64,000 bases of DNA from Escherichia phage phiAPCEc03, in the sequence record NC_047754.1. One strand, 5' to 3'. Positions 1 through 64,000 of this stretch are shown here, piece after piece. The translations under genes were made by a program, and so were the position numbers. Under the pieces are notes generated by a model. It worked only from the letters and a program-made list of their open reading frames with translations. It was not told the origin of the DNA and made no database searches. Within the stretch, counting starts at the first letter, position 1; the number at the start of each line of letters is the position of its first letter.

Positions 1-461
1 CTGGCTTTTCTAAGTTCTTTTTCAGCCTGCTCAAGAGTTTTAAAAGTTCCTATGGTAATTCTATTACCATTTACACGTAGTTTTGCTTCGAACTTTCCCT
101 CCCCGCGTTTATATACTCCCTTAACCCCTGTAGACTCATTCTTCCATCCCGAAGAGTTTTTTCCATTCTCTGCATTTGTTGCTTTACGTAAGTTATTCCA
201 CCTATTGTTGAAGGGGTCTTGATCTTTGTGATCAATGAGAAATTCACCTGGGTCTTCTCCTGTCATGTATAGATACGCTACCCGATGGGCCTTATATAAC
301 CCATTATTACCCATTGATAGGGATATTCCTGAACTATTTCTACTACCTGCTGGTTTACCTTTACGACTCCCTGAATTCCAAGTAAATATACCTGCCTCTG
401 GATCATAGTCATATTTTTTCTTATATTCTTCTAATGATAGAAGAGGTTTATGATTTGCCAT
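1..461 (-). CDS. HNH-AP2 homing endonuclease, partial (start codon at 461, C-terminus runs off window edge)
   Basis: Hand translation of minus strand from ATG at 461 gives MANHKPLLSLEEYKKKYDYDPEAGIFTWNSG...YKAHRVAYLYMTGEDPGEFLIDHKDQDPFNNRWNNLRKATNAENGKN...GVKGVYKRGEGKFEAKLRVNGNRITIGTFKTLEQAEKELRKA with no stop to position 1; HNH motif plus AP2-like C-terminal domain; paralogous to ORFs at 40340, 47672, 60851. Absent from ORF track because it is truncated. Confidence 0.6.
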   Translation of the reverse strand, partial: MANHKPLLSLEEYKKKYDYDPEAGIFTWNSGSRKGKPAGSRNSSGISLSMGNNGLYKAHRVAYLYMTGEDPGEFLIDHKDQDPFNNRWNNLRKATNAENGKNSSGWKNESTGVKGVYKRGEGKFEAKLRVNGNRITIGTFKTLEQAEKELRKA

Positions 462-666
462 TTATCTTGAATCTCCTCCGAGAACTTCTTGAGCCATCAT
501 TCCACTCCCGCTCAAACTCCGCACGTTTCTCTTCAAACTTCCGCTCCCTTTCCGCAATCTCCCGCGATACTTCCGCAATATATTTACGATGGCTGTCGAT
601 AGCCGCAGTCATTCCGAAAATTCCCGCAAGTATCCCGATAATAAAAGCAATTATAATACTAAACAT
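448..666 (-). CDS. small membrane protein (N-terminal transmembrane helix, charged C-terminus)
   Basis: 72 aa ORF; hydrophobic N-terminus FSIIIAFIIGILAGIFGMTAAI followed by K/E/R-rich tail; function unknown. Confidence 0.4.
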   Translation of the reverse strand: MFSIIIAFIIGILAGIFGMTAAIDSHRKYIAEVSREIAERERKFEEKRAEFEREWNDGSRSSRRRFKINGKS

Positions 667-853
667 CTAATTCCCTCTCAATTTGCAGAATACGGGTACT
701 ATCACAACGTTGCAGTTCTACTAATTTTTCTATAGCAAATTGTTGCTGCTTTACCTGGGCCTCTAGAGTTTTTAGGCGAACATACGCGTTATAAGAAACA
801 ATGAAAGTTGCCCAGACTAGTATTACTATTAGTGTAGCTACTACTTCCATCAT
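659..853 (-). CDS. small membrane protein (TM helix plus coiled-coil-like tail)
   Basis: 64 aa ORF; MMEVVATLIVILVWATFIVSY hydrophobic segment; start overlaps stop of upstream small ORF (ATGA-type coupling). Confidence 0.4.
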   Translation of the reverse strand: MMEVVATLIVILVWATFIVSYNAYVRLKTLEAQVKQQQFAIEKLVELQRCDSTRILQIERELDV

Positions 854-957
854 TTACGTTTCTCCAGTAATAAAATTTCAACTCTAGCCAAGTGATTATC
901 TAAAATACATTGTCCGATAATAACAACCCCTAGTAATGCAATAATTACCCATTCCAT
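850..957 (-). CDS. very small membrane protein (35 aa)
   Basis: Hand translation MEWVIIALLGVVIIGQCILDNHLARVEILLLEKRK; overlapping stop/start with neighbours; below ORF-track size cutoff. Confidence 0.3.
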   Translation of the reverse strand: MEWVIIALLGVVIIGQCILDNHLARVEILLLEKRK

Positions 958-1085
958 TAAATCCACCCCGCCATAGCTGCTAACCAAAAACCTACGAAAA
1001 TAAAGAATAGGATAGTTCCGAACCCAAAACTATTTATCCAACTCTCATACACCTCTCCGCGTCTATTCTTTCTTTTGTTTGACAT
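957..1085 (-). CDS. very small membrane protein (42 aa)
   Basis: Hand translation MSNKRKNRRGEVYESWINSFGFGTILFFIFVGFWLAAMAGWI; basic N-terminus then hydrophobic helix; TAATG overlap with next ORF. Confidence 0.3.
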   Translation of the reverse strand: MSNKRKNRRGEVYESWINSFGFGTILFFIFVGFWLAAMAGWI

Positions 1086-1261
1086 ATCTTTCGTGCTCCC
1101 ATAAATGTGATATTTAAAATATTTTATAGTTTGTGTATAACCGACCGTGCTTGTGAACTCCTAGAAGGACTCCTATTTTTCTTACCTAGTGGTTTCTGCC
1201 AATATACCATCCAAGAAATAAAAAATTTAGTTTACTTGGATGTCTTTTTGTTTTATACTAA

Positions 1262-1528
1262 TTACAGGTAATTAGATTGCTCTAGTTTAAATTTACAATC
1301 ACCATATTTAAGGTCAAACTGACTGAGATCCCACCACCCAAATTTAGTACGGAGCTGTACTACTGGAAAGCGATCTCCCTTAATACGAACTTTTTGAACC
1401 TTGAGACCGTAATGTTCTTCTCCCGCACCACCAAAAGATTTTACAAATCCCGTACAAAATGGTTTGGGAGCAGGTGCACAACCAGATAACATAACTACGG
1501 CAACTAGTGCAATTACAAACTTTTTCAT
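1262..1528 (-). CDS. llp: Llp-like lipoprotein (receptor-blocking superinfection-exclusion lipoprotein)
   Basis: 88 aa; signal peptide MKKFVIALVAVVMLSGC with lipobox LSG-C; divergent from the receptor-binding protein gene as in T5 llp/oad; own sigma70-like promoter. Confidence 0.75.
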   Translation of the reverse strand: MKKFVIALVAVVMLSGCAPAPKPFCTGFVKSFGGAGEEHYGLKVQKVRIKGDRFPVVQLRTKFGWWDLSQFDLKYGDCKFKLEQSNYL

Positions 1529-1559
1529 ATTTATCTCTCCATTTCTAATTTATGAATCT

Positions 1560-1588
1560 ATTATAGCAAAATAGAGGGATGAAAGCAA
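1560..1588 (-). promoter_or_regulatory. sigma70-type promoter for llp (-35 TTGCTT, 17 nt spacer, -10 TATAAT)
   Basis: Minus-strand reading: TTGCTT-tcatccctctattttgc-TATAAT then GGAGAG Shine-Dalgarno before the llp ATG. Confidence 0.6.
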
Positions 1589-1613
1589 ATACATTTTTAT
1601 AATAGGAGATTAT

Positions 1614-3371
1614 ATGGGTTTTTTCGCTGGAAAGTATAGCGATGGTAAGACCGTACTATCTTTAAATACTGAATCTGGGGGTGACATTAATCGTCACTAT
1701 AGTCCAAATAATAATAGTATTTTTCATAGTGATATGCCATTTGTCCTAGTTGATGGTACTTACGAGGCTGGGTTAGGTGATGCCGGAAATGGGTTTTTCG
1801 TATGTCAGATGCCTCCTGATATAGTAAATATTAAATCTAATGATCCTGGTAGAGTTATACTAACTGCTATTGAAATTAACGGCACTCACAGAGCTTTTCT
1901 TAATGGTACTCAGAGTAAGGTTGGTCAAACTATAGTTGCCACTCAAGCTGATCCCTTTAGATCTTTTGCTAGTGTTTCTCAAACTAGTGGATTTGCATTT
2001 GGTAATAGTCTAGCATCTGGAACTTATAATTATAATTCATCGATAGGGCACGAAGAATCTATCTCTAGGAGTGGCACAGGGGGTACTACATTACATAGTA
2101 CCTACCATGGGATAGTTAGGCCCGGTGCGGGAGCTCCTGTAGGTGTTACTGTTGCAGAAGCTTTTGCACAATTAGGGTTTCCTACTAACAGTAGCACAGT
2201 ACCTGTAGATGGGAATAACCCGTACTATTGGGATCCTGGATGGATGTCGCCTCTAGGAGCAGCACATAGAGGGCATGATTGGTTTTATGTTTGCAATTCT
2301 AATATACGTGGGTACGGTGGGGTTAGGCAAGGGCTCCCAGGTAATGTAAATACTATGTACCACGACGGCGGGAACAGATTTGTTTGTAGGGGATCTACTA
2401 CTAATCTAGCTAACCAGTCGGGTGACTCTACAATACTACAGGATTGGTATAATATAACTCCTACTAAGGTTATTTGGTATGTTCTTAACTTAAGGTACTC
2501 AAATGGCGGTATGAGTATTTCCGGCAATCCCTTTACTGGTTCTGATATTCTTATATCTCCTTCTAATTTCATAATTAAAGGGGTAAGTCTCCCGAATACT
2601 GGATATAAATTTATAAATCAGAATGCTTTTGGTAACCTAGGTTACCGTCCTGATATGGAGTATATAGGGAATAACGCAGCGTATACTGGGGTTTTTGGGG
2701 ATACCACGGCAAGGTGTGAACTTGTAGGGTCTAGTAATGGAGGATTATGGTCTCCTGTAGACTATGGTGGAGCTAAATCACAGATTAGCATTTATAGGTT
2801 CGGAGTAGGTAAACAGTGGTATGTAAACTCTAACGATAATACTATTGGTAACGAGCATGGAGTTGTTTGGGGACCATCAGCAGTTCCACTGCGACTTTTT
2901 GGTGGAAATGTAGGTAGTTCTTATATGGGAGATGATATTACTCCTAGCTACCCAGGAACGGGTGATAGATACGTTGGTTTATCAACTATTGGGCTAGGTA
3001 TACCAGGCGGAAATGCTACAGTAATTCTTACTACTGAAGTTATATCAGGTAATCTTAATTGTGCGGGTGTTCCAGCTAATACATGGAATAACGGTGTGTT
3101 TCAAGTGCAAGGAAGAAGAGCATATAGCTATAGCGGCGGGGATGCAATATTCCACCAGATTTTAACGCTACCTGTGGGCTATCTAGTACCTTTTCATACT
3201 ACATCTGCTTTTAGATATACACCTAACAATGCTCTAAGTAGAAACAGTTTTATATATACAGTTAAAAATCTAGGAAATGGAAATGTGGAGTTAGGGGTAG
3301 TTATGCACGTGAGTTTGGGTAGTGCAGTTTTCCTACCTAGATTAAGAGTAACAGTTCAACGCCTTACCTAA
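1614..3371 (+). CDS. receptor-binding tail protein (T5 pb5/Oad-like)
   Basis: 585 aa; N-terminus [24 protein letters not shown] and C-terminus RVTVQRLT resemble my recollection of T5 pb5; Gly/Asn-rich; SD AGGAG; adjacent divergent llp. Confidence 0.7.
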
Positions 3372-3381
3372 AGGAGGAAAT

Positions 3382-3864
3382 ATGGCAAATGATGTATTAG
3401 TACCAGATCTTATGTCCCCTGAAGGGATGGATGTGATTGAAGCTTATTTACAGTGCGGCAGCGATGTGCCTTCTGCCGCACGTAGTCTTGGAATGTCCGA
3501 AATTGCTTTCCGAGATATTATGAATCGTAGTGAAGTTAAGAACTACTTAAATGATATTTTTATGGAAAGTGGATTCCGTAACAGGGATCGTTTGTTTGGT
3601 GTTCTAGATGAAGTTATTAAACGTAAACTAGAGGAACTGGAAGAAACTGGCATGGGTTCTGACCAGGATATTATGGATATTCTCTGGAAAGCACACAAGA
3701 TGAAGATGGAAGAGATGAAAATGATGGTAGAGTTAGAAAAAGCTAAAGCTGCCGTTCGAGCTCCTGCTAATCAGACCAATATCCAGAATAACATTATTGC
3801 TGGAGCTGGGGATCAAAACTACATGGACTTAATTACTTCCCTGGCTACTGGAGGTAAGAAATAA
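3382..3864 (+). CDS. putative terminase small subunit
   Basis: 160 aa ORF immediately upstream of and abutting large terminase (stop/start overlap); helix-turn-helix-like N-terminal region; SD AGGAGG. Confidence 0.5.
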
Positions 3865-5180
3865 TGGAAGTATCAAGACCCTACGTTAACACAGTAGATG
3901 TTATTGATTTCGGAATAGACAAACGTTTCTTTCGTTTACCTGTTTCAGGAATACTAGCACAAGAAGGTATTACACCTAATGGTCCTCAAATAGCGATTAT
4001 CAATGCGCTAGAAGACCCTAGACATCGTTTTGTAACGGCGTGTGTATCGCGCCGTGTGGGCAAGTCCTTTATAGCATATACACTTGGATTCCTAAAATTG
4101 CTGGAACCCAATGTGAAGGTACTAGTAGTTGCTCCTAACTACTCACTGGCCAACATCGGATGGTCTCAGATTCGTGGTCTTATTAAGAAGTATGGCCTAC
4201 AAACTGAACGTGAGAACGCTAAAGATAAAGAGATTGAGTTAGCTAATGGTTCTCTGTTTAAACTAGCTTCCGCGGCTCAGGCTGACTCCGCAGTTGGACG
4301 TTCATATGATTTTATCATTTTCGATGAGGCGGCAATTTCCGATGTGGGTGGTGATGCCTTTAGGGTTCAGTTACGTCCTACTCTAGATAAACCTAATTCT
4401 AAAGCTCTATTTATTTCCACCCCTCGTGGAGGTAACTGGTTTAAAGAGTTTTACGCCTATGGATTTGATGATACGTTACCTAACTGGGTGTCTATTCATG
4501 GTACATACCGTGATAACCCTCGTGCTGACCTGAATGACATTGAGGAAGCACGTCGTACAGTTAGTAAAAACTACTTCCGCCAGGAATACGAGGCCGACTT
4601 CTCTGTATTCGAAGGCCAGATCTTTGATACCTTTAATGCTATCGATCATGTTAAAGACCTCAAAGGTATGCGTCACTTCTTTAAAGATGATGAAGCATTC
4701 GAAACATTGCTTGGTATTGACGTTGGTTATCGTGATCCTACAGCAGTTCTTACTATTAAGTACCACTATGATACAGATACCTACTATGTATTAGAAGAGT
4801 ACCAGCAGGCAGAGAAAACTACAGCGCAACATGCTGCGTATATTCAGCACTGTATAGATCGTTATAACGTAGATCGTATCTTCGTTGACTCCGCGGCTGC
4901 CCAGTTCCGTCAGGACTTAGCTTATGAACATGAAATTGCATCAGCTCCAGCTAAAAAATCTGTCCTAGACGGTCTAGCATGCTTGCAAGCGCTATTCCAG
5001 CAAGGCAAGATTATTGTAGATGCTTCATGTTCCTCATTAATCCATGCGTTGCAGAACTATAAATGGGACTTCCAAGAAGGTGAAGAAAAATTATCACGTG
5101 AAAAACCACGTCATGATGCTAACTCTCACCTCTGTGATGCGCTGCGCTATGGAATTTACTCTATTTCCCGTGGTAAATAA
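3864..5180 (+). CDS. terminase large subunit
   Basis: 438 aa, same length as T5 large terminase; ATPase N-terminal region and nuclease C-terminal region; position before portal. Confidence 0.85.
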   Translation: MEVSRPYVNTVDVIDFGIDKRFFRLPVSGILAQEGITPNGPQIAIINALEDPRHRFVTACVSRRVGKSFIAYTLGFLKLLEPNVKVLVVAPNYSLANIGWSQIRGLIKKYGLQTERENAKDKEIELANGSLFKLASAAQADSAVGRSYDFIIFDEAAISDVGGDAFRVQLRPTLDKPNSKALFISTPRGGNWFKEFYAYGFDDTLPNWVSIHGTYRDNPRADLNDIEEARRTVSKNYFRQEYEADFSVFEGQIFDTFNAIDHVKDLKGMRHFFKDDEAFETLLGIDVGYRDPTAVLTIKYHYDTDTYYVLEEYQQAEKTTAQHAAYIQHCIDRYNVDRIFVDSAAAQFRQDLAYEHEIASAPAKKSVLDGLACLQALFQQGKIIVDASCSSLIHALQNYKWDFQEGEEKLSREKPRHDANSHLCDALRYGIYSISRGK

Positions 5181-5294
5181 ATAAATATAGGAAGGGATAC
5201 TACTCAGTTGGTATCCCATTCCTGCATTTTAAAATCCCCTTTACAAATTCGATACGATTATGTATACTATATTCATACAGTTGAGGAGAACACT

Positions 5295-5732
5295 ATGGCA
5301 AGCAATATAAAATATAAACGCGATGCTATATCCCTTATGAGAGACGGAATAAAAAGTCAATATAAAAAAGACTCTCAATGTGCTATCTGCGGTTGTGCTG
5401 AAGAATTAGAGCTTCATCATTACCATACGGTGTCTCTACTAGTTAAAAAATTTGCTAAAGAACTCCAATTGGATTTCACTGACGAAGAAACAGTCCTTTC
5501 AAATAGGACGGCATTCTATGATCGATATAGGCATGAGCTAGTAGAAGACACTGTTACCCTTTGTGTACACCATCACCAATTATTACATAAGGTTTACACA
5601 AAAGAACCTCCTTTATTTTCTGCTAATAAGCAAAAAGTGTGGGTTCAAAAGCAGAAAGACAAATTACAGAATCCTCAAGAAAAGACACAAGTCAAGACTG
5701 AAACAAAATCAGGATTCGCAAGGTTCTTATAA
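5295..5732 (+). CDS. HNH endonuclease (Cys/His-box type)
   Basis: CAICGCAEELELHHYH ... CVHHHQLLH metal-binding pattern; ATG at 5295 preceded by GAGGAG SD (ORF track's upstream start at 5208 is unlikely); sits between terminase and portal. Confidence 0.6.
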   Translation: MASNIKYKRDAISLMRDGIKSQYKKDSQCAICGCAEELELHHYHTVSLLVKKFAKELQLDFTDEETVLSNRTAFYDRYRHELVEDTVTLCVHHHQLLHKVYTKEPPLFSANKQKVWVQKQKDKLQNPQEKTQVKTETKSGFARFL

Positions 5733-6949
5733 TGGGTTTTAAAAGCTGGATTACTGAAAAGCTAAATCCGGGTCAACGTATTATAAGAGACATGGAACCA
5801 GTTAGTCATCGCACTAACCGTAAGCCTTTTACCACTGGACAAGCCTACAGTAAAATTGAGATTCTCAATAGAACTGCTAATATGGTTATAGATAGTGCGG
5901 CGGAGTGTTCTTATACTGTCGGAGATAAATATAATATTGTCACGTATGCCAATGGTATCAAGACAAAGACTCTAGACACTCTCTTAAATGTACGACCTAA
6001 TCCATTCATGGATATAAGCACATTCCGTAGACTTGTAGTCACTGACCTACTTTTTGAAGGTTGTGCATACATCTATTGGGATGGCACAGCACTTTACCAT
6101 GTCCCTGCTGCACTAATGCAAGTAGAGGCAGATGCCAATAAGTTTATCAAAAAATTTATATTTAATAATCAGATAGACTATCGCGTAGATGAGATTATCT
6201 TTATAAAGGATAACAGTTACATGCGCGGCACAAATTCTCAAATTTCTGGACAATCTCGTGTTGCTACTGTTATTGATTCTCTTGAGAAGCGTTCTAAGAT
6301 GCTTAACTTTAAAGAGAAATTCCTCGATAACGGAACCGTGATTGGTCTTATTCTTGAGACGGATGAAATCCTGAACAAGAAATTGCGTGAGCGTAAACAA
6401 GAAGAATTACAACTAGATTATAATCCTAGTACTGGTCAGTCCTCTGTCCTGATTCTAGATGGTGGTATGAAAGCTAAACCGTACTCCCAAATATCCTCTT
6501 TTAAAGATCTAGACTTTAAGGAAGACATTGAAGGATTTAATAAATCTATCTGTCTAGCCTTTGGTGTTCCGCAAGTACTGATTGATGGTGGTAATAATGC
6601 GAACATTCGACCAAACATCGAATTGTTCTACTATATGACTATCATCCCTATGCTGAACAAACTGACTAGTTCTCTTACTTTCTTTTTTGGTTATAAGATT
6701 ACTCCTAATACTAAGGAAGTAGCTGCATTAACACCAGATAAAGAATCTGAGGCTAAACATTTAACCTCATTGGTTAATAATGGTATTATAACTGGTAACG
6801 AAGCTCGTTTAGAGCTGAACCTTGAACCTTTAGATGATGAGCAGATGAATAAGATTCGTATTCCTGCTAACGTTGCTGGTTCTGCAACAGGCGTATCTGG
6901 TCAAGAAGGTGGTAGACCTCAAGGTTCCACCGAGGGAGATAAAGAATGA
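5732..6949 (+). CDS. portal protein
   Basis: 405 aa; position after terminase and before protease/capsid; size close to T5 portal pb7. Confidence 0.8.
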   Translation: MGFKSWITEKLNPGQRIIRDMEPVSHRTNRKPFTTGQAYSKIEILNRTANMVIDSAAECSYTVGDKYNIVTYANGIKTKTLDTLLNVRPNPFMDISTFRRLVVTDLLFEGCAYIYWDGTALYHVPAALMQVEADANKFIKKFIFNNQIDYRVDEIIFIKDNSYMRGTNSQISGQSRVATVIDSLEKRSKMLNFKEKFLDNGTVIGLILETDEILNKKLRERKQEELQLDYNPSTGQSSVLILDGGMKAKPYSQISSFKDLDFKEDIEGFNKSICLAFGVPQVLIDGGNNANIRPNIELFYYMTIIPMLNKLTSSLTFFFGYKITPNTKEVAALTPDKESEAKHLTSLVNNGIITGNEARLELNLEPLDDEQMNKIRIPANVAGSATGVSGQEGGRPQGSTEGDKE

Positions 6950-7431
6950 TTGATTATAGTGGTCTAAAGACCATTTTTGGTGAAAAACTGCCAGAATCTC
7001 ATATCTTCTTTGCTACGGTTGCTGCGCATAAATATGTTCCTAGCTACGCTTTTCTGCGTAGAGAACTAGGACTTTCATCTGCGCATACTAACCGTAAAGT
7101 ATGGAAGAAATTTGTAGAGACCTATGGTAAAGCAGTTCCTCCTGCTCCACCATTAACTCTTTCTAAGGATTTAACTGCTAGCATGTCCGTTGAAGAGGGA
7201 GCAGCGTTAACCCTTTCTGTTACTGCAACCGGTGGTATTGGTCCATATACTTATGCATGGACTAAAGATGGTTCTCCTATTCATGGTGCTTCAGGAGCTA
7301 CCTATACTAAGCCTGCAGCAGCTACAAAGTATTCTGGAGCCTATAAAGTAACTGTAACAGATAGTAAGCAAGTAAGCAAGGACTCTGCTACATGTGCTGT
7401 GACAGTTAATCCTACTGTTCCTGGAGGCTAA
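6946..7431 (+). CDS. capsid decoration protein with C-terminal Ig-like domain (T5 pb10-like)
   Basis: 161 aa; C-terminal segment SVEEGAALTLSVTATGGIGPYTYAWTKDGSPIHGASGATYTKPAAATKYSGAYKVTVTD is an Ig-like (Big/I-set type) fold signature; synteny portal-decoration-protease. Confidence 0.6.
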   Translation: MIDYSGLKTIFGEKLPESHIFFATVAAHKYVPSYAFLRRELGLSSAHTNRKVWKKFVETYGKAVPPAPPLTLSKDLTASMSVEEGAALTLSVTATGGIGPYTYAWTKDGSPIHGASGATYTKPAAATKYSGAYKVTVTDSKQVSKDSATCAVTVNPTVPGG

Positions 7432-7434
7432 TAA

Positions 7435-8067
7435 ATGACACAAGCTGCTATTGACTATAACAAGTTAAAATCAGCACACGTTCATTTAGATGCCTATATT
7501 AAATCTATTGATAGCGAATCCAAAGAGGGCGTTGTAAAAATCCGTGGATTCGCTAATACAATTAGTAAAGATCGCGCTGGTGATGTAATTCCTGCTTCTG
7601 CGTGGAAAACATCTAATGCACTTACTAACTATATGAAAAACCCGATTATTCTTTTCGGACACGATCATCGTCGTCCAATCGGTAAGTGTATTGATCTTAA
7701 CCCTACTGAAATGGGTCTCGAAATCGAATGCGAGATCTATGAAAGTTCTGACCCGGCTATCTTTTCACTAATTAAAAACGGTGTACTGAAAACTTTTAGT
7801 ATCGGATTCCGCTGCCTAGATGCAGAGTGGGATGAAGCTACTGATATATTTATTATTAAAGATTTAGAACTATACGAAGTTTCGGTAGTTTCTGTACCTT
7901 GTAATCAGGACTCAACGTTCAATCTCGCTAAGAGCATGAATGGTCATGATTATACTGAATGGCGTAAATCTTTTACTGCAATAAGTTCTAAAGCTGTCCC
8001 AGCTCAAGAACGTAATCTTTCTGAACTAGAAAAACTTGCGATAGCTTTAGGCTACGTTAAAGAATAA
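7435..8067 (+). CDS. prohead maturation protease
   Basis: 210 aa (same as T5 pb11); directly upstream of major capsid protein. Confidence 0.7.
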   Translation: MTQAAIDYNKLKSAHVHLDAYIKSIDSESKEGVVKIRGFANTISKDRAGDVIPASAWKTSNALTNYMKNPIILFGHDHRRPIGKCIDLNPTEMGLEIECEIYESSDPAIFSLIKNGVLKTFSIGFRCLDAEWDEATDIFIIKDLELYEVSVVSVPCNQDSTFNLAKSMNGHDYTEWRKSFTAISSKAVPAQERNLSELEKLAIALGYVKE

Positions 8068-8084
8068 CGGAGAATTATTTAAAA

Positions 8085-9458
8085 ATGACTATTGATATTA
8101 ATAAGCTGAAAGAAGAACTTGGTCTGGGTGATCTGGCTAAATCTCTGGAAGGTCTGACCGCTGCTCAGAAAGCTCAGGAAGCTGAACGTATGCGTAAAGA
8201 GCAGGAAGAAAAAGAACTGGCTCGTATGAATGACCTGGTTTCTAAAGCTGTTGGTGAAGACCGTAAGCGTCTGGAAGAGGCTCTGGATCTGGTTAAGTCT
8301 CTGGATGAGAAATCTAAGAAGAGCGCAGAACTGTTTGCACAAACTGTAGAAAAACAACAGGAAACTATTGTTGGTCTTCAGGACGAAATTAAATCTCTGC
8401 TAACAGCTCGTGAAGGTCGTTCCTTTGTTGGTGATAGTGTTGCTAAAGCACTGTACGGTACTCAGGAAAACTTTGAAGACGAAGTAGAAAAACTGGTTCT
8501 GTTGTCTTATGTAATGGAAAAAGGTGTATTCGAAACCGAACACGGTCAAAAACACCTGAAAGCAGTGAATCAGTCCTATTCTGTAGAAGTTTCTAGTGAA
8601 AGCTATGAAACTATTTTCTCCCAGCGTATTATCCGTGACCTGCAGAAAGAGCTGGTAGTTGGCGCACTGTTCGAAGAACTGCCGATGTCTAGTAAAATTC
8701 TTACTATGTTGGTTGAGCCAGACGCTGGTAAAGCTACTTGGGTTGCTGCTTCTACTTATGGTACTGATGCAACTACTGGTAATGAAGTTAAAGGTGCTCT
8801 TAAAGAAATCCACTTCAGTACTTACAAACTGGCTGCTAAGTCCTTCATTACTGATGAAACTGAAGAAGATGCAATCTTCTCTCTGCTGCCTCTGCTGCGT
8901 AAACGCCTGATTGAAGCACACGCTGTTTCTATCGAAGAAGCGTTTATGACTGGTGATGGTTCTGGTAAGCCGAAAGGCCTGTTGACTCTTGCTAGAGAAG
9001 ATGATGCTAAAGTTGCTACTGAAGCTAAAGCTGATGGTACTGTTCTGGTAACTGCTAAAACTATCTCTAAACTGCGTCGTAAACTGGGTCGTCATGGTCT
9101 GAAACTGAGCAAACTGGTACTTATCGTATCTATGGATGCTTACTACGATCTTCTGGAAGATGAAGAATGGCAGGATGTTGCACAGGTTGGTAACGATGCT
9201 GTTAAACTGCAAGGTCAGGTTGGTCGTATTTACGGTCTGCCGGTTGTAGTTTCTGAGTACTTCCCAGCTAAAGCTGCTTCCGCAGAGTTCGCAGTTATTG
9301 TTTATAAAGATAACTTCGTAATGCCGCGTCAGCGTGCTGTTACTGTTGAGCGTGAGCGCCAAGCTGGTAAACAGCGTGACGCATACTACGTTACCCAGCG
9401 TGTTAACCTGCAACGTTACTTTGCAAATGGCGTTGTATCTGGTACTTACGATGCTTAA
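8085..9458 (+). CDS. major capsid protein precursor (HK97 fold with N-terminal delta/scaffold domain)
   Basis: 457 aa; N-terminal ~150 aa coiled-coil rich in E/K/L (delta domain); strong high-expression codon bias (CTG, CGT, GGT, AAA); followed by strong terminator. Confidence 0.9.
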   Translation: MTIDINKLKEELGLGDLAKSLEGLTAAQKAQEAERMRKEQEEKELARMNDLVSKAVGEDRKRLEEALDLVKSLDEKSKKSAELFAQTVEKQQETIVGLQDEIKSLLTAREGRSFVGDSVAKALYGTQENFEDEVEKLVLLSYVMEKGVFETEHGQKHLKAVNQSYSVEVSSESYETIFSQRIIRDLQKELVVGALFEELPMSSKILTMLVEPDAGKATWVAASTYGTDATTGNEVKGALKEIHFSTYKLAAKSFITDETEEDAIFSLLPLLRKRLIEAHAVSIEEAFMTGDGSGKPKGLLTLAREDDAKVATEAKADGTVLVTAKTISKLRRKLGRHGLKLSKLVLIVSMDAYYDLLEDEEWQDVAQVGNDAVKLQGQVGRIYGLPVVVSEYFPAKAASAEFAVIVYKDNFVMPRQRAVTVERERQAGKQRDAYYVTQRVNLQRYFANGVVSGTYDA

Positions 9459-9477
9459 TACAGGCTTTTCAGCCGAT

Positions 9478-9505
9478 AAGGAGAGCTTCGGCTCTCCTTT
9501 TTTAT
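9478..9505 (+). terminator. intrinsic terminator after capsid gene
   Basis: Hairpin GGAGAGC-TTCG-GCTCTCC followed by TTTTTTATT. Confidence 0.7.
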
Positions 9506-9517
9506 TGGGAAAAATAA

Positions 9518-10030
9518 ATGCAAATAATCACAGCTGAAGATTATAGATTATATGGCGGGTTAAAACGACCTGAACTAGAATCTGGAGTAGAGATGATGAT
9601 TACTGCTGCCAATGCGCTGATTACTAGCCTTTTAGGTATGGATGATGCTGATGCGGTAGACCAGTTAATCAATACAAAACCTACTCGTAAAAAATACTTT
9701 TTAAGTTCTCCCTCAGCTACTTCAGTAACCAAAATGACTATTAATGATAAGGAGATAGATCCCGAACAGTATAAGTTGTACTCTGATGGGGTTATACTTC
9801 TTAAATTTAATCCTCCGGAAGGTTATATGGATGTAGAGTACACACAAGGTGGATTTAATCCAATACCTGAGGATCTCAAACTTGCAGCATGTATGCTAGT
9901 AGATCATTGGCATAAACAGGATTACCGTCAAGCTAAAACAATTGGTGGAGAAACAGTTACTTTTAATAATACTAAGTCTGGTATTCCAGAGCATATTCGT
10001 ACTATTATTGAAGTTTACAGGAGAGTATAA
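9518..10030 (+). CDS. putative head completion / head-tail adaptor protein
   Basis: 170 aa; position immediately after capsid gene in T5-like order. Confidence 0.5.
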   Translation: MQIITAEDYRLYGGLKRPELESGVEMMITAANALITSLLGMDDADAVDQLINTKPTRKKYFLSSPSATSVTKMTINDKEIDPEQYKLYSDGVILLKFNPPEGYMDVEYTQGGFNPIPEDLKLAACMLVDHWHKQDYRQAKTIGGETVTFNNTKSGIPEHIRTIIEVYRRV

Positions 10031-10797
10031 TGTCTCTTTCTGATTTAGCTACACAAATTATTAAGGAGCAACTAGATACTGTCGGACGTTCCGAGAACAA
10101 TAAAAATACTGTTGTATACTCTGTTGAAACAGGATTAAAAGATCCTACTAGGGACGGTACTGTTGCTCAAGTATCTTTTAAGTTTTCAAAACCTGTATCA
10201 CAAGATCTTCTTAATATTAGAACCGCTTCTATATTAAAAGCTGTATCCTCTAGTTTAGATCTTTCTGGAGATTTAGGTGCTCTAGAGAACTTAATACAAG
10301 CAACCGCTGGTAAAAAATCCTCAGTAGGTAAAAAACGTTCTACTGGTAGAGTGCAGGTAAATTTTGGGGATCCTAGAGACGTAGAAGATGGATATTCTGG
10401 TGCAGTAACAGGTGCTTCAGGACGTTTTGTATCAAATAGCAATATGAAGGTTATTCTGGAGTTGGTTGCTAAAGAATACTTAATAAAGGATATGAAAAAA
10501 GCAGGAGCGCCATTAAAATTTAGAACTGGTCGCTTTGCAAACTCTTTAAAAATTAAAGATGTTATGCTTAGAGACGCAGAGACTAGTAAAGGTGCCCCAG
10601 AACTAAACGTAACATATAACTATATGACTCGTCCATATTCTGTATTCAACCCCGCAGTATCTACATACAGAAGATTATCTCTACGACCTTATCCTGGCGC
10701 TAGAAACCCACAAAAACTTATTGGTGAGGCTATAGCAAAAGCTGCAAGAGACCTGATTCACTCCAGATATAAAATTAAGGTTAATCAAGGAACCTAA
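10030..10797 (+). CDS. putative neck / head-tail connector protein
   Basis: 255 aa; synteny between head completion and tail terminator genes. Confidence 0.45.
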   Translation: MSLSDLATQIIKEQLDTVGRSENNKNTVVYSVETGLKDPTRDGTVAQVSFKFSKPVSQDLLNIRTASILKAVSSSLDLSGDLGALENLIQATAGKKSSVGKKRSTGRVQVNFGDPRDVEDGYSGAVTGASGRFVSNSNMKVILELVAKEYLIKDMKKAGAPLKFRTGRFANSLKIKDVMLRDAETSKGAPELNVTYNYMTRPYSVFNPAVSTYRRLSLRPYPGARNPQKLIGEAIAKAARDLIHSRYKIKVNQGT

Positions 10798-10800
10798 TAA

Positions 10801-11286
10801 ATGGACCATAGAACAAGTATTGCACAAGCTATGGTTGACCGAATCTCTAAACAAATGGATGGTTCTCAACCTGACGAATATTTTAATAACCTATACGGAA
10901 ACGTTTCTCGTCAAACTTATAAATTTGAGGAAATACGAGAGTTTCCTTATGTGGCAGTTCATATCGGAACTGAAACTGGGCAGTATCTTCCTTCGGGCCA
11001 ACAGTGGATGTTTTTAGAACTTCCAATCCTGGTGTACGATAAAGAGAAAACAGACATTCAAGAGCAACTTGAAAAACTCGTAGCGGATATAAAAACCGTT
11101 ATTGACACAGGTGGAAATTTAGAATATACTGTTAGTAAACCTAATGGATCGACCTTCCCATGTGAGGCAACTGATATGATCATTACATCAGTTAGTACAG
11201 ATGAGGGTCTACTGGCCCCATATGGTTTAGCAGAAATAAATGTAACAGTGAGGTATCAGCCTCCACGTAGGTCACTTCGCAGATAA
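10801..11286 (+). CDS. putative tail terminator / tail completion protein (T5 p142-like)
   Basis: 161 aa, immediately upstream of tail tube gene. Confidence 0.5.
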   Translation: MDHRTSIAQAMVDRISKQMDGSQPDEYFNNLYGNVSRQTYKFEEIREFPYVAVHIGTETGQYLPSGQQWMFLELPILVYDKEKTDIQEQLEKLVADIKTVIDTGGNLEYTVSKPNGSTFPCEATDMIITSVSTDEGLLAPYGLAEINVTVRYQPPRRSLRR

Positions 11287-11312
11287 GTTACAGATTAGGA
11301 GAAAATAATTAA

Positions 11313-12707
11313 ATGTCTTTACAACTATTACGTAATACTCGAATCTTCGTGTCTACGGTTAAGACCGGTCACAATAAGACCAACACGCAAGAGATTCTAG
11401 TTCAGGATGATATTTCTTGGGGTCAGGACAGTAACTCAACAGATATTACTGTTAATGAAGCTGGTCCGCGTCCAACTCGTGGTTCTAAACGTTTTAATGA
11501 CTCTTTAAACGCAGCTGAGTGGAGTTTCTCTACTTATATCCTGCCGTATAAAGATAAAAATACTAACAAACAAATTGTTCCTGACTATATGTTATGGCAT
11601 GCACTTTCTAGTGGTAAAGCCCTTAACCTGGAAGGTGATACAGGGGCACACAATAACGAAGCTAACTTTATGGTTAACTTCAAAGATAACTCCTATCATG
11701 AGTTAGCAATGTTACATATTTATATTCTGACTGATAAAGCATGGAGTTATATCGATTCCTGTCAGATTAATCAGGCAGAAGTTAACGTTGATATCGAAGA
11801 TATTGGCCGTGTAACTTGGTCTGGTAATGGTAATCAGCTTATTCCTCTGGATAAGCAACCATTTGACCCAGATAAATTAGGTATTGATGATGAAACTTAT
11901 ATGACTATCCAGAGTTCTTATATTAAGAACAAACTTACTATCCTGAAAATTAAGGATATGGATTCTGGTAAAGCATATGATATTCCTATTACTGGTGGTA
12001 CTTTCACTATTAATAACAACATCACGTACCTAACCCCGAATATTATGTCCCGTGTAAATATTCCGATCGGTTCATTTACTGGTGCATTTGAACTAACTGG
12101 TTCATTAACTGCTTATCTGAATGATAAATTTCTTGGTTCTATGGAGCTGTACAAAGATCTTATCAAAACTCTGAAGGTAGTTAACCGCTTCGAAATTGCT
12201 CTAGTACTTGGTGGTGAATACAAGGAAGAACGTCCTGCGGCTATTCTGGTAGCTAAACAAGCACACGTTAATATTCCTACTATTGAAACTGATGATGTAC
12301 TTGGTACTTCAGTAGAGTTTAAAGCTATTCCATCTGATCTGGATGCTGGTGATGAAGGTTACTTAGGCTTCTCTAGTAAATATACCAAAACAACTATTAA
12401 TAACTTGATTGTTAATGGTGATGGTGCTACTAATGCTGTAACCGCAATTACTGTTAAATCTGCTGGTGATGCTACTACAGTAAACAACTCGGCTACTCTT
12501 CAAATGAGTGTTGAAGTTACTCCTTCTCCCGCAAAGAATAAGGAAGTTACTTGGGCTATCACTGCCGGTGATGCAGCTACTATCAGTGCAACCGGACTGT
12601 TGACAGCAGATGCTAGTAAAACTGGTGCAGTTACTGTGAAAGCTACTGCTAAAGATGGTTCTGGAGTTAAAGGTACTAAACAGATTACTGTAACAGCAGG
12701 TGGCTAA
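11313..12707 (+). CDS. major tail tube protein with C-terminal Ig-like domain (T5 pb6-like)
   Basis: 464 aa (same as T5 pb6); C-terminal ~90 aa Ig-like (Big_2-type) segment VTAITVKSAGDATTVNNSATLQMSVEVTPSPAKNKEVTWAI...; high-expression codon usage. Confidence 0.8.
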   Translation: MSLQLLRNTRIFVSTVKTGHNKTNTQEILVQDDISWGQDSNSTDITVNEAGPRPTRGSKRFNDSLNAAEWSFSTYILPYKDKNTNKQIVPDYMLWHALSSGKALNLEGDTGAHNNEANFMVNFKDNSYHELAMLHIYILTDKAWSYIDSCQINQAEVNVDIEDIGRVTWSGNGNQLIPLDKQPFDPDKLGIDDETYMTIQSSYIKNKLTILKIKDMDSGKAYDIPITGGTFTINNNITYLTPNIMSRVNIPIGSFTGAFELTGSLTAYLNDKFLGSMELYKDLIKTLKVVNRFEIALVLGGEYKEERPAAILVAKQAHVNIPTIETDDVLGTSVEFKAIPSDLDAGDEGYLGFSSKYTKTTINNLIVNGDGATNAVTAITVKSAGDATTVNNSATLQMSVEVTPSPAKNKEVTWAITAGDAATISATGLLTADASKTGAVTVKATAKDGSGVKGTKQITVTAGG

Positions 12708-12711
12708 TTAA

Positions 12712-13611
12712 ATGTACTACTCTCTAATGAGAGAGTCAAAAGTTATAGTTGAGTATGATGGTAGGGCATTTCATTTTGATGCCCTATCAAACTATGATAT
12801 ACAGACTTCCTACGAGGAATTCAAGACTCTTCGTAGGACTGTTCATCGTAGAACTAACTATGCAGACTCTATTATAAATGCTCAAACTCCCTCTTCTATC
12901 TCTCTAGCAGTAAATTTCAGCAATACTCTTACTGAGGCTAACTTCTTTGAATGGTTAGGTTTTGATAGAAAAGGTAATACTTTCTTACTCCCACTATATA
13001 GTAATAATATTGAACCTATTATGTTCAATATCTATATAGTAAACAAAGATAATAACTGTGTATATTTTGAAAACTGCTATGTATCTACAGTAGATTTTTC
13101 TTTAGATAAGAATATACCAATTCTTAATGTTGGTATTGAGTCTGGGAAATTCTCAGAAGTATCTACCTATAGAGAAGCCGCTTCTATTATACAGGGTGAA
13201 GTAATGTCTTACAGCCCAGTAATAGCTTCTACTAATGGCAGCATCTTACCCGGTCTTATTTCTGCCTCTTTATCTTTCCAACAGCAGTGCTCCTGGAGAG
13301 AGGATAAGAGTGTTTTTGATATAAATAAAATTTATAATAATAAAAGAGCCTATGTAACTGAAATGAATGCTTCGGCAACCCTTTCTCTGTATTACTTAAA
13401 ACGTTTTGCAGGAGATATGGTTTATAATATAGAACCGGAGATAGATGTACCTTTAACGATAAGAAATAATAATATTTCTATAGATTTTCCTTCAGCACGT
13501 ATTACAAAACGCCTAGATTTCTCAGATGTGTATAGAGTTGAGTGGGATATTATACCTACTGCCTCCTCAGACCCAGTGAGAATAGATTTCTTTGGAGAAA
13601 TTAAAAAATGA
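12712..13611 (+). CDS. tail collar/minor tail protein (T5 p140-like)
   Basis: 299 aa; position between tail tube and chaperone genes. Confidence 0.45.
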   Translation: MYYSLMRESKVIVEYDGRAFHFDALSNYDIQTSYEEFKTLRRTVHRRTNYADSIINAQTPSSISLAVNFSNTLTEANFFEWLGFDRKGNTFLLPLYSNNIEPIMFNIYIVNKDNNCVYFENCYVSTVDFSLDKNIPILNVGIESGKFSEVSTYREAASIIQGEVMSYSPVIASTNGSILPGLISASLSFQQQCSWREDKSVFDINKIYNNKRAYVTEMNASATLSLYYLKRFAGDMVYNIEPEIDVPLTIRNNNISIDFPSARITKRLDFSDVYRVEWDIIPTASSDPVRIDFFGEIKK

Positions 13612-14012
13612 TTAATTTAAAAGATATTACTCTTGATACTCGTACTATTACTCTTTCCTACCCAGGTATGCCGAACTTTAAACTAGAACTTAACTATATG
13701 TCTCGTGCTACCTCTAAACGTGTTATTTCTTCTGCTAAACGCGATGAATGGGTTAACGGTACTTTGGTTCAGGTACAGGATGATGATAAGTTCATTGAAG
13801 CCTTCGTTGATGCTGCGATTAAAGGTTGGACTGGTTTGACTGTTGGTGACGTTGAAAAACTGATGCTGATTGAAACAGATGCTGATCCTGAGACTGAAGT
13901 TCCTTTTAGTCGCGATAATGCTGTAATGCTTATGCAGAACTCTTCTGCGTTTGATTCCTGGATCAACCAGACAGTGTTCCACTTAGACACTTTTCGTAGC
14001 TCAAAAGCGTAA
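13608..14012 (+). CDS. putative tail assembly chaperone
   Basis: 134 aa acidic protein directly upstream of tape measure gene; canonical chaperone position. Confidence 0.5.
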   Translation: MINLKDITLDTRTITLSYPGMPNFKLELNYMSRATSKRVISSAKRDEWVNGTLVQVQDDDKFIEAFVDAAIKGWTGLTVGDVEKLMLIETDADPETEVPFSRDNAVMLMQNSSAFDSWINQTVFHLDTFRSSKA

Positions 14013-14073
14013 AGAGTTACTAGATGCTGTTGCTGATTTTGCAGACAAATGTATTAAAAGCTCAGCATCTAAA

Positions 14074-14442
14074 ATGACTAAACAACAATATTTAATACTT
14101 TGCGAGTCAATGGGTATAGAGCCTGATCCTAAGGCTATGCCCGTTGAACTTGAGGATTTTCCACCTATTGTAGCTATTAGTATGAATATTTATAATAGTC
14201 TAGTTGACTGTTTCATACCTGGTGACTTCCCTATCTTTATAGGTAAAGACAAAGCTGCTTTAGGTGTTTTATTTGATATTTATGGGATTACTGATCCTAT
14301 AGAAAAAGAATTTGTTCTACACATTATCAATATATTTGATGCTAAAGCTGTAGACGCTGCACGTAAACGTGCTGAGAAGCATAAGCCGCAAAACGGTAGA
14401 ATACCTAACGTTAAGCCGCACGCCAGATCTCGAGCACGGTAA
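14074..14442 (+). CDS. putative tail assembly chaperone, second component (possible frameshift extension)
   Basis: 122 aa; reading frame (+1 relative to upstream ORF) is open back to 13987, overlapping the upstream ORF end by 26 nt. Confidence 0.4.
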   Translation: MTKQQYLILCESMGIEPDPKAMPVELEDFPPIVAISMNIYNSLVDCFIPGDFPIFIGKDKAALGVLFDIYGITDPIEKEFVLHIINIFDAKAVDAARKRAEKHKPQNGRIPNVKPHARSRAR

Positions 14443-14467
14443 AAGTTTCCTCCAATGGGCGTTCCAC

Positions 14468-14500
14468 GATGAGGCTTGGCTCTGGGTGATTTGCCCAGAG
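14468..14500 (+). terminator. intrinsic terminator before tape measure gene
   Basis: Hairpin GGCTCTGGG-tgatttg-CCCAGAGCC followed by TTTTTTATT. Confidence 0.7.
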
Positions 14501-14525
14501 CCTTTTTTATTGGGAAAAATAAAAT

Positions 14526-17500
14526 ATGACTGATAAGCTAATACGAGAATTACTAATAGACGTTAAACAGAAGGGGGCAACCCGTACTGCAAAGTCTATT
14601 GAAAACGTATCTGATGCATTAGAAAATGCTGCTGCTGCTTCCGAACTGACAAATGAACAGTTAGGTAAAATGCCCAAAACTCTATATTCCATTGAGAGGG
14701 CAGCAGATAGAGCAGCGAAAAGTCTTACTAAAATGCAAGCTAGCAGAGGTATGCTTAGTATTACTAAATCTATTAATGATATAGGAGCTAAGTTAGATGA
14801 TCTCGCTATTACAATGATTGAAGTAGCAGATAAATTAGAAGTCGGATTTGATGGAGTTTCTAGATCTGTTAAAACAATGGGCAATGATGTTGCAGCTGCA
14901 ACAGAGAAGGTTCAAGATAGGTTATATGATACTAATAGGGCTTTAGGAGGTACGGCTAAAGGCTTTAATGATACTACTGGTGCTGCTGGTAGAGCTTCTA
15001 GAGCTATTGGTAATACTTCTGGTTCAGCACGTGGTGCAACTCGTGATTTTGCAGCAATGGCTAAAATTGGTGGTAGTTTACCTATTATGTACGCAGCTCT
15101 TGCTTCCAATATCTTCGTTCTGCAATCCGCGTTCGAACAACTTAAACTAGGTGATCAGTTAAATCGTCTAGAAAAATTTGGTGTTATAGTAGGTACTCAG
15201 ACTGGTACTCCTGTTCAGTCTCTTGCTAGATCACTACAAGAAGCTGCCGGGTATGCTATCTCCTTTGAAGAAGCAATGAGACAAGCATCCTCAGCGTCCG
15301 CTTATGGCTTTGATGCCGAACAACTTAATAAATTTGGTTTAGTAGCTCGTCGTGCTGCTGCTGTTCTTGGTGTTGATATGACTGATGCACTTAACCGTGT
15401 AATTAGGGGCGTATCTAAACAAGAAATCGAACTTCTGGATGAACTTGGTGTCACCATCCGTCTTAATGACGCATACGCTGATTATGTTAAACAGTTAAAT
15501 GCTGCAAACACAGGTATAACATATAATGTTAATAGTCTTACCACTTTCCAGAAACAACAAGCATACGCTAACGCGGTAATTGCTGAATCTACTAAGCGGT
15601 TTGGCTACCTAGATGAAGTACTACGTGCAACTCCATGGGAGCAATTTGCTGCTAATGCAGATGCTGCACTAAGAAAAATACAACAAGCTGCTGCTAAGTA
15701 TTTAGGGCCAGTAATTGATGCTATCAACACAGTATTTTATACATCTCAGGCTTCTATATCTGCTGAGGCAGCTAGAGCTCAAGAAAAAACTAATAGACAG
15801 ATAGACCCTACCAACGTTGGTGCTGTTGCTTTAAGTTTAGCTGCTTCTGAAGAAGGCTATAATAAAGCTCTAGATATGTATAAGGAATCTCTTGATAAGC
15901 GTAATAAGCTAAAATCTGAGTTCGATAAACGAATGGAACAAGCAGATTTCTATACAAAACTAGCTATACGTCAAGTTGGTGAAGGTATTCCTGTTGGTCT
16001 TGCAGCAGCAGGTGCTTCGGAGGCCAATAAGCAATTTGTAGCAGAAACTGCAGCTATGGGTTTACAAGTAACTAGACTTGGTAAAGAAGTAGAGGATTCT
16101 ACTGAAAACCTCAATGCTTGGAAATCAGCGTATCAAGCTGCTGGAGCTGCTGCTGCAAAAGCTAACCCCGAGTTTCAGAAGCAAATTAATCTACAGAGAG
16201 ATACTACTGATCCTGATGCTGTATACGATTTTAACTCTACTGTATTAAAAGGACTAACTGAGCAGCAGAAAGCGTACAATCAGACTAAGAAAACTGCTAG
16301 TGACTTAGCTAATGATATACAGAACGTTGCTCAGAATACAGATACTGCTGCTAAAACTAGTACTACGTTAGCAGATGCTATAAAAAACATAGAATCTCTA
16401 TCTCTAGGTACGGGTAAAAGTGCAGATGAGTATGTTAAAAATCTTAATTTAGGCTATAATACGTTATCTGAGATGAAAACTGCTTCTCAGGCCTTGTCCG
16501 AGTATGTTAAACTAACTGGTAATGAAACTAAAAATCAGTTAGCAGTTCAACAGAAAATAGCCGATGTGTATAATCAAACTAAGGATAAGGAAAAGGCTCA
16601 GGAAGCTGGTAGACGTTTAGAGTTGCAACAGTTAGAAGAGCAAGAAGCTGCTTTACGCCGTGTTCTTCAAACAAACCAGGGAAATAAAGCTGTTGAGAAA
16701 GAAATTGAAAAAATTCAGCTGGAGAAACTTAAACTTACCAATCAGGGTATGGAGGCCCAGAAGAAGATTAAGGATTATACAGATAAAATCCTGGGTGTAG
16801 ATCGTGAGATAGCTCTTCTGAATGACCGCACTATGACTACTACTCAATATAGATTAGCTCAGCTAAAACTAGAACTAACTATAGAGAAAGAGAAGTACGA
16901 ATGGTATACAAAACAAGCGGACAAACAGAAAGAGGCAGAACAGTCTAGACGTGCTCAAGCACAAATAAGCAGAGAAATATGGGAAGCGGAGAAACAGGCA
17001 ACTGCCTCACATGTATCAGCTCTCATGGATGCGCTAGAGGTCAGCCAAACGCAGAGGAATGTTACTGGTCAATCTCAAATTCTTACTGAAAGATTATCCA
17101 TTCTGCAGCAACAGCTGGAGCTGTCTAAGGGCAATACTGAGGAAGAAATTAAATATCGTAATGAGATTTATAAAACTTCGGCGGCCTTAGAGCAGCTTAG
17201 AAAACAGAGAGATATCCAGATGCAGCAACAGGTGGGATCTTCTGTAGGTGCTGTATATACTCCTACAACTGGACTATCTGGGGAGGATAAAGATTTTGCT
17301 GATATGCAAAATAGAATGGCTTCTTATGATCAGGCAATCTCTAAACTATCTGAATTAAATTCTGAAGCAACCGCTGTGGCTCAAAGTATGGGTAACTTAA
17401 CTAACGCTATGATTCAGTTCTCTCAGGGATCCCTAGATACTACCTCCTTGATTGCTTCTGGCATGCAAACTGTATCTTCTATGATTCAGTATAGTACTAG

Positions 17501-18206
17501 TCAACAGGTTAGTGCAATTGATCAGGCTATTGCAGCAGAACAGAAACGTGATGGTAAATCAGAAGCATCTAAAGCTAAGTTGAAGAAGTTGGAAGCTGAA
17601 AAGCTGAAGATTCAACAAGACGCAGCTAAGAAGCAGATTATCATCCAAACTGCAGTAGCTGTAATGCAAGCGGCAACAGCTGTACCATACCCGTTCTCTA
17701 TTCCTTTAATGGTTGCGGCAGGTTTAGCGGGTGCATTGGCGTTAGCACAAGCATCTTCTGCATCTGGTATGTCAAGTATTGCTGATTCTGGGGCGGATAC
17801 AACTAGTTACTTAACCTTAGGAGAGCGTCAGAAGAATATAGATGTGTCCATGTCTGCTAATGCAGGTGAACTATCTTATATTCGTGGCGATCAAGGTATA
17901 GGTAGTGCCAACTCTTTCGTTCCTCGTGCTGAGGGTGGTAATATGTATCCAGGGGTTAGCTATCAAATGGGTGAGCATGGTACAGAAGTAGTTACCCCTA
18001 TGGTTCCTATGAAAGCTACACCTAATGATGAGCTAAAAACCTCGTCTAACTCAACTTCAGGAAGACCTATCATCCTGAATATTAGTGCTATGGATGCTGC
18101 AAGTTTTAGAGAGTTTGCTTCTAGTAATAGTGGTGCTCTAAGAGACGCGGTAGAATTAGCTCTGAATGAGAACGGTGCTAGTCTGAAAACATTAGGAAAT
18201 TCTTAA
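14526..18206 (+). CDS. tape measure protein (T5 pb2-like)
   Basis: 1226 aa, largely alpha-helical/coiled-coil (A/Q/E/K rich); hydrophobic stretch near C-terminus (AVAVMQAATAVPYPFSIPLMVAAGLAGALALA); position before distal tail protein. Confidence 0.9.
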   Translation: MTDKLIRELLIDVKQKGATRTAKSIENVSDALENAAAASELTNEQLGKMPKTLYSIERAADRAAKSLTKMQASRGMLSITKSINDIGAKLDDLAITMIEVADKLEVGFDGVSRSVKTMGNDVAAATEKVQDRLYDTNRALGGTAKGFNDTTGAAGRASRAIGNTSGSARGATRDFAAMAKIGGSLPIMYAALASNIFVLQSAFEQLKLGDQLNRLEKFGVIVGTQTGTPVQSLARSLQEAAGYAISFEEAMRQASSASAYGFDAEQLNKFGLVARRAAAVLGVDMTDALNRVIRGVSKQEIELLDELGVTIRLNDAYADYVKQLNAANTGITYNVNSLTTFQKQQAYANAVIAESTKRFGYLDEVLRATPWEQFAANADAALRKIQQAAAKYLGPVIDAINTVFYTSQASISAEAARAQEKTNRQIDPTNVGAVALSLAASEEGYNKALDMYKESLDKRNKLKSEFDKRMEQADFYTKLAIRQVGEGIPVGLAAAGASEANKQFVAETAAMGLQVTRLGKEVEDSTENLNAWKSAYQAAGAAAAKANPEFQKQINLQRDTTDPDAVYDFNSTVLKGLTEQQKAYNQTKKTASDLANDIQNVAQNTDTAAKTSTTLADAIKNIESLSLGTGKSADEYVKNLNLGYNTLSEMKTASQALSEYVKLTGNETKNQLAVQQKIADVYNQTKDKEKAQEAGRRLELQQLEEQEAALRRVLQTNQGNKAVEKEIEKIQLEKLKLTNQGMEAQKKIKDYTDKILGVDREIALLNDRTMTTTQYRLAQLKLELTIEKEKYEWYTKQADKQKEAEQSRRAQAQISREIWEAEKQATASHVSALMDALEVSQTQRNVTGQSQILTERLSILQQQLELSKGNTEEEIKYRNEIYKTSAALEQLRKQRDIQMQQQVGSSVGAVYTPTTGLSGEDKDFADMQNRMASYDQAISKLSELNSEATAVAQSMGNLTNAMIQFSQGSLDTTSLIASGMQTVSSMIQYSTSQQVSAIDQAIAAEQKRDGKSEASKAKLKKLEAEKLKIQQDAAKKQIIIQTAVAVMQAATAVPYPFSIPLMVAAGLAGALALAQASSASGMSSIADSGADTTSYLTLGERQKNIDVSMSANAGELSYIRGDQGIGSANSFVPRAEGGNMYPGVSYQMGEHGTEVVTPMVPMKATPNDELKTSSNSTSGRPIILNISAMDAASFREFASSNSGALRDAVELALNENGASLKTLGNS

Positions 18207-18210
18207 AACT

Positions 18211-18240
18211 GGAGGAGGACTTTGAGTCCTCCTTTTCTTT
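18211..18240 (+). terminator. intrinsic terminator after tape measure gene
   Basis: Hairpin GGAGGAC-tttga-GTCCTCC followed by TTTTCTTT. Confidence 0.65.
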
Positions 18241-18259
18241 ATGGAAAAATAAAAATTTC

Positions 18260-18288
18260 TTGATAAAATTTTCTAATACTATTATAAT
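18260..18288 (+). promoter_or_regulatory. sigma70-like promoter upstream of baseplate genes (-35 TTGATA, 17 nt, -10 TATAAT)
   Basis: TTGATA-aaattttctaatactat-TATAAT about 30 nt upstream of the 18316 start; SD AAGAGGAG. Confidence 0.5.
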
Positions 18289-18315
18289 AATTGTATCTAA
18301 GAGGAGAAATTAACT

Positions 18316-18930
18316 ATGAGATTACCAGACCCATACACGAATCCAGAACTTTCAGGATTAGGATTCGAAAGTGTTAACCTGATTGATAATGACCCAGTAA
18401 TTCGTGATGAGTTACCAAATGGTAAAGTTAACGAAGTTAAGGTATCTGCTCAATACTGGGGTATAAATATTTCTTATCCAGAATTATTTCCAGATGAATA
18501 TAATGTTCTAGATGCTTTTATTCTAGAATACAAAAGGACTGGTAGTTATATAGATGTTATATTACCCCAATACGAAGCTTTTAGAGTTAGAGGTAATACT
18601 AACTTAGTAAATATACCAGCAGGACAAAAAGGTTCCAATATTACTATGGATACAAAAGGTGTTCTTACCGGTATCCCTAAACCAGGTGATTTATTTAAAT
18701 TATCCAATCACCCAAAAGTTTATAAAATAACATCATTTAATAGATCTGGTAATTCATGGTCTATTAACGTATACCCTGATTTATTTGTAACGACTACTGG
18801 AGCTGAAAAACCAGTATTTAATGGGATACTGTTTAGAACAAAACTCATGAATGGTGATGCTTTCGGATCTACATTAAATAATAACGGAACGTATTCCGGC
18901 ATCTCATTAAATTTACGGGAAAGTTTATGA
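18316..18930 (+). CDS. distal tail protein (T5 pb9-like)
   Basis: 204 aa (same as T5 pb9); directly after tape measure gene. Confidence 0.65.
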   Translation: MRLPDPYTNPELSGLGFESVNLIDNDPVIRDELPNGKVNEVKVSAQYWGINISYPELFPDEYNVLDAFILEYKRTGSYIDVILPQYEAFRVRGNTNLVNIPAGQKGSNITMDTKGVLTGIPKPGDLFKLSNHPKVYKITSFNRSGNSWSINVYPDLFVTTTGAEKPVFNGILFRTKLMNGDAFGSTLNNNGTYSGISLNLRESL

Positions 18931-21776
18931 AAAAAATACTAGATAGTGCTAGAAACTACTTAAAAAATAATAGCAGAATAAAAACTGCTAGTCTAATTTC
19001 CCTAGAATTACCTGGCTCTACTGGTACTAGTACTGCTTTTATTTATTTAACTGATTATTTTAGAGATGTACTATATAATGGTATTTTGTACCAGGCCGGT
19101 AAGGTTAAGTCCATTAGCACACATAAACAAAATAGAGATTTATCTATTGGCAGTCTATCTTTTACTATTACAGGTACAGCGCAGGATGAAGTACTAAAAC
19201 TAGTGCAAAATGGTGTATCCTTCTTAGATAGAACCGTATCAATTCATCAAGCAATTATTACTGAAGATGGTTCTATTCTACCAGTAGACCCCGATACAAA
19301 TGGTCCTTTACTATATTTTAGAGGGAGGATTACTGGAGGGGGTATTAAAGATAACATTAGTACCTCTGGAGTAGGAACCTCTACAATTACCTGGAATTGT
19401 TCTAACCAATTCTATGACTTTGATAGAGTTAATGGTAGATATACTGATGACGCTTCCCATAGGGGGCTTGAAGTTGTAGCTGGACAGTTAGTACCATCTA
19501 ATGGTGCTAAAAGACCAGAGTATCAAGAAGACTACGGCTTCTTCCACTCTAATAAAAGTATCTCTATCCTAGCAAAATATCAGGTTCAAGAAGAAAGATA
19601 CAAGCTAAAATCAAAGAAAAAATTATTTGGTTTATCTAGAAGCTACAGCCTTAAAAAATACTATGAAACTGTCACTAAGGAAGTGGATATAGATTTTAAC
19701 CTTGCTGCTAAATACATACCGGTGGTTTATGGAGTTCAAAAAATTCCTGGAATACCCATTTTTGCTGATACAGAACTACACAATCCCAACATAGTTTATG
19801 TCGTATACGCCTTTGCTGAGGGGGAGATTGATGGTTTTCTTGATTTCTCCTTTGGTGATAACCCTATGATCTGCGTAGATGCTAATGACAGCTCCGCTAG
19901 AACCTGCTTTGGTACTAAAAAAATAGCAGGAGATACAATGCAGAGGATAGCATCTGGAACCTCTTCTAGTAGTCCATCCGTCCATGGTCAAGAGTATAAG
20001 TATAATGATGGAAATGGTGACATAAGGATTTGGACTTATCACGGAAAATCTGATCAAACAGCCTCTGAAGTACTAGTAGATATAGCTAAAGAACGTGGAT
20101 TCTACCTTCAGAATATGAATGGCAATGGGCCGGAGTACTGGGATGCTAGATATAAGCTACTAGATACTGCATACGCAGTGGTGCGCTTCACTATTAATGA
20201 AAATAGGACTGAGATTCCAGAAGTTAGTGCTGAAATTCAAGGTAAAAAAGTAAAAGTCTATCATTCTGATGGTAGAGTAACTGCTAATAGTACTAGTTTA
20301 AATGGTATTTGGCAAACACTTGATTACTTAACCTCTGATAGATATGGCGCTAATATTACCATTGATCAGTTCCCCCTTCAGCAATTAATACAGGAAGCAT
20401 CTATTTTAGATATTATAGATGAATCCTATCAGGTATCTTGGCAGCCATATTGGAGATACGTTGGGTGGACTGATCCACTAGCAGAAAATAGACAAATAGT
20501 ACAAATGAATACTATTCTGGATACATCTGAATCAGTATTTAAAAATGTGCAAGGTTTGTTAGAGTCCTATGGTGGGGCTATTAACAATTTATCTGGCCAG
20601 TATAGGGTTACTGTAGAAAAATACTCTAATACTCCCTTAGAGATTAATTTTCTAGATACTTACGGTGATTTGGAGCTATCAGATACTACTGGTAGAAATA
20701 AATTCAACTCAGTTCAAGCATCTATCGTAGATCCCGCCCTTAGCTGGAAAACTAATTCTATTACATTCTATAATTCCAAGTATAAGGAACAGGACAAGAA
20801 CCTAGATAAAAAATTACAACTATCTTTTGCTAATATTACTAACTACTATACTGCAAGAAGTTTTGCGGATAGAGAACTTAAGAAATCCAGATACTCAAGA
20901 ACACTTTCTTTCTCATTACCATACCAGTTCATAGGGATTGAACCCAATGATGCTATTGCATTCACGTATGACCGTTACGGGTGGAACAGAAAGTATTTCC
21001 TAGTTGATGAGGTTGAAAACTCTAGAGAGGGTAAGATAAATGTTACCTTACAGGAGTATGGAGAGGATGTATTCATCAACTCTGAGCAGGTTGATAATAG
21101 CGGTAATGATATTCCTGATATTAGTAACAATGTCCTTCCTCCTAGAGACTTTAAATATACTCCTACTCCTGGCGGTTTAGTAGGCTCTATAGGTAAAAAT
21201 GGTGAGTTATCCTGGCTTCCGAGTCTAACCAATAATGTAGTTTACTACTCTATTGTGCACTCAGGCCATGCCGAACCTTACATAATACAACAGTTAGAGA
21301 CCAATCCTAACGAACGTATGATCCAAGAAATAATTGGGGAACCAGCAGGTCTGGCTATATTTGAGATAAGGGCAGTAGATATTAATGGTAGAAGAAGTTC
21401 CCCGGTGACTCTGTCTATAGAACTTAACTCTGCTAAAAACCTTAGTGTAGTATCTAATTTTAGGGTAACTAATACGGCCTCTGGGGATGTAACTGAGTTT
21501 GTCGGCCCAGATGTAAAACTAGCTTGGGATAGGATACCGGAAGAAGATATAATAGAGAGTATATTTTATACCCTTGAAATACACGATTCACAAAATAGGA
21601 TGTTAAGAAGTGTACGTATTGAAAATCAGTATACTTATGACTATTTATTAACGTATAATAAGGCAGATTTTGCTCTCCAGAACAGCGGTGCTCTAGGTAT
21701 AAATAGAAAATTGTATTTTCGTATTAGGGCTGAGGGGAATGATGGAGAACAGTCTGTGGAGTGGGCATCCATTTAA
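18927..21776 (+). CDS. baseplate hub protein (T5 pb3-like)
   Basis: 949 aa (same as T5 pb3); canonical position after distal tail protein. Confidence 0.75.
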   Translation: MKKILDSARNYLKNNSRIKTASLISLELPGSTGTSTAFIYLTDYFRDVLYNGILYQAGKVKSISTHKQNRDLSIGSLSFTITGTAQDEVLKLVQNGVSFLDRTVSIHQAIITEDGSILPVDPDTNGPLLYFRGRITGGGIKDNISTSGVGTSTITWNCSNQFYDFDRVNGRYTDDASHRGLEVVAGQLVPSNGAKRPEYQEDYGFFHSNKSISILAKYQVQEERYKLKSKKKLFGLSRSYSLKKYYETVTKEVDIDFNLAAKYIPVVYGVQKIPGIPIFADTELHNPNIVYVVYAFAEGEIDGFLDFSFGDNPMICVDANDSSARTCFGTKKIAGDTMQRIASGTSSSSPSVHGQEYKYNDGNGDIRIWTYHGKSDQTASEVLVDIAKERGFYLQNMNGNGPEYWDARYKLLDTAYAVVRFTINENRTEIPEVSAEIQGKKVKVYHSDGRVTANSTSLNGIWQTLDYLTSDRYGANITIDQFPLQQLIQEASILDIIDESYQVSWQPYWRYVGWTDPLAENRQIVQMNTILDTSESVFKNVQGLLESYGGAINNLSGQYRVTVEKYSNTPLEINFLDTYGDLELSDTTGRNKFNSVQASIVDPALSWKTNSITFYNSKYKEQDKNLDKKLQLSFANITNYYTARSFADRELKKSRYSRTLSFSLPYQFIGIEPNDAIAFTYDRYGWNRKYFLVDEVENSREGKINVTLQEYGEDVFINSEQVDNSGNDIPDISNNVLPPRDFKYTPTPGGLVGSIGKNGELSWLPSLTNNVVYYSIVHSGHAEPYIIQQLETNPNERMIQEIIGEPAGLAIFEIRAVDINGRRSSPVTLSIELNSAKNLSVVSNFRVTNTASGDVTEFVGPDVKLAWDRIPEEDIIESIFYTLEIHDSQNRMLRSVRIENQYTYDYLLTYNKADFALQNSGALGINRKLYFRIRAEGNDGEQSVEWASI

Positions 21777-23833
21777 TGATTTCAAATAATGCACCAGCCA
21801 AAATGGTCTTAAATAGTATAATGACTGGATATACTTTGGCTTATGTCCAGCACTCCATTTATACTGATTATGATGTTATTGGTAGATCTTTTTGGTTAAA
21901 AATAGGAGAAAGTATAGATAGACGTGATTACACCGGTATAGATACTTTCTTCGTAATGATTAATAATCTAACCCCCTCTACCTCCTATGAGATTCAGGGG
22001 GCTTTCTATGACTCAATTATTGACTCAGAGTTACTGGAAGCTAAGATTGGTATCAACCTCTCTAATGAAACTAATTTTAGAACAAAGGAAAAGCCAATAA
22101 TTGTTGCAGCAAGATCTGAATCAGAACCCGTCGACGTTGGTGTTGGTGCTCCAATAGTTGTTGTAGAGACTGCTGGTGAAGCTAGTTACTGCACTATTGA
22201 ATTAAAAAGTACTGCATCAGAAGACAGTGAATGGGTTAAGTATTATATAGGTGCGCTGGGACCTACTATCAAATTTGGTGGTGTTCCTGTTGGAGACTAT
22301 AAGATCAGAATATCTGGTCAAGTTACGATGCCAGATGGTGTTACAGTTGACTCATCTGGCTATTATGAATATCCTAGCGTTTTCACTGTAGCTTATAATT
22401 TCGTACCACCTACTGCACCTACTAACATTGCCTTTAAAACTGCACGAATCGCAGACGGTAAGGAACGATATGATGTTAGAATAGAATGGGACTGGGAACG
22501 TGGTGCTGGTGCTAATGTCCGTGAATTTCTGGTTACTTATATAAACTCTGAAGAATACGCTAAGACTGGTTGGGCTAAAGCTCAAAAGATAAACGTTGGG
22601 GCTGCTAGAGCTGCAACAATTATATCATTCCCATGGAAAGTTGAGCATACTTTTAAGGTATCATCAATTGCCTGGGGACCAAATAAGCAAGATATAACAG
22701 AATCAGCTCCTGTAACATTTATATTGAATGAAGATACTCCTCTAGACAACAGCTTTGTCAATGAGACGGGTATTGATGTTAATTATGCCTTTATTAAGGG
22801 CAGCATGAAAGATGGAGAAATCTGGAGACAGACATTCTTAATCGATGCAGCTACTGGTGCTATTAACATTGGTCTGCTAGATGAAGAAGGAAAAGCACCT
22901 ATTTCTTTTGACCCTATAAACCGTGTTGTTAACGTTGATGGTAAAGTAATTACTAGAGATATTAATGCTGCGAACTTTATCATGACTAACTTATCTGGTA
23001 AGGATAACCCAGCAATTTACACTCAAGGTAAATCTTGGGGGGATAATAACTCCGGTATTTGGATGGGTATGGATAATACCTCTGCCAAAGCTAAGTTAGA
23101 CATTGGTAATGCCACACAGTGGATTCGTTATGATGGTGATGTGCTACGTATTTCTAGTGGAGTAGTTATTGGAACTCCTAATGGCGATGTAGATCTTGGT
23201 ACTGGTATGCAAGGTAAGCAAACAGTATTTGTTTATAAGTTAGCAACATCTCTACCTGCTAAACCACTAGAACAAGATTATCCGCCTCCTGGTTGGTCAA
23301 AAACTCCACCTAACCGTACAGATATGACACAAAATATCTATGCCACTACAGGTACACTTGATCCCGTTACTAACAAACTTCTTGAAGGTACTAGCTGGTC
23401 TGATGTAGTTCAGTGGAGTGGTACTGAGGGTACTATAGGACATGATGGACAACGTGGTCCTGGGATGTACTCCTTAGGTATTCCTGGTCTTGGAGGCTGG
23501 GATGATGGACAAGCTAATGCCTTCTTCCAGAATAACTTTGGTAGTCCTCCTGTTAGATATGATGTATTAACCGAATTTAATAGTAATGCTCCACAATCAG
23601 CATTTACCAGACAATGGAATGGATCTGGGTGGGTGAACCCTGCAATGGTTCTTCATGGGAACATGATTGTTAATGGAACAGTGACGGCAGATAAAATTGT
23701 AGCAGGAAATGCTTTCTTGTCTCAAATTGGTGTTAATATCATTTATGATAGAAATGCTGCGTTATCCTGGAATCCTGAGGCATACTACAAGATGAAGATA
23801 GACCTAAATAGTGGGTATATCCATATAAGGTAA
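21761..23833 (+). CDS. central straight fibre / tail tip protein (T5 pb4-like)
   Basis: 690 aa; 16 nt overlap with hub gene; size close to T5 pb4. Confidence 0.65.
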   Translation: MGIHLMISNNAPAKMVLNSIMTGYTLAYVQHSIYTDYDVIGRSFWLKIGESIDRRDYTGIDTFFVMINNLTPSTSYEIQGAFYDSIIDSELLEAKIGINLSNETNFRTKEKPIIVAARSESEPVDVGVGAPIVVVETAGEASYCTIELKSTASEDSEWVKYYIGALGPTIKFGGVPVGDYKIRISGQVTMPDGVTVDSSGYYEYPSVFTVAYNFVPPTAPTNIAFKTARIADGKERYDVRIEWDWERGAGANVREFLVTYINSEEYAKTGWAKAQKINVGAARAATIISFPWKVEHTFKVSSIAWGPNKQDITESAPVTFILNEDTPLDNSFVNETGIDVNYAFIKGSMKDGEIWRQTFLIDAATGAINIGLLDEEGKAPISFDPINRVVNVDGKVITRDINAANFIMTNLSGKDNPAIYTQGKSWGDNNSGIWMGMDNTSAKAKLDIGNATQWIRYDGDVLRISSGVVIGTPNGDVDLGTGMQGKQTVFVYKLATSLPAKPLEQDYPPPGWSKTPPNRTDMTQNIYATTGTLDPVTNKLLEGTSWSDVVQWSGTEGTIGHDGQRGPGMYSLGIPGLGGWDDGQANAFFQNNFGSPPVRYDVLTEFNSNAPQSAFTRQWNGSGWVNPAMVLHGNMIVNGTVTADKIVAGNAFLSQIGVNIIYDRNAALSWNPEAYYKMKIDLNSGYIHIR

Positions 23834-23839
23834 TAAATA

Positions 23840-24262
23840 ATGAGTACTGAAAATAGAGTTATAGACTTAGTAATAGATGAGAAAGTACCTTATGGTCTAA
23901 TGATGCAATTCTTAGATGTTGATGATAGTACTTATCCCCCTACAAACACCCCTGTTAACTTAACAGGGTATTCTCTAAAGGGTACTATAAAGAATAGCCT
24001 TGATGAGAATGCGGAAACTTTGGCATCTTTTACTACTAAAATTATTGATGCTGCTCAAGGTGCTATAGCTATAAGTTTACCTGTAGAGGCGGTAGATAAT
24101 ATTGGTGAAAAAGCCACCAAAGAGAGAGATAAGTATAACCCTCGCCAACGTTTTGCAGGATACTATGATATAATTATGACACGAGATGTCATAGGATCAG
24201 CTATTAGCTCTTTTCGTATAATGGAGGGTAAAGTATTTATCAGTGATGGGGTAACTAGATAA
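23840..24262 (+). CDS. putative collar protein (T5 p132-like)
   Basis: 140 aa; immediately upstream of lateral tail fibre gene. Confidence 0.45.
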
Positions 24263-26709
24263 TGGCAATAACTACTAAGATTATTGTACAACAAATATTA
24301 AATATTGATGATACTAAAGCTACTGCTAGTAAATTTCCTAGATACACAGTAACTCTTGGAAACTCTATTAGCTCTATTACTGCTATAGAGTTAGTATCCT
24401 CTATAGAGGCCGCTGCTAAATCTGCTGCGGCTGCAAAAGATTCTGAAATAGCTGCTAAAACCTCAGAACTTAATGCTAAGAACTCTGAACAGGAAGCTGC
24501 TATTTCTGCTGGAGCTTCAGAAGCTTCTGCTAATCAGTCTGCTACCTCTGCTACTCAGTCCGCAGCGTCAGCCAATAAGTCTGCAGAATCCGCTGCCGCA
24601 GCTAAAATATCCGAGACTAATGCGAAGACTAGTGAAACTAATGCGAAGACTAGTGAAACTAACGCGAAGACTAGTGAAACTAATGCTGACGCATCAGCTG
24701 CTGCTGCAAAAATTAGTGAGACTAATGCAAAGGCAAGTGAGACTAATGCAGCTCAATCAGCTGCTGATGCAAAACTTAGCGAGGGTAACGCAAAGGTCAG
24801 TGAGACTAATGCAGCTCAATCAGCAGCTGATTCTAGCGGTTTTAGGAATGAGGCGGAAATATTTTCTGGGCAAGCTGCTGCATCGGCATCTGCGGCAAAA
24901 ATCTCTGAAACCAATGCAAAAACCTCGGAAACAAAAGCTAAGGCTAGTGAAACTAATGCTGCGGGATCTGCAACTTCTGCTAGCCAATCTGTAGCTACTA
25001 TTCAAGGACTTAAATCAGATGTCGAACAGTTAAAATCTGATACCCAGGACATTAAAAATAGTGCTATAACAGAGACAACAGCTTTAAAAGCGGATGTCGA
25101 ACAGTTAAAATCTGATACCCAGGCCATTAAAAATAGCGCTATAACAGAGACAACAGCTTTAAAAGCGGATGTTGAGCAACTAAAAACAGATACACAAGGT
25201 ATTAAGGATAGCGCGGTATCTGAGACAACAACTTTAAAAGATCAAGCTGCTGCTTCTGCTGCACAAGCAGGTAATAGTGCTGTTGAGGCCGGGCAACAAG
25301 CTAGCAATGCTGCTGGTAGTGCAAATAGCTCTAAAGTAGAAGCAGACCGTGCAAAGGCAGAAGCAGACCGTGCGGAAGTTGCAGCTAATAGGGATCCTGA
25401 TCTTCAACCATTCCCTGACGTATGGATTCCATTTAATGACTCGCTTGATATGCTCGCAGGTTATTCACCCGGCTATAAGAAAATAACAGTTGGTGAAGAT
25501 GTTATTACAATGCCTTCTGATAAGGTTGTTAGTTTCACGCGTGCGTCAAATGCAACATACATAAATAAGCATGGTGAATTTTGTATTGCTAATATCGATG
25601 AACCCAGATTTGAAAAGCAAGGACTCTTGATTGAAGGCCAGAGGACAAATCACATTACTTTCAGTAATGACCCCGCTTCACTAAATACAGATAAGCACCG
25701 TAGTGATGTTACTTATAATGTTGATAAGTATGGTTTTGCATATGCAACGGCTACAGCTAACGAAAATTCACATGGTGAGTACCCTTCATTATTTTATTGT
25801 AAAACCGTGAATGCAATCAACTGTCAGCAAAATGAATATGTTTCTTTATCTATACGAGTAAAGGCAAACTCGGATATCTATATCACCCCACAATTTTATT
25901 TAGTAGGTAAGGATGGAGGTCTTATTCTCGGTGCTAGATCTTTCATAAGTTGCGAAACCGGCGAAGTTTCTTCTGTAGTAGAAGGGAGGGGGACTATAGC
26001 ACATAGAATATATAGAGAAGACAACGGATGGTTGAAAGTTGAAGCTATGTGTAAATTTGTAGAACGTGGAGGTAGTTCTATTGGATCTGTAAATTATTGT
26101 CGGAATAATGATCAACCTTCGCAAGTTGGGGATACAATATCATTTTGTACTCCGCAATTTGAAAAGGGTTTTTGTGCATCCTCCTTCATTATTACGGGAA
26201 GCACTCCTGCAACAAGGGCTCTGGATTATGTTACTATACCTGCAAGAAATAATTTCTCAGGGACGAATATTTCATTCCTTGCTGAGGTAAGTATCAACTG
26301 GAATAGCTTTCAATTAGATAATATATACCCAATGATAGTGGATAACAACCACTACTTCGTAAGAGGAAAAGCATTTGTTGCGGAATTTGACAGAACCTCC
26401 GTTACACCTTACACGTATGTGGTAACTGAGGATGGATCAACTATTCTGTCCAGAGGTTATTCATTTGAAAAACAATTTTCTCCACATGTATTTGGTTTTA
26501 TTCTCAGTGGCGATGTAGAGGTCACCTCGTTTGTTAATGGTAATAGTGGTGAGACCTCACACGGTTCTACCTGGAAAGGAACGGACTCGGACGCACTAGT
26601 AGAAATAGGCGGTAGACTTTCAGATTCAACTAAATTGTATGGTCATATTCGTAACCTTAGAATATGGAATAGAGTATTAACAGATAGTCAAATGCGGGAG
26701 AAAGTTTAA
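24262..26709 (+). CDS. lateral tail fibre protein A (repeat-rich shaft, C-terminal LamG/concanavalin-like lectin-type domain)
   Basis: 815 aa; N-terminal half made of SETNAK and 25-aa DVEQLKSDTQxIKNSAITETTALKA repeats; C-terminal domain ends ...LYGHIRNLRIWNRVLTDSQMREKV, resembling the characteristic C-terminal strand of LamG-type domains. Confidence 0.7.
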   Translation: MAITTKIIVQQILNIDDTKATASKFPRYTVTLGNSISSITAIELVSSIEAAAKSAAAAKDSEIAAKTSELNAKNSEQEAAISAGASEASANQSATSATQSAASANKSAESAAAAKISETNAKTSETNAKTSETNAKTSETNADASAAAAKISETNAKASETNAAQSAADAKLSEGNAKVSETNAAQSAADSSGFRNEAEIFSGQAAASASAAKISETNAKTSETKAKASETNAAGSATSASQSVATIQGLKSDVEQLKSDTQDIKNSAITETTALKADVEQLKSDTQAIKNSAITETTALKADVEQLKTDTQGIKDSAVSETTTLKDQAAASAAQAGNSAVEAGQQASNAAGSANSSKVEADRAKAEADRAEVAANRDPDLQPFPDVWIPFNDSLDMLAGYSPGYKKITVGEDVITMPSDKVVSFTRASNATYINKHGEFCIANIDEPRFEKQGLLIEGQRTNHITFSNDPASLNTDKHRSDVTYNVDKYGFAYATATANENSHGEYPSLFYCKTVNAINCQQNEYVSLSIRVKANSDIYITPQFYLVGKDGGLILGARSFISCETGEVSSVVEGRGTIAHRIYREDNGWLKVEAMCKFVERGGSSIGSVNYCRNNDQPSQVGDTISFCTPQFEKGFCASSFIITGSTPATRALDYVTIPARNNFSGTNISFLAEVSINWNSFQLDNIYPMIVDNNHYFVRGKAFVAEFDRTSVTPYTYVVTEDGSTILSRGYSFEKQFSPHVFGFILSGDVEVTSFVNGNSGETSHGSTWKGTDSDALVEIGGRLSDSTKLYGHIRNLRIWNRVLTDSQMREKV
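24616..24678 (+). repeat. 21 bp tandem repeat x3 inside fibre gene
   Basis: actaatgcgaagactagtgaa repeated three times (third copy one mismatch), encoding TNAKTSE units. Confidence 0.8.
25018..25242 (+). repeat. 75 bp tandem repeat x3 inside fibre gene
   Basis: Unit starting gatgtcgaacagttaaaatctgatacccagg recurs at 25018, 25093, 25168 with increasing divergence. Confidence 0.8.
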
Positions 26710-26973
26710 GTGAAAGATATTAATTTACAATTCAAGGATGAAAAACATTATCTGGATGTTGTCGTTGATAGTGGGTGGCTTAAGACAAACTACGGTAACG
26801 TGTTTATAGATGAAATTGGTTTTATCCCTGTGGTAGACGACCCTAAAAGTAAAACCCCTGCTATTATTGGTAAAGAAGGTTATTACATAAATATAAGGGT
26901 AGGAGATAATATAGACTTGTCAGACATCGAACAATTCATTATTAAGAATCCCGATGTACGCAAATGGGCATAA
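26710..26973 (+). CDS. hypothetical small protein between the two fibre genes (GTG start)
   Basis: 87 aa ORF starting at GTG directly after the fibre A stop; no recognisable motif. Confidence 0.3.
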   Translation: MKDINLQFKDEKHYLDVVVDSGWLKTNYGNVFIDEIGFIPVVDDPKSKTPAIIGKEGYYINIRVGDNIDLSDIEQFIIKNPDVRKWA

Positions 26974-26983
26974 GAGGTGATCA

Positions 26984-28726
26984 ATGACTACTTATACTAA
27001 TATCCCCCAGGATATTACAAAACTTAAAGACGAAAAGATGGATAAAAACAACAATTTATCCGATCTTGCAGACCGTGCAGCAGCATGGTTAAATGTGCGT
27101 CCTATTGGGTCCACCCCTCTTGCGGGGGATCCTGTTGGGGACTATGATGCCGCAACTAAACGTTGGGTAGAGAATAAGATTAACACCGGTACAGTCGGTC
27201 CCACTATGAATGGTGTTATGAATTACGGTGTTGGTGATTTCCACCTTCGAGATAGTCGTGCGTATATCCAGCCGTACGAGGTGGTTTCTGATGGTCAGCT
27301 TCTTAACAGGGCTGACTGGCCGGAGCTTTGGGCATACGCTCAAAGGGTTGGTGTTATAGAGGATTCGGTATGGTTAGCTTATAAATTCCAGCGTGGAAAA
27401 TACTCTAATGGTGACGGAGCAACAACTTTTCGTGTTCCAGATAAGAATGGGGTGCAGGAGGGATCAATACGTGCTCTTTATGGCCGTGGAGATGGCGGGA
27501 ATAGTGGTGCAAATGGGCAACTGTTCGAATCCGCTGCGCCTAATATTACAGGCTTTTTCACCACATATTCCGCTCAAACTTACGGCCAGGTATTAGGTAT
27601 GACAGGTGGTTCTTTTACCACAAGTAATAAAATATTTCCGGAAGGAAAAGGAGACGGTATACCCCCAGGCACAGCGCCGCTCGCTGGGCGTTATAATACC
27701 TGCGACTTCAATGCCTCAATGTCAAGTCCGATTTACGGGGCATCAACTGATGAGATTCTTACACGAAACTTTGTCGGCGTGTGGGTAATACGGGCGTCCG
27801 GTGGTTTCGTTGCGGCAAATACATCATGGAGTGTAATAAACGCTGATGCTGCCAAACCTCCTACTGGTACAGTTGTAAGGGGTGGTAGTGTGAAGTCAGA
27901 ATACAAGATTGGCACAACTACTACGCATCAAGCATATCTGCAATCTTACGGAAAGATTGATGGATTGACGTCTGAACAAGGTGCAGTTATATCAAACGGG
28001 GTTCAAGAGTGGTCATTTAATCAAGCTGGGACTTTGTACTTCCCAAGCGCAGAAACTCAAATTGGCACGCTAAGGTCTGATGGCGCGCTACAGGTTAACG
28101 CATACGTACGAGCAAAAGACTTCGTTGCACAGCCATTAAACTCTGTTGGAGTTGCCGCTATAGAAAGAAACGCCATCAGAATGATTAACTACGCGAATGT
28201 GTCAGAAGGGTATTATGTAAACACTATAAGCGGCGATTGGTACGATGGAAGCTGGATATTTGGTGGTATTCGCTCCGGTAATAGGTTGTTAGATAGGGTA
28301 CAGCTTAATGTCTATAACGGAATCGGAGGAGCTGCATCTTATATTTTTGGGACGGATGGTATAGCAAAAGGTCAAGAATGGAGAAACTTATCCGACAAAC
28401 GCATTAAAAGTAATATTGAGCGTATAAACGATCCACTATCTAAGATGCGAAACATTAAAGGGGTTAAATGGGTACTAGAAACAAACGGCTCAGTTGGGTA
28501 TGGATTTATTGCTCAGGATGTAGAGAAAGACTTTCCTGAAGCAGTATCTGAAACTCAGTCATCACCTGTTACTCTGCGCGACGGTTCGACGTTGGATAAC
28601 ATAAAATCTGTTAATATGCCAGGTGTAGCAGCTGCACTGCACCACGAGGCGATACTTGCTTTGATGGAAAAGGTGGAGAACCTAGAAGCAGAATTAGCTG
28701 CATTAAAAGAAGCGAATGGTTCCTAA
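26984..28726 (+). CDS. lateral tail fibre protein B (phage tail-collar-type N-terminal domain, C-terminal intramolecular chaperone/peptidase S74 domain)
   Basis: 580 aa; N-terminal region has collar-domain pattern (GQLLNRADWPELWAYAQ...GDGATTFRVPDKNG); C-terminal ~120 aa (LSDKRIKSNIERINDP...GVKWVLETNGSVGYGFIAQDVEKDFPEAV...LEAELAALKEANGS) matches auto-cleaving chaperone domains of fibres and tailspikes; SD AGAGGTG. Confidence 0.7.
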   Translation: MTTYTNIPQDITKLKDEKMDKNNNLSDLADRAAAWLNVRPIGSTPLAGDPVGDYDAATKRWVENKINTGTVGPTMNGVMNYGVGDFHLRDSRAYIQPYEVVSDGQLLNRADWPELWAYAQRVGVIEDSVWLAYKFQRGKYSNGDGATTFRVPDKNGVQEGSIRALYGRGDGGNSGANGQLFESAAPNITGFFTTYSAQTYGQVLGMTGGSFTTSNKIFPEGKGDGIPPGTAPLAGRYNTCDFNASMSSPIYGASTDEILTRNFVGVWVIRASGGFVAANTSWSVINADAAKPPTGTVVRGGSVKSEYKIGTTTTHQAYLQSYGKIDGLTSEQGAVISNGVQEWSFNQAGTLYFPSAETQIGTLRSDGALQVNAYVRAKDFVAQPLNSVGVAAIERNAIRMINYANVSEGYYVNTISGDWYDGSWIFGGIRSGNRLLDRVQLNVYNGIGGAASYIFGTDGIAKGQEWRNLSDKRIKSNIERINDPLSKMRNIKGVKWVLETNGSVGYGFIAQDVEKDFPEAVSETQSSPVTLRDGSTLDNIKSVNMPGVAAALHHEAILALMEKVENLEAELAALKEANGS

Positions 28727-28813
28727 CAAATTTGAGCAAGAATTAATCGAACTGAAAAACTTGTGAACCAGCTCAATAATCCAGATAGATAATTATATAC
28801 GCATAGTAAAAAG

Positions 28814-28844
28814 AAACCCCAGTGGACAAAATCCGCTGGGGTTT
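28814..28844. terminator. bidirectional intrinsic terminator at late/early module boundary
   Basis: Hairpin AAACCCCAG-tggacaaaatccg-CTGGGGTTT flanked by A-run and T-run; lies between convergent gene blocks. Confidence 0.7.
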
Positions 28845-28849
28845 TTATA

Positions 28850-29059
28850 TTACTTGCTTCTACAACCTTCTATAATACCAAGATTATAGATAGTTAATAG
28901 TATTTTTAAATGCTCATTATCAGTATTAGTACAAAATTCTACAAAACCTTCAGGATCCCAGAAAGTAACATTACCTTCTTTATCTGTTTTTAGCACAAAC
29001 GTTTCTGGTTTAGTAGTTTTAATCTGATAAGCTGACATACTAGTATCAATACCTACCAT
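28850..29059 (-). CDS. hypothetical protein
   Basis: ORF track gives 28850..29113 (87 aa) overlapping dUTPase; internal Met at 29059 (MVGIDTS...) avoids overlap. Confidence 0.35.
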   Translation of the reverse strand: MVGIDTSMSAYQIKTTKPETFVLKTDKEGNVTFWDPEGFVEFCTNTDNEHLKILLTIYNLGIIEGCRSK

Positions 29060-29075
29060 ATTAGGATCACTAAAA

Positions 29076-29522
29076 TTATTTGCTTCCTGAGCTTCCAAAC
29101 CCGCCTTCCCCACGATCAGTTTCCCCTAGTTCATCAACAATTTCAAAATTATGTGTTGAGTAGTGTGGTACTACTACCAACTGGCAAAGTCTTTCAAAAT
29201 TTTCCAGAGTTTGAATTTCAGAACCGTAGTTATAAAGGTTCATCTTAATAGTTCCACGATAGTCTGAGTCGATCACTCCTGCGGTATTTGCGATCATCAG
29301 ATGACGCTTACCTAAAGAGCTGCGAGGAACTACCAAACCGAACCAACCTCGCGGAATTTCCACCGCGACACCGGTGTCAATCATTAGGGATTTGCCTGGT
29401 GCAATAGCGCGTAAATCTGCAGCAGGGTTAGTACCAAAGAATGCTCGCAGGTCCATACCTGCGGCATCTTTGGAACCAATCTTAGGCATACAATCTGGAT
29501 GAGTTAATTTAATTTTAATCAT
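29076..29522 (-). CDS. dut: dUTP diphosphatase (dUTPase)
   Basis: 148 aa; conserved dUTPase motifs AGMDLRA, GVIDSDYRG and C-terminal RGEGGFGSSG. Confidence 0.85.
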   Translation of the reverse strand: MIKIKLTHPDCMPKIGSKDAAGMDLRAFFGTNPAADLRAIAPGKSLMIDTGVAVEIPRGWFGLVVPRSSLGKRHLMIANTAGVIDSDYRGTIKMNLYNYGSEIQTLENFERLCQLVVVPHYSTHNFEIVDELGETDRGEGGFGSSGSK

Positions 29523-30394
29523 TGTTCTGCAATCTCCAAAATATCTTTTGTAAACTTATCTAATACATCTTGACCTACAGCAGCAATAGCATCCACACAG
29601 TAGGTAGGTAAATCAACCAGAATTAGGTTTCGATAAAGCAATTCTTCCGAAGCGTTTAAATTCTGTATATATTTCTGTTTTCCAGGTAGTGGAAGCTGAT
29701 CAATAATATCCAGAACATTACCAAATTCACGAATAATGTTATATCCTCGTTTCGCTCCAATACCTTCAACGCCACGGATATTATCCCCTAAATCACCCAT
29801 AATTGCTTTCAGAGAGATAAACTGCTCTACATCGTCAACATTATGGTGCTCATACATATCACGAAGATGATATTCACGACGTGTTGTGAAAGAGAAGCGA
29901 GAAACTTTATCAGTTAATAAAGTATCCCAGTCACCGTCAGTAGAAATCAACCAAACGTGGTCATATAGATGCCCGATGAGCTTAACAATATAAGCTGCCA
30001 TATCATCTGCTTCTACACCACGAATAGTGAAAGTTGGAAATGTAGTTTCGCATAACTCGAAAGCATCTCTCAGATATTCGAAGAATTGTTCATCTAATGC
30101 TTTCTCCTCTTCCGTACGCTGTGAGTATTTCTCATCTCGATTCCCTTTATACTCGGGGAGATGCTCTAAGCGGAATGCAGACTTCCCTTTATCTCCTAAA
30201 ACTATTGTAGTTCTAGCGGAATAAGATTTTGCTAGAGACTGAATAGTGGAAACATAACTTGAGGCAAAGGGTTTTTTACTGTTATTATGTTTGAAGCGAA
30301 AGCCTAAGTTAGTTCCATCGACAATCATTAGGTTACGACGGGAAGCCATTTCAGCTTCCTCTTCTTCAATAAATTTTCCCCAGGATTTACTCAT
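29519..30394 (-). CDS. flap endonuclease / 5'-3' exonuclease (T5 D15-like)
   Basis: 291 aa (same as T5 D15 exonuclease); acidic residue clusters typical of FEN/5'-nuclease family; synteny with dUTPase and SbcCD-like genes. Confidence 0.8.
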   Translation of the reverse strand: MSKSWGKFIEEEEAEMASRRNLMIVDGTNLGFRFKHNNSKKPFASSYVSTIQSLAKSYSARTTIVLGDKGKSAFRLEHLPEYKGNRDEKYSQRTEEEKALDEQFFEYLRDAFELCETTFPTFTIRGVEADDMAAYIVKLIGHLYDHVWLISTDGDWDTLLTDKVSRFSFTTRREYHLRDMYEHHNVDDVEQFISLKAIMGDLGDNIRGVEGIGAKRGYNIIREFGNVLDIIDQLPLPGKQKYIQNLNASEELLYRNLILVDLPTYCVDAIAAVGQDVLDKFTKDILEIAEQ

Positions 30395-30876
30395 TATTTA
30401 ATTAAGTCCTCAACAGATGCATGATGTAGCCACGGCTCAAATAAACCAATTACGATTTCCATGTCTTTCTTATTTAACACCATATGGGTACGACTCATTA
30501 AGTTGTCAACCATCGGGTCTGAGCTATCCAAAGCTATTAACCACTGTCCTCTGTCTTTTTTGAATATTAATGCAGGTTTGGAGTTCATCTGCTCACCTTC
30601 ACGTGAGCACTGCTGCCACCACTTCTCTAGAGTGGATTCACCAACATTAAATAAATTACTTGATATATTATCATCTTTATACCACTTAACTTCGAAGCAG
30701 TATTTACTAATGTGTCCGCTTTGTGGTGGAAGGTAGATGTCACCTTTCAGTCCGTGGCTCTGGCCAAAAGCACCAGAGCCAGGAACACGTTCCCACTCAA
30801 GACCTGTACGCTCACGTAGAATATCTCTTACCTGATATTCACCACGTTTACCTTTCTCTCTACTATCTACAGCCAT
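30394..30876 (-). CDS. putative PD-(D/E)xK nuclease / Holliday-junction-resolvase-like protein
   Basis: 160 aa; N-terminal GKRGEYQVRDILRERTGLEWERVPGSGAFG...KGDIY resembles Hjc-type resolvase core; placed between FEN and SbcC-like genes. Confidence 0.4.
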   Translation of the reverse strand: MAVDSREKGKRGEYQVRDILRERTGLEWERVPGSGAFGQSHGLKGDIYLPPQSGHISKYCFEVKWYKDDNISSNLFNVGESTLEKWWQQCSREGEQMNSKPALIFKKDRGQWLIALDSSDPMVDNLMSRTHMVLNKKDMEIVIGLFEPWLHHASVEDLIK

Positions 30877-30879
30877 GTT

Positions 30880-32718
30880 TTATTCTAAGTAGGAAAATCC
30901 TTCTGCATCTTTTTTGACAGTAATCTTATGAGCTAATGGATGCGTATGCCCATGAGAAACAATGATAGAATTTAGACTTTCTTCCCCATTTAATAGTTCA
31001 ACGAGAGTATCAAGTCCTTTCGTATCAATAAAGCTAATTACTTCATCAAGGAATAGAAGATTAATATTAACTTTACTAATAGATGTTAACAGCATCCGAA
31101 TAGCTAACAGGGTTGCTAGATTAATTCGACTTTGCTGACCAGTAGAGCAGTTCTCCATACTGGTACGATTTCCATCATTGAAGATTACTACTTGTAATTT
31201 TGTTTCATCAAGTTCAAATCCAAGTGCGAATTTACCTCCAGTCATAATAGAAAGGTATTTATTAATTAATTCTTCGAATACTTTCACACTATGCTCTAGT
31301 TTATATCCTACTAGATTCTTCAATGCAGCAATCAGAATATCGAGATCAGCAACAGCTTCAGATACTCCATCCAGTTTGGAAGTAATCTCAGTCATTTCTG
31401 CTTCTGCTTTCTCAATCTGTTCTAACTTTGCTTTATATTTTGCATTGGCTAATTCGACATTTGCATTATGCTCTTTGGCAATTGCAACCTTAGAGCGGCC
31501 ATCAGCGATTTCCTGTTCTAATTGTCGGATTTGCACCTGTAGGATTTGCACATTGAGTTCTTCAAAAGAAGCATCACTCATTGAATTTTTGAACTCGTCT
31601 CTAGCTACCACTGCTTTATCCAAAGCATCCTTTGCTTTAGTATACGCAACGTACTCAAGTTGTTCTTTCTTCAACTGTTCTAGCTTAGCTTCAAGAGATT
31701 GCTTCTCTTTGAACAGAGGATCATATTCTATTCTAGCCATATCCATTGCTTTTTGAGCAGCAGTTGTATCCAGATGAGTACCACAAGTAGGGCATTCAGT
31801 ATTTGAAGCCTCTTGCTTAAACTTCTGATAACGTTTCTTAACTTCGCTCGCACGTGAGGTCACAATCGTTAGGTCACGCGTAACACTCGAGATCTCTTCA
31901 TTTTGGTCGGTGGGCGCGGGCAGATTTTTGAAAGGTTCGAAAGATTGTTCGGCAACTTGTACAGCTTTGTCCAAATTACGCAACTTAGTAATATTAGCCT
32001 CTTGAGACTTGGCTAATGCCGCCTTAATTTTCGATTCAGTAAGTTCTTGTGCTAATGGCTCTTCATCAAACTCCGGTACTTCTACAGGTTCCTGTAAACT
32101 CCCGAGATTATCTTTACTATTTAGAATCTTCGTAATTACAGCCATTTGGCCCTGCAGATTACTTAATGTAGCTGCCACTTCTTTACGATCAGCTTTGATA
32201 GTCTCAGACATTTCTTTGTATTGTTCTTGATTGAATAAGTTAACAAGAAAAGCCTTACGTGTTGCATCTGTTGCTTTTAGAAAATCTAGGTTGGAACCCA
32301 CTGATTGATAAATCAGTTTGGTGAATGTTTGAAAGTCACCACCCATAATCTCTTCAATCATCTTGTATGTTTGGGTTGCCGTGTGTCCACTAATATCTTC
32401 CCCGTTCTTAATCAACGTTACTTTAGCAGTTGACTTGACAACTTTATGCAGCTCATACTCATCATCGTCTTTTGAAAAGTAAGCGTGCATATCATATTCT
32501 TTCTTGGGGGCATTCCAAGAGAACAATGCATCCTTCTTGATACCTCGAGAGTTCTTGTTATAAAACAATTCCTCGATAACCGTAGCGATGGTGGATTTCC
32601 CTAGCCCATTGCCACCAATTAGTTGAGTAACTGGATTCTTATCGAAATGAATTACGATGTCCTTACCGTAAGACATAACGTTACTAAATTTTAGTGTCTT
32701 AATTGTAATCTTTGACAT
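30880..32718 (-). CDS. SbcC/Rad50-like recombination ATPase (T5 D13-like)
   Basis: Walker A GGNGLGKST near N-terminus, long coiled coil with CPTCG zinc-hook-like motif, C-terminal LLFLDEV D-loop; ATG at 32718 preferred over upstream GTG used by ORF track (32799). Confidence 0.8.
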   Translation of the reverse strand: MSKITIKTLKFSNVMSYGKDIVIHFDKNPVTQLIGGNGLGKSTIATVIEELFYNKNSRGIKKDALFSWNAPKKEYDMHAYFSKDDDEYELHKVVKSTAKVTLIKNGEDISGHTATQTYKMIEEIMGGDFQTFTKLIYQSVGSNLDFLKATDATRKAFLVNLFNQEQYKEMSETIKADRKEVAATLSNLQGQMAVITKILNSKDNLGSLQEPVEVPEFDEEPLAQELTESKIKAALAKSQEANITKLRNLDKAVQVAEQSFEPFKNLPAPTDQNEEISSVTRDLTIVTSRASEVKKRYQKFKQEASNTECPTCGTHLDTTAAQKAMDMARIEYDPLFKEKQSLEAKLEQLKKEQLEYVAYTKAKDALDKAVVARDEFKNSMSDASFEELNVQILQVQIRQLEQEIADGRSKVAIAKEHNANVELANAKYKAKLEQIEKAEAEMTEITSKLDGVSEAVADLDILIAALKNLVGYKLEHSVKVFEELINKYLSIMTGGKFALGFELDETKLQVVIFNDGNRTSMENCSTGQQSRINLATLLAIRMLLTSISKVNINLLFLDEVISFIDTKGLDTLVELLNGEESLNSIIVSHGHTHPLAHKITVKKDAEGFSYLE

Positions 32719-33676
32719 ATTTCGCAGCTCTAGCCAAGATTCTATCAATGTCGCCTTGAGATAGCTTCTCGACTTCACGGAAGTAAAGTTCAAGTTCACC
32801 TAACATATCAAGATCGACAAGATTTAACTTAGCATCTTTAGTAACTCGATGGTTAATCTTCTTATCTAATAAATCAGAGTCTTTGATAGACTTTAATTGA
32901 ACAACGTCACCAGTAACTTCGTAGACTACACGATCATAATCACTAGGTTCCATCTCTTCACCAGCTCCGATTGTTTTACGAATCAGTTGTGGTAAATCAC
33001 CTAGTTCAATCCATTCTACTTTTAATGTGTCGGTATCAATGATAAAGCAACCATTTGTACCTTTTGTGCGTTCTCTATGGAACGATGTGGTTAATGGAGA
33101 CCCTGGGTAGAGAAGTCTAGTAGATCCAATAGTCTGGCTATTAGTATAAGAATGTAAATCGCCAGCAATTACAGTATCATAACAGTTGTACTTAGTTAGA
33201 TCAATTTCTGGTTTTACATGTGGAGGGATTTCACCACGAACATGCGTGAAACATAGTTTTGATTCAGCAGGTTTCCACTTGGGTTTATGAATCTCATCAT
33301 AGGGGACAATATCAAATTCTGGGGAACGATATGGTTTGGTAATTACTTCCCACTTCCCACTAGTTACTTTATTAATAACTCCCGCATAATGGTATAGACA
33401 TGAAATGGTTTTAGTTAACATTTCATGATTTCCAGTAAAGATTTTGCCTGGATGGTCAAGTCTTGACATAAACTGTTCAAGCAGTTCTATTTCTTCTGAT
33501 GACGGGTCGGCAACATCAAGTATATCACCGCCAGCAATATGAAGATCACAGTTATGATTATGGAATATATCATTTAACCGTTCTCCTAGCATCAGGAAGC
33601 GACGCTTCTGCCATTCCTTTGGAACTTTATCCTGTCCTAGTTTGATATGATGATCAGCACTAAATAATATTCTCAT
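32699..33676 (-). CDS. SbcD/Mre11-like nuclease (T5 D12-like)
   Basis: 325 aa; calcineurin-like phosphoesterase motifs (SADHH, GGDILD, GNHE); directly upstream of SbcC-like gene. Confidence 0.8.
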   Translation of the reverse strand: MRILFSADHHIKLGQDKVPKEWQKRRFLMLGERLNDIFHNHNCDLHIAGGDILDVADPSSEEIELLEQFMSRLDHPGKIFTGNHEMLTKTISCLYHYAGVINKVTSGKWEVITKPYRSPEFDIVPYDEIHKPKWKPAESKLCFTHVRGEIPPHVKPEIDLTKYNCYDTVIAGDLHSYTNSQTIGSTRLLYPGSPLTTSFHRERTKGTNGCFIIDTDTLKVEWIELGDLPQLIRKTIGAGEEMEPSDYDRVVYEVTGDVVQLKSIKDSDLLDKKINHRVTKDAKLNLVDLDMLGELELYFREVEKLSQGDIDRILARAAKYVKDYN

Positions 33677-33712
33677 TGGTTAAAAAGAAAGGGGCCGAAG
33701 CCCCTCTATTTA
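33677..33712 (-). terminator. intrinsic terminator after SSB-like gene
   Basis: Minus-strand hairpin AGGGGC-TTCG-GCCCCT followed by TTCTTTTT. Confidence 0.65.
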
Positions 33713-34486
33713 TTAGTCATCCAGATCGCTTGCAGCTTCGTGGTCAATACCTTTCTGGGAACCAGCATTGCTGTTACCAGATTTGGCATCATCATCTTTA
33801 TTCTCACGACCTTCCATGAAGGCTTGAATTGCTTCTTTCTGCTCTTCATAGGTAGGAACCGGATAGGTTTGTTCCAGAGAAGGAACTTTTTCGAACTTAA
33901 TGATGTCGCCATCTTCGTCACACATAGCTTCACCAATCAGATCTACATCCGCAGCATATTGCTTAGATTCTGCACTGTTAGGATCTTGCAGCTTAATCTG
34001 GAACTGCATAGCAGCAATCTGCTGTACATCATACTCAGTATCGAAACCTTTGCCTTTTTTCTCGATAGAAATATCAATATCAAACGGAGTTGCCAGATTC
34101 AACTGCTTCATGATAGACTGGATGCCTTTCAGAATAGTAGCTTTGACTTCCATTACTTTCAGTTTGTTATCGGAACGGTCGATAACAAAAGCGATATAGT
34201 TTTTCTTCGGTTTCAGCGGAACACGATTGCCATCTTTATCCAGCTCTTTCTCAAAGAAGCCCATCTCATGAACCGGGTCAGCTTTACCACGAACAAAGCT
34301 CTCTTTGTCGCGGTTAAAACGGAGACATTCGAAAGGAGCTACGCTACCCTCTTTATTAGTCAGCCAATAGACATAACGTGGAAGAACACCAGAAACGATA
34401 CGAACACGGGTGATACCGTTGTTGAACTTCAGGAATTCGATTTTATCGTTAGAACCGCCAGTAGTTTCGCCCCAAGACTTAGCCAT
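33713..34486 (-). CDS. putative single-stranded DNA-binding protein (acidic C-terminal tail)
   Basis: 257 aa; strong high-expression codon bias; C-terminus ...DHEAASDLDD acidic tail typical of SSBs; flanked by its own terminator. Confidence 0.45.
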   Translation of the reverse strand: MAKSWGETTGGSNDKIEFLKFNNGITRVRIVSGVLPRYVYWLTNKEGSVAPFECLRFNRDKESFVRGKADPVHEMGFFEKELDKDGNRVPLKPKKNYIAFVIDRSDNKLKVMEVKATILKGIQSIMKQLNLATPFDIDISIEKKGKGFDTEYDVQQIAAMQFQIKLQDPNSAESKQYAADVDLIGEAMCDEDGDIIKFEKVPSLEQTYPVPTYEEQKEAIQAFMEGRENKDDDAKSGNSNAGSQKGIDHEAASDLDD

Positions 34487-34763
34487 ATTTTATTTCCTCT
34501 TTAAAGATTAATTTCGATTTGTTAATTGCGATTAGTGGGTTAGTGTCGATTACTAAACGTGGTATCCATACTGGAACATATTGTATGTCCAAACTAGGAT
34601 CGTTTGTAAACTTGTATTCGGCATAATTTCGTAGACTTAAAATTCCTAGATATTCTGCCAGTTGTCTATTAGACAATTTATTTGGATTATCAACTATTGT
34701 TGATTCGTTCAAAATGAATGAGGAACCGACCAATAATTGGTGAGCATCAGGCTCTGTAAGCAT
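34479..34763 (-). CDS. hypothetical protein
   Basis: 94 aa ORF downstream of tandem early promoters. Confidence 0.4.
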   Translation of the reverse strand: MLTEPDAHQLLVGSSFILNESTIVDNPNKLSNRQLAEYLGILSLRNYAEYKFTNDPSLDIQYVPVWIPRLVIDTNPLIAINKSKLIFKEEIKYG

Positions 34764-34870
34764 TCTTTTGAATAGCTTAATAATTAGGTCGGAATTTCCT
34801 CTAGCTAGTAAGTATAGCTTTTCATAATCGAAGAATTTAATTTTTGTTTTCTCCTCGAATTTATGTATAT

Positions 34871-34900
34871 ATTATACTAGATTTCGAGAGAATTTAGCAA
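34871..34900 (-). promoter_or_regulatory. sigma70 promoter (-35 TTGCTA, 18 nt, -10 TATAAT)
   Basis: Minus strand TTGCTA-aattctctcgaaatctag-TATAAT-ATATACATAAATTCGAGGAG. Confidence 0.55.
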
Positions 34901-34971
34901 CTAAAAGTTTTATTTTTCTGCTTCGGACTTTCTTATCAACCCGAAACTTTCTCTCTCAAATTTATGTATAT

Positions 34972-35000
34972 ATTATACATCATTTATGAGCTGTTGCCAA
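34972..35000 (-). promoter_or_regulatory. sigma70 promoter (-35 TTGGCA, 17 nt, -10 TATAAT), tandem with previous
   Basis: Minus strand TTGGCA-acagctcataaatgatg-TATAAT-ATATACATAAATTTGAGAG; -35 lies in 3' end of helicase gene. Confidence 0.5.
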
Positions 35001-36336
35001 ATGCAATTTTAGCTAATTGAACTGCTTTCTCCGGAGTCATAGTAATAGTTTTCCACCCGTTGTTACGATATACTGTCATACGTCCAGAAGCCTGTCTTAG
35101 CCCAGTGCCACCTTTCATAATTAGATCTACAACGATTGGGTCGAGTTTACCCTCGACAATACGTTGAACACGGCCTGCAAGCTGTTCAATTAGAGATTCA
35201 TTATTAATGAGGCTTCCCATTATTAAACAAGACAGCTCGTTAAGTGAAATACCTTCAGAGAAGATGCTTTGAGCTGCTGCAAGCACACACGGCCCGCCTT
35301 TTGCTATATCTTCCTGAATTTTTAATCGGTCATCTAAGTGGGTTGCTCCTATAATTTCATAGGTTGTAACACCACGCTGTGTAAGAGCTTCTAGTATTGT
35401 TTGTATTAACTCTGTTCTATCACTTACAATGAGTACTTTATGTCCCATATTCGCATATAAATGTGCTAGGTTTATAATAGTCTCTCGGTATTCAGGATGG
35501 TTATACACATCGTTAGCACGTAATGCCCACGGTACGTTTTGGTTTCCTGATAGCTCAACAGGCACGGAATACCTATGTATTGTAGGAGCAACAGTATTAT
35601 TAACCGGCGGGCTAAATATCTTATATCCAAAGAAATCTTTGAACATAAATTGTAAACCATCTTTTCGTTTTAATGTACCGGATAGTCCAATTTTATAGCG
35701 AGCACATGATATTTCTAGGAAATTAGTGAAAGTTGTAGCTACACAATGGTGAACTTCATCAACTATAACAGTACCGAATACTTTAGAAAGATTATTCGCA
35801 TGTTTATTCACTGTTTGAATATTACTGACTACAATTGGTGGATCAATATTGTATTTCCCAGAACCTATAATGCCCGGTTCAAACCCAAACCATTTACGAA
35901 CTTCTGCCGCCCACATTTCACGAATGGATGTATTCGTACAGATTACCAAAGTTTTCTGGCCAAATTTATATGCAAGTGCAAGGGCTAGGATAGTTTTACC
36001 AAACCCAGGCTTACCATTAATAATACAGGTATCATCGCACTCTTCATATATTGGAAGCTGATCTTCTTCACGCAGTTTAAACGACGGTTTTGGTATATCT
36101 ACCGGAGCTAATGTGCGTTTATCAACTAATTCGTATTTTATTCCTTTAGCATCTAGTAAGTCCAGACGCGTAATAGGAATCCACTTAATCTCTTTGGCAA
36201 CAACACCACTATTCTTATACATAATAGGGTATTTACTAGTCATTGTCTCTATGTGATAAGTGGTTTGCTTACTACAATAGTCCCAAAGTTCATCATCGGG
36301 CTTGAAATAGGCTTTATTAGATATAACAACCTTCAT
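34984..36336 (-). CDS. SF2 DEAH-type DNA helicase (T5 D10-like)
   Basis: 450 aa; Walker A GKPGFGKT, Walker B VIVDEVHH. Confidence 0.8.
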   Translation of the reverse strand: MKVVISNKAYFKPDDELWDYCSKQTTYHIETMTSKYPIMYKNSGVVAKEIKWIPITRLDLLDAKGIKYELVDKRTLAPVDIPKPSFKLREEDQLPIYEECDDTCIINGKPGFGKTILALALAYKFGQKTLVICTNTSIREMWAAEVRKWFGFEPGIIGSGKYNIDPPIVVSNIQTVNKHANNLSKVFGTVIVDEVHHCVATTFTNFLEISCARYKIGLSGTLKRKDGLQFMFKDFFGYKIFSPPVNNTVAPTIHRYSVPVELSGNQNVPWALRANDVYNHPEYRETIINLAHLYANMGHKVLIVSDRTELIQTILEALTQRGVTTYEIIGATHLDDRLKIQEDIAKGGPCVLAAAQSIFSEGISLNELSCLIMGSLINNESLIEQLAGRVQRIVEGKLDPIVVDLIMKGGTGLRQASGRMTVYRNNGWKTITMTPEKAVQLAKIAFGNSS

Positions 36337-36830
36337 AATTTTATTCTAAGTCTAGGAATTTCAGGCTCCTCTTGATGGACTTGATAAATAACAGGGCTAT
36401 TATTTACCAGAATATAGCTTATATAAGCTGGAACGTAGGATAATACAAATGGATAAGGGACTTTAGCCACATAGCATTGGTATTTTCCATTATAAATTCT
36501 AGCTGAATGCAAAACTTTAGAGGTGACAACATCATAGAACGTAGTTTTCTTCCAATTAATAAGATTTCCATCAGAATCTATAAATTGGTTACGCTTTGAC
36601 CCAACTAATTGAGACAACATTGATATTCTACCCCTAATAGGATAGAGCTTGTATGGTAATTCTTTCCGTTTCTCAAATAGAATAAGCCTACGTTGAGAAA
36701 ACGTGCCAGGCAACTTCCTGTTATCTAGCACATATTTATTATATCTTGTTGTAATTACGGAATAATCACCTTCTTGCTCAATTGATACAAACGCCCGTAA
36801 TGCATAGACGGGCAATTTGAAATTAAGCAC
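36333..36830 (-). CDS. hypothetical protein
   Basis: 165 aa ORF between DNA polymerase and helicase genes, overlapping both by a few nt. Confidence 0.45.
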   Translation of the reverse strand: MLNFKLPVYALRAFVSIEQEGDYSVITTRYNKYVLDNRKLPGTFSQRRLILFEKRKELPYKLYPIRGRISMLSQLVGSKRNQFIDSDGNLINWKKTTFYDVVTSKVLHSARIYNGKYQCYVAKVPYPFVLSYVPAYISYILVNNSPVIYQVHQEEPEIPRLRIKL

Positions 36831-39390
36831 CGAGAATCCTTTTCACGTTATCCAGATCTTTACATACAGCAATAAACTTATCATCCTTGTACTTGCTGTG
36901 GTCTGGATGCTCTTTATCCATTGCTGCTAATTTCTTATACTCGAAATCTGCATCAAGTAATACACCCTTGACATAACGAGTATATTCATCATCATCAATA
37001 CAAGCGATTGATGGGTGCTGTTTCTTCATCTTACCACAAGAATAGTCACGAGAACCTCCAGCTTCAGAATCTGAATCAATACCAATCGGACAGCCAGGAA
37101 TACTGATACCACGGTCTTTCTGAATATTACGAATCAGGATTTCATTGTATTGGTCGATCAAATCCTCACGAACAATAGCAACTACGGAATCGTGAACCAG
37201 CATAACAATCTTCATCTCTTGTTCTAGGCCAAGAGAAATGATCTCATTATCTGCATCTACAGCACCTAAAAGGAGACTATCAGAAGAAGCAGACTGAATG
37301 ATTGCATTAAATCCAGAACGAATTTCTTCACCCTGAACGCCACGGTCTTCGGAATGGATATTATGCAGACGACGTTTACGACCAAAGTGACTATAGATAA
37401 ATCCATGATTCTTGATCTGATCGTGGCACTTATCAATCCAACGCTTAAGCTGTGGGAACTGACTGAAGTAAGTTTCGATATAGTCCTTCGCATCTGCAAC
37501 AGTACATTCAACAAACGGTTCGCCTGTTTTAGCAGATTGTTCCAGAAGAGCTTCGTTAACAGAATGCGCTACTTTAGCCGGGCCAGAGCCGTATAGAATA
37601 CCGAAGGTAATTGCCTTAGCGGCCTGACGCAGCGCTGGGAATAGCTTTTTAACATCACGGGGTTCGCATTGCAGCTTAAACACCATGTGTGCGATGTTAG
37701 AGTGGAAGTCAGGGTATTTATCAGGTTCATTTCTCATGTTGATAAATACTTGTTGCATATTTCTATCACCAGATAGAACAGCAGCATAATAAACTTCCGC
37801 AGTTGTTAAGTCCCATGCGATTACACGGTATCCCGGCGGTGCAACTACACAACCCTTAATGATAGATTCATCACGAGGTAACTGTTGCAGGTTCAGTTTA
37901 CCAGAAGAACTCAGACGACCAGAAGTAGTCATATGTTCGTGGAAACCTGTACGAATGCAACCATCTGCATCAATACTCAGAAGAATCTTCTCAACATAAG
38001 TAGAGATCAGCTTAGTCAGCTTACGAATCTCTAGAAGAGTTTTAGCAATCGGATGTTGGGTTGCCAACTCATTCAGAGCTTCTGCATCCGTAGAATCTGC
38101 ACCAGTATCTGTTAATTTACCAGTTGGAGTCAAACCAACATAATCGAACAGAAGAACACGAAGTTGCTTAACAGAGTTCGGGTTAAATGCTTCATTCTGA
38201 TCTTGTTCTAGCTGTTTAACTTCTGGATAAGTATACAGTTTCTCACGGGCTTTATTCAGGTTATGAGTTAACTGATACTGAGCTTCTTTCAAACGATCAA
38301 TAGAGATAGGTACTCCACGATCCTCAACACGTTGCAAGAATACGCAACCAGGCATCAAAACATCATAGTACAGACTGCAAAGTTTTTCATTCTTCTCAAT
38401 TTTTGGTAAGAAGAAGTTGTGCAAACGTATGGTGGCATCTGTATCTTTCGCAGCATATGGCCACATAATATCAAACGGAATTAAATCATAGGTGAAATCT
38501 TCTTTCTTGATTTTATGTGCTTTGCAGTAATCATCTTTGAACTTATCTAGTTCGAAGTCATAGTCACCCATATCGGTATACTTCATTGCTAGAGATTTCA
38601 AGCCATGAGTACCACGACGTTCATCTAGAACATAGTGCTGCAACATGGTATCATGGAGCCTGCGTTCTTTATGTGCTTTATCAAAAGTAAGTCCCAGATG
38701 GTACTTATAAAAGTGCATATCAAACTTCAAGTTGTGAAAAACAATAGTGTGGTTTTCACTATCCAGAATTTTCTGGAGATAATATACTGCAACTTCTGTG
38801 AGACAATCAGAATCGATATATACACCCTGATATTCTTGGTGAGATATAGAAACACCAAGCAGATAACCATCTCTACAGTATAGTGCTGAGGTTTCGGAGT
38901 CGAATGCGACAGGTCCGATAACCATATTATACACCATCTTGATATATTCTTCTGCCTCATCAGGGTCAGTAATAGGACGGTAATCACCAGCTTTTGCAAT
39001 CTTCTCACGACCATTGATAATATCGTGGATATTCTCTACTGTTGCATCAAAAACTGGTTTCATCTCAGGTTTAAAGTGTAACTGGGCTGGGCTGATACTC
39101 GCAATCCAGTTAGCATATCCATTATACTCTACACGTTTACCGGTATAATCACCAATACCTTTCTTACCTGCAAAGTACAGAAAAGGTTCGGCACCTACCA
39201 GTATAACAAAATCATAATCATTCGGGTCAAATGGGTTTTCCGGAGTCCCGATAGTAATATGCTTTTTGAGCAAACGACCGGATAACTTCTCGTTACACAT
39301 ATGGAATACATCAACTTCCTCGCCGTATAGCTGGAAATGTTTATCATAACGAGTGTTATTTAGGGCTTTATCAACTACTGCGATTTTCAA
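36823..39390 (-). CDS. DNA polymerase, family A with 3'-5' exonuclease domain
   Basis: 855 aa (same as T5 DNA polymerase); exonuclease motif AFDSETS; polymerase motifs incl. KAITFGILYGSG and LVHDS. Confidence 0.9.
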   Translation of the reverse strand: MKIAVVDKALNNTRYDKHFQLYGEEVDVFHMCNEKLSGRLLKKHITIGTPENPFDPNDYDFVILVGAEPFLYFAGKKGIGDYTGKRVEYNGYANWIASISPAQLHFKPEMKPVFDATVENIHDIINGREKIAKAGDYRPITDPDEAEEYIKMVYNMVIGPVAFDSETSALYCRDGYLLGVSISHQEYQGVYIDSDCLTEVAVYYLQKILDSENHTIVFHNLKFDMHFYKYHLGLTFDKAHKERRLHDTMLQHYVLDERRGTHGLKSLAMKYTDMGDYDFELDKFKDDYCKAHKIKKEDFTYDLIPFDIMWPYAAKDTDATIRLHNFFLPKIEKNEKLCSLYYDVLMPGCVFLQRVEDRGVPISIDRLKEAQYQLTHNLNKAREKLYTYPEVKQLEQDQNEAFNPNSVKQLRVLLFDYVGLTPTGKLTDTGADSTDAEALNELATQHPIAKTLLEIRKLTKLISTYVEKILLSIDADGCIRTGFHEHMTTSGRLSSSGKLNLQQLPRDESIIKGCVVAPPGYRVIAWDLTTAEVYYAAVLSGDRNMQQVFINMRNEPDKYPDFHSNIAHMVFKLQCEPRDVKKLFPALRQAAKAITFGILYGSGPAKVAHSVNEALLEQSAKTGEPFVECTVADAKDYIETYFSQFPQLKRWIDKCHDQIKNHGFIYSHFGRKRRLHNIHSEDRGVQGEEIRSGFNAIIQSASSDSLLLGAVDADNEIISLGLEQEMKIVMLVHDSVVAIVREDLIDQYNEILIRNIQKDRGISIPGCPIGIDSDSEAGGSRDYSCGKMKKQHPSIACIDDDEYTRYVKGVLLDADFEYKKLAAMDKEHPDHSKYKDDKFIAVCKDLDNVKRILGA

Positions 39391-39451
39391 ATTTAATCTC
39401 CTCTTGGTAAGTAAGTATAACTTCAGTGTTTCTTCTCTAACTTACCAATAT

Positions 39452-39481
39452 ATTATACCAAATCTTTAAGCGATTCAGCAA
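39452..39481 (-). promoter_or_regulatory. sigma70 promoter for DNA polymerase gene (-35 TTGCTG, 18 nt, -10 TATAAT)
   Basis: -10 overlaps primase stop codon; conserved downstream ATATATTGG... Confidence 0.5.
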
Positions 39482-40343
39482 CTAAAATTTCAATACGTTT
39501 TGCTAACATATCAATCTCTTCTTTATTTAAGTCACCAGGGTCTTTACCTTCAGGCAGAAGAAAGTTAGCAACTACAGGTGTTAAACGCGTTTTTGTACGA
39601 ATTAGCTTGGCCAATGCTTGTGCAGCTTTATTACCAGAAGCATCATTATCTAGTAAGATAACAACAACTTTTACACCGGCAATAATATAAGGACTGAACT
39701 TATCTGCAATGTTATCTGAAGTAAACTGATGTGTACCAAAGCAGCAGGAAGCATAGTCTATACCATTATCCTCTAGATTCAGCATATCAAAGATACCTTC
39801 AACTAGAATAAGAACTGGAGTATTATATCGTACAGGAAAAATTGGTGGTGAAACTTGTTTTGGTTTTACTAAGTATTTAGGAGGGGCAGAACTGTTTATA
39901 GAACGACCCAAAAATAGGATATTGCGTCCAACAGCATCTGTGATTGGGAATACAATTCTGCCTTCCCAGTCTGCTTGGTGTTGGAAAGCAAAATATTTCT
40001 TCAAGGTCTTAGAACTTATGCCTCGGAAATCACCTTCGAAAAGGTAAGCAGATTCAGGAATTGCAAGATTCGTTGATCCATTCCTAATCTCTGAAATCTT
40101 TTTACGTACTTGCGATAGCCTTGGGGACTGTCGGTACTGAGTCTCATTAAAATAATGGTAAATGCTCGGTATACCTTTACCGAATCCACAACTCAAGCAG
40201 TGCATAATACCTGTTTCAGGGTCAATACGCAAACTTGGGTGTTTATCGTCATGATCTGGATTGAGACAACATATAAGAATATCCCCGCCTGTATCCTTGT
40301 ACTCAATTCCTTTTAGATCAAGTAACTCTGTTATTCTACTCAT
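39453..40343 (-). CDS. DNA primase (DnaG-like: zinc finger plus TOPRIM)
   Basis: 296 aa; CHC2-type zinc finger CCLNPDHDDKHPSLRIDPETGIMHCLSCG; TOPRIM-like LVEGIFD...ILLDNDASG. Confidence 0.8.
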   Translation of the reverse strand: MSRITELLDLKGIEYKDTGGDILICCLNPDHDDKHPSLRIDPETGIMHCLSCGFGKGIPSIYHYFNETQYRQSPRLSQVRKKISEIRNGSTNLAIPESAYLFEGDFRGISSKTLKKYFAFQHQADWEGRIVFPITDAVGRNILFLGRSINSSAPPKYLVKPKQVSPPIFPVRYNTPVLILVEGIFDMLNLEDNGIDYASCCFGTHQFTSDNIADKFSPYIIAGVKVVVILLDNDASGNKAAQALAKLIRTKTRLTPVVANFLLPEGKDPGDLNKEEIDMLAKRIEILVAESLKDLV

Positions 40344-40873
40344 GAATTTAACTCCTCCAGTGAAGGATAATTAGATGTATCAAAAATTTCTATAACAGCA
40401 CGTTCTCCATGTAACTTAGTCCTTAATATATTTGCTGAATTTACAGCTAGCTCTAGCTCTTCATACTTAAATCTGCCACCATTTTTAAGAGTGCTATTAG
40501 AGTCTCTTACTTGAACTCTCCATCTTTGTTTTTCTATATCCCAAGCAACTCCCAAATATCCAGACTTACTACATGCGGTTTTATTTCTACTATTTTCCTG
40601 GGCTGTGGCGTCTCTTAGATTACACCATCGGTTATCAAAGGGTATTCTATTTACATGGTCTACTTTTTCAGGTAACGTGTTTTCCATAAATAGGAAGGCC
40701 ATACGATGGGCTTTATAATCACTACCATCTATACCGATAATTATATAACCGTTTGAATCCTTTCTAGTTACTATACTCCCGGCTTTCTGGTTGCCTCTAG
40801 ATACTTTTCTAATAAACTCCCCAGTCTCTGGGGAGTAGTCAAACAGTTCTTTTAGTCGTTCCTGTGTTATCAT
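40340..40873 (-). CDS. HNH-AP2 homing endonuclease
   Basis: 177 aa; HNH core VDHVNRIPFDNRWCNLRDATAQEN, AP2-like YLGVAWDIEKQRWRVQV; N-terminus MITQERLKELFDYSPETGEF nearly identical in pattern to the 60851 ORF. Confidence 0.75.
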   Translation of the reverse strand: MITQERLKELFDYSPETGEFIRKVSRGNQKAGSIVTRKDSNGYIIIGIDGSDYKAHRMAFLFMENTLPEKVDHVNRIPFDNRWCNLRDATAQENSRNKTACSKSGYLGVAWDIEKQRWRVQVRDSNSTLKNGGRFKYEELELAVNSANILRTKLHGERAVIEIFDTSNYPSLEELNS

Positions 40874-42393
40874 ATATCGCTGGCCTGTTCACCTGTTGAA
40901 TTTTCAGCTTTGTCTTTCTTAGCACGTTTAGATTGAGCTGGCTTATCCTTCTCAATAGGGATAACGAACTCAGCTTCCATTTGAGATATATCTTCCATTG
41001 CTAGGTTGGTAGTGTTATCCATCCGCAGGGTTTCCCAGTTCATTTTAGGCATAAACTTCACGCTATCAGAAGAACGAGTCTTAACGAAGTCAAACATAAT
41101 AGCACCTTGACCATTATCAGCTTTTGCAGCATTAAGATTAGCAGCCATGTCTGCGGAATCAAGAATCCCCTTTGACATACGTGTTCTACCATCTTGATCA
41201 ATCTGGTAAGGAGCTACACCAGCCACGTTATGTTTCTGGCAGATAGATTTGAAAGACGAGCTAACAACCATCTGTTCTTTCCAGTCATACATATCAATGG
41301 TTTTAGAGTCTGGAAGTCGGGTTTGGTTAATATAGTCCAGTAAAGCTACTGTAACTTTATCCCCATATCTAGCAACTAATTTATTTAATTCTACGTCAAC
41401 TGTTGTAATAGACAGCTCAGGATCATAAACAATAATCATAGGAGTATGTAGCTCATATCCTTCTATTAGCTTACTTTCCATATCGTAGAAATCACTCATC
41501 TTAGCCATTGTGTACTGTTTAACGAAATTGTCGAAAAGCTCTTCACCACCGTTAAACATCCTAGCTCTAGTTCTGGCTAATCTCAACAGAGCTGCACCTT
41601 CTAGAGTATTATTACGCATTGCTAGTGCTGATACACCAGCTAGCATAGCTAGATTACGTCTAAATACTTCATGTTCTTTCATCTCAATTGAGAAGTATGG
41701 AGCAATATCTCCATTCAAATATTGCTGAACCTGTATGTTTGAACAGATAATGGATTTACCAGTACCACGCCAACCACCAAGCAGTAACGTTTCTGTGCGA
41801 GCTAAACCAATTTGAGCGTCGAACTCATTACAAATACCAAGAGCGATTAAGTTCAGTTTGGTATCTTCTTCTCTCTGGAAAATACGCATGTTATCTGCGT
41901 TGAATACTTTTCCAGTATTCGTTACTTTCTCTTCTAATTTTAAGTGAAGGGAGGCAACTCGGTTAAGAATTTCTCCCTGATCCAGCATTGTTAAATCTTG
42001 AAGCACGTCTGTTTCTAGAAGCTTCAGGAATAAATCCTGTGTATACTCGGCCTCTAGGACTTCAAGTGCCTGTTCCATGCTAACTTCTGGAATTTGAGTG
42101 TTAGCTAAGACGACTAGAGCTTGAGAAAGGCGGGCGTTCCTATTAGCTTCAAGCATAAGTGCGTCAATGGACGGCATTGTGTTATATTTTTTATAATAAT
42201 TCTGGACGGCTTGGTAAATTGAGGAGAAAGCGTCATTAAAATGATCTTTATGCAGTTTTGAGAATGTTTCCAATGCTATTTGCTTCTGTTCGGAAGCTAG
42301 AAGCATCTTCAACACTACAGCTTGCACGTTAAACAAGGTCATTCTCCTTTGCACGCTTTCGTGCCTTCTAAATGCAAAAAGGGGAAGGAGCAT
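40870..42393 (-). CDS. DnaB-like replicative DNA helicase
   Basis: 507 aa; RecA-like C-terminal domain with Walker A GGWRGTGKS; adjacent to primase. Confidence 0.65.
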   Translation of the reverse strand: MLLPLFAFRRHESVQRRMTLFNVQAVVLKMLLASEQKQIALETFSKLHKDHFNDAFSSIYQAVQNYYKKYNTMPSIDALMLEANRNARLSQALVVLANTQIPEVSMEQALEVLEAEYTQDLFLKLLETDVLQDLTMLDQGEILNRVASLHLKLEEKVTNTGKVFNADNMRIFQREEDTKLNLIALGICNEFDAQIGLARTETLLLGGWRGTGKSIICSNIQVQQYLNGDIAPYFSIEMKEHEVFRRNLAMLAGVSALAMRNNTLEGAALLRLARTRARMFNGGEELFDNFVKQYTMAKMSDFYDMESKLIEGYELHTPMIIVYDPELSITTVDVELNKLVARYGDKVTVALLDYINQTRLPDSKTIDMYDWKEQMVVSSSFKSICQKHNVAGVAPYQIDQDGRTRMSKGILDSADMAANLNAAKADNGQGAIMFDFVKTRSSDSVKFMPKMNWETLRMDNTTNLAMEDISQMEAEFVIPIEKDKPAQSKRAKKDKAENSTGEQASDI

Positions 42394-42424
42394 AGCCCCC
42401 TCCCCTTAGGTTTAATTTACCAGA
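42394..42424 (-). terminator. intrinsic terminator
   Basis: Minus-strand hairpin AAGGGGAGGG-ggctatgct-CCTTCCCCTT followed by TTTGCATTT. Confidence 0.55.
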
Positions 42425-43192
42425 TTATTCAGCAGCCGCAGCTTTTGCATCCAGTTTAGCACGCTTAGCGGCACCATCATAGTCCTTAGCAACCAGACCA
42501 CGACGAGACAGCATAGATTTAACACCGCGCTCAGATTTACCAGTTTTCTCAGCGATCTCAGCAACAGTCATGTTAACCAGATCCAGACCTTCTAACAGAT
42601 CTTCACGAGTTTTAGCACTTGAGGTTTCCTGTACCGGCATAGCAGCGATACGACCTTCACGAAGCAGGCTCAGAGCTTTACCACGGATCTGCTTAATATT
42701 GCGACCGAAGTGAGCAGCGATAGCTTCAATAGTAGCACCAGCAACAACCTGATTAACAAAATCAGTTTCTTCATCCGGAGTGAAGGAACGAACAGCAGCA
42801 GCTTTTTCGGTTGGCTTAACAGAAGCGGTCATTTCCAGACTCAGGATCTTACCCTGTACCTGTTTAGCACCGAACTGACCACCAGCTACAGCAGCAGCGA
42901 TTTCAGCATAGGTATACTGACCAGCATGAGCGTTCAGGAAATCAACCAGTTCAGCTTCCTGCTCAGGAGTCCATGGGGATTTCTGTACTTCGTTGGCTTT
43001 CTGTACTTCAAAACCTTCTTTACGCAGTTTAGAACCAACAGAGCGGGCAGTAACATCTTTGCCAGTTTCAGCAGCCAGTTCAGCAGCGATAGCAGCTACT
43101 TGTTCTTGAGAGATTACAGAAACACCCAGAGCAGTGGCTTTTGCTTTCAGAGACTCGGTTACACCTTCTACGTTCCAGTTCAGTTTAGACAT
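42425..43192 (-). CDS. abundant DNA-binding protein with three HTH-like repeats (possibly T5 D5-like)
   Basis: 255 aa; three similar segments (YTYAEIAAAVAGGQFGAKQVQGKILSL / ATIEAIAAHFGRNIKQIRGKALSL / MTVAEIAEKTGKSERGVKSMLSRRGL); high-expression codon usage; Ala-rich. Confidence 0.45.
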   Translation of the reverse strand: MSKLNWNVEGVTESLKAKATALGVSVISQEQVAAIAAELAAETGKDVTARSVGSKLRKEGFEVQKANEVQKSPWTPEQEAELVDFLNAHAGQYTYAEIAAAVAGGQFGAKQVQGKILSLEMTASVKPTEKAAAVRSFTPDEETDFVNQVVAGATIEAIAAHFGRNIKQIRGKALSLLREGRIAAMPVQETSSAKTREDLLEGLDLVNMTVAEIAEKTGKSERGVKSMLSRRGLVAKDYDGAAKRAKLDAKAAAAE

Positions 43193-43958
43193 TATTATTT
43201 TTCTCCAATAGTTCTTTAATCGACAGGATTTCTATCCCATTCGTTTCGGCTTTCTTATAAGATGAGGAAGAACGTTTTGATTCATCCTCACAGATCAGGT
43301 ATTTGACATCTTTGGTAACGGATTTCTTAACCGTATATCCTAGACCTTCTAAATAGTTTGTTGCATCCGTTCTATTTGCAAAGTCTTGCAAAGATCCGGT
43401 AATACATACCGCGATTCCATTTGGCTGGGCAACTAAATCATCAGTAACGACGGTTTTAGCTTTAGCACCAGTTGAGAATTTCCACGGTAATTCGATAACA
43501 TCCTTGCCTTGTGGGGAATTTAGCCAGGCTTTATAGTTTTCTCCAGCCTTGCCGTCAGCCTTCACATCGTGGAAGCTAGTGCAATTTTGGGATAATTTCT
43601 TTGCTGCAACCTCTCCGATTAGAGGGATTCCTAAAGAACCGAGAACTGAACCAAAGTCAATGTCTCCGCGAACTTTAGTATTTAATTCGCTAATTAACTT
43701 AGCGGCAACCTTGCTACCCACGGCTCTAACCAAATCTTCTTCGGTTAGGTAAAATAGTTCTGAAATCTTCGTCAGCTCCAGCTTCTCAATAGTTTTTGGA
43801 CCAAAGCCCTTTAACTTAATTTTTGTACAGAAGTTCTCAATTAACTTACTTGATTGCGCTGGACAGTTGGACTTATTCCGACAGAATAATTGTCCGTTGA
43901 CAAGATCTAGCTTAGAACCACAAGAGGGACATTGTGTTGGAATTTCGATTTTCATCAA
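43185..43958 (-). CDS. ligB: NAD-dependent DNA ligase, C-terminal subunit (Zn finger, HhH, BRCT-like)
   Basis: 257 aa; CPSCGSKLDLVNGQLFCRNKSNC zinc finger near N-terminus, helix-hairpin-helix-like segments; separate ORF from adenylation domain. Confidence 0.7.
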   Translation of the reverse strand: MMKIEIPTQCPSCGSKLDLVNGQLFCRNKSNCPAQSSKLIENFCTKIKLKGFGPKTIEKLELTKISELFYLTEEDLVRAVGSKVAAKLISELNTKVRGDIDFGSVLGSLGIPLIGEVAAKKLSQNCTSFHDVKADGKAGENYKAWLNSPQGKDVIELPWKFSTGAKAKTVVTDDLVAQPNGIAVCITGSLQDFANRTDATNYLEGLGYTVKKSVTKDVKYLICEDESKRSSSSYKKAETNGIEILSIKELLEKNNNV

Positions 43959-43985
43959 AGTTCTTCCTTATCAATTTATATAAAT

Positions 43986-44014
43986 ATTATAGCAAGTATT
44001 TAAGCATTTAGCAA
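43986..44014 (-). promoter_or_regulatory. sigma70 promoter between the ligase halves (-35 TTGCTA, 17 nt, -10 TATAAT)
   Basis: Minus strand TTGCTA-aatgcttaaatacttgc-TATAAT-ATTTATATAAATTGAT. Confidence 0.6.
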
Positions 44015-44157
44015 CTACAATTTTAACTAACTTTGCTTACCCTCGCCATAACTTTCTATCCCTCAACTGAATGATAATAGTATATACCTAAGCGGCGAAA
44101 ATGTCAATAACCACTTTATAATTCCGATATGGTAGATGGGTAGCAAAGGGTTATGTA

Positions 44158-45129
44158 TTAATCGTATACTCGCTCTACTATACACGGGATTACACCACCA
44201 GCACGAATTACTCGAATCTGGCAACCGATCTCTAGATCAAGAGAGTTAATATAATCAACGTTATTAAGAGTCGCCTTAACAATTGTAGCATCATCAATAA
44301 TTACCGGTTCGAAATAACCAACTGGAGTTACTTTACCAGAGGCCCCTACCTGCCATTCAACTTTAGTAAGAGTTGTAATCTCGCCTTCTTCATCCTCTTT
44401 AATAGCGAAGGCTCCACGAGGGAATTTATTAGTCCAGCCCTCTCGGAAGAATTTGTTGTTATCATTAATACGAACAACTTTACCGTCCGTCGGAATCCAT
44501 TTAAAGAAGGAACGCACATTAACAACTGTTAAGAAGTTCTCATTCTCTAGCCAAAGCATATCTTTTAAATATGCTTCTGTAATACCTACAGATTCAGCAG
44601 AACACTGGATACCGTATGCGACGAAGATTAAACCACCTTCCCCTATACGTTGTACGAAATCATCGCTATCTTTGAGGTTAATAGCACCAGAGGCAAAGTT
44701 ACGTTTATTTTCTACTTCTTTTGTAATTAGAACTTCACCAGTGATTTGAGTAGGTACTTTTTGGGAAATCTTTTGAGGGATGTTCAGCAATCTTACGTTG
44801 CTTGTGACATCATTCCCTAGAATACCATTACCACGAGTTAGTGCTTGAACAAATTCGCCATTAATATATAACAGAGAAATCGCACAACCATCTAACTTAT
44901 CAGTTTCTACCTGACCTAACGGGTTGAACGGAGGTTTATCTCCACGATTATAATAAACTTTCTGTAAAGAATACATACGATACAGATGTGGAATATCACC
45001 CTTAGGCCCGATCTCTTCTTCTAATGGAAATCTTTTAATCAGACGATCATATTCTTCGTCAGAGATTAAAGACATACCTTGATAATATGCTTCTTGACAG
45101 CGTTTAATAAAGTCTTTTACATTAGTCAT
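44158..45129 (-). CDS. ligA: NAD-dependent DNA ligase, N-terminal adenylation subunit
   Basis: 323 aa; adenylation motif KLDGCAISLLY (KxDG) and OB-fold region; stops 199 nt before the Zn-finger subunit. Confidence 0.75.
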   Translation of the reverse strand: MTNVKDFIKRCQEAYYQGMSLISDEEYDRLIKRFPLEEEIGPKGDIPHLYRMYSLQKVYYNRGDKPPFNPLGQVETDKLDGCAISLLYINGEFVQALTRGNGILGNDVTSNVRLLNIPQKISQKVPTQITGEVLITKEVENKRNFASGAINLKDSDDFVQRIGEGGLIFVAYGIQCSAESVGITEAYLKDMLWLENENFLTVVNVRSFFKWIPTDGKVVRINDNNKFFREGWTNKFPRGAFAIKEDEEGEITTLTKVEWQVGASGKVTPVGYFEPVIIDDATIVKATLNNVDYINSLDLEIGCQIRVIRAGGVIPCIVERVYD

Positions 45130-45160
45130 TTATTTATATCTCTCATCAATTTATATAAAT

Positions 45161-45189
45161 ATTATATAATAAAACTGAGTTGAAAGCAA
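45161..45189 (-). promoter_or_regulatory. sigma70 promoter for ligA (-35 TTGCTT, 17 nt, -10 TATAAT)
   Basis: Minus strand TTGCTT-tcaactcagttttatta-TATAAT-ATTTATATAAATTGATGAGAG. Confidence 0.6.
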
Positions 45190-45202
45190 ATACATTTATA
45201 AA

Positions 45203-45233
45203 GAAAAAGCCAAGAACTAGGCATTCTTGGCTT
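45203..45233 (-). terminator. intrinsic terminator
   Basis: Hairpin GCCAAGAA-tgcctag-TTCTTGGC followed by TTTTTC on minus strand. Confidence 0.6.
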
Positions 45234-45525
45234 TGAGTTCTTCAGCTCGTTTCTGTACTTCATGTAAAACCTCAGATTCGCTAAGAATCTGTGTAAACGC
45301 ATAGAAAAGCTGTGATGTTGTTTCTAGGGTGTAAGGAAAAGAGAAGCCAGATTTCGTTGGAAACCATTCATCATTAATATCAAGAAGCCAGTAACGAATA
45401 CCCATGTATAGATTCCCACGAAATTCAGATACTGTTAATCTTACTTGTTCTCCCTCCTTCTCCCAAAGTATGATGGACTGGTCATCAACGTGTCCTTCAT
45501 AGTTTTGATTTACCTGTTCGCTCAT
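45217..45525 (-). CDS. hypothetical protein
   Basis: 102 aa ORF with upstream SD; no recognised motif. Confidence 0.45.
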   Translation of the reverse strand: MSEQVNQNYEGHVDDQSIILWEKEGEQVRLTVSEFRGNLYMGIRYWLLDINDEWFPTKSGFSFPYTLETTSQLFYAFTQILSESEVLHEVQKRAEELKAKNA

Positions 45526-45575
45526 TTACATATTCCAAATACACAAAAAGCCCCATATAGGGGCTAATTGGTTTC

Positions 45576-45872
45576 TTATCGGCCTACTGGAGAAGCACGA
45601 TCTAACTCTGATTGGAGGCTAGTCACACGACGGACTTTCTCGACAGGAATAAAACGGAAGCTATCATTAGTACGAGAGAAGACAAGGATCTCATCATCTT
45701 TCGCTTTACGAATACGTTCACGTTTAATACGCTCAGCTAGATATTTATCTTGGGCTGGATCAAATTCCATTGTACCCTGAAGGTACGTGGTTCCTTTCTG
45801 ACGAAGTTTCTCGTAATGAAGATAAAACTCACCAAATTTTTCACATTGTGCGATAATTTCAGCTTTGGTCAT
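45576..45872 (-). CDS. hypothetical protein
   Basis: 98 aa ORF; followed by hairpin AGCCCC-tatat-GGGGCT-TTTT. Confidence 0.45.
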   Translation of the reverse strand: MTKAEIIAQCEKFGEFYLHYEKLRQKGTTYLQGTMEFDPAQDKYLAERIKRERIRKAKDDEILVFSRTNDSFRFIPVEKVRRVTSLQSELDRASPVGR

Positions 45873-45908
45873 AACTGTGTTCCTTTTGTTGGTGGATTTA
45901 TCTAAAAA

Positions 45909-46319
45909 TTACTTAGTGATAGCTCGGATTGCTTCTGCCAGATGAGCAGCCGCTTTACCGGTCAGTTTGTCGATAATTGCATCATCCAGAAAATCTGGTG
46001 CTAGGCCAGCATCAGAGAATGCTGAACGAAGGTCGGCGTGAGCTTGGGCTTTGGAGGTACGAGAACCACCGGAAGCTTTTTCTCCAGTAGATGCGCTAGA
46101 TTTAGAAGCAGAGCCAGCAGCTTTCTTGATATACAAACCTGCTTTAGTCAGCTTCATACGAAAACCGTTCGGAGTTACACCATTTTCCTGGGCAATTTCG
46201 CTAACAATTTCCATGCTAACACCCGGACGTTCATCCTCTGGGAATTGCTCCATACGAGCAACGTATTCGGAAGACATTTTTTCGAACAGTTCATCAGTCC
46301 ACTGAGTTGGAGTAGTCAT
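45909..46319 (-). CDS. hypothetical protein (Ser/Ala-rich low-complexity centre)
   Basis: 136 aa ORF downstream of promoter at 46377. Confidence 0.45.
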   Translation of the reverse strand: MTTPTQWTDELFEKMSSEYVARMEQFPEDERPGVSMEIVSEIAQENGVTPNGFRMKLTKAGLYIKKAAGSASKSSASTGEKASGGSRTSKAQAHADLRSAFSDAGLAPDFLDDAIIDKLTGKAAAHLAEAIRAITK

Positions 46320-46376
46320 ATTTTATATTTCCTTAATTAAGAATTAAACAGAATAGTTCTTTCAAACTATGAGAAT

Positions 46377-46405
46377 ATTATATCAAGAATTATAAGATTA
46401 AGCAA
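46377..46405 (-). promoter_or_regulatory. sigma70 promoter (-35 TTGCTT, 17 nt, -10 TATAAT)
   Basis: Minus strand TTGCTT-aatcttataattcttga-TATAAT-ATTCTCATAG. Confidence 0.6.
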
Positions 46406-46425
46406 CTGAAATTTTTCTGTAATTG

Positions 46426-46713
46426 CTACACATCTAGCTCAACGATCTCCCAATCATCCGCCAGAGCTTCTTCTAGGGTTAGGGAGGTGGTTTTCCATGT
46501 TGCGTCTTTTATATCGAACTTGGTATACCCATCTTCATTGGGCCACCAGGTAAACTCGACAATATCATTATTATCAACATCTACTTTTATAATAGTAGAG
46601 TAATAAGTACGAGCATCCCAGTTACCCCAGCTATCTCGCTGGAGATATTTTACATCTCCATCTTTGAGCAAATCTGTTAGTTTACTCACGGCGTTTTCCT
46701 TTTTCTTTATCAA
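46426..46713 (-). CDS. hypothetical protein
   Basis: 95 aa acidic ORF. Confidence 0.4.
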   Translation of the reverse strand: MIKKKENAVSKLTDLLKDGDVKYLQRDSWGNWDARTYYSTIIKVDVDNNDIVEFTWWPNEDGYTKFDIKDATWKTTSLTLEEALADDWEIVELDV

Positions 46714-47386
46714 GTTTCAGGGCAGCCTTAACAGCTTCGTTAATCAACGTAATAATTTCTTCACGAGTCCATTTATACCCCAGAGACTTTACGTCTACCC
46801 CTAACTTTTCCAGATGTTTAACAGAAGCCAGCTCGTAATTCATATAATGAACGTTCTGTTGTTTGCCTTCTGATAGAAGCCATACACGGTAGCAACCAAC
46901 AGGATTATCCATTGCTTTTTTGATTTCACCGATACACTGGTATCCAGGAACCCAAACAAGCTCACCAACTGCAAATTCTTCTGCTACAGCATCATCAGGA
47001 ATAATCGGAGGATTCAATGGATCTACAATATCATTCAAACGAAGTAGAGCACCGTAGCGTTCCAGAACAGATTTAACCATTGCTACAGAGCGATAATTAC
47101 GATCGGCAATTTCTTCAAAAGAATCACCAGATAAATACTGCTCAATAACGTTGGCTAACTCGATGCCTTCAATAAGTGTGCCACGTTTCTTTTTCTTCAT
47201 TTCGGCAACTTGAATCTGGCGGTCTTGCCATTCTTCAATCATCCTTTCCATAGTTGGGTTGGATGATACGCCGAGCATTTCACATGCTGCTTTCTTAGTA
47301 CCACCGTTCTCCAGATGCTCTATAACTTTTTTAAAGACTTCATCCGGGATTTCATGGATATGTTTCTTTCTGCGAGAACCAGCCAT
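46682..47386 (-). CDS. putative HTH DNA-binding regulator
   Basis: 234 aa; N-terminal helix-turn-helix-like segment TKKAACEMLGVSSNPTMERMIEEW; basic termini. Confidence 0.45.
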   Translation of the reverse strand: MAGSRRKKHIHEIPDEVFKKVIEHLENGGTKKAACEMLGVSSNPTMERMIEEWQDRQIQVAEMKKKKRGTLIEGIELANVIEQYLSGDSFEEIADRNYRSVAMVKSVLERYGALLRLNDIVDPLNPPIIPDDAVAEEFAVGELVWVPGYQCIGEIKKAMDNPVGCYRVWLLSEGKQQNVHYMNYELASVKHLEKLGVDVKSLGYKWTREEIITLINEAVKAALKLDKEKGKRRE

Positions 47387-47417
47387 ATTTAAACTCCTCT
47401 CTCAAATTTATGAATCT

Positions 47418-47446
47418 ATTATACAGAAAAATTTTCCTGAAAGCAA
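47418..47446 (-). promoter_or_regulatory. sigma70 promoter (-35 TTGCTT, 17 nt, -10 TATAAT)
   Basis: Minus strand TTGCTT-tcaggaaaatttttctg-TATAAT-AGATTCATAAATTTGAGAGAGGAG then ATG at 47386. Confidence 0.6.
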
Positions 47447-47454
47447 ATAAATTT

Positions 47455-47796
47455 TTACGATTCCTTGAGCAAAGAAGAAAGTTCAGCATATACTTTATCT
47501 AACTCAAACCCTATGCGAAGAGATACGTTAGTCCTCCGTTGTTTAAGTAACCACTCGGATATGTTAGGGATGCCAGCTAATCTATGTGGTACCACCCTAC
47601 ATAGCTTTTCCGAAGTATCATAAACAGGAACTTTACGTTCTTTTACTGGAAACTTCCTTGTTTCCCATTTTTTATTCTTCACTGTCATATCTCTCCGAGG
47701 GATTAAATTCACCAAACAGCTCTTTAACTCCCCTAAGGTATAGCTGATGGGCTTCTTCCGGGGTATCTCGTCTACCAAAAATATGTTGCTTTCCAT
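47455..47796 (-). CDS. hypothetical protein (true start possibly internal Met near 47690)
   Basis: 113 aa ORF overlapping 3' end of upstream HNH gene by 125 nt; basic. Confidence 0.3.
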   Translation of the reverse strand: MESNIFLVDEIPRKKPISYTLGELKSCLVNLIPRRDMTVKNKKWETRKFPVKERKVPVYDTSEKLCRVVPHRLAGIPNISEWLLKQRRTNVSLRIGFELDKVYAELSSLLKES

Positions 47797-48202
47797 CGCA
47801 GTAAGCGTAGGCCATATACCTATTACCTCGTTTTACAACTCCAGTGAATCCGGTAGAATTAGTAGAACACTTCTTATTCTTTCCATTTTCGGAATAGGTA
47901 GCCTTACGTAAATTATCCCACAAGTTGTTTAAACTATCACCGTCTTTATGGTCAATAGTTTTATCTCCAGGATCTTCACCTGTCTTTATAAACCAGATTA
48001 TTCTATGGGCTAAGTAAGCTGTCCGCTCCCCATTTATCATAAACTCTAGCTGTCTCCCAGTTTTCATTTTGGAGCCCGCTACTTTTCCCTTCCTTGGGCC
48101 AGATAACCAAATTAAGTCCCCAGTACTTTCGTCATATCTAAGCTTTTCTAGGATAAATGCCATAGGAGGCATTGGTTTATGCATCTTCATTAGTTGCTCC
48201 AA
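47672..48202 (-). CDS. HNH-AP2 homing endonuclease
   Basis: 176 aa; HNH core IDHKDGDSLNNLWDNLRKATYSENGKN, AP2-like TGFTGVVKRGNRYMAYAYCDGKQHIFGRRDTPEEAHQLY. Confidence 0.75.
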   Translation of the reverse strand: MEQLMKMHKPMPPMAFILEKLRYDESTGDLIWLSGPRKGKVAGSKMKTGRQLEFMINGERTAYLAHRIIWFIKTGEDPGDKTIDHKDGDSLNNLWDNLRKATYSENGKNKKCSTNSTGFTGVVKRGNRYMAYAYCDGKQHIFGRRDTPEEAHQLYLRGVKELFGEFNPSERYDSEE

Positions 48203-50963
48203 GTTCGGACAGTACTTCTTCTGCCATAGCCTTCTCTTCCTCTGTCATGAATTTGAAAGGAATTGGCATACACTCGATTTTACAATAGGTTCTGTACCAG
48301 TCTACGATATTTTCAGTGTTCATATCCTTACCAATACCCATCATACCAAGATACATTCTAGCATATTTTGGGTTAGCACTCTGACCTGTTTTAAGGAAGA
48401 AATCTTTCTTCTTACCTTTCAGAGCTTCTATGAATGGTTTGATAGTAACATTTGAACACTTCTTAATATCTTCCCAGAACATCTCGTGCATCTTATGGAA
48501 GAATGCAGCTCGATCATTAGGTTTATCTTTGATATATTGTTCAACATGCTCAACTGTTACATCTTTAATAGACTCAAGATGATAGTAGCGAACAAGAAGT
48601 AGTTTAGCTTCGTACGCATCTGCATGGCGTGGAGCACAATAATCAGGAGTTGAATATAAAATAGCTTTGATTCGCTCTTCCGTATACTCTTTTCCTGCAC
48701 CTTCGATAGTTCCCCAGCTTTCACTGAAAATATCAATAGTTGCACCCTGATCAAGCAAGTAATAACGTAAAGTACTAGTATAGTTCCTAGACTCCAGCTC
48801 CCTACGACGTGCGTATAATTGCTGTGCTAACTCCAGCCAACCTTCATCAATGTTATATTGTTCAGAACCTGCGGAGAATCCACTCGTAGATTTATCAATG
48901 AAATAATAAATGTTCTGAGCGCCACGGTCGCGCCTGATTGCTTGGAAACGCATGTTTGGCGCTTGGTTACTAGTTCTAGTAATAACGAATACGTTATCAA
49001 AGTAGTTAAAGTCAACTCCACTCGTTACGGATGGACTACATAATAAGCAATCAATTTGTTGATCAATTAGCTCATTAGTTGTGTAATCCAGAATACGTCT
49101 AATATCCACATCAGACGTAGAGTTTGAGTGGATTTCCTTAACTAACGCACCCGTATTACGACGCAACGCCATGCCCTTCTCATTCAGTTCATCTGGTCCA
49201 CAGTCAGATACTAGGATAGATTTCTCACCCATCTCTAGAGATGTCTGAAGTGCAACCCAAATACTGGATTCATCAGGAAACTCATAAGCATGAGCTTTTG
49301 ACAGCATTCTACGGTGATGATTATAAAATGCAACCGGTTTATCAAACTCAATCAAGGAACCATATGCTTCAATTGTTTCTGCACTAATATCACCATCAGA
49401 TAATATAATGATTTTTGCAGTTGCAAGAATGTCCCGAAGAACCTGAATACATTCACGACGTTGTTTAACAACCGGGGCGAATAATAGGTCATTCATTACA
49501 GCGTCACATTCATCGATAAAGATTGCATCAATTTGACCAATAAAACTCTTGAACTTATGCAAAGAGTGAATAGTTGTGGACATACGGTCAATAGCACCAC
49601 GCTTAAAATTGAGCATATCTACAGACTTATCATATTGTCCTGCACTAAATTTCTTGGCATTTGAAGATACCAGTGCTCTAGTATTGGTAATTGCTAAGAA
49701 ATTACCTTTAATAACTCCTGAGTCTAACCAACGCACAACCGCCGTGGTTTTACCTGTACCTAGACTTGCTTTTACAAAAGTCATATAACCTTCTGGTGGC
49801 ACAGTATTTAATTTCAAGAAGTTATCAGTTTCTAGAGAATTAGTTTCTAGCTTTTTAAGTGGAATACCTTTTAAAACATCTGGTATATCACGTTTAGAAT
49901 TATTAACAAACGCTTTCAGAGCCTGCTTACGACCGTTGTTAAAATAATCTTGAATATTACGACTATTATCTTTAGTTGCAATATACTCAGATAAAGCTGG
50001 GCGGATCTCCTTCTCTAGCCAACCAAAATCTACACCATCCTCTAGTGCTCGGTGATAGAGTTTAGGAATAATACGTAGATATACACCATCCTCAGCTTCT
50101 TCTAACTCGCTGATGGTTTCTTCTACTTTATCAGAGGCAGCCTTTTTACCTTTAATTTGATCGAGTAAGGAGTAGAACTCCTCTTTAAACTCTCCTCTAG
50201 TTGTTTCATAGTCAACTAGATTATTGGGTAAATTTACTTTTGAGCCTTTAACAAATACCAGACGTGAAGCACCCTCCGCTTTAAACGGATCTACTATACC
50301 ATCAGTAAATAAAGGATCTGCAAAGTAATGGAGCTGTACGGAAGAGTAATAAGCTAAGTCGGCAATATCAAAGCCATACTTTTGTCTACTACTTTCGTTG
50401 ATAGATGTAAATAAGAACTTGATTTGACCCTGAGTTACTTTAACATTAGATTCTAGTATTAAGTGCATTCGGATACCTGGTTTTAGCCCAGCCGAAGACG
50501 ATGCATGAGCAATAAACCCTGCATCAAGAGGAAACATGTCCTCACTAATACTATTTAACATTCTAATAATATGTCGAGCCATGCCAACAAGATCAAACTT
50601 GTTACAACCACCTGTATCTACAATACCATCCACGTCCATTGCAATTATATGACTTGGGTTAGATACATTAAAGTTGCCCTTCTTACGTCGCACATTATTT
50701 TTAGGTGCAAGACATCGACCTCGTACCGCAACGATATGAGGGTCAGACGTTAAACGTCTCATAAGAGGAAGCATTTCTACTAGGGTTTGAGGATCAACTT
50801 CATCAATTACATCAAACTTGAAGGGCATTGAAGCTGGTTTACCTTCAGGATGCTTTGAGGAAAATCTTTTAGCAAAAAGATAGTCTTCTGCTTTAACTTC
50901 TCGCCAATTGCCTGTGGCTAAATCGCGATGAAATCCTGCATGACCTTGTAGGATTGAGAACAC
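48177..50963 (-). CDS. large P-loop ATPase / helicase-like protein (possible replication-origin-binding protein)
   Basis: Walker A SLGTGKTTAV and Walker B IFIDECDAV; ORF track start (51041) is a TTG; GTG at 50963 with AGGAG SD 7 nt upstream is preferred; first ATG is further downstream. Confidence 0.6.
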   Translation of the reverse strand: MFSILQGHAGFHRDLATGNWREVKAEDYLFAKRFSSKHPEGKPASMPFKFDVIDEVDPQTLVEMLPLMRRLTSDPHIVAVRGRCLAPKNNVRRKKGNFNVSNPSHIIAMDVDGIVDTGGCNKFDLVGMARHIIRMLNSISEDMFPLDAGFIAHASSSAGLKPGIRMHLILESNVKVTQGQIKFLFTSINESSRQKYGFDIADLAYYSSVQLHYFADPLFTDGIVDPFKAEGASRLVFVKGSKVNLPNNLVDYETTRGEFKEEFYSLLDQIKGKKAASDKVEETISELEEAEDGVYLRIIPKLYHRALEDGVDFGWLEKEIRPALSEYIATKDNSRNIQDYFNNGRKQALKAFVNNSKRDIPDVLKGIPLKKLETNSLETDNFLKLNTVPPEGYMTFVKASLGTGKTTAVVRWLDSGVIKGNFLAITNTRALVSSNAKKFSAGQYDKSVDMLNFKRGAIDRMSTTIHSLHKFKSFIGQIDAIFIDECDAVMNDLLFAPVVKQRRECIQVLRDILATAKIIILSDGDISAETIEAYGSLIEFDKPVAFYNHHRRMLSKAHAYEFPDESSIWVALQTSLEMGEKSILVSDCGPDELNEKGMALRRNTGALVKEIHSNSTSDVDIRRILDYTTNELIDQQIDCLLCSPSVTSGVDFNYFDNVFVITRTSNQAPNMRFQAIRRDRGAQNIYYFIDKSTSGFSAGSEQYNIDEGWLELAQQLYARRRELESRNYTSTLRYYLLDQGATIDIFSESWGTIEGAGKEYTEERIKAILYSTPDYCAPRHADAYEAKLLLVRYYHLESIKDVTVEHVEQYIKDKPNDRAAFFHKMHEMFWEDIKKCSNVTIKPFIEALKGKKKDFFLKTGQSANPKYARMYLGMMGIGKDMNTENIVDWYRTYCKIECMPIPFKFMTEEEKAMAEEVLSELGATNEDA

Positions 50964-51462
50964 AACAATACTCCTGTGTTGGAAATGAAATAAGTTTTCT
51001 TTAGGACTATTCAGAAAGAATAGAACAACTGTTACTGTCAATTTCTCAACAAATTAATTGCAAATACTGAAGTGGGGTGGCAACTTCCACTTTCACGCTG
51101 CGCTGCTGCTTTGCTATACCGCACAAATCCTTGAGGATGGCCGCTAAGCCAGATTTGCTCACCTAATGCTTCATATACTAGCTCATACTAGATGCAATAT
51201 AACTTACAGAATCACGTCTCGGAGTTTTTCACTCCTCCCGTCTCACTTCACAACCACCTCTGTCTAGGTTGCTTCGAGGCCTTACCAGGGTTCCTACGGG
51301 ACGCAGATCGCTAAGTATTCTATTAACTATTTGTTTAAAAACTAACACGTAACAGTTAAAACAACCCTTAATGGGGCAGCCTAACTGTTCCGTATCGCGG
51401 ATTGTAAACAAGAAAAATTAGCAAAATCAATTTTTACTAATGTCTCTCAATTCAATATAAAT

Positions 51463-51491
51463 ATTATATCAAGATTTTGGGCATCCTGCAA
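51463..51491 (-). promoter_or_regulatory. sigma70 promoter (-35 TTGCAG, 17 nt, -10 TATAAT) firing into a ~500 nt leader
   Basis: Minus strand TTGCAG-gatgcccaaaatcttga-TATAAT-ATTTATATTGAATTGAG. Confidence 0.5.
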
Positions 51492-51582
51492 GTAAAATTT
51501 TCCGGATGGTGCTATCATTGGTCTTGAGTACGGATAAAACCGAGCCAAAATGACTCGGTAATCAGAGTTCAGCTAATAAAAA

Positions 51583-51975
51583 TCATTCATCATTTAGGCC
51601 TGGAACATAAATCCCAACACGATTTAATTGTTCTTTAGCTTCTGCGAGAATATCTGGAGTGTACTCCCAAATATCATCTTCCACCTGTAAAAGATGGGGC
51701 GAACAACCATCATCCGGCACACGACATATGGCCAAACCACGTGGATGGAATATAGAGAAGTTTAGGGCAACAATTAAACCCATAGCGGATAATTCATTCC
51801 AGTCCAATTCCCATTCCCCCGCGTAGCCGGATAGGAAAACACCAACACAGGGATCATCTATTTGCTGCTCCGGAAAAGTGAAGGAGGCTTGTCTTACCCC
51901 CAACCAACGTTGTAGCAGCTTCTCCGCACGTTTCACCAAACTAGGATCAATCTGACGCCAATATACTTGTTCCAT
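51583..51975 (-). CDS. hypothetical protein, tandem paralog B
   Basis: 130 aa; aligns with neighbour at 51985 (PCVGVFL..W.EL..MGLIVALNF..F.P......YVPGL versus PCIGLIV..WKELDEMGLVFALNYKLFMP....YMIPGL). Confidence 0.5.
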   Translation of the reverse strand: MEQVYWRQIDPSLVKRAEKLLQRWLGVRQASFTFPEQQIDDPCVGVFLSGYAGEWELDWNELSAMGLIVALNFSIFHPRGLAICRVPDDGCSPHLLQVEDDIWEYTPDILAEAKEQLNRVGIYVPGLNDE

Positions 51976-51984
51976 TATGCCCTC

Positions 51985-52413
51985 TTAAGCAGTTAAACCT
52001 GGGATCATATACCCGAAACGTCGAAGTTTCTGAATCCCCTCATCTACTTCTTCCGGTGAGTAAGACCAACCATAACGTTCATTAACCTGAAAACCAGGAG
52101 ATTCACTAGTTTTATAGTTAACAACGAGGCGATGCTTAGCAGGCATAAACAGCTTATAGTTTAACGCAAAAACTAAGCCCATTTCATCTAACTCTTTCCA
52201 GCCGACAATCTCTTCAAGACCCTCCTCTACCTGAACAATTAAACCAATACAGGGGGCCTCATCAATATCATCTTTAAAAGCAAAGGAGATTTCGTTATTC
52301 TCACACCATATTTTCAAAGAGTTAATAGCCTCATTATACAGGCTAGCTGGGAGAGTACGCCAAAAGTTAACCAAAATTGGGTTAGCTTCTTTAGAGAATA
52401 CATTATTGAACAT
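51985..52413 (-). CDS. hypothetical protein, tandem paralog A
   Basis: 142 aa; see paralog B. Confidence 0.5.
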   Translation of the reverse strand: MFNNVFSKEANPILVNFWRTLPASLYNEAINSLKIWCENNEISFAFKDDIDEAPCIGLIVQVEEGLEEIVGWKELDEMGLVFALNYKLFMPAKHRLVVNYKTSESPGFQVNERYGWSYSPEEVDEGIQKLRRFGYMIPGLTA

Positions 52414-52415
52414 AT

Positions 52416-52955
52416 TTACACCTTAAATTGTTGCAAGGATTTACACATTTCAAGATCTGGGCTAAATTCTAGCATATAGCTAACAGCTTTTAAATCTTGA
52501 AGATTTATCCCAGTCCTACCGTTGACTATAACCGTTGGATACTGATACATCATAGCACCCGCATCATCAAGCACACACCAATGTTTGAGCTTATGCTTTT
52601 CAACGAAGCGAAGAACAGAATTACCCCTAGATAATCCACCACCAGTAAAATCCGTTGTACCAAGAAAACGATCGATAAGACCTAATCCGGTCATAATCTG
52701 AACGTTCTCCATCTCATTTCTGACAGAAAACCAAGATGATACTCCGACAATCATTATCGGAGAAGGACGAATAAAGTCCTGAAAAGCCTTGAGAAGCGGT
52801 TTGAAAACCCAGTCACTTCCAAAGAAAATCTTTTCATCATCAGGTGCATGATGGTGGGAGATGCTCGAATTGAGCACCCCATCAATGTCTAGAAAAATAA
52901 TTGGAGTATTACTTATTTCCACCAGTAGCATCCCACGTCCAGACTTTAACTTCAT
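52416..52955 (-). CDS. HAD-superfamily phosphatase-like protein
   Basis: 179 aa; motif I FLDIDGVL near N-terminus; downstream VLDDAG-type acidic motif. Confidence 0.6.
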   Translation of the reverse strand: MKLKSGRGMLLVEISNTPIIFLDIDGVLNSSISHHHAPDDEKIFFGSDWVFKPLLKAFQDFIRPSPIMIVGVSSWFSVRNEMENVQIMTGLGLIDRFLGTTDFTGGGLSRGNSVLRFVEKHKLKHWCVLDDAGAMMYQYPTVIVNGRTGINLQDLKAVSYMLEFSPDLEMCKSLQQFKV

Positions 52956-53094
52956 CAGTAAAAGGAACCGGAACCTTCAATTCACCCTTACCCCACATAA
53001 CAGACAGGAACAGAGAATAAATGGTAATCATACCAATTAGGTTGACAAACCATACTAGACCTTTCCAGATACCCTTAAAAATCTTCTTTATCAT
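52909..53094 (-). CDS. small membrane protein
   Basis: 61 aa; hydrophobic helix LVWFVNLIGMITIYSLFLSVMW; start overlaps stop of upstream small ORF (ATGA). Confidence 0.4.
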   Translation of the reverse strand: MIKKIFKGIWKGLVWFVNLIGMITIYSLFLSVMWGKGELKVPVPFTDEVKVWTWDATGGNK

Positions 53095-53261
53095 TCGTTC
53101 TCCTCTAGGAACGTATCATACTCAACCGTATCAACATATATGACACCATAGTCATCGGATTTATAGTCCATTTCCCACAGCTCACAGCGATAGCACCAAC
53201 TACCATCCGCCCATACAAATATATCATCGGGATGTGTATACACAGATTTAACTATGGACAT
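53091..53261 (-). CDS. small hypothetical protein (56 aa), paralog of 53252..53437
   Basis: Hand translation MSIVKSVYTHPDDIFVWADGSWCYRCELWEMDYKSDDYGVIYVDTVEYDTFLEENE; shares D-IF-x-GSWCYR motif with neighbour; below ORF-track cutoff. Confidence 0.35.
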   Translation of the reverse strand: MSIVKSVYTHPDDIFVWADGSWCYRCELWEMDYKSDDYGVIYVDTVEYDTFLEENE

Positions 53262-53437
53262 ATCTGTTTCCCCTCATCTCCAGAGGATAACCATATGTTC
53301 TCTGTAGTATAGATAATTTTATATGTGTTGCCCAACCTTTCTTTAACATTAGGAAATCTATAGGCAAACCTATAACACCACGTGCCAGACTCAGTTATAA
53401 AAATATCCCATTCATTATTTCTTGCTTCCCGACACAT
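53252..53437 (-). CDS. small hypothetical protein
   Basis: 61 aa; EWDIFITESGTWCYRF motif shared with 53091..53261. Confidence 0.35.
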   Translation of the reverse strand: MCREARNNEWDIFITESGTWCYRFAYRFPNVKERLGNTYKIIYTTENIWLSSGDEGKQICP

Positions 53438-54233
53438 AAGGTCTACCCTCTAAATGAGCTTCTACACGAGCAATAAAATCAGGATCACTGAAAGCATCTA
53501 CCGCACCTTTACTCCAGTAAGGGATACCGCGTTCTTCCAGCTGGTACATCTCACTACGAGTCATACCTTGATAGCCCGGTTCCGCCGCTAGGGCACTATC
53601 ATAGTAGTTAACAACCATTAGCTTGGCAGCAGTCAAATTAAGAACAGGAAATAATTCCCAGTAGAAGTTAATTACTTGGTTAGAGCAACCAATCACAACG
53701 ATCATATCTTGACTGGTAATACCATCAAAAACATTGTACATTTCTGCGTATGCAGGAGCATGCTCTCCAAAGAAGATTACATTAGGTTTAACCCATTTAT
53801 AATCATCTGGATCAATAGAATTATATCCTACATCAATAATCCGTTTATTACTACTACTGTAGCTATCCGCTACAACAACCTCTTTTAAGTATCCATGAAT
53901 GTGCAGAATGTCACTATGTGGAACTCCAGCACGCTCAATAAGGTCATCAACGTTGGTAGTCAAGTTTACTATTTGACCGGGATATTGTTTATACCATTCG
54001 CCAATACGCAAATGCGCAAGATTGGGTTCAACAGTTTTTAGCTCTTCACGACGCTTGTTGTAAAACATATGGGTTTTATGATAAAAATTACCACGAAAGG
54101 CATGAATATTACATACTTCTTCTAGATCATAATCATCCCACAGTGCTTTACCACTAGCAGTATCAGTACGGAAGGCTCGTACACCACTTTCAACACTCAA
54201 ACCTGCACCGCTAATAATAATTAATCTACGCAT
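53415..54233 (-). CDS. Sir2-family (sirtuin-like) NAD-dependent protein, zinc-ribbon-less
   Basis: 272 aa; sirtuin signature motifs GAGLSVESGVRAFR (cf. GAGISxxSGIPxFR), TTNVDDL (cf. TQNID), HIHG catalytic His, NVIFFGE, VIGCS; no CxxC...CxxC zinc module between HG and FFGE. Confidence 0.7.
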   Translation of the reverse strand: MRRLIIISGAGLSVESGVRAFRTDTASGKALWDDYDLEEVCNIHAFRGNFYHKTHMFYNKRREELKTVEPNLAHLRIGEWYKQYPGQIVNLTTNVDDLIERAGVPHSDILHIHGYLKEVVVADSYSSSNKRIIDVGYNSIDPDDYKWVKPNVIFFGEHAPAYAEMYNVFDGITSQDMIVVIGCSNQVINFYWELFPVLNLTAAKLMVVNYYDSALAAEPGYQGMTRSEMYQLEERGIPYWSKGAVDAFSDPDFIARVEAHLEGRPYVSGSKK

Positions 54234-54447
54234 TTTTCACCTGTTCTCTGAAGTTTTGCCCAATACTGCCTAATAGCTCAGCTAATTCTTTATTGCCTTT
54301 CTCCATTAAGGTATTAGCAATAACTTCTAGCATAGTAGCGCAGGATTCAACACCATCCTTATAGCCAGTTTCCCAGTGCTGCATTAATGCATTTTCCAAA
54401 GCGGCGTTTAACCCCTTATCTGGTAGCATCGGCTTCGAGAATGCCAT
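54226..54447 (-). CDS. hypothetical protein
   Basis: 73 aa ORF. Confidence 0.35.
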   Translation of the reverse strand: MAFSKPMLPDKGLNAALENALMQHWETGYKDGVESCATMLEVIANTLMEKGNKELAELLGSIGQNFREQVKNA

Positions 54448-54619
54448 ACAGTTTCTCCTCTAGTTCCATAACACGATTTTCATAAGAGGCACGCAACTTT
54501 TCAATTGCCAGCGCACGCACTGTAACCTCATTAGAATTAATAGCTAATTGGGCCAGATCTTCTGTTTCCATACGTCCGTTGTAAATTAAGCGATATTTAA
54601 GATGTTTTACGTTTTTCAT
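54416..54619 (-). CDS. hypothetical protein
   Basis: 67 aa ORF. Confidence 0.35.
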   Translation of the reverse strand: MKNVKHLKYRLIYNGRMETEDLAQLAINSNEVTVRALAIEKLRASYENRVMELEEKLYGILEADATR

Positions 54620-54990
54620 ACTTTTAGCTCCGCTCCAATATCCTCATAGAAGTAATCGTAGTAAACCTGCTTAATATGATGTTTAATAACAGAAGAGAAA
54701 TCCTCTGTGCCGTTAGAGGTAACATTAAATACTTGTAAGTGGTTCCAATATACAAATTCTAGAGTCTCTTTTAAGTCTTCAGGTTCTTCATATATAGGAT
54801 TATAGACAGTAATATCTAATTCTTGCTCTACGAAGTCACCTAGTAATGTAGGATATCCAATACCTCCTAGCAATGAGTAATCACCTGTAGCAGCAAAAAT
54901 AGCTTCCTGAATAGTATCTACTCCTAAGTGATAATGTCCTAACTTAGATACAACAATAAATGGTTTTAGGTCCATATACCCTCCTCTCAA
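54616..54990 (-). CDS. hypothetical protein
   Basis: 124 aa acidic ORF with SD GAGAGGAGGG and upstream promoter. Confidence 0.45.
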   Translation of the reverse strand: MRGGYMDLKPFIVVSKLGHYHLGVDTIQEAIFAATGDYSLLGGIGYPTLLGDFVEQELDITVYNPIYEEPEDLKETLEFVYWNHLQVFNVTSNGTEDFSSVIKHHIKQVYYDYFYEDIGAELKV

Positions 54991-55002
54991 ATTTATAAAT
55001 CA

Positions 55003-55031
55003 ATTATACATAAGTTTTAGCTCGAAAGCAA
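55003..55031 (-). promoter_or_regulatory. sigma70 promoter (-35 TTGCTT, 17 nt, -10 TATAAT)
   Basis: Minus strand TTGCTT-tcgagctaaaacttatg-TATAAT-TGATTTATAAATTTGAGAGGAGGG then ATG at 54990. Confidence 0.6.
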
Positions 55032-55066
55032 ATAAAATAAAAGCCAGGTCGACTAGCAACCCGGCT
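55032..55066 (-). terminator. intrinsic terminator after nrdD
   Basis: Minus-strand hairpin AGCCGGG-ttgctagtcga-CCTGGCT followed by TTTTATTTTATTT. Confidence 0.6.
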
Positions 55067-55073
55067 GATTAGC

Positions 55074-56948
55074 TTATTTAGCTCGAATATCCTGATGCTT
55101 CACTCTGCCCATCACCTCGTGCTGTTTGCCGGGGTTAAATGGACGAGCACCCGGATTTCCAAGATACCCACAAACTCTACGAGTTACTTCAAGAGTTTCG
55201 GGGTCATGATTACCACAGATAGGGCACTTAAATCCATCTTCGGATGCTATTGTTTCACCTAAGAATCCACATTTACCACAAGAATCCACTGGAGTATTAA
55301 TACCGAAGTAATGAACCTTACTAGCAGCATAATTAATAACCCATTCCAGTGCATCTGGGAATCGTTTCATATCCGGTAGTTCTACATAGGAAATGCACCC
55401 ACCAGAAGCAATCGGAGTAAAGTTAGATTCATAATCAAATTTTACGTTAGGAGCAACTTTACGTTCCACATCAAGGTGATGAGAGTTAGTGTAGTATCCT
55501 TTGGACAGAATATCTTCATGCTCCGAGAAATATTCACGGTCTAGACGACAAAAACGGTCACATAGGGATTCTGATGGTGTAGCATACAGGCTATAACCTA
55601 ACTTAGTTTCTTCCTTCTTCTGATCGACTCTATCCCGCATGTACTGCAATACACGCTGAACAAACTTGATGCAGGTCTCGGACATTGTGTCTACATCTTT
55701 GCCAAACATGAACTGTAGCATTTCATGGCAACCAATATACCCTAGAGATACAGAAGCACGGTTATAGAAGTGATCGAATACATATTCATCAGGCTCCAAG
55801 CGCAGTCCAAAGGCTCCTGACATATAGAGGATGGGCGCAGCTTTAGCTTGAATGTATTTTAAGCGATCAACTCTCCACTCCAATGCTTTTAACGCTGTAT
55901 CCACACGTAGCTCAAGCAAATCAAAGAATAGATCAATATTTCCTTCAGCTTCGATAGCAATTCTAGGCAAGTTTACAGAAACAACACCTAAGTTATTACG
56001 ACCGGCAGTTTCACCATCTTCTGTAGCAGCTAGGAATGAACGGCAGCCCATAGAAACTTTATAGTCGCCAGTAACTTCCACAACCTTGTCATAGCTGATA
56101 TAATCTGGATACATACGTTCAGACGTACATTTCATAGCTAACTTCTTGATGTCATAATTAACATCTCCTGGTTTCATGTTAACGCCATCACGAAGCACAA
56201 ATACTAGTTTCGGGAAGATAGCTGTACGTTTATTGATACCTAAACCATCCATACGTACTTTTAGTATTGCTTTCTGTACTAGACGTGCCTCCCAAGAAGT
56301 TCCTAGACCAAAACCAAAGGTAATAAATGGACTCTGACCATTAGAGTTGAACATGGTATTGATTTCATATTCTAAACCCTGACAAGCGTCATAGACTTCT
56401 TTCTCAGTCATCTCCGTAGCCATTACGGATGCTTTGGCTTCATCCTTAGTCCAACGTTTTGCAAACGCATGATTTTTGTCATAGGATTTACGAACATAAG
56501 GGGCTAATACTTCATCAAGGCGGTCTACAGAAGTACCACCATACTGATGGGAGCTAACTTGAGTGATAATCTGAGCAGTAATAGCCGCCGCAGTAGTGAT
56601 AGAGTTTGGAGTGCTAATTTCAGCATTACCAACCTTCATACCATTCTTCAACATATCTTCCAGAGCTACCAGACAACAGTTAGTCATGCCTAATGCAGCA
56701 TAATCAGCATCATGGAAATGAATATCCCCAATCATATGAGCATTTCGAATCTGAATTGGCATTTCTTCTAGAATCAGATACTTACTCAATTCACCTGCAA
56801 GCATATCCCTTTGTGTAGGGAAACGTTCTGAGGGTTTATTGGCATTATTAAACAGCAGCTCTTCATCTGCTGACCCTTCGATAATCTCTTTGCAGTTTCT
56901 AATTAACGCCTGCATTTCTTTATACTTTAGTTCTTCATTGCGATTCAT
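55074..56948 (-). CDS. nrdD: anaerobic ribonucleoside-triphosphate reductase (class III, NrdD)
   Basis: 624 aa; C-terminal CPICGNHD zinc ribbon and glycyl-radical motif RVCGYLG; SD GAAGGAGAG. Confidence 0.85.
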   Translation of the reverse strand: MNRNEELKYKEMQALIRNCKEIIEGSADEELLFNNANKPSERFPTQRDMLAGELSKYLILEEMPIQIRNAHMIGDIHFHDADYAALGMTNCCLVALEDMLKNGMKVGNAEISTPNSITTAAAITAQIITQVSSHQYGGTSVDRLDEVLAPYVRKSYDKNHAFAKRWTKDEAKASVMATEMTEKEVYDACQGLEYEINTMFNSNGQSPFITFGFGLGTSWEARLVQKAILKVRMDGLGINKRTAIFPKLVFVLRDGVNMKPGDVNYDIKKLAMKCTSERMYPDYISYDKVVEVTGDYKVSMGCRSFLAATEDGETAGRNNLGVVSVNLPRIAIEAEGNIDLFFDLLELRVDTALKALEWRVDRLKYIQAKAAPILYMSGAFGLRLEPDEYVFDHFYNRASVSLGYIGCHEMLQFMFGKDVDTMSETCIKFVQRVLQYMRDRVDQKKEETKLGYSLYATPSESLCDRFCRLDREYFSEHEDILSKGYYTNSHHLDVERKVAPNVKFDYESNFTPIASGGCISYVELPDMKRFPDALEWVINYAASKVHYFGINTPVDSCGKCGFLGETIASEDGFKCPICGNHDPETLEVTRRVCGYLGNPGARPFNPGKQHEVMGRVKHQDIRAK

Positions 56949-56977
56949 TATACTCTCCTTCTCTAACTAAGACTACT

Positions 56978-57006
56978 ATTATAACTCATTCGAGGGCGGA
57001 TGTCAA
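56978..57006 (-). promoter_or_regulatory. sigma70 promoter for nrdD (-35 TTGACA, 17 nt, -10 TATAAT)
   Basis: Perfect consensus hexamers on minus strand with 17 nt spacer. Confidence 0.65.
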
Positions 57007-57057
57007 CAATATTTTACTATAAAGTTCTGTAACATGATCTGAGTCAAAAAATTTTAT

Positions 57058-57086
57058 TTGCCAATCTCTATTAAAAATTGTATAAT
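57058..57086 (+). promoter_or_regulatory. sigma70 promoter (-35 TTGCCA, 17 nt, TG-extended -10 TATAAT)
   Basis: TTGCCA-atctctattaaaaattg-TATAAT on + strand, about 215 nt upstream of phoH. Confidence 0.5.
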
Positions 57087-57198
57087 CACGCACTCGTGTA
57101 CGCGATATAAAATGATTATCTAGTATCACACATCTCACGTTAAAAGCAAGCAAATTTTTTATTTAAATGCAATATCATAGGCTTATTTAAAATTGTAG

Positions 57199-57227
57199 TT
57201 GCTTTTTACTGTATATATTGGTATAAT
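57199..57227 (+). promoter_or_regulatory. sigma70 promoter for phoH operon (-35 TTGCTT, 17 nt, -10 TATAAT)
   Basis: TTGCTT-tttactgtatatattgg-TATAAT, AT-rich upstream region. Confidence 0.6.
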
Positions 57228-57300
57228 ATATTTGTAAGTTGATAAACAAGATCTTTTTGTTGATCCTCTGTTAGCGAAGTACACTATAGGAGTGTTATTT

Positions 57301-58053
57301 ATGGGAAAAGCACGTCAAAAAAGAGAGAACCGCAATGGTTCAAGAAAGCGTGGCAACAAATATGAGAACAACGTAATTCAGGCTGATTTTTCTAATGATT
57401 ACGCTAATCCAGTTGCTAAATCCCTAGTAGGTAAAAACCGCGAGCAAAAATCATATATCAATATGATCAAGAACAACACAGTGACCGTGGGTATCGGTGA
57501 GCCGGGTACTGGTAAAACCTTTATTCCGTCCGTTCTTGCAGCTCAGGAACTCGTAGACATTCACTCAGATATTGAGCAAGTGATTCTCGTACGTCCTAAT
57601 GAACCTCTAGGTAAGTCTCTTGGTATGCTTCCTGGTGATCTAGCGGAAAAGCTAGAGCCTTGGTTGGAGCCAATAGCTGATGGTATGAAATGGGCCATCG
57701 GCGATCATGCATATAAAGGATATGTCGAACGTCAGAAAATTAAATTTTTGGCTGTCGAACATGCTCGTGGCAGAACTTTCAACAACTCCTATGTAATTGT
57801 CGATGAAGCTCAGAATATTTCCGTTGAGGCAATGATTTGTCTCCTAACTCGTGTAGGACAAGACTGCCGTTTAATTATCTGCGGAGATATAGCTCAGAAA
57901 GACATTAAAGGTGACTCAGGTCTAGCACTCCTTATGGAAGTCTATGAAAAATACGAAAATGCCCCATTCTCAATGATCGAATTGGTTGATAACGTTCGTT
58001 CTGTTGAGTCTAAAGCATTCTATGATATTTTTAAAGACATGGGGAAGGTGTAA
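57301..58053 (+). CDS. phoH: PhoH-like ATPase
   Basis: Walker A GEPGTGKT, Walker B VIVDEAQN; ATG at 57301 with TAGGAG SD preferred over GTG at 57292 used by ORF track. Confidence 0.85.
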   Translation: MGKARQKRENRNGSRKRGNKYENNVIQADFSNDYANPVAKSLVGKNREQKSYINMIKNNTVTVGIGEPGTGKTFIPSVLAAQELVDIHSDIEQVILVRPNEPLGKSLGMLPGDLAEKLEPWLEPIADGMKWAIGDHAYKGYVERQKIKFLAVEHARGRTFNNSYVIVDEAQNISVEAMICLLTRVGQDCRLIICGDIAQKDIKGDSGLALLMEVYEKYENAPFSMIELVDNVRSVESKAFYDIFKDMGKV

Positions 58054-58054
58054 T

Positions 58055-58276
58055 ATGGGAAACGTCGTTCATCTGAGCCGTAAAACTAAAATACATCGTA
58101 CCTCACTGAGTGCTGCTAATATGATTACACGTAAAGAAGGGGAAGAAAGTCCTAAGACAACCCTAGCGTGGAAAATTGTAACCTCAAATCCAAATAAACC
58201 ATTCAATTATAACGAGCTGAGCACCTCTATAGATATTCTATTAAAAGAAGTAGCTAGAGCTAAAGTAATTGAATAA
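58055..58276 (+). CDS. hypothetical small protein
   Basis: ATG at 58055 directly after phoH stop (TAATATG); ORF track's longer version (57986) overlaps phoH; 73 aa. Confidence 0.4.
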   Translation: MGNVVHLSRKTKIHRTSLSAANMITRKEGEESPKTTLAWKIVTSNPNKPFNYNELSTSIDILLKEVARAKVIE

Positions 58277-58304
58277 GCTAAAAAGCTAGACTGGTAGTAT
58301 ACAG

Positions 58305-58336
58305 GGCCTGGGTATGAAAATACTCGGGCCTTTTCT
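58305..58336 (+). terminator. intrinsic terminator
   Basis: Hairpin GGCCTGGGTAT-gaaa-ATACTCGGGCC (with G-U pairs) followed by TTTTCT. Confidence 0.5.
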
Positions 58337-58351
58337 ATCAGAAAATTTTAT

Positions 58352-58380
58352 TTGCCTAATGACCAATAATAATGTAGAAT
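58352..58380 (+). promoter_or_regulatory. sigma70 promoter for nrdA (-35 TTGCCT, 17 nt, -10 TAGAAT)
   Basis: TTGCCT-aatgaccaataataatg-TAGAAT. Confidence 0.5.
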
Positions 58381-58418
58381 ATTCCTTAAATCCTGATAAC
58401 TATAAAAAGGAAAGCCAA

Positions 58419-60749
58419 ATGAGCCATCGCATTGAAAAAGTAATTAAACGTGACGGTACTGTAGAAGACTTTGCTCCTGAAAAACTCAATGGTTGGGCAG
58501 AGTATGGTTGCAAAACAGTTGATGTAAGTTGGTCAGCCATTACTATGGCTGCTCAAAAAACTCTGCCTAAAGGGGTTGTAGATTCCGACACTCTGATGGA
58601 TGCATTAATTAAAGCTGCTGAAAGTCTTATTAAAGATAATCCAGCATACGATGTGCCAGCAAAGGAATTACGTCTTGCGCAAATGCGTAAGCGCCTTTAT
58701 GACTCTTTCGAACCACCTTCTCTACGCTTCTTCCATGATCATATGGTTAGTGTAGGTGCATGGGAAGACATGAGTGCATGGATTACCGATGAGCAGTTTG
58801 AGGCTTTGAATCAGGTTATTGACCATGATCGTGACCGTCTTTTCACTAGTGGAGGACTGAAACAATTCTTTGATAAGTATTCTCGCCGTAATATAGCAAC
58901 TGGAGAAATTTACGAAACTCCGCAATTCGCCTATATGGGTATGGCAATGGCGATGTTATCTCAACCTAACTGGACAATTCTAGATGCAATCGACCTCTAC
59001 AATGCAATGTCGCTCCACAAAATCAACGTTCCTACGCCGCCATTGGTTGGCTTGCGCTCTAGTGATCGTGGATTTGCTAGTTGTTGCCTCGTTGATTCCA
59101 CTGACACATTGGATTCAATCGACACGGCCGAACACATCGTCTTCAAAATGGTTGCAGCCAGAGCGGGAATCGGGTATCATCTTGAAAGCCGATCAATTGC
59201 TGATCCGGTGCGAAATGGGGCATTCCCGCATTCCGGAAAACTGCCATATTATCGACACATTGACCGCTCAGTAAAGGCCAATACTCAGCAAACTCGTGGT
59301 GGTTCTGCTACAGTGTCTTATCCATACTTTGATCCTGAGATCATTCAATTGATGCAGGTTAAGCAACAACGTGCTACAGATGAGAATAAAATCGATAAGA
59401 TGGATTATTCTCTGAGCTTCAACAATCTTTTACTAAAACGTTATCTGAAAAATGAAGATATTACGCTAATGTCATACTTCTATGCTCCAGAAGTTCATGA
59501 AGCGTTTTATAGTGATGACGAGGCTAAATTTGAAGAAATCTATGTGGCAGCGGAGAAACGTGTGGCATCTCTTACAAAGATCGACCACGAAGGAAAAACA
59601 GTTCCAGCAGCTCCTAAAGTCTCTGCAAAAGAAATCCTAGATACTTGGCTACGTATCCGCATGGAAACAGGACGTATGTATGCACACCACATTGCAGAAT
59701 CTAATCGTCATGGTAACTTCCTTGACCAGATTCGTATGACTAACCTTTGTGTTGAAATTACTCAACCTACACGTCCATTCCATCACATTACAGAACTGTA
59801 TAAGACAAAAGAGCAGCTTGATCAAATGAAGCCGGAGGATATTGGTGAAGTATCTCTGTGTAACTTAGGGGGTGTTGTACTTGGACGCATGGAATCTCTG
59901 GCTGAGTGGGAAAAAACTTGCTACATCCTTCTGAAATTCGTTGATACAATTATCGAAATTCAGGATTATCCGTTCCCAACTATGGAATATACGGCTAAGA
60001 AACGTCGTAATGTTGGTATTGGCCTAATGAACGCAGCAGGTGCAATGGCCGCAGAAGGTCTGGCTTATGAAGGTATTGAAGCCCGTAACTGGATTCACCG
60101 TGAGGCTGAAAAACTGTCCTACTTCCTGCATAAAGCCTCTGTACGCCTAGCTAAAGAACAGGGTGCATGTGAGTGGTTCGATCGTACTAAACCATCTAAA
60201 GGAATTCTGGTAATCGACACGTACAAGAAAACTGTTGATGAACTGGTATCCGTAGGTCTAGAAATGGATTGGGAGTCTCTACGTGCAGATATTTTGAAAT
60301 ATGGTATGCGTAACTCTGTTCTGACTGCTCAGATGCCGGGAGAAAGTTCTTCTGTTCTGTTAGGTGTTACTAACTCTATCGAACCACCACGTAAGATTGT
60401 ATCTATCAAGGGTAGTGCAGTGAATAAAGTAATTGCAATTGCTCCAGGTGCAACCGATTGGGAAACGTTAATGAGCTATAAACTGGCTTATGATGTAGAT
60501 CGTATCGAGTGGATCAAATGGGTAGCAACTATGCAGAAATTCTTCAGTCAGTCTATCAGTACGAATATGTACTATGACTACACCAAGTTTGAGAATGAAA
60601 TCATTCCTGGCCCAGTAGTAGTTCGTGATTTCATGACTGCTGTTAAGTATGGGTGGAAAACTTGGTATTATGCTAACTTCAACACTGCAAATGGTGGAGG
60701 TGCTGGAGAAGAAGCAGCCGGTTGTGCATCCGGTGGTTGTACTATTTAA
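58419..60749 (+). CDS. nrdA: ribonucleoside-diphosphate reductase large subunit (class Ia NrdA)
   Basis: ATP-cone start MSHRIEKVIKRDGTVEDF at ATG 58419 with SD AAAGGAAAG (ORF track start 58314 is upstream and unlikely); C-terminal tail Cys pair ...GCASGGCTI. Confidence 0.85.
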   Translation: MSHRIEKVIKRDGTVEDFAPEKLNGWAEYGCKTVDVSWSAITMAAQKTLPKGVVDSDTLMDALIKAAESLIKDNPAYDVPAKELRLAQMRKRLYDSFEPPSLRFFHDHMVSVGAWEDMSAWITDEQFEALNQVIDHDRDRLFTSGGLKQFFDKYSRRNIATGEIYETPQFAYMGMAMAMLSQPNWTILDAIDLYNAMSLHKINVPTPPLVGLRSSDRGFASCCLVDSTDTLDSIDTAEHIVFKMVAARAGIGYHLESRSIADPVRNGAFPHSGKLPYYRHIDRSVKANTQQTRGGSATVSYPYFDPEIIQLMQVKQQRATDENKIDKMDYSLSFNNLLLKRYLKNEDITLMSYFYAPEVHEAFYSDDEAKFEEIYVAAEKRVASLTKIDHEGKTVPAAPKVSAKEILDTWLRIRMETGRMYAHHIAESNRHGNFLDQIRMTNLCVEITQPTRPFHHITELYKTKEQLDQMKPEDIGEVSLCNLGGVVLGRMESLAEWEKTCYILLKFVDTIIEIQDYPFPTMEYTAKKRRNVGIGLMNAAGAMAAEGLAYEGIEARNWIHREAEKLSYFLHKASVRLAKEQGACEWFDRTKPSKGILVIDTYKKTVDELVSVGLEMDWESLRADILKYGMRNSVLTAQMPGESSSVLLGVTNSIEPPRKIVSIKGSAVNKVIAIAPGATDWETLMSYKLAYDVDRIEWIKWVATMQKFFSQSISTNMYYDYTKFENEIIPGPVVVRDFMTAVKYGWKTWYYANFNTANGGGAGEEAAGCASGGCTI

Positions 60750-60756
60750 TAAAAAC

Positions 60757-60790
60757 AAGGAGATCTTCGGGTCTCCTTTTTCTTTGAAAT
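60757..60790 (+). terminator. intrinsic terminator after nrdA
   Basis: Hairpin AAGGAGATC-TTCG-GGTCTCCTT followed by TTTCTTT. Confidence 0.65.
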
Positions 60791-60795
60791 TTTAC

Positions 60796-60824
60796 TTGCT
60801 AATCGCTATCAGATTTGCTATAAT
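60796..60824 (+). promoter_or_regulatory. sigma70 promoter (-35 TTGCTA, 17 nt, -10 TATAAT)
   Basis: TTGCTA-atcgctatcagatttgc-TATAAT directly upstream of the inserted HNH gene. Confidence 0.6.
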
Positions 60825-60850
60825 ATCTCCATTAGTTAAGGAGATTAGTT

Positions 60851-61366
60851 TTGATAACACAAGATGAATTAAAAAGGATTCTGGAGTATAATCCAGATGA
60901 AGGAACATTTACTTGGTTAAATAACCAAGAAGTACACAATAAAGTAAGAGGACTACCTGCTGGTTGTTTAAAACCACACTCAGTAGACCCTAACCGAAAA
61001 GACTTAGTGATACAAATCAAGGGTAAGAAGTACCCTGCACAAAATATTGCTTTCCTGTACATGACAGGAAACTTACCTAAAGTTATGGTTGACCATATAG
61101 ATGGAGATTCACTAAACTATAAGTGGACTAACCTAAGAGAAGCAGACTGGCAGTTAAATAGTCAAAATAGAAAAACCAGTAAAAACAATATATTGGGTAC
61201 TAAGAATATTCGGAAGAAAGGGTCTGGATTTCAAGTTAGAAAATCTATTAACGGAAAAGAATACGTGAAAACTCTTCCAACTCTAGAAGAGGCAATAGAG
61301 TATCGAGATTCTTTAATCCTCTCTATAACCAAAGATCCAACACTACTTAGAAACACAGATAAATAG
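60851..61366 (+). CDS. HNH-AP2 homing endonuclease inserted between nrdA and nrdB
   Basis: 171 aa; HNH core VDHIDGDSLNYKWTNLREADWQLNSQN, AP2-like SGFQVRKSINGKEYVKTLPTLEEAIEYRD; N-terminus MITQDELKRILEYNPDEGTF parallels the 40340 ORF. Confidence 0.75.
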   Translation: MITQDELKRILEYNPDEGTFTWLNNQEVHNKVRGLPAGCLKPHSVDPNRKDLVIQIKGKKYPAQNIAFLYMTGNLPKVMVDHIDGDSLNYKWTNLREADWQLNSQNRKTSKNNILGTKNIRKKGSGFQVRKSINGKEYVKTLPTLEEAIEYRDSLILSITKDPTLLRNTDK

Positions 61367-61374
61367 GAGAACTA

Positions 61375-62520
61375 ATGACAACTTTACTTAACTTAAACTG
61401 GGATCATACCAATAAAGATCTATTTCTCGGTGATTCTCTTGGTATTGCAGATTATGTACGAGTAGCCCATCCAGAGCTGGAAAGGCTGGCGTTATTAGCT
61501 CGCTCTCAATTTTGGACTGAAACTGAAATCAGTCTGGAAGCAGATAAGAAACAATGGCCCAACCTCCCACGTGAAATTCAGGAAATTACACTCCTGAACT
61601 TAGCATGGCAGACCCAAACAGATTCTTTCATTAGTCGCGCACCTGAAGCAGCTATTATGCCGCTTGTAAGCCGCCCTGAACTGGAAGGAATGCTAAAACA
61701 GTGGAGCTACTTCGAAGACCTGCATAGCCGTGCGTATAGCAACATTATCCGTAATGTGCTGACTGATCCGGCAGAATTTATTGATTCTGTAACTAAAAAC
61801 CAAGAAGCATTTGCACGTATCGCAGATTCTGTTGAACTGTTTGATGAACTGTACCAGTTAGGTCAGTATTTCATTGCAGTACGTGATCATCGTGGTGACA
61901 ATACATATCCAGAAACTGAGTTCCCTGAAGTTAAGCGTGAAACTCAGGCTAAACTGTTAGATGCTTATTTTGCAATCTACGGTCTGGAAGCAATGCAGTT
62001 CTACGCATCCTTTGCATGTACCTTTGCGTTAGCAGAGAACGATATTCTGCAAGGTATTGCTAAAAATCTGCAATTGATTGCTAAAGATGAAGCCCTACAT
62101 ACTCAGATGTCTAAAACAATCATCCAGATTATGTTCCAGCAGTTTGACAAAGATCTGGTAGATGAAGCAGTGGCTAAAGCACCAGCACAGCTCCTGAAAA
62201 CTCTGAAAACTGAAATTGAATGGGGTCATTTCATTTTCAAAGGTCGTAGTCTGATTGGCTTGAATGCAGAACTTCTAGAAGAATATCTGTACTTTGTGGG
62301 GCGCAATGCATTTATGCACATCGGTGTAGAATGGCCAAGTAATCTGCCGGTAATCACCAAAAACCCTATTCCGTGGATCATGAACTGGTTGGATACTACT
62401 TCTCTACAGCCTGCTCCGCAAGAAATCCAGATTGGTGCAGCTTACCGTGTAGGTCAGGTAACTGAGACCTCTACTGATACTCTGAAAGATCTGGGTAATG
62501 AATTTGGAGATTTCTTATGA
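61375..62520 (+). CDS. nrdB: ribonucleoside-diphosphate reductase small subunit (class Ia NrdB)
   Basis: 381 aa; ferritin-like di-iron protein with EALH-type ligand motifs; adjacent to nrdA. Confidence 0.8.
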   Translation: MTTLLNLNWDHTNKDLFLGDSLGIADYVRVAHPELERLALLARSQFWTETEISLEADKKQWPNLPREIQEITLLNLAWQTQTDSFISRAPEAAIMPLVSRPELEGMLKQWSYFEDLHSRAYSNIIRNVLTDPAEFIDSVTKNQEAFARIADSVELFDELYQLGQYFIAVRDHRGDNTYPETEFPEVKRETQAKLLDAYFAIYGLEAMQFYASFACTFALAENDILQGIAKNLQLIAKDEALHTQMSKTIIQIMFQQFDKDLVDEAVAKAPAQLLKTLKTEIEWGHFIFKGRSLIGLNAELLEEYLYFVGRNAFMHIGVEWPSNLPVITKNPIPWIMNWLDTTSLQPAPQEIQIGAAYRVGQVTETSTDTLKDLGNEFGDFL

Positions 62521-63050
62521 TTACAGCAATATATGCAGTTGGGCCGAATGGGGAGTTCGGCCTCCGCGGTAAACTTCCATGGGGTTCCTTCAAAGAAGAA
62601 CTAGATGCTTTCTATTCTCAACTGGACGTGTTGAATCCAGATAACATCATCATTGGTGCTGGTACTTATTTAGCTCTTCCATACGCCGTTAGGGAACGTA
62701 TGATTGGAGCTTCTGATCTATTTATTCGTGCTGATCGTCCACTGCCAGACGATATTACACATGATATTTACACCCCAATTTCTAAGATTGGGGATACATT
62801 GCCCACGTTCTTAAAAGATCAACAGACAGTGGTTTTAGGTGGCGCAACATTACTGTACGAAATGTATATTCATGGTCATATTGAAAGTGCTTTCGTATCC
62901 ACAATCTTTAGTAATCAAAAACTAGAGGCAGATGTACATCTGGATAATACGATTCTAGATTACAACTATGAATCTACTCGTTTAGTTTACGCAACTGGCG
63001 CAAACAGTGATAACAGCCTGCGATTTGTACAGGAATTGGTTACTTATTAA
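62517..63050 (+). CDS. frd: dihydrofolate reductase
   Basis: 177 aa; N-terminal DHFR pattern ITAIYAVGPNGEFGLRGKLPW; translationally coupled to nrdB and thyA. Confidence 0.8.
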   Translation: MITAIYAVGPNGEFGLRGKLPWGSFKEELDAFYSQLDVLNPDNIIIGAGTYLALPYAVRERMIGASDLFIRADRPLPDDITHDIYTPISKIGDTLPTFLKDQQTVVLGGATLLYEMYIHGHIESAFVSTIFSNQKLEADVHLDNTILDYNYESTRLVYATGANSDNSLRFVQELVTY

Positions 63051-63889
63051 TGCAACAATACTTAAAAATTTTGACAGATGTAATTTTACTAGGTGAACCC
63101 CGTAATGACCGTACAGGAACAGGCACAGTTTCAATTTTTGATTCCTATGCTAAGTTCGATCTACGTGAGGGATTCCCTGCCGTAACCACTAAACGTCTAG
63201 CTTGGAAATCGGTAGTTGGAGAACTCTTATGGTTCCTATCTGGGTCTACAAATCTCCATGATCTGCGTATATTCACATTTGGGCGTGACGAAGGACAGTG
63301 GACTATCTGGACCCCAAATTATGAAGACCAAGCTATAAGCATGGGTTATGCCAATGGTAATCTAGGACCAGTATATGGTAAACAATGGCGCAACTTTGGC
63401 GGACGAGATCAGATTTTAGAACTCATTGAGGGACTCAAGAATAATCCACATGGTCGTAGACACCTAGTATCTGCATGGAACGTTGCTGAACTGGATAAGA
63501 TGGCACTACCACCATGTCATTATGGTTTTCAGTGTTACGTAAGTAATGATGGATACTTAGATCTTAAATGGACACAACGTTCTGTAGACTGTTTTCTAGG
63601 CCTACCTTTCAATATTGCTAGTTATGCTTTATTAACGCACATATTAGCAAAACTGACAGGATTAAAACCTCGTTATCTTATCTTTAGTGGCGGTGATACT
63701 CATATCTATAATGACCACATGGAACAGGTAGAAGAACAGGTAAAACGTAAACCTCGTCCTCTACCGACTCTAGTAATGCCAGAATTTGTAGATTTTTACG
63801 ACTTACTAGAAAATAATACGGCAGCTTGGTCATTCCATTTAGAGGGGTACGATCCTCATCCAGCTCTTAAAGCTAAAATGTCCTCTTAA
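63050..63889 (+). CDS. thyA: thymidylate synthase
   Basis: 279 aa; active-site region LPPCHYGFQCYV and conserved N-terminal folate-binding region. Confidence 0.85.
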   Translation: MQQYLKILTDVILLGEPRNDRTGTGTVSIFDSYAKFDLREGFPAVTTKRLAWKSVVGELLWFLSGSTNLHDLRIFTFGRDEGQWTIWTPNYEDQAISMGYANGNLGPVYGKQWRNFGGRDQILELIEGLKNNPHGRRHLVSAWNVAELDKMALPPCHYGFQCYVSNDGYLDLKWTQRSVDCFLGLPFNIASYALLTHILAKLTGLKPRYLIFSGGDTHIYNDHMEQVEEQVKRKPRPLPTLVMPEFVDFYDLLENNTAAWSFHLEGYDPHPALKAKMSS

Positions 63890-63893
63890 CTTA

Positions 63894-63920
63894 AATAGCC
63901 CTTCGGGGCTATTATATTTA
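63894..63920 (+). terminator. intrinsic terminator after thyA
   Basis: Hairpin AATAGCCC-TTCG-GGGCTATT followed by ATATTTAAATTT. Confidence 0.6.
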
Positions 63921-63982
63921 AATTTCATTTGCTTATTTAGTGAAATTTAAATATAATATATTTTATAAATTGGAGGTATACA

Positions 63983-64000
63983 ATGATTTCAGCCAAAGAA
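63983..64000 (+). CDS. start of next gene (5' partial, only 6 codons in window)
   Basis: ATG at 63983 preceded by TGGAGGT SD. Confidence 0.3.

What the first reader, a model, noticed from the sequence alone, without database searches (positions are those of the whole stretch)
55074..56948. Class III ribonucleotide reductase without an adjacent activase gene
nrdD encodes a glycyl-radical enzyme that needs a radical-SAM activase (NrdG). No ORF near it has a CxxxCxxC motif; the neighbouring 124 aa protein contains no cysteine at all. The phage may rely on host NrdG or encode the activase elsewhere. Class Ia nrdAB is also present, suggesting replication under both aerobic and anaerobic (gut) conditions.
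Basis: partly seen in the sequence, partly recalled or inferred. Interest (0 to 1): 0.4.

Follow-up and report, generated by a model that had tools for sequence, protein, structure and literature searches.

The report
Phage anaerobic ribonucleotide reductase without activase
A T5-like phage carries an intact, strongly conserved gene for the oxygen-sensitive (class III) ribonucleotide reductase but no gene for the enzyme that switches it on, so it almost certainly borrows the host's; this arrangement is real but already documented for T5 and its relatives.

Summary
Window 55074-56948 (-) encodes a 624-aa NrdD. All catalytic residues are intact, and the gene has its own consensus promoter and terminator. 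Neither the 64-kb window nor the rest of two related genomes (T5 and Salmonella phage X5) contains an NrdG homologue or a credible radical-SAM protein. Class Ia nrdA and nrdB lie next door.

The window is a Tequintavirus (T5-like, Demerecviridae). nrdD is under very strong purifying selection (dN/dS 0.013-0.020), so it is in use. The best explanation is that the host's pre-made NrdG activates the phage enzyme. That step is inferred, not shown.

The pattern is already published. Dwivedi et al. 2013 state that many phages carry nrdD plus nrdAB without nrdG, and they discuss the RNR locus of T5, SPC35 and EPS7. RNRdb lists 30 phage NrdD against 21 NrdG.

- About 58 Vibrio-infecting Demerecviridae records do carry nrdG in the same gene module, while I found no enterobacterial T5-like that does.
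- About 630 phage records in the collection have NrdD without a detectable NrdG.
- The T5 RefSeq nrdD has a 150-bp in-frame deletion.

Verdict: real, ordinary, already known.

The parts
55074..56948 (-). nrdD: class III (anaerobic) ribonucleoside-triphosphate reductase catalytic subunit, 624 aa, without an N-terminal ATP-cone
   Evidence: ORF. Pfam NRDD 4e-172. NCBIfam PRK09263 844 bits. 54% identical to E. coli NrdD residues 113-705. PDB matches 9d3x and 1h78 (T4 NrdD).
55152..55466 (-). C-terminal glycyl-radical domain (aa 495-599). Gly594 sits in RRVCGYLG at 55167-55169.
   Evidence: Pfam Gly_radical 9e-23. Gly594 aligns with T4 Gly580. Coordinates verified.
55215..55280 (-). Cys4 zinc ribbon (C557, C560, C575, C578)
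   Evidence: Aligns with T4 C543/C546/C561/C564. Sequence CGKCGFLGETIASEDGFKCPIC.
56043..56045 (-). Cys302, the thiyl-radical cysteine on the finger loop (GCRSF)
   Evidence: Aligns with T4 Cys290 and E. coli Cys384. Verified.
56676..56678 (-). Cys91, the second active-site cysteine
   Evidence: Aligns with T4 Cys79 and E. coli Cys175. Verified.
56978..57006 (-). Consensus sigma-70 promoter of nrdD (TTGACA-17-TATAAT, 12 of 12), followed by an AGGAG ribosome-binding site
   Evidence: sequence. T5 annotation places a promoter at the equivalent spot.
55042..55066 (-). Intrinsic terminator directly after nrdD (10-bp stem plus T-run). It makes nrdD a one-gene transcription unit.
   Evidence: The same feature is annotated in T5, T5 ATCC and HdH2.
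54616..54990 (-). 124-aa ORF downstream of nrdD. It has no cysteine, its function is unknown, and it is not an activase.
   Evidence: phrog_11748, unknown function. No Pfam or NCBIfam hit. Cys count 0. No homologue next to nrdD in Proteus PM135 or Klebsiella vB_Kpn24-P3.
57292..58053 (+). phoH-like ATPase, transcribed divergently from nrdD
   Evidence: Pfam PhoH 2.9e-61. [quoted passage not shown]
58314..60749 (+). nrdA, class Ia RNR large subunit (the real start is probably the Met at 58419)
   Evidence: Pfam Ribonuc_red_lgC 3.3e-119 and lgN 8.6e-12.
60851..61366 (+). Free-standing HNH homing endonuclease between nrdA and nrdB
   Evidence: Pfam HNH_3 1.3e-07. Counterpart of T5 hegH.
61375..62520 (+). 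nrdB, class Ia RNR small subunit
   Evidence: Pfam Ribonuc_red_sm 2.5e-36.

Best explanation
The gene is a functional class III ribonucleotide reductase catalytic subunit (NrdD) of a T5-like phage.

Expression: it is transcribed on its own from a strong early promoter.

Likely role: the ATP-cone is missing, so like T4 NrdD the enzyme probably escapes dATP feedback inhibition. It would supply dNTPs when oxygen is absent and the phage's class Ia NrdAB cannot form its tyrosyl radical.

Activation: the phage encodes no activase. The glycyl radical at Gly594 is most likely installed by host NrdG already present in anaerobically grown E. coli or Salmonella, using SAM and reduced flavodoxin. An activase acts catalytically, so a small host pool could serve a large amount of phage NrdD.

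Reductant: by homology to the E. coli/T4 subtype, the reductant should be formate.

Shown here: gene identity, intact catalytic residues, purifying selection, and absence of a phage activase. Inferred: activation by host NrdG, formate use, and loss of dATP regulation.
For: - Identity and intactness: domain hits. C91, C302, N319, E460, the Cys4 ribbon and G594 all align with the T4 and E. coli catalytic residues.
- The gene is in use: dN/dS is 0.013 against SPC35 and 0.020 against T5, with dS up to 0.33. 382 phage records encode an NrdD at least 95% identical in protein, although the DNA of this region diverges to 80-90% in many records. The gene has a 12/12 promoter and its own terminator.
- No phage activase. 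The collection-wide chimera tblastn gave 3140 records and 3206 places, against 2273 and 2277 for NrdG alone. The roughly 62 surplus places match the 58 Vibrio-phage records whose NrdG is at least 60% identical to JSF10's.
- Host has the activase: nrdG lies next to nrdD in E. coli K-12.
- Compatibility hint: the window NrdD is less like E. coli NrdD than T4 NrdD is in the core (54% versus 61%). It is more like it in the Zn-ribbon plus Gly domain (64% versus 48%) and around the Gly loop (74% versus 53%). T4 brings its own NrdG.
- Literature: the nrdD-only plus nrdAB pattern is described in PMC3653736, which also discusses the T5/SPC35/EPS7 RNR locus.
Against: - There is no experimental evidence, here or in the papers searched, that E. 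coli NrdG activates a T5-type NrdD.
- From memory only (Young et al. 1994, J Biol Chem; not retrievable here): T4 NrdD needed its own NrdG when expressed in E. coli. Cross-activation therefore cannot be assumed.
- The C-terminal similarity argument is weak. JSF10 NrdD, which has its own NrdG, is even more host-like in that region, and the counts are small.
- T5 shuts off host gene expression early (A1 annotation), so only pre-existing NrdG would be available.
- The part of this phage's own genome outside the window could not be read. Its content is inferred from T5 and X5.
Confidence: 0.75

Rival explanations
1. The activase is encoded by the phage, in the roughly 50 kb of its genome that lies outside the window.
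For: The window covers only about 64 kb of a roughly 110-120 kb genome. About 58 Vibrio-infecting Demerecviridae records do carry nrdG, and in JSF10 it sits between nrdA and phoH.
Against: T5 and X5 (NrdD 99.8% identical, intact) have no NrdG by tblastn or profile HMM outside the window-equivalent region. The only CxxxCxxC in an annotated T5 gene is in T5.055, a protein of about 100 aa. It has no radical-SAM hit, and its first Cys is not conserved in a homologue. The chimera search leaves at most about 4 unexplained records among roughly 870 capsid-bearing relatives.
Confidence: 0.04
2. A different host glycyl-radical activase, such as PflA, activates the phage NrdD instead of NrdG.
For: PflA is abundant in anaerobic E. 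coli. T5 also carries a GrcA-like stand-alone glycyl-radical protein (T5.056), which by homology would depend on PflA. NrdG and PflA are detectably related.
Against: The Gly-loop sequence RRVCGYLG is identical to that of E. coli NrdD. From general knowledge, not tested here: the PFL loop is RVSGYAV, and these activases are normally substrate-specific.
Confidence: 0.08
3. The gene is dispensable baggage or an inactive relic that is never activated.
For: T5 RefSeq carries a 150-bp in-frame deletion that removes a conserved core motif. HdH2 has a 97-nt insertion that splits the ORF. Loss is therefore tolerated in laboratory propagation.
Against: dN/dS is 0.013-0.020. All catalytic residues are kept. 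The gene is intact in T5 ATCC 11303-B5, SPC35, phiLLS and X5 and in all the T5-like rows sampled. The two lesions look recent and strain-specific.
Confidence: 0.08
4. An unrecognised phage protein, unrelated to radical-SAM activases, installs or transfers the radical.
For: Many early genes of unknown function surround nrdD. No search can exclude an unknown fold.
Against: No such mechanism is known for any glycyl-radical enzyme. The small ORFs next to nrdD are not conserved alongside the nrdG-less nrdD in Proteus PM135 or Klebsiella vB_Kpn24-P3. None has an Fe-S motif.
Confidence: 0.03

Closest known systems
nrdD of phage T5 and its relatives SPC35 and EPS7 (Tequintavirus/Markadamsvirinae), as catalogued by Dwivedi et al. 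2013 (PMC3653736)
   Same: Same gene in the same context: nrdD divergent from phoH-nrdA-(HNH)-nrdB-frd-thy, with no nrdG. Window region 39001-64000 is about 94-96% identical in DNA to T5 and relatives. SPC35 NrdD differs at only about 2 nonsynonymous sites.
   Different: Nothing essential. The T5 RefSeq allele has a 50-aa internal deletion that the window lacks.
Phage T4 NrdD/NrdG (solved structure 1h78)
   Same: A phage class III RNR without an ATP-cone. All catalytic residues are shared, identity is 49%, and it co-occurs with phage class Ia NrdAB.
   Different: T4 encodes its own activase NrdG just downstream of nrdD, separated only by mobC, and its nrdD carries a group I intron. The T4 C-terminal Gly domain is less host-like than the window's.
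E. coli NrdD-NrdG operon
   Same: 54% identity over the catalytic region. The Gly-loop motif RRVCGYLG is identical. The window protein passes the same NCBIfam equivalog.
   Different: E. coli NrdD has an N-terminal ATP-cone of about 90 aa and a co-transcribed nrdG. The phage gene has neither.
Vibrio-infecting Demerecviridae (JSF10, JSF12, phi 3, pVp-1, Ceto, Thalassa and others)
   Same: Same virus family (capsid protein 55% identical) and the same nucleotide-metabolism module containing nrdD, nrdA, nrdB and phoH.
   Different: They carry nrdG; in JSF10 it lies between nrdA and phoH. JSF10 NrdD keeps the ATP-cone, and its gene is split by an intervening ORF that looks like a homing endonuclease.

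Membership tests
Class III ribonucleotide reductase catalytic subunit (NrdD) | NRDD barrel domain recognised by curated family models above their cut-offs | tested here: met
   Pfam PF13597 574 bits (cut-off 26). NCBIfam PRK09263 844 bits (cut-off 657) and TIGR02487 585 bits (cut-off 326).
Class III ribonucleotide reductase catalytic subunit (NrdD) | C-terminal glycyl-radical motif RVxGY with the radical glycine | tested here: met
   RRVCGYLG with Gly594 aligned to T4 Gly580. Pfam Gly_radical 9e-23.
Class III ribonucleotide reductase catalytic subunit (NrdD) | Active-site cysteines and Asn (T4 C79, C290, N311) and the Cys4 zinc ribbon | tested here: met
   C91, C302, N319 and C557/C560/C575/C578 are all conserved.
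Class III ribonucleotide reductase catalytic subunit (NrdD) | Radical installed by a radical-SAM activase; enzyme is oxygen-sensitive; NTP reduction with formate | not testable with these tools
   Biochemical properties. Inferred from 54% identity to E. coli NrdD only.
NrdG / glycyl-radical-enzyme activase (radical SAM) encoded by the phage | Protein with a CxxxCxxC [4Fe-4S] motif and a Fer4_12/Radical_SAM domain | tested here: not met
   None found in the window, in T5 outside the window's span, or in the arms of X5. Positive controls scored 1e-84 and 1e-90.
NrdG / glycyl-radical-enzyme activase (radical SAM) encoded by the phage | Gene adjacent to or co-transcribed with nrdD | tested here: not met
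   nrdD has its own promoter and terminator. The downstream ORFs of 124, 67 and 73 aa contain 0, 0 and 1 Cys and match no family.
Phages with nrdD plus nrdAB but no nrdG (Dwivedi et al. 2013) | [quoted passage not shown] | tested here: met
   Gene map. The description in PMC3653736 matches exactly.

The most novel reading that the evidence does not exclude
Enterobacterial T5-like phages might activate their NrdD through something other than host NrdG. One possibility is an unrecognised phage-encoded factor. Another is a radical relay involving the phage GrcA-like protein and host PflA. Either would be a new route to a glycyl radical.
Probability: 0.03. Interest if true: 0.7.

Novelty: already known. 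Interest (0 to 1): 0.15.

Why it matters
The finding matters little beyond confirmation.

It shows that a large, well-sampled phage group keeps a glycyl-radical enzyme under tight selection while leaving its activation to the host. About 540 collection records carry this NrdD type, counting those at least 60% identical in protein.

This makes host nrdG a predicted anaerobic host-dependency factor for T5-like phages. That prediction is relevant to phage therapy or biocontrol in the gut and could be tested with a simple mutant experiment.

The contrast with the Vibrio-infecting branch of the same family, which does carry nrdG, offers a natural comparison. It could show when a phage can afford to leave activation to its host.

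Tried and rejected
- T5.055 (L001 27263-27574) is the only annotated T5 gene with a CxxxCxxC motif, and it sits next to a GrcA-like gene. I rejected it as an activase. It is about 100 aa, has no radical-SAM or other family hit and belongs to phrog_4499 of unknown function. Its homologues occur in jumbo Erwinia and Rhizobium phages next to tRNA or RNA-repair genes. The first Cys of the motif is absent in the Rhizobium homologue; the invariant pattern is C-x-C-x2-C.
- I looked for a decayed nrdG between phoH and nrdA, where JSF10 has its nrdG. The ORF there is DUF7430, and no tblastn signal appears.
- SPC35_0091, a 93-aa ORF just downstream of nrdD in SPC35, gave a weak hit to my three-sequence NrdG profile (E 0.026, 10 bits, profile positions 56-109). 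It has no Pfam hit even at E up to 10, no cluster motif, and no blastp similarity to the window's 124-aa ORF at the equivalent position. I treat it as chance.
- FNR-box search upstream of nrdD: 57 matches in the window against 60 expected by chance. The one nearby site has 2 mismatches and lies about 70 bp upstream of the predicted transcription start, in front of a promoter that is already consensus. This gives no evidence for oxygen regulation.
- The small ORFs downstream of nrdD were considered as conserved partners of the nrdG-less NrdD. They are not conserved in Proteus PM135 or Klebsiella vB_Kpn24-P3.
- Literature searches for experimental cross-activation of a phage NrdD by host NrdG, or for T5 anaerobic growth data, found nothing.
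- Whether the T5 lineage lost nrdG or never had it could not be settled. Window, T4, JSF10 and E. coli NrdD are all roughly 49-59% identical to each other, which resolves no branching order, and I built no tree.

Full report
**What the window is.** The window is part of a T5-like phage genome (genus Tequintavirus, family Demerecviridae). Region 39001-64000 is 94-96% identical to T5 and its relatives and carries nrdA, nrdB, nrdD, helicase and origin-binding genes. Region 1-25000 holds head and tail genes. The window corresponds roughly to T5 positions 47-111 kb, in reverse orientation.

**The observation.** The ORF at 55074-56948 (-) encodes 624 aa.
- It matches Pfam NRDD (4e-172) and Gly_radical (9e-23). 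It passes the NCBIfam equivalogs for anaerobic ribonucleoside-triphosphate reductase, at 844 bits against a 657-bit cut-off.
- Its closest solved structures are class III reductases, including T4 NrdD.
- It is 54% identical to E. coli NrdD residues 113-705 and lacks the N-terminal ATP-cone, as T4 NrdD does.
- Every residue I could map from T4 is kept: C91, C302, N319, E460, the Cys4 ribbon (C557/C560/C575/C578) and the radical glycine G594 in RRVCGYLG.
- The 124-aa neighbour has no cysteine.
- nrdA and nrdB are confirmed at 58314-60749 and 61375-62520, with an HNH endonuclease gene between them.

**Is there an activase?** I found none.
- No CxxxCxxC lies in any credible ORF of the window. That is weak evidence alone, because chance would give almost none anyway.
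- tblastn with E. coli, T4 and JSF10 NrdG finds only noise in the window and in T5 1-50000, with best E values of 0.65 to 3.7.
- A profile HMM built from those three NrdG sequences was run against every six-frame ORF of at least 40 aa in the window and in T5 1-62000 and 104000-121750. The best E was 1, while it recovered T4 and JSF10 NrdG at 1e-84 and 1e-90.
- T5 RefSeq turned out to carry a damaged nrdD, so I repeated the test on Salmonella phage X5, whose NrdD is intact and 99.8% identical to the window's. Its arms outside the window-equivalent region (1-50000 and 104000-118240) have no NrdG either; the best E was 0.43.
- nrdD is a one-gene unit. It has a perfect TTGACA-17-TATAAT promoter at 57006-56978 and a 10-bp-stem terminator at 55066-55042. 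Nothing is co-transcribed with it.

**Collection-wide picture.**
- tblastn finds NrdD in 2907 phage records and NrdG in 2273. About 630 records therefore have NrdD without a detectable NrdG.
- The T5-type NrdD accounts for 390 records at 80% protein identity or more, and another 147 at 60-80%, for example Proteus PM135 and the Klebsiella T5-likes.
- To ask whether any capsid-bearing relative also has NrdG, I searched with a chimeric query made of the window's major capsid protein plus E. coli NrdG. This gave 3140 records and 3206 places. NrdG alone gives 2273 records and 2277 places. The surplus is about 62 places.
- That surplus matches the 58 Vibrio-phage records whose NrdG is at least 60% identical to that of JSF10: JSF10, JSF12, phi 3, pVp-1, Ceto, Thalassa and others. 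I did not run the capsid protein alone, so this count is approximate.
- JSF10 is a Demerecviridae member (subfamily Ermolyevavirinae). Its gene order is nrdD (split, with ATP-cone) - methyltransferase - nrdB - nrdA - nrdG - phoH.
- Activase carriage therefore varies within the family. It is confined to the Vibrio-infecting branch. The enterobacterial, Proteus and Klebsiella branches checked lack it.

**Is the nrdG-less gene in use?** Yes, by sequence evidence.
- dN/dS is 0.013 against SPC35 and 0.020 against T5, with dS reaching 0.33.
- 382 records keep at least 95% protein identity, even though the DNA of this region drifts to 80-90% in many records.
- Two lesions exist, and both look recent and strain-specific. 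T5 RefSeq lacks 150 bp between two TCGATCA repeats, which removes aa 394-443, but T5 ATCC 11303-B5 has the full gene. HdH2 has a 97-nt inverted duplication in the same stretch that splits the ORF.

**Mechanism.** The best-supported explanation is that phage NrdD is activated by host NrdG made before infection.
- E. coli carries nrdG next to nrdD.
- A mild supporting signal comes from comparison with E. coli NrdD. The window protein is less conserved than T4 NrdD in the core (54% versus 61%). It is more conserved in the Zn-ribbon and glycyl domain that must enter the activase (64% versus 48%; Gly loop 74% versus 53%). JSF10 NrdD, which has its own activase, is also host-like there, so the signal does not discriminate.
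- No NrdG structure exists in the PDB copy searched to map an interface.
- From memory only (Young et al. 1994, J Biol Chem): T4 NrdD required its own NrdG in E. coli, so cross-activation cannot be taken for granted.
- Formate as reductant and loss of dATP inhibition are inferred from homology and from the missing ATP-cone.

**Known or new?** Known. Dwivedi et al. [quoted passage not shown] RNRdb (2009) lists 30 phage NrdD against 21 NrdG (PMC2795772). The dependence on host NrdG has not, as far as the searchable literature shows, been tested experimentally. That remains a small open question.

**Verdict.** The feature is ordinary for this phage group and already described.

Noticed in passing
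L005 3961-5685 (T5 NC_005859 53961-55685); corresponds to window 55620-55769: The T5 RefSeq nrdD is only 574 aa. A 150-bp in-frame deletion between two 7-bp direct repeats (TCGATCA) removes window NrdD residues 394-443, including the conserved RASVSLGYIGCHE motif. T5 ATCC 11303-B5 (AY587007) has the intact 1875-nt gene, so the lesion is a stock-specific mutation or an assembly error.
   Followed up: yes
L010 673-2644 (phage HdH2 NC_048748); insertion after window nrdD CDS nt 1193: In HdH2, nrdD is annotated as two CDS. A 97-nt insertion that is an inverted copy of the next ~90 nt breaks the frame. It falls inside the same 150-nt stretch that is deleted in T5 RefSeq, which suggests a rearrangement hotspot or an assembly artefact.
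   Followed up: partly
L001 27656-28024 and 27263-27574 (T5.056 and T5.055; outside the window): T5 encodes a second glycyl-radical protein, a 122-aa GrcA/YfiD-like 'spare part' (Pfam Gly_radical 3.6e-18), also without an activase. Its neighbour T5.055 is a small basic Cys-rich protein whose CxxxCxxC spacing is not conserved in homologues.
   Followed up: partly
L003 25476-33216 (Vibrio phage JSF10): This member of the same virus family carries nrdG between nrdA and phoH. Its NrdD keeps the ATP-cone and is split into two ORFs by an intervening 165-aa ORF that looks like a homing endonuclease. About 58 Vibrio-phage records share this NrdG type.
   Followed up: partly
window 60851-61366; L011 2709-3200 (phiLLS): Free-standing HNH endonuclease genes populate the RNR module at variable positions. 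In the window and T5 the gene lies between nrdA and nrdB; in phiLLS it lies between nrdD and phoH.
   Followed up: no
window 58056-58276 (within ORF 57986-58276): The 73-aa ORF between phoH and nrdA is a DUF7430 protein (5.6e-40). Several RefSeq records label it 'tail length tape measure protein', which is evidently a propagated misannotation.
   Followed up: no
window 51985-54233: Downstream of nrdD lie a Sir2-family gene (53415-54233), a HAD_SAK_2 phosphatase-like gene (52416-52955) and a DUF7415 gene (51985-52413). Sir2 and DUF7415 stay syntenic with nrdD in Proteus PM135 and Klebsiella T5-likes, whereas the three small ORFs directly after nrdD do not.
   Followed up: partly
L006 8667-8948 (SPC35_0091): A 93-aa ORF directly downstream of nrdD in SPC35 shows a faint match (E 0.026, 10 bits) to the middle of a three-sequence NrdG profile ('GKDKWLWIDY' against 'GKDIWVWTGY'). 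It has no Pfam support and is probably chance, but it sits where nrdG would normally be.
   Followed up: partly

Follow-up and report, generated by a model that had tools for sequence, protein, structure and literature searches.

A probable divergence point of early transcription, with three predicted sigma-70 promoters, between nrdD and phoH of a T5-like phage

How is transcription started in the short stretch from which the nrdD and phoH genes of a T5-like phage are read in opposite directions, and do the other sequence elements found there take part in it? We addressed this question in a 64-kb stretch of phage DNA (64,000 nucleotides, hereafter the window) containing open reading frames for both genes. 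On the minus strand, nrdD (55074..56948) encodes an anaerobic class III ribonucleotide reductase of 624 aa (Pfam NRDD E=4e-172, Gly_radical E=9e-23), and on the plus strand, phoH (57301..58053) encodes a PhoH-like ATPase of 250 aa (Pfam PhoH E=3e-61), has the same start as T5 phoH and is the first gene of a rightward phoH-nrdA operon. The region under study, 56949-57300, is the whole intergenic stretch between the nrdD start at 56948 and the phoH ATG at 57301. The original prediction had described it as an AT-rich stretch of about 350 bp, and we find 352 bp with a GC content of 28.7%, compared with 39.2% across the window. It had further proposed a perfect-consensus leftward promoter for nrdD, two rightward promoters for phoH, and, between these two, an inverted repeat that might be an operator or a small-RNA terminator. 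We give a probability of roughly 0.8 to the reading that the region is the early-transcription divergence point of a T5-like phage, with three sigma-70 promoters, and that the repeat is incidental.

A query of 451 bp around the region retrieved 438 phage records, all of them T5-like (Demerecviridae), including Salmonella phage PK7 with 100% identity to the region and several Escherichia and Salmonella phages that are more than 99% identical. Beyond T5-like genomes, a scan of viral contigs with 15-mers found only contigs of unrelated appearance, and a metagenome scan for distant relatives returned only generic PhoH homologues with 30-40% identity. For comparison across relatives, the orthologous region was gathered from 37 sequences, comprising the window, T5, 28 IMG/VR genomes (Pectobacterium phage My1 is counted here), five GenBank records (Seafire, phiR2-01, SP3, EH7 and TrudiGerster), one Klebsiella phage and Providencia phage PR1. 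Conservation is expressed below as the major-allele frequency, which for the leftward promoter refers to the 24 unique variants among the 37 sequences.

The promoters lie far beyond chance, whereas the inverted repeat stands at chance level. With at most one mismatch allowed, the sigma-70 consensus was observed six times in the 64 kb against 1.10 expected, a count reached in 0 of 100 shuffles, and two of these six sites fall in the 352-bp intergenic stretch. The signature AAAWTTnnnTTGC-N19-TATAAT, which both rightward promoters carry, is present in 10 copies in the window compared with 0.01 expected. Five copies lie to the left of 57000, all on the minus strand, and five to the right, all on the plus strand, and this switch at 57000 therefore marks the region as the divergence point of early transcription units. 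Because a lenient generic promoter scan of the surrounding 3.3 kb gave no excess over shuffles (9 versus 9.5), the case for promoters rests on the high-scoring sites and on their conservation. On these grounds, the reading of the region as a set of putative divergent promoters is supported.

The leftward promoter (57006..56978, minus strand) is the sole perfect sigma-70 consensus in the 64 kb, with a -35 TTGACA at 57006..57001, a spacer of 17 nt and a -10 TATAAT at 56983..56978 (12/12 matches), just as had been proposed for nrdD. Its hexamers are nearly fixed, with major-allele frequencies of 0.98 (-35) and 0.99 (-10), while spacer and flanks reach only 0.58 and 0.68, and they are kept even where a homing-endonuclease gene stands between promoter and nrdD and the spacer is wholly different. 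Fixed hexamers with diverging spacers are the pattern expected of working promoters. Transcription from this putative promoter is predicted to start at about 56971-56973 and would run into nrdD and the genes behind it, with a leader of about 22 nt that would carry a strong Shine-Dalgarno sequence, AAGGAGAG (56953..56960, minus strand), read from the sequence and kept in relatives. A further leftward candidate at 57143..57115 (TTAACG-17-GATAAT, 9/12) was discarded, as alignments show its -35 to be lost in relatives.

The two rightward promoters predicted for phoH are likewise both present with conserved hexamers. The proximal one (57190..57232, plus strand) begins with an A/T block and has a -35 TTGCTT at 57199-57204, a 17-nt spacer, a -10 TATAAT at 57222-57227 (9/12, extended by a TGn at 57219-57221 whose TG is at 57219-57220) and an ATATT discriminator at 57228-57232, giving a predicted start at about 57234-57236. 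Major-allele frequencies that include other genera are 0.92 for its -35 and 0.97 for its -10, compared with 0.78 for the spacer, and in every genus examined we found this promoter as TTGCTT, TTGCAA or TTGCCA, a 17-nt spacer, and TATAAT, TATACT or TAGAAT. The distal one (57049..57086, plus strand) opens with the A/T block AAATTTTAT and combines a -35 TTGCCA at 57058-57063 with a 17-nt spacer and a -10 TATAAT at 57081-57086 (11/12), with a start predicted at about 57092-57094.

The distal promoter follows this pattern too. Among the 37 relatives it occurs with four unrelated spacers that all end in TATAAT, namely TTGCCA-17, TTGCTA-17, TTGACA-18 and TTGCTT-17. The Klebsiella and Pectobacterium phages have the hexamer TTATTC at the 17-bp position, so their distal -10 is either poor or shifted. 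SP3-like phages lack the distal promoter together with the adjoining GC-rich island and the dyad described below, and the module is thus dispensable. In Shigella phage SSP1 an HNH gene lies directly behind a distal-type promoter, TTGACA-17-TAAGAT, which is the only visible promoter of that gene.

All three promoters were already known as predictions. The T5 GenBank record AY543070 carries three promoter features in the spacer between phoH (T5.098) and nrdD (T5.099), and extraction of these features showed them to be the orthologues of the proximal (53638..53712), distal (53776..53850) and leftward (53884..53958) promoters; the original prediction thus rediscovered an existing predicted annotation. 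A second T5 record, AY587007, has a feature for the proximal one alone, named putative early promoter T5P30. T5 and the window agree in the order and strands of the three, the T5 hexamers being TTGACA-17-TATAAT (leftward), TTGCTA-17-TATAAT (distal) and TTGCTT-17-TGgTATAAT (proximal), but 18 bp are inserted upstream of the distal promoter in T5. Like ours, the T5 promoters are predicted, and a literature search on T5-like phages found no mapped start sites or expression data for the nrdD/phoH locus. Our finding mostly repeats the T5 annotation and adds confirmation by comparison across relatives; only the atypical distal discriminator, an FNR-like dyad and an invariant block would be worth an experiment.

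The classic strong T5 promoters are reportedly those of Gentz and Bujard. Host sigma-70 RNA polymerase would read the region without a phage sigma factor, and the three promoters would be active in vivo. The two tandem rightward promoters would be of the phage's own type (upstream A/T block, TTGCnn -35, 17-bp spacer and TATAAT -10) and would drive phoH and downstream nucleotide-synthesis genes, which in the window include nrdA. Of the pair, the proximal promoter would be a canonical T5 early promoter by virtue of its extended -10 and ATATT discriminator. When compared to the T5 early promoter class (PMC7472727), it shows all of the features, with A/T block, TTGCTn -35, TATAAT and ATATT, and the distal promoter agrees with the class in upstream block, -35 type, spacing and -10 but has CACGCAC in place of ATATT. 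The leftward promoter differs from the class in having TTGACA and the discriminator AGTAGTC, again without ATATT. All known T5 early promoters have ATATT in the discriminator (Klimuk et al., PMC7472727).

The distal promoter is the atypical member of the rightward pair. Its discriminator contains G or C at five of seven positions, compared with 0-3 of seven (mostly 0-2) in the other T5-type promoters of the window, and it belongs to a GC-rich island, CACGCACTCGTGTACGCGA (57087..57105, plus strand; 19 bp, 63% GC), that makes up the discriminator and the initial transcribed region and holds the inverted repeat. The 64 kb contain just one other island of this kind with flanking DNA of 25% GC or less. 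In T5, TrudiGerster, phiR2-01 and the Klebsiella, Providencia and Pectobacterium phages the bases after the distal -10 are likewise GC-rich, and their sequence differs from one to the next; the island of T5 reads CCTGCGCCTATGTACGCGG, without the CACG/CGTG repeat. Sharing the upstream half of the proximal promoter, the distal one would begin transcription inside this island, and for that reason it probably differs in open-complex stability or promoter escape. The tandem pair may accordingly differ in kinetics or in temporal class. GC-rich discriminators are typical of rrnB P1 and other stringently controlled promoters. The distal promoter is like these in being GC-rich between the -10 and the start, which is a resemblance only, but promoters of the rrnB P1 type have a suboptimal core, whereas -35, -10 and spacer are near consensus here.

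In T5, gpT5.026, a phage protein that binds RNA polymerase, is reported to weaken the contacts with the discriminator and to shift the balance between early and late transcription (Klimuk et al., PMC7472727). The response of the distal promoter to the early-to-late switch of the phage may possibly differ as well, and two rightward promoters that differ only in their discriminator offer a natural test of the proposal that the discriminator sets temporal class in T5 (PMC7472727). A nick site was also considered for the island and rejected: single-strand interruptions in T5 have the consensus R/GCGCRGG on the nicked strand (PMC3517423; features of AY543070), the window's island is without the motif, and the T5 island matches the consensus, with GGCGCAGG, only on the strand that has no nicks.

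Upstream of the nrdD promoter we noted a candidate FNR-like dyad, ATGATctgaGTCAA (57034..57047), which reads ATGAT...GTCAA and agrees with TTGAT-N4-ATCAA at 8/10 positions. This dyad could be a site of class I type for FNR, the oxygen sensor of the host, that boosts the oxygen-sensitive NrdD in anaerobic hosts, a tentative reading that we consider possible but somewhat improbable. In the window alone it is not significant, since a score of 8/10 or better is reached at 57 sites in the 64 kb, and the T5 copy, TTGATctgtGCTAA, is weaker still at 7/10. Some relatives have better copies. The dyad is perfect (10/10) in genomes L008 and L014, where the forms at the same aligned position are TTGATttttATCAA and TTGATcttaATCAA, and scores 9/10 in six further unique variants (L002/L029, L005, L010, L027, L153 and L155); the whole window has no 10/10 site and six 9/10 sites. 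Eight unique variant classes have the whole TTGA-N6-TCAA core (8/8), and conservation of the half-sites is 0.93 and 0.80, higher than in the central N4 (0.72) and the flanks (0.54-0.70). All 17 unique variants with the dyad keep it exactly 27 nt from the leftward -35, whereas its spacing to the distal rightward -35 varies between about 10 and 28 nt, and we therefore assign the dyad to the nrdD promoter. Against a function, the site is absent from the Providencia, Pectobacterium and SP3-like phages, and a promoter of perfect consensus hardly needs an activator.

Class I activators are centred at -61.5/-71.5. If the leftward start is 7 nt after the -10, the dyad would be centred at about -69.5, which is 2 bp off the canonical position unless transcription starts further downstream. 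A parallel is the host nrdD locus: the E. coli nrdD upstream region has two such boxes, TTGAGctacATCAA and TTGATgcaaAGCAC, so that host and phage are alike in having a TTGA-N6-TCAA dyad upstream of nrdD. We take the two E. coli sites to be at about -33.5 and -64.5, in agreement with the sequence upstream of the gene. They lie near or overlap a weak core promoter and are accompanied by NrdR boxes, whereas in the phage a single dyad near -69.5 lies upstream of a promoter of perfect consensus and NrdR boxes are absent. For the latter (acaCwAtATaTwGtgt, usually two), the best match in the region was 11/16, a score reached or exceeded by 74 sites in the window. To our knowledge, no host transcription factor acts as a regulator of T5 early genes, so a phage nrdD promoter with a working FNR site would clearly show a virulent phage sensing the oxygen state of its host. 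The class III reductase genes of the host are under FNR control according to a review (PMC4009431), which cites Boston and Atlung 2003 and Roca et al. 2008 for the FNR-activated E. coli nrdDG promoter.

Between the island and the proximal promoter lies a near-invariant non-coding block of 19 bp, AAATGATTATCTAGTATCA (57110..57128), which occurs once in the window. Of 33 loci compared, 25 have an exact copy of its core, ATGATTATCTAGTA; T5-type phages have CTAATA instead. The block also survives in Pectobacterium phage My1, amid flanks that cannot be aligned. We detected no conserved ORF, no Rfam match and no fold signal in it. A small ORF or leader peptide over the block was dismissed because neither T5 nor L014, L016 or L027 keeps one of 30 aa or more, as was an ATG-ATT-ATC-TAG mini-ORF, which is without a Shine-Dalgarno sequence and is destroyed in SSP1. 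Inspection of block and island by eye against consensus sequences gave no convincing site for Fur, DnaA, IHF, FIS, TrpR or sigma-28 and no convincing Pho-box.

What could hold this block constant? In relatives, free-standing homing endonuclease genes have entered this locus repeatedly, with genes for T5orf172/MUG113-type zinc-finger nucleases or HNH_3(+AP2) proteins next to nrdD. The stretch at about 57087-57113, made up of the island and the left edge of the block, may be the recognition or cleavage site of such an endonuclease, the constrained sequence being targeted and the block therefore conserved; we consider this doubtful. Three separate lineages (the SP3 group, SSP1 and My1) lose homology at 57109-57113, the SSP1 insertion sits between the distal promoter and the block, and SP3-like phages with an endonuclease gene lack exactly 57007-57109. 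My1 shares about 26 identical bases with the SP3 group within a region that otherwise cannot be aligned. From the insertion hot spot and the homology breaks it follows that the junction of island and block may be an endonuclease target. However, island and distal promoter are intact in EH7-type endonuclease carriers (L005, L010 and L014), and the block is identical in genomes with and without an endonuclease gene, so the block alone cannot determine immunity.

A wider reading would have the region wire the phage's two ribonucleotide reductase systems to host physiology and to phage timing by way of the dyad, the distal promoter and the block, and we regard it as rather unlikely. If true, the dyad would bring the anaerobic reductase under oxygen-dependent control, and the distal promoter would form another kinetic or temporal class, for example by escaping the early shut-off linked to gpT5.026 or by answering stringent-type signals. 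The invariant block of 19-26 bp would then be a protein site that also serves as a landing mark for homing endonucleases.

We return to the preferred reading, in which the region is a divergence point with three promoters, and to its view of the inverted repeat as incidental. The repeat, CACGCACTCGTG (CACG-CACT-CGTG; 57087-57098), is present between the rightward promoters as predicted, adjoining the distal -10, and consists of a 4-bp stem, CACG/CGTG, and a 4-nt loop. Inverted repeats with 4-bp stems number 17 in the region compared with 15.3 +/- 4.8 in shuffles; a GC-rich one arises in 12% of region shuffles, and shuffling the GC island alone produces a 4-bp repeat in 17%. The predicted fold has -4.3 kcal/mol and z = -0.10. 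Conservation in related phages, named in the original prediction as a check on the repeat, speaks against a function: the symmetry is lost in T5 (CCTGCGCCTATG), TrudiGerster (CCCGCGCCCATG) and phiR2-01 (CACCCGCACATG) and also in the L014 type. As an operator, the repeat is a chance-level dyad that is neither conserved among relatives nor repeated in the window. As an intrinsic terminator, its stem has 4 bp where at least 5 bp are needed and is followed by TACGCGATAT, with no T-run. From the predicted start, the repeat spans about -6 to +6 of the distal promoter; because it straddles that start, most of its 5' arm would be outside the RNA, and because it overlaps the start site it cannot terminate its own transcript. 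Neither function proposed for the repeat is supported, and we consider it an incidental part of the GC island.

An operator could instead be formed by the island as a whole, repeat included, with a phage or host repressor bound across the distal start. The island would cover about -6 to +13 of the distal promoter, which is a classical operator position, it is a rare compositional feature, and a GC-rich stretch occupies the same place in several genera. We nevertheless hold this to be very unlikely. The dyad in it has just 4+4 bp, which is at chance level, and is destroyed in the types named above, the sequence of the island varies by genus, and no motif is repeated (GTACGCG and CGCGRTATAA have one copy each in the window). 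Moreover, the island is missing in SP3-like phages, and in SSP1 an inserted gene takes its place.

It is still less probable that the region is also a replication origin, at which transcription provides the primer or the D2 (UL9-like) helicase binds. T5 has several internal origins, none of them mapped, and its D2 is similar to the origin-binding helicases of herpesviruses (PMC3632103). The region would offer an AT-rich stretch between strong divergent promoters, and the cumulative GC skew is lowest at about 57000. However, the skew switches where the coding strand does, so the two are confounded and the minimum is uninformative, and there are no iterons or repeated motifs, those of block and island being single copy.

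That the distal promoter makes a short non-coding RNA or attenuated leader, ended before the proximal promoter by the repeat or a later hairpin, is close to negligible: the 112 nt between distal -10 and proximal -35 do hold the conserved block and a T-run (57155-57160), but the plus strand has no terminator-like site at 57087-57199 between the rightward promoters, no stem precedes the T-run, folds score z = +0.11 (57093-57172), z = +0.83 (57120-57172) and z = +0.34 (whole leader), and an Rfam search of the intergenic region gave no match.

Some minor features of the locus concern the phoH side. The nearest Rfam family was DnaX, with a hit below threshold (E = 0.27) across the phoH start, and a tRNA search of the 64-kb window found none. 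The 5' leader of phoH (57245..57295, plus strand) could form two small hairpins, with a fold z of about 0. The first pairs GATC with GATC (57250-57253 with 57262-57265) or, alternatively, AACAA with TTGTT, and the second pairs ACACU with AGUGU (57281-57295), overlapping the Shine-Dalgarno sequence AGGAG at 57288-57292. Klebsiella, Providencia and Pectobacterium phages also have phoH-leader hairpins, at the same place and with other sequences.

Free-standing homing endonuclease genes recur in the nrdD-phoH spacer, a hot spot for them among the relatives compared; we found them in phages of the SP3 type (L004, L013, L025 and others), phages of the EH7 type (L005, L010 and L014), phiR2-01 (L003), SSP1 (L009) and two further relatives (L008 and L018). 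These genes encode either T5orf172/MUG113 proteins with zinc fingers or HNH_3 proteins with or without an AP2 domain, and each is preceded by a consensus promoter, whether its own or captured. The SP3-type phages have lost the FNR-like candidate dyad, the distal phoH promoter and the GC island that follows its -10 element. In three lineages, the homology breakpoint falls at the left edge of a near-invariant non-coding block, AAATGATTATCTAGTATCA, located 5' of the proximal phoH promoter (57110-57128 in the window). This block recurs in L004, L009 and others, and is retained even in Pectobacterium phage My1 (L030, 2313-2338), where the remainder of the spacer is unalignable. The ribonucleotide reductase cluster of phiAPCEc03 itself contains a further homing endonuclease gene, a plus-strand HNH_3 ORF of 171 aa immediately 3' of nrdA (60851-61366). 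The T5 cluster has hegH in the interval separating nrdA from nrdB.

Some GenBank genomes (GEC_vB_N7, vB_SenS_SB13 and vB_SenS-3; records H11, H19 and H26) have one or two 'hypothetical proteins' annotated inside the spacer. Because no matching spacer ORF is conserved across the relatives, these are probably over-calls. Closer to phoH, the leader (57245-57295) contains a small hairpin about 35 nt 5' of the start codon (stem GATC/GATC) that is found again in other genera with a differing sequence, namely in a Klebsiella phage (L153, 2447-2462, GGTC/GACC), Providencia phage PR1 (L154, 2381-2398, GAATAT/ATATTC) and My1 (L030, 2455-2477, AAAGCATA/TATGCTTT). Another small stem in this leader shares bases with the Shine-Dalgarno sequence. 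Taken individually, none of these phoH-leader folds is significant (z from about 0 to -1.35).

Just within the phoH coding start, a terminator-like hairpin followed by a T-run (GAACCATTGCGGTTC, 57327-57341, minus strand) is probably a chance occurrence, given that a scan of 3.3 kb returned three such sites versus 2.1 expected. Besides the spacer island (57087-57105), the window contains only one other GC-rich island in such AT-rich surroundings, CCTCTGTGCCGTTAGAGG at 54702-54719, within a 124-aa ORF (54616..54990). It forms a hairpin with a 5-bp stem, with a T-rich run after it when read on the minus strand, and may represent an internal terminator-like element. Elsewhere in the window, two minus-strand promoters, at 47418-47455 and 1560-1597, share the discriminator AGATTCAT; the former (AAAATTTATTTGCTTTCAGGAAAATTTTTCTGTATAAT) has what we take to be the classic T5 N25 promoter sequence used in expression vectors.

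Cumulative GC skew across the window reaches its maximum near 29000 and its minimum near 57000, at the nrdD/phoH spacer, but as this minimum coincides with the switch in coding strand, the skew is unusable for calling a replication origin. Three copies of GCGCRGG, the core motif of T5 nick sites, are present on the plus strand of the window (at 19179, 31914 and 54338) and none on its minus strand, against about 1.8 expected per strand. The plus strand is the equivalent of the nicked strand of T5, and by colinearity the copy at 31914 corresponds to the major T5 nick at 64.8%. In T5, the spacer island itself bears this motif, on the strand that is not nicked.
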